Positions 1 to 6,569 of a stretch of 6,569 nt of DNA are shown here, piece after piece. This DNA is from an uncultured Pseudomonadota bacterium (lineage in GTDB: Bacteria > BMS3Abin14). The stretch's first letter is position 1; the number at the start of each line of letters is the position of its first letter. A program made the translations under genes and the position numbers. The notes under the pieces are model-generated. The model was not told where the DNA came from. It did not search any database and worked only from the letters and a program-made list of their open reading frames with translations. The stretch spans positions 1 through 6,569 of the forward strand of contig CAYVSA010000090.1 of the NCBI GenBank assembly GCA_964454175.1. Direction: 5' to 3'.

Positions 1-918
1 GACCCGATCCCGGTGATCCTGCCGCACGTTTCCGGCTCAGATGCCGCCGGCGAGGTAGTTGCCGTAGGTGAAGATGTAAGACACATAAAGGTGGGTGACC
101 GCGTCGTTTCTCACTCCAACATGTCGTGTCGTGTGTGCAGCGCCTGTACAGCCGGCCGAGAGTTCGATTGCGCCAACCGCACCATCTGGGGATTCCAGAC
201 CGGTCCTAACTGGGGAGGCTTTTCCGAGATCACTCATCTACCAGAGGTCAACGTGGTCAAGATCCCCGAAGGGGTCAGCTACGAACAAGCAGCGGCAGCT
301 TCAATGACCCTGTTGACTTCATGGCACATGCTGGTGGGCCGGGCAAAGATCGTCCCGGGACAGACGGTACTTGTGATGGGCGGCGGCTCGGGAGTCGGCA
401 GCTTCGCCATACAGATAGCCAAGCTGTACAACTGCAGTGTCATCGCCACGGCCAGCCCCGACAAGCTGGACAAGTGCATGGAGCTCGGCGCAGACTACGC
501 CGTAGATCACAGGAAAGATGACTGGCATAAGGAAGTACGGGGCATAAGCAAAGAGATCGCCAAGGCAGCCGGCACGGCACCCGGGATCGACGTCTCATTT
601 GATCACATCGGGGAGACCCACTTTAACAAGCAGCTTACGCTGCTGAAGTTCGGCAGTACATTAGTCTCCTGCGGCGCTACCACCGGATATAATGCCAAAG
701 TGGACCTGCGCCACATCTTCTTCAAGGGCATCAACATCCTGGGTTCTACCCAGGGCACCCGGGCAGAGCTGGAAGAGGGTTTCAAGTGGATGGCCAAGGG
801 TAAGATCAAGGCGATTATCGATTCGGTCTACTCCTTCGAGCAGGCCGCCGAAGCGCACACAAAAATGGCTACCGGCAAGGGGCTTTTCGGCAAGATACTG
901 ATGAAGCCAAGCGTCTGA
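1..918 (+). CDS. MDR-superfamily zinc-binding dehydrogenase / quinone oxidoreductase-like protein (5'-truncated by the window edge)
   Basis: Frame is open from base 1 (DPIPVILPHV...) to TGA at 916-918. It has a structural-Zn motif CRVCSAC-x7-C and a Rossmann motif VLVMGGGSGVG. PHVSGSD replaces the GHE catalytic-Zn motif, so it is probably not a classical ADH. Confidence 0.9.
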   Translation, partial: DPIPVILPHVSGSDAAGEVVAVGEDVRHIKVGDRVVSHSNMSCRVCSACTAGREFDCANRTIWGFQTGPNWGGFSEITHLPEVNVVKIPEGVSYEQAAAASMTLLTSWHMLVGRAKIVPGQTVLVMGGGSGVGSFAIQIAKLYNCSVIATASPDKLDKCMELGADYAVDHRKDDWHKEVRGISKEIAKAAGTAPGIDVSFDHIGETHFNKQLTLLKFGSTLVSCGATTGYNAKVDLRHIFFKGINILGSTQGTRAELEEGFKWMAKGKIKAIIDSVYSFEQAAEAHTKMATGKGLFGKILMKPSV

Positions 919-947
919 CCTGACGTACTGATTATCGCATATGAAAC

Positions 948-975
948 AAAACGCCTCCTGAGAAGGAGGCGTTTT
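948..975. terminator. Intrinsic terminator, probably bidirectional
   Basis: AAAACGCCTCCT-GAGA-AGGAGGCGTTTT is a perfect 12-bp stem with a GNRA-type loop and A/T tracts on both sides. It sits between the convergent dehydrogenase and msrA genes. Confidence 0.9.
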
Positions 976-983
976 TGTATTTC

Positions 984-1019
984 GGTGTCAGAGCAAAACA
1001 TAAAAAAGGTGTCAGAGCA
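984..1019 (+). repeat. Two direct copies of the 12-mer GGTGTCAGAGCA (984-995, 1008-1019)
   Basis: Exact matches read from the sequence, 24 bp apart. Confidence 0.9.
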
Positions 1020-1141
1020 GGTACACCAACTTTGAAAACCCTGTCAAGTAGAGCTGTTTCGGTAACAAAGAGCTTACTTCGATGGTTGTAAAAATACCGA
1101 AACTAAGCCATCAGGCCCAAAAATTCTTCTCTAGCACTATT

Positions 1142-1153
1142 TGCTCTGACACC
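1142..1153 (-). repeat. Inverted copy of the 12-mer (TGCTCTGACACC)
   Basis: Exact reverse complement. With its flanks it forms a 16-bp inverted pair with 1004-1019. Confidence 0.9.
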
Positions 1154-1162
1154 TTTTCAGCT

Positions 1163-1807
1163 TCAGGACCCTTTACCCCATATCTTCTTAAGGTACTGGT
1201 CCCGGCCGGAGCCGAAACGGTAATATTTATACCTGATCGGGTTCCTTTTGTAGTAGTCCTGGTGATAATCCTCTGCCGGGTAGAAGGTTCCAGCCGCGGT
1301 TATTTCGGTCACGATAGGCGCACCGAACCTTCCGGACTCATCCATCACCTTTTTGGACTTCTCGGCCAGTTTTCGCTGCTCCTCGCTGTTATAGAAAATA
1401 CCCGATCTGTACTGACTCCCGACGTCGACGAACTGCCGGTCCGGTGTCGTCGGATTGATCTGGCGCCAGAATACCTCGAGGAGCTTTTCGTAGGACACTT
1501 TTTTCGGATCGTATAACACCTTAACGGCCTCAGCATGCCCGGTACCACCTGCGGAGACCTCCTTGTACGTCGGGTTTTCCTTGGTTCCGCCAATATAGCC
1601 AGAGGTGGTTGAGATGACACCATCGAGTTCATCGAAGGGGTGCTCCATGCACCAGAAACATCCGCCCGCAAAGATAGCTACTTCATGTTTTTCACTGTCC
1701 ATCCCGGGCTTCATCATAACCTCCCTGGCCCCTGCGCTCACTACCGGAAAGATTCCGGCTACCAGTATGAATGCCACAGCGACTAAAAGAATTATTGATT
1801 TTTTCAT
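1163..1807 (-). CDS. msrA: Peptide-methionine (S)-S-oxide reductase MsrA, Cys-type (GCFWC), with signal peptide, 214 aa
   Basis: Motifs FAGGCFWCME, GYIGG..NPTY.EV..G.TGHAEAV, QYRSGIFY and FYPAEDYHQDYY. Start placed at ATG 1807 (MKKSIILLVAVAFILVAG..., with AAGGA/GGTGG upstream). The longer ORF-track start at 1906 overlaps the upstream gene. Confidence 0.95.
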   Translation of the reverse strand: MKKSIILLVAVAFILVAGIFPVVSAGAREVMMKPGMDSEKHEVAIFAGGCFWCMEHPFDELDGVISTTSGYIGGTKENPTYKEVSAGGTGHAEAVKVLYDPKKVSYEKLLEVFWRQINPTTPDRQFVDVGSQYRSGIFYNSEEQRKLAEKSKKVMDESGRFGAPIVTEITAAGTFYPAEDYHQDYYKRNPIRYKYYRFGSGRDQYLKKIWGKGS

Positions 1808-1841
1808 GATCCACCAATCCTTTACTATATCAACATCAGGC

Positions 1842-2126
1842 TCAGGGCTCACCGGCCGTTCCCCTGTATGTTTTCTCCTGTATGAGGATCTGCTCCATTT
1901 CCTCAACGGTTATCTTCTCCTTGTCAAATGTAACCACGTTTATCTCACGGCGCCCGCTCCAGCCGTTTTTCACATCGATTATACCGGGCCGCCCCTCCAG
2001 GGCAGCTTTTCCCACATCGTATCAGGCCACGTAAAATGTGGCCTTGCCGCTGGCAGCACCAAGGGCAGTGCCCGCAAGCATCAGAAATGCCGCAAAACCA
2101 ATGACAATTAGTTTAATTTTCTTCAT
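1842..2126 (-). CDS. Small exported protein, 94 aa, with in-frame UGA at codon 35; candidate selenoprotein loosely resembling the MsrA N-terminal / HMA-like fold
   Basis: SD AGGAGA (2134-2139) and ATG at 2126. Hand translation: MKKIKLIVIGFAAFLMLAGTALGAASGKATFYVA-U-YDVGKAALEGRPGIIDVKNGWSGRREINVVTFDKEKITVEEMEQILIQEKTYRGTAGEP*. TGA at 2024-2022 is followed by a hairpin at 2006-1988. The ORF fills most of the interval between the two msrA genes. Confidence 0.75.
1988..2006 (-). promoter_or_regulatory. Putative bacterial SECIS hairpin for UGA 2024-2022
   Basis: Minus strand GCUGCCCU-GGA-GGGGCGGC: an 8-bp stem including two G-U pairs, G-containing loop, starting 15 nt after the UGA. Lower pairing GG/CC and AUAC/GUAU is possible. 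Confidence 0.65.
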
Positions 2127-2178
2127 GGTTGTGTCTCCTGGCCAGAGGTTAAAGTGCCTTCCCGGTTCACCCTTTTCT

Positions 2179-3021
2179 TCATCTGCCCTCAAACAGTCTC
2201 AACAGCAATTTGCCTGATCTTTCAGTAAGTCCCAGCTCCGGGAGTTCAGACACCAGCTGATCATAGTTCCCGTTCCCACCCAGGTACCCGTTGACACGCG
2301 CAACTGCAGTTGAGTTAACGAAGTCGGAGATACGGGGATAGATGGAACTTAACTCCTCGAAAATTACCCTGTTGTTCCTGGCCGAGTACTTCTGGTGGTA
2401 ATCCTCGGCCAGATTGAAACCTGTATAGGGCGCAACGTCCGTATAGATCTTTCGATCCAGTTTCTCCGCCAGATCACTTTTAACCATATCGGCTTCCCGC
2501 TCCTGCTTATCGTCGTGAAAGAATATTGCCGACCGGTACTGCACCGACCAGGAACGTTTAGTGGGGCTGTGGCTCGCAAAAAATATTTCCAGGAGCTCTT
2601 TGTAGGTAATTCGGGAGGGATCGAAATCTACCTGAACCGTCTCGGAGTGCCCCCCAAGGCTCCTGTAGGTCGGATTCTTCTTACTGCCACCGGAATAACC
2701 GACCCGGGTTCTGATAACACCGTCAAGGCTCCCGAACCGGGAGTCAGGACCCCAGAATCAGCCCAGGGCAAAGGTTGCGGTCGCGACCGTTTCGTAAACC
2801 CTGGAGTCGATGGCGGGTAAAACATGCTGTTTTTTCAGTGCTTTGGCAGTCATCTGATGGTCCCCTTCCTGCGGTGTCAGAGCAAATACTTTAGGTGTCA
2901 GAGCAAATGTCTGGTTTTGTGATGTCCCGGCTCGTCCGGGGCCCGACTCGAGGGAGTGAGTGAAAAGCAGGCCCGCAAGCGCCATTAGAACTACAACAAG
3001 CTTGACATAAGCTCGGGACAT
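2179..3021 (-). CDS. msrA: Selenocysteine-containing methionine sulfoxide reductase A (Sec-MsrA), 280 aa, Sec88, N-terminal signal/anchor
   Basis: ORFs 2758-3021 and 2179-2544 are in one frame and are joined by reading through TGA 2760-2758: ...TATFALG-U-FWGPDSRFGSLDGVIRTRVGYSGGSKKNPTYRSLGGHSETVQVDFDPSRITYKELLEIFF...QYRSAIFF...LAEDYHQKY...STAVARVNGYLGG. The UGA lies exactly at the catalytic Cys of GCFWG. SD AGGGAG precedes ATG 3021. From memory it closely resembles the Alkaliphilus (Clostridium) oremlandii Sec-MsrA type. Confidence 0.93.
2722..2750 (-). promoter_or_regulatory. Putative bacterial SECIS hairpin for msrA UGA 2760-2758
   Basis: Minus strand GUC-CUGA-CUCCCG-GUU-CGGGAG-CCUU-GAC: a 6-bp upper stem (2743-2729) starting 14 nt after the UGA, a loop beginning with G, and a 3-bp lower stem. 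Confidence 0.75.
2873..2905 (+). repeat. Two copies of the 12-mer GGTGTCAGAGCA (2873-2884, 2894-2905) inside the Sec-msrA 5' coding region
   Basis: Exact matches 21 bp apart. On the coding strand they encode FALTP twice (TFALTPKVFALTPQ). Confidence 0.9.
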
Positions 3022-3120
3022 TTAATCGTCTCCCTGTGGTTTCCTGACTGAATTGATATCCTGGACCACTTCACCGGCAATTGATCCGTAACAGCCGCAT
3101 TAATTGGTGATCTTTTCTGA

Positions 3121-3176
3121 AGTATAGATCATCTAAAGTGCAGAAAGGCTCAACAAAGGATAAAATAACTGTAAAA
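3121..3176 (-). promoter_or_regulatory. Putative promoter of the msrA operon: -10 TATACT plus 11-bp-phased TTTTAC/TTTTAT boxes
   Basis: On the minus strand, TTTTAC (3176-3171) and TTTTAT (3165-3160) are 11 bp apart and TATACT is at 3126-3121. There is no good -35 at the canonical spacing, which is consistent with activator dependence. Confidence 0.5.
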
Positions 3177-3225
3177 TCAGTCAGCTGCGTGTGACACTCA
3201 ACAGGAAAATCGGTTACATTAACAA

Positions 3226-3319
3226 GGTGTCAGAGCAAATAAGTTCGTTGGACGTTGGACACTGTTTACGTTGGACCTTGGACATTGGGCATTGGACACT
3301 GTTTTACGGTGTCAGAGCA
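3226..3319 (+). repeat. Composite repeat: 12-mer (3226-3237), six TTGGAC(N)-type heptamers (3248-3298), 12-mer (3308-3319)
   Basis: TTGGACG TTGGACA ctgtttacg TTGGACC TTGGACA TTGGGCA TTGGACA ctgttttac, bracketed by two GGTGTCAGAGCA copies. Confidence 0.85.
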
Positions 3320-3346
3320 GGAAAAACACCAGCAAGAGGAAAGCCG

Positions 3347-3446
3347 NNNNNNNNNNNNNNNNNNNNNNNNNNNNNNNNNNNNNNNNNNNNNNNNNNNNNN
3401 NNNNNNNNNNNNNNNNNNNNNNNNNNNNNNNNNNNNNNNNNNNNNN
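3347..3446. other. Scaffold gap (100 N) flanked by an identical 55-bp sequence (3292-3346 = 3447-3501)
   Basis: Seen directly. An exact overlap on both sides of a 100-N gap is typical of an unmerged k-mer overlap. Confidence 0.9.
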
Positions 3447-3502
3447 TTGGACACTGTTTTACGGTGTCAGAGCAGGAAAAACACCAGCAAGAGGAAAGCC
3501 GG

Positions 3503-4228
3503 ATGAGCAGAAAGATACTGGTTGTGGAAGACGACAGGGAGTTGGCCGGAATCCTCCAGATGCACCTTGCAGACCTCGGATACAAGGTCGACCTTGCCCA
3601 TGAAGGTGATGCGGGCAAGAAGCTGGCCCTGGAGGGCGATTACGACCTCATCATCCTCGACGTAATGCTGCCTGAAACCGACGGTCTCGACATCTGCAAG
3701 GCCGTGCGCTCGGCCCCGGGATACACTCCTATCCTGATGCTCACATGCCTGTCCTCAGAGGCCGACAAGGTCATCGGCCTGGAACTCGGAGCCGACGACT
3801 ACATGACCAAACCGTTTTCCGTCCGGGAACTCCTGGCAAGGGTGAAGGCTATCCTGCGCCGCAGTGATTCTTTAAAGCAGGGCGGCGGCCCGGAAGACAC
3901 CAGTATCATCCGCCAGGGCGGCATAGAAATAGACCCTGATAAACGTGAAGTTACAGTTGACGATGAAAAGGTGACTTTCACTGCCAAGGAGTTCGATCTT
4001 CTGGCATTCTTTGCCAGAAACCCGGGGAGAGTCTTCACCCGGAGCCAGCTGCTTGACAGTGTCTGGGGTTACGGCTACGAGGGCTACTCCCACACTGTCA
4101 ATTCACACATCAACAACCTGCGCTCCAAGATCGAGCCTGACCGCGAGAATCCGAAATACATAATTACTGTTTGGGGAGTCGGCTACAAATTCGCTGACCT
4201 GCCCGGTGCTAATGATGTATCGGAATAG
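3503..4228 (+). CDS. OmpR/PhoB-family DNA-binding response regulator, 241 aa
   Basis: SD GAGGA (3491-3495) and ATG 3503. Receiver motifs KILVVEDD, LIILDVMLP (phospho-Asp) and GADDYMTKPF. Winged-helix motifs EFDLL, VFTRSQLLDSVWG, LRSKIE and TVWGVGYKF. Confidence 0.95.
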   Translation: MSRKILVVEDDRELAGILQMHLADLGYKVDLAHEGDAGKKLALEGDYDLIILDVMLPETDGLDICKAVRSAPGYTPILMLTCLSSEADKVIGLELGADDYMTKPFSVRELLARVKAILRRSDSLKQGGGPEDTSIIRQGGIEIDPDKREVTVDDEKVTFTAKEFDLLAFFARNPGRVFTRSQLLDSVWGYGYEGYSHTVNSHINNLRSKIEPDRENPKYIITVWGVGYKFADLPGANDVSE

Positions 4229-4238
4229 TAAAGTGTAC

Positions 4239-5705
4239 ATGCACAGAACCCTGTACGGGAAAATAACACTTATCCTCCTGATGCTGTTTTTCGCCATCGC
4301 CGCACTCAACACCGTCTGGACTCTTTTCATAACCCGATCCTACATCGACGAAGCAAACCAGGAGTTAAACCGTAACCTGGCACGCTACCTGGTTACCAGC
4401 GAGTTTTCCGGCCCGGAGGCGGTCATAGACAACGCCAGCCTCAAAAAGAGCTTTGAGATGCTCATGTCCATCAACCCCAACATAGAACTCTACCTTCTCG
4501 ACACCGAAGGCAAAGTAGTCGCCTACTCGGCCCCCCCGGGAAAGAGGATCAAGGAACAGGTCCCCATCGAGCCTGTCAGGACCTACATCTCCGGCAGAAA
4601 GGGCCTGCCCATCAGGAACAAGGATCCGAGAAATCCCGGGAGCCTCAAGGTGTTTTCCGCTGCGCCTATACCTCTGGACGGACCTGCTGTTGGCTACCTT
4701 TACATCATACTTTCCGGCGAAGAGCACGATTCTGTTATGGATCTTCTTCAGACAAGTTACATCGCCAGGCTCAGCATATGGGTATGGGCCTCTGCTCTTT
4801 TGTTTCTCTTCGTCACCGGTCTTGTTCTCTTCAATCATCTGACCAGAAGGCACCGGCAGTTGACCGAAGCGGTGGAGTCCTTCCGCAGGAGCGACTTTCG
4901 AATCCCGGTGACCCTGCCCGAAACCTCAGGCGGAAAGGCAAGTGATGAGATCGACATGCTGGGAGAAGTTTTTTCGGATATGTCCCGGAGGATCATAGAC
5001 CAGATTAGTGACCTGGAAAACTCTGATGTACAGCGTAGAGAGCTCATAAGCAACATCTCCCACGACCTGCGGATGCCTCTTGCCGCCATCCAGGGGCACC
5101 TGGAGACAATTTTACTGAAAGGGAGCAGCCTTGGTGACGGCGAAAAGACCGAGCGGATCGAGATGGCGCTGAAGCAAGCAGAGCGGCTCGGCAGGCTTGT
5201 TTCAGAACTCCTTGAGCTTTCCAGGCTTGAATCACCTGGCCTGGATGTTAAAGCCGAGCCCTTTTCGCTGGCAGAGCTCGTTCAGGATATTGTACAGGAC
5301 TTTAAACCGGCTGCTGCCGAAAAGGGGATCGAACTCACCATTTTACAGGAAAAGATCCCGGCCGTATCTGGTGACATTGGTCTTGTGGAGCGCGCGCTCC
5401 AGAACCTGCTGGACAACTCCATTGGATACACTACCGAGGGCGGCTCGATCACGGTGGGGATGGAAAGCTCGGGGCCGGACGTTCTGGTTAAAGTTACGGA
5501 TGACGGGATCGGCATCAGTCCGGAAGACCTCCCCCATATTTTCGAACGTTTCTACAGGGGCCGGGGAGAATCTGGTAGAGTCGGCAGCGGCCTGGGACTG
5601 GCAATTGCGCGCCGCATCATCCAACTGCACGGATCAGATATCGAGGTCACAAGCACACCGGGTGAGGGCGCGACTTTCACATTTACCCTTCCAGTCAGCT
5701 CATAA
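4239..5705 (+). CDS. Membrane sensor histidine kinase (2 TM, periplasmic domain, HAMP, HisKA, HATPase)
   Basis: Two hydrophobic segments flank a periplasmic domain. HAMP (DEIDMLGEVFSDM), H-box ISHDLRMPL, N-box NLLDNSI, G1 DDGIGI, F-box IFERFY and G2 GSGLGLAI are present. Start is uncertain (ATG 4212, 4215 or 4239). Confidence 0.93.
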   Translation: MHRTLYGKITLILLMLFFAIAALNTVWTLFITRSYIDEANQELNRNLARYLVTSEFSGPEAVIDNASLKKSFEMLMSINPNIELYLLDTEGKVVAYSAPPGKRIKEQVPIEPVRTYISGRKGLPIRNKDPRNPGSLKVFSAAPIPLDGPAVGYLYIILSGEEHDSVMDLLQTSYIARLSIWVWASALLFLFVTGLVLFNHLTRRHRQLTEAVESFRRSDFRIPVTLPETSGGKASDEIDMLGEVFSDMSRRIIDQISDLENSDVQRRELISNISHDLRMPLAAIQGHLETILLKGSSLGDGEKTERIEMALKQAERLGRLVSELLELSRLESPGLDVKAEPFSLAELVQDIVQDFKPAAAEKGIELTILQEKIPAVSGDIGLVERALQNLLDNSIGYTTEGGSITVGMESSGPDVLVKVTDDGIGISPEDLPHIFERFYRGRGESGRVGSGLGLAIARRIIQLHGSDIEVTSTPGEGATFTFTLPVSS

Positions 5706-5738
5706 AAAATAGTTTAAAGTTCCAGGTAAAGGGATATT

Positions 5739-5750
5739 TACTCTGACACC
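5739..5750 (-). repeat. 12-mer copy with one mismatch (GGTGTCAGAGTA)
   Basis: Plus strand TACTCTGACACC, intergenic between the kinase and msrB. Confidence 0.75.
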
Positions 5751-5767
5751 GGGTCAAACGGGCTGAT

Positions 5768-5822
5768 CTTTACACATTCTTTACCACCACTTTATTGTTT
5801 CTGACCATATTCCTGCTAATCT
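5768..5822 (+). promoter_or_regulatory. Putative msrB promoter: three 11-bp-phased CTTTAY boxes plus extended -10
   Basis: CTTTAC at 5768, CTTTAC at 5779 and CTTTAT at 5790, followed by TG-C-TAATCT at 5814-5822. Direct repeats with about 11-bp periodicity are typical of OmpR/PhoB-family sites. Confidence 0.55.
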
Positions 5823-5896
5823 ATAAGTGAGGACAATATTGAAATTGACTCAGGAACTTAAAAGAGGACAGCAAAACAGATAAAGGGGGAAAAGTC

Positions 5897-6532
5897 ATGA
5901 CATATCAACCAGAAACTGCTGGTGAGCATATAAAGTTATCAAAACCATCCGATCCTGAAGTAAAGTGCATGTCCAGGCGGCGCTTCCTGTTTCGAACGGG
6001 TCTTTTCACCGGCCTTGCTTTTATACCCGGAGTTGCTTCAATGCTGAAGACGGGTACTGCCCTGGCATCAGGGGGCAGGATAAAAGTCTTTACTTTTAAC
6101 AAGGGGGGCTACGAGATGGTGGACAAAGTCGTTCGCTCGGAAAAAGAGTGGAAAGAGATCCTCACGCCGGCCCAGTACCGTGTGCTGAGAAAGCAGGGCA
6201 CTGAGAGAGCATTTACCGGGGATTACTGGGACAACAAGGAAGAGGGAATATACCGATGCGCGGGTTGCGGGAACGACCTGTTCTCATCGAAGACCAAGTT
6301 CAAGTCGGGGACCGGCTGGCCCAGCTTCTGGGAACCGGTTGCCCGGGAGAACATCACCCTGAGAGAGGATTCCAGCTTCTTCACACGGCGTACCGAGGTG
6401 TTGTGCGCCAGATGTGACTCGCACCAGGGCCACGTTTTCGACGACGGGCCCAAGCCCACCGGCCTGCGTTACTGCATCAACTCGGTGTCCCTCGCCTTTG
6501 TTCAGACGGCAAAGATTGAAAAATCACAGTAA
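5897..6532 (+). CDS. msrB: Peptide-methionine (R)-S-oxide reductase MsrB, Zn-binding type, with twin-arginine signal
   Basis: Motifs QYRVLRKQGTERAFTG, CAGC and CARC (Zn), GTGWPSF, GHVFDDGP.PTGLRYCINS (catalytic Cys). Tat-like SRRRFL plus hydrophobic region ending in ALA. SD-like AAGGGGG precedes ATG 5897; an alternative start is ATG 5969. Confidence 0.95.
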   Translation: MTYQPETAGEHIKLSKPSDPEVKCMSRRRFLFRTGLFTGLAFIPGVASMLKTGTALASGGRIKVFTFNKGGYEMVDKVVRSEKEWKEILTPAQYRVLRKQGTERAFTGDYWDNKEEGIYRCAGCGNDLFSSKTKFKSGTGWPSFWEPVARENITLREDSSFFTRRTEVLCARCDSHQGHVFDDGPKPTGLRYCINSVSLAFVQTAKIEKSQ

Positions 6533-6548
6533 ATGAATTAGTGCTCCT

Positions 6549-6560
6549 TGCTCTGACACC
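6549..6560 (-). repeat. 12-mer copy (TGCTCTGACACC)
   Basis: Exact reverse-complement match just downstream of the msrB stop. Confidence 0.85.
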
Positions 6561-6569
6561 AGTGTTCCA

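Follow-up and report, generated by a model that had tools for sequence, protein, structure and literature searches.

A selenocysteine-containing MsrA with a predicted export signal and a probable second start codon in an uncultured bacterium

Introduction

The closest described relative of the protein considered here is the selenocysteine-containing methionine sulfoxide reductase A (Sec-MsrA) of Clostridium/Alkaliphilus oremlandii OhILAs (CoMsrA; PDB 4LWJ, 4U66), which has 209 residues, with selenocysteine (Sec) at position 16. It is a selenoenzyme of the 1-Cys type, for which glutaredoxin, and not thioredoxin, is the reductant (PMC4479559), and its active site includes G15-G19, Y47, E55, Q89, Y90, H137, and Y140 (PMC4333827). 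Export is not mentioned in the available text of either source. Sec-MsrA is included in a catalogue of 119 selenoprotein families (PMC13188914), and has so far been catalogued and characterised as a soluble, signal-less enzyme. No paper on an exported Sec-MsrA was found in a literature search of mostly open-access main texts, and the main text of BSepDB makes no mention of MsrA.

Systems for repairing methionine in the bacterial envelope have been described. MsrP is a molybdo-enzyme fed by MsrQ. In Escherichia coli, the two-component system YedVW (HypVW/HprSR) is found by these envelope methionine repair genes, and its sensor has Met residues in the periplasmic loop, for which a methionine switch has been proposed (bioRxiv 10.1101/2021.09.09.459708). 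In Neisseria, the one gene pilB specifies a periplasmic form and a cytoplasmic form, the latter by way of an internal AUG (PMC6210582). PilB is a Cys-based fusion of thioredoxin, MsrA, and MsrB, with a reductant domain of its own that is fed by DsbD. The available text of a 2026 review of bacterial N-terminal proteoforms (PMC13515050) mentions neither Msr nor PilB.

The present analysis concerned a stretch of 6,569 nucleotides from an uncultured Pseudomonadota bacterium (contig CAYVSA010000090.1), which is referred to in its whole length as the window. An earlier note, made from the sequence alone, had proposed that it encodes a Cys-free Sec-MsrA with an N-terminal signal or anchor, split in two by standard gene calling.

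Results

The proposed gene occupies positions 2179-3021 of the minus strand, and comprises 280 codons plus a stop codon, with no Cys codons. The standard ORF list (table 11) does cut it into two pieces, 2758-3021 and 2179-2544, and translation with TGA as selenocysteine (U) gives 280 residues with the motif ATFALG-U88-FWG and, as had been stated, no Cys. The TGA (2758-2760, minus strand) lies at the catalytic position, where U88 equals C16 of CoMsrA U16C, and is almost certainly read as selenocysteine.

Profile matches to MsrA were above their cut-offs (PF01625, E 2e-42, 145 bits against 23.7; TIGR00401, 130 bits against 108). The closest solved structures by sequence were the CoMsrA chains 4U66/4LWJ (phmmer, E 8e-53, residues 79-271), and the predicted model (pLDDT 80.7) matched 4LWJ in Foldseek with E 2e-23 and a TM-score of 0.88 on the target. 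The catalytic domain (2368-2781, minus strand) is followed by a helical domain of the CoMsrA type (2182-2373, minus strand), to which PF20939 gave a match under its cut-off (E 0.16) and which the 4U66/4LWJ alignment covers as far as residue 271. Around the shared GUFWG site, the active-site residues of CoMsrA map to the window protein with equal spacing, at a constant offset of 72, and G87-G91, Y119, E127, Q161, Y162, H209, and Y212 are invariant in a nine-sequence alignment (A1). A resolving Cys is absent from both proteins. The oremlandii-type assignment of the earlier note is upheld in fold, active-site residues, and C-terminal domain, and there is very little doubt that the protein is a Sec-MsrA. 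By sequence comparison it belongs to the selenoenzymes of the CoMsrA type, with methionine-S-sulfoxide reduction as its predicted activity. It differs from CoMsrA in 72 additional N-terminal residues, which hold the predicted signal, a disordered linker, and the putative second start.

Homologs were compared in a set of 90 loci (the window gene, nine relatives, and the best 80 of at least 588 confirmed stretches); because this sample was ranked by likeness to the query, counts from it are not population frequencies. The UGA aligns with the Cys of homologs, the active-site codon being TGA at 76 loci and a Cys codon at 14 (best 80 of at least 588). Among 120 database homologs, the catalytic position was Cys in 95, Trp in 21, and absent in four. 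The Trp entries (in the range P0004-P0121) are probably cases of UGA read as Trp by gene callers, which mishandle this clade. Named carriers among the matches listed were mostly anaerobic lineages. One Sec-MsrA ortholog (L016, on contig C241 of genome G005) stays in frame for only about 120 residues of the core, and its helical domain is encoded in a different frame; this is either an assembly error or a broken gene. A miscalled TGC or TGT at 2758-2760, raised as a possibility in the earlier note, found no support in a public contig of run X1, which was letter-identical to the window over 2546-2871 but is not independent, as X1 may be the source sample. None of the run contigs matching the gene reaches as far as the upstream ATG (3021), and no RNA data set was among the runs listed for the sequence.

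The genome (2.17 Mb, 98.5% complete) encodes the machinery for selenocysteine, so that the absence of selB and selC, which had been named as grounds for refutation, does not apply: selB (364 bits), selD (342 bits), and tRNA-Sec (74 bits) were all found above cut-offs, and selD has an in-frame TGA of its own. Of selA, only the 3' end (the last 40 profile positions) is in the assembly, cut by a contig edge directly upstream of selB. The SECIS stem-loop lies at 2729-2743 (minus strand), +18 to +32 from the U of the UGA, with its loop at +23 to +27. Folded alone, it showed no excess of stability over shuffles (z -0.26 and -0.10), and the support for the hairpin that had been noticed after the UGA is comparative rather than from single-sequence folding. 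At least five of the six stem pairs were possible in 57 of the 76 homologs with TGA, and in none of the 14 with Cys (90-locus set, best 80 of at least 588). The stem codons are free to vary in Cys forms and near-fixed in Sec forms; across 75 distinct Sec sequences, TCC/GCC was found in 73, CGG/CAG in 73, and GGG in 71, with two-sided changes at stem pairs 18-32 and 19-31.

Signals and lipoboxes were called with the authors' own hydrophobicity and lipobox heuristics, a signal requiring a 13-residue Kyte-Doolittle mean of at least 1.9, no inner charge, and a start codon within 40 codons. The long reading frame begins at ATG 3021, with a Shine-Dalgarno (SD) site at 3030-3035 (minus strand; -8.2 kcal/mol), and specifies a predicted signal peptide or membrane anchor (2962-3021, minus strand) that has a basic N-region, a hydrophobic core of 15 residues (V6-F20; 3006-2962; heuristic score 3.04), and no lipobox. 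The predicted model places a helix at residues 3-19, over the signal region, and the low-confidence residues 21-64 (2830-2961, minus strand; pLDDT <50) probably form a disordered linker. An equivalent hydrophobic stretch was present in nine of nine TGA-keeping relatives, each with a possible start 84-106 codons upstream; SD sites at that start were strong in most kin, and reached -10 kcal/mol or stronger in five of the eight relatives scored. The signal or anchor is therefore borne out as a prediction, and on these sequence features it is highly probable that the long form is exported. BamA is present in the genome, so the cell has a periplasm.

The earlier view that such a signal is unusual did not hold. 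In the 90-locus set (best 80 of at least 588), 53 of the 76 loci with Sec carried one, as did 1 of the 14 with Cys, and signal-bearing Sec homologs among the matches listed span about ten phyla, their labels being Thermodesulfobacteriota, Myxococcota, Chloroflexota, Planctomycetota, Bacillota, Nitrospirota, Acidobacteriota, Actinomycetota, Calditrichota, and Synergistota. A signal was also present in 56 of 95 Cys-type database proteins, and predicted export therefore belongs to the whole helical-domain clade, not to selenium alone.

Further down the same frame, an internal SD sequence (2869-2862) precedes ATG 2853 (M57; the whole site 2851-2869, minus strand; -7.9 kcal/mol), 31 codons before the Sec codon and at the place where signal-less homologs start. 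A true start at 2853 had been thought to speak against export, but this ATG has its own ribosome-binding site and recurs clade-wide together with the upstream start, and for that reason both starts are probably used; use of 2853 itself is considered likely from its sequence context. In many homologs the linker has the sequence K-E-x-x-x-M, which is what an SD followed by an ATG looks like in translation. With a threshold of -4.5 kcal/mol or stronger, an in-frame linker ATG with an SD was present in 33 of 54 signal-bearing genes, against 9.4 ± 2.5 (maximum 17) in 300 codon shuffles, and in 31 of the 54 within a band of -37 to -26 codons from the catalytic residue, against 2.7 ± 1.6 (maximum 8), counts (best 80 of at least 588) whose significance the shuffles overstate, because band and threshold were chosen after a first look and the homologs are related. 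Internal ATG positions peaked at -33 and -31 (best 80 of at least 588). Of 39 short database homologs, 25 have their first residue at exactly -33 from the catalytic residue, and some of the short proteins may have been cut off at the internal ATG by gene callers. At loci with an in-frame stop close upstream, the starts include -26, -28, -31, -33, and -34. Each of the three msr genes of the window has an internal site of -7.9 kcal/mol or stronger just before its catalytic domain; in the genome background, sites of -7 or stronger occurred in 9 of the 173 genes classed as signal-like and in 33 of the 556 classed as cytoplasmic-like.

The linker of all eight same-family orthologs (L008-L014, L016) has a C-x-L/V-P-like motif that places a Cys 40-47 residues ahead of Sec, and a linker Cys is also found at L051, L079, L092, and L096. 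An interpretation of the Cys of these kin as part of a lipobox was rejected, as it lies at least 15 residues past the h-region. Because it is upstream of the internal start (-29 to -32, where present), it would be confined to the long form. Of the 53 Sec forms with a signal (best 80 of at least 588), 24 had no Cys past the signal; in overlapping classes, a Cys was found in the linker of 13 (in one of them probably a missed lipobox), in the tail of 11, and in the core of 8. As far as these sequences indicate, the Cys-free state is particular to the window lineage, and the linker Cys or C-terminal tail Cys of other forms is a candidate tethered resolving Cys.

At the place of the C-x-L-P Cys of its kin, the window protein has two FALTP stretches, which derive from a 12-mer present there in two copies (2873-2884 and 2894-2905; 2873-2905, plus strand). 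This word, GGTGTCAGAGCA, has 45 copies in the genome against 0.46 expected, often paired at 21-25 bases with A/T-rich flanks, and occurs nine times in the window (984, 1008, 1142, 2873, 2894, 3226, 3308, 3463, and 6549). It was found in 13 of 15 kin at 1-27 copies, the reversed control giving one match in all. Misassembly of the linker copies was rejected, as a contig of run X2 (98% identical) spans both. Other over-represented short tandem words are TGGACGTTGGAC, TGGACATTGGAC, GAAACCAGAAAC, and GTTCCAGGTTCC, with 41-46 genome copies each; a run of the TGGACGTTGGAC type lies at about 3248-3300, in the intergenic region between msrA and the regulator gene, beside an assembly gap (3347-3446).

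The Sec-MsrA gene is likely the first of an operon that continues with a small selenoprotein candidate and a Cys-type MsrA. The former, encoded by the next gene downstream (1842-2126, minus strand; TGA 2024-2022), has 94 residues with a signal and the motif ATFYVA-U-YD, and resembles the N-terminal half of MsrA. It had no match in Pfam and only a weak one to NF041383, and a metagenome search with it returned one locus, an ordinary Cys-MsrA. Four of 15 kin have the gene, all with the TGA kept, and in every case it lies immediately before a Cys-MsrA. A role as dedicated partner of Sec-MsrA is not favoured, because the small gene was at none of 89 homolog loci (among the matches listed) and is linked to Cys-MsrA in four of four kin. 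The Cys-type MsrA (GCFWC; 1163-1807, minus strand) also has a signal, and its internal SD before ATG 1714 (-11.7 kcal/mol) is the strongest among the 173 signal-like genes; a strong internal SD is found in four of five Cys-MsrAs beside the small gene. MsrB (5897-6532, plus strand) has a twin-arginine-like signal and an internal SD before ATG 6116 (-11.0 kcal/mol), with an equivalent internal ATG in 8 of 11 MsrBs of the family that were parsed, the window's included (15 loci fetched).

Divergent from the Sec-MsrA gene are genes for an OmpR-type regulator (3503-4228, plus strand) and a sensor kinase (about 4239-5705, plus strand) with a periplasmic FEMLM motif (Met codons 4458 and 4464). The four closest kinase orthologs (52-53% identity) are all beside msr genes and share FE[M/T]LM with the window kinase, while three more distant paralogs that are not linked to msr genes lack it, a fourth having been left out as mis-extracted, and genome G001 has the gene order of the window (Sec-msrA / regulator / kinase / msrB). 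By analogy with YedV, FEMLM (4458-4466) is a candidate methionine-oxidation switch of the sensor. A promoter scan of the window was uninformative (5 sites against 2.3 ± 1.5 expected). At the left end of the window, a zinc-binding dehydrogenase gene (1-918, plus strand) is followed by a two-way terminator-like hairpin (948-975), which could end the msr operon too; this dehydrogenase showed no linkage with msr genes at the 89 homolog loci (among the matches listed).

Discussion

The sequence comparisons favour, with moderate confidence, one Sec-MsrA gene with two starts, giving a long exported or anchored periplasmic form and a short cytoplasmic form. Ribosomes starting at 3021 would produce a 280-residue precursor, routed through the Sec export pathway, and those starting at 2853 a signal-less enzyme of 224 residues. 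Going by the chemistry of CoMsrA, Sec88 would attack methionine-S-sulfoxide, Met would be released, and Sec88 would be left oxidised; as there is no resolving Cys, it must then be reduced from outside. The same construction, with two forms each, is likely for the other two Msr enzymes of the locus, Cys-MsrA and MsrB, and the two-component system would act over the msr genes, with a sensor that may detect periplasmic Met oxidation. The recharging of the envelope form, possibly by an exported thioredoxin-fold protein, is the least certain step.

It is possible, though unlikely, that Sec-MsrA is only exported, the internal SD and ATG being a relic of an ancestral cytoplasmic start that yields little protein, left over once a signal cassette came to precede it. 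In keeping with this, the signals differ in type, a lipobox occurring in 20 of 54 signal-bearing genes (best 80 of at least 588) and the others being plain or twin-arginine-like, and the signal label is scattered, changing 19 times on a quick-search tree that fits one origin of the signal as well as many (85 of 90 rows, five short-tail rows left out; 14 of 82 branches strongly supported). The internal site is also weak or absent in four of eight same-family orthologs (L009, L011, L012, L013), and in L014 it lies at -20 instead. A relic is harder to reconcile with the fixed distance of the site, which holds in about ten phyla and in the three unrelated msr genes of the window, or with SD strength above synonymous expectation: with the amino acids held fixed, the 36 genes whose linker has an ATG between -39 and -26 gave -7.74 kcal/mol, against -5.07 ± 0.42 for synonymous sequences, a strength reached by none of 400 resamplings, and 30 of the 36 were individually stronger. 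The window gene's own SD, by contrast, does not exceed its synonymous null (-7.9 against -9.4 kcal/mol; 79% of resamples as strong).

The two-start reading suggests exported and cytoplasmic isoforms from one gene, as in Neisseria PilB, and it is only in these predicted starts that the window system resembles PilB. Its enzymes are separate genes, its MsrA uses Sec, and no DsbD was found; there is no thioredoxin-like fusion, and PF02683 and PF13386 were without a match in the genome.

An exported Sec-MsrA would be expected to have a periplasmic reductant, and none was identified through DsbD/CcdA or MsrQ-type profiles. Profiles for DsbD/CcdA (PF02683, PF13386), MsrQ-type (PF01794), and GshB-type (PF02955) proteins had no match in the 98.5% complete genome, while control genomes were matched by each, and for the glutaredoxin/GSH route of CoMsrA no envelope counterpart is apparent in this genome. 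PF02683 matched 5 of 15 kin and was not found in the single-contig complete genome G001, which has a predicted-exported Sec-MsrA. No reductant gene recurred beside the 89 homolog loci, where the commonest functional neighbour was an MsrB-like sequence (13 of 89; both among the matches listed). These absences, together with the mostly anaerobic lineages of the named carriers, would suit an envelope enzyme with no partner, recharged by small thiols or by the sulfide of an anoxic habitat, a mode of supply that should be well tolerated by a selenium centre. This is nevertheless doubtful: it is purely inferential, CoMsrA uses glutaredoxin (PMC4479559), and the genome has genes for a number of exported proteins of the thioredoxin fold, UxxC types among them, which must themselves receive electrons in some way.

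Among these proteins, one on contig C56 (L130:3946-4728, minus strand) was ranked first as a candidate because of the analogy with the glutaredoxin route. It is a lipoprotein-like relative of PDO/AhpF-N with UxxC (TIGR02187, 160 bits against a cut-off of 185), and has the look of an exported version of a normally cytoplasmic oxidoreductase. A UxxC DsbA-like protein adjoining a DsbC-like one is encoded on C8, a further UxxC DsbA-like protein on C10, and ResA/TlpA-like exported proteins on C21, C68, and C89. Recharging of the envelope form by an exported thioredoxin-fold protein, with this Sec-containing, PDO-like lipoprotein as first candidate at low odds, is put forward tentatively.

That Sec-MsrA is purely cytoplasmic, starting at 2853 with the upstream frame unused or its hydrophobic helix non-exporting, is improbable. 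It is true that ATG 2853 is preceded by a good SD and coincides with the point where signal-less homologs begin. The linker also accommodates a genomic repeat twice over and, in a close strain, two amino-acid changes, and no trans-membrane electron conduit was found (PF02683, PF13386, PF01794). However, the SD of ATG 3021 is equally good (-8.2), the upstream frame is open and hydrophobic in all nine relatives, with an SD of -10 or stronger in five of eight, and the 20 lipoboxes of homologs (best 80 of at least 588) are hard to obtain by chance. A pseudogene or sequencing error, with the TGA a true stop or a miscalled TGC/TGT, might be read into the incomplete selA and a hairpin no stabler alone than its shuffles, but is extremely improbable given TGA at 76 of 90 loci (best 80 of at least 588), a hairpin confined to TGA forms, the identical X1 contig, and the presence of selB, selD, and tRNA-Sec.

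The regulatory genes recall YedVW-MsrPQ of E. coli, in which a two-component system likewise stands by envelope methionine repair genes and the periplasmic loop of the sensor carries Met residues. The systems differ in their effectors, which in the window are MsrA and MsrB, and HprR was not the top NCBIfam match of the window regulator. A wider proposal, of an Msr system shared across anaerobes, with twin-start enzymes, a Met-switch sensor, and an envelope Sec-MsrA recharged by a selenium relay or sulfide without DsbD, CcdA, or MsrQ, is speculative and rated as unlikely.

Judged from the genomes compared, the exported and probably two-start form of Sec-MsrA appears to be common, although it was not found in the literature searched. 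Three predicted-exported Msr enzymes with no recognisable trans-membrane conduit make the question of where the envelope obtains its reducing power directly testable. If most members of the clade are exported, and many also have a cytoplasmic isoform, Sec-MsrA would represent a further route of envelope methionine repair in anaerobes, beside MsrPQ and the PilB/DsbD type, and alternative starts would be a clade-wide means of serving two compartments.
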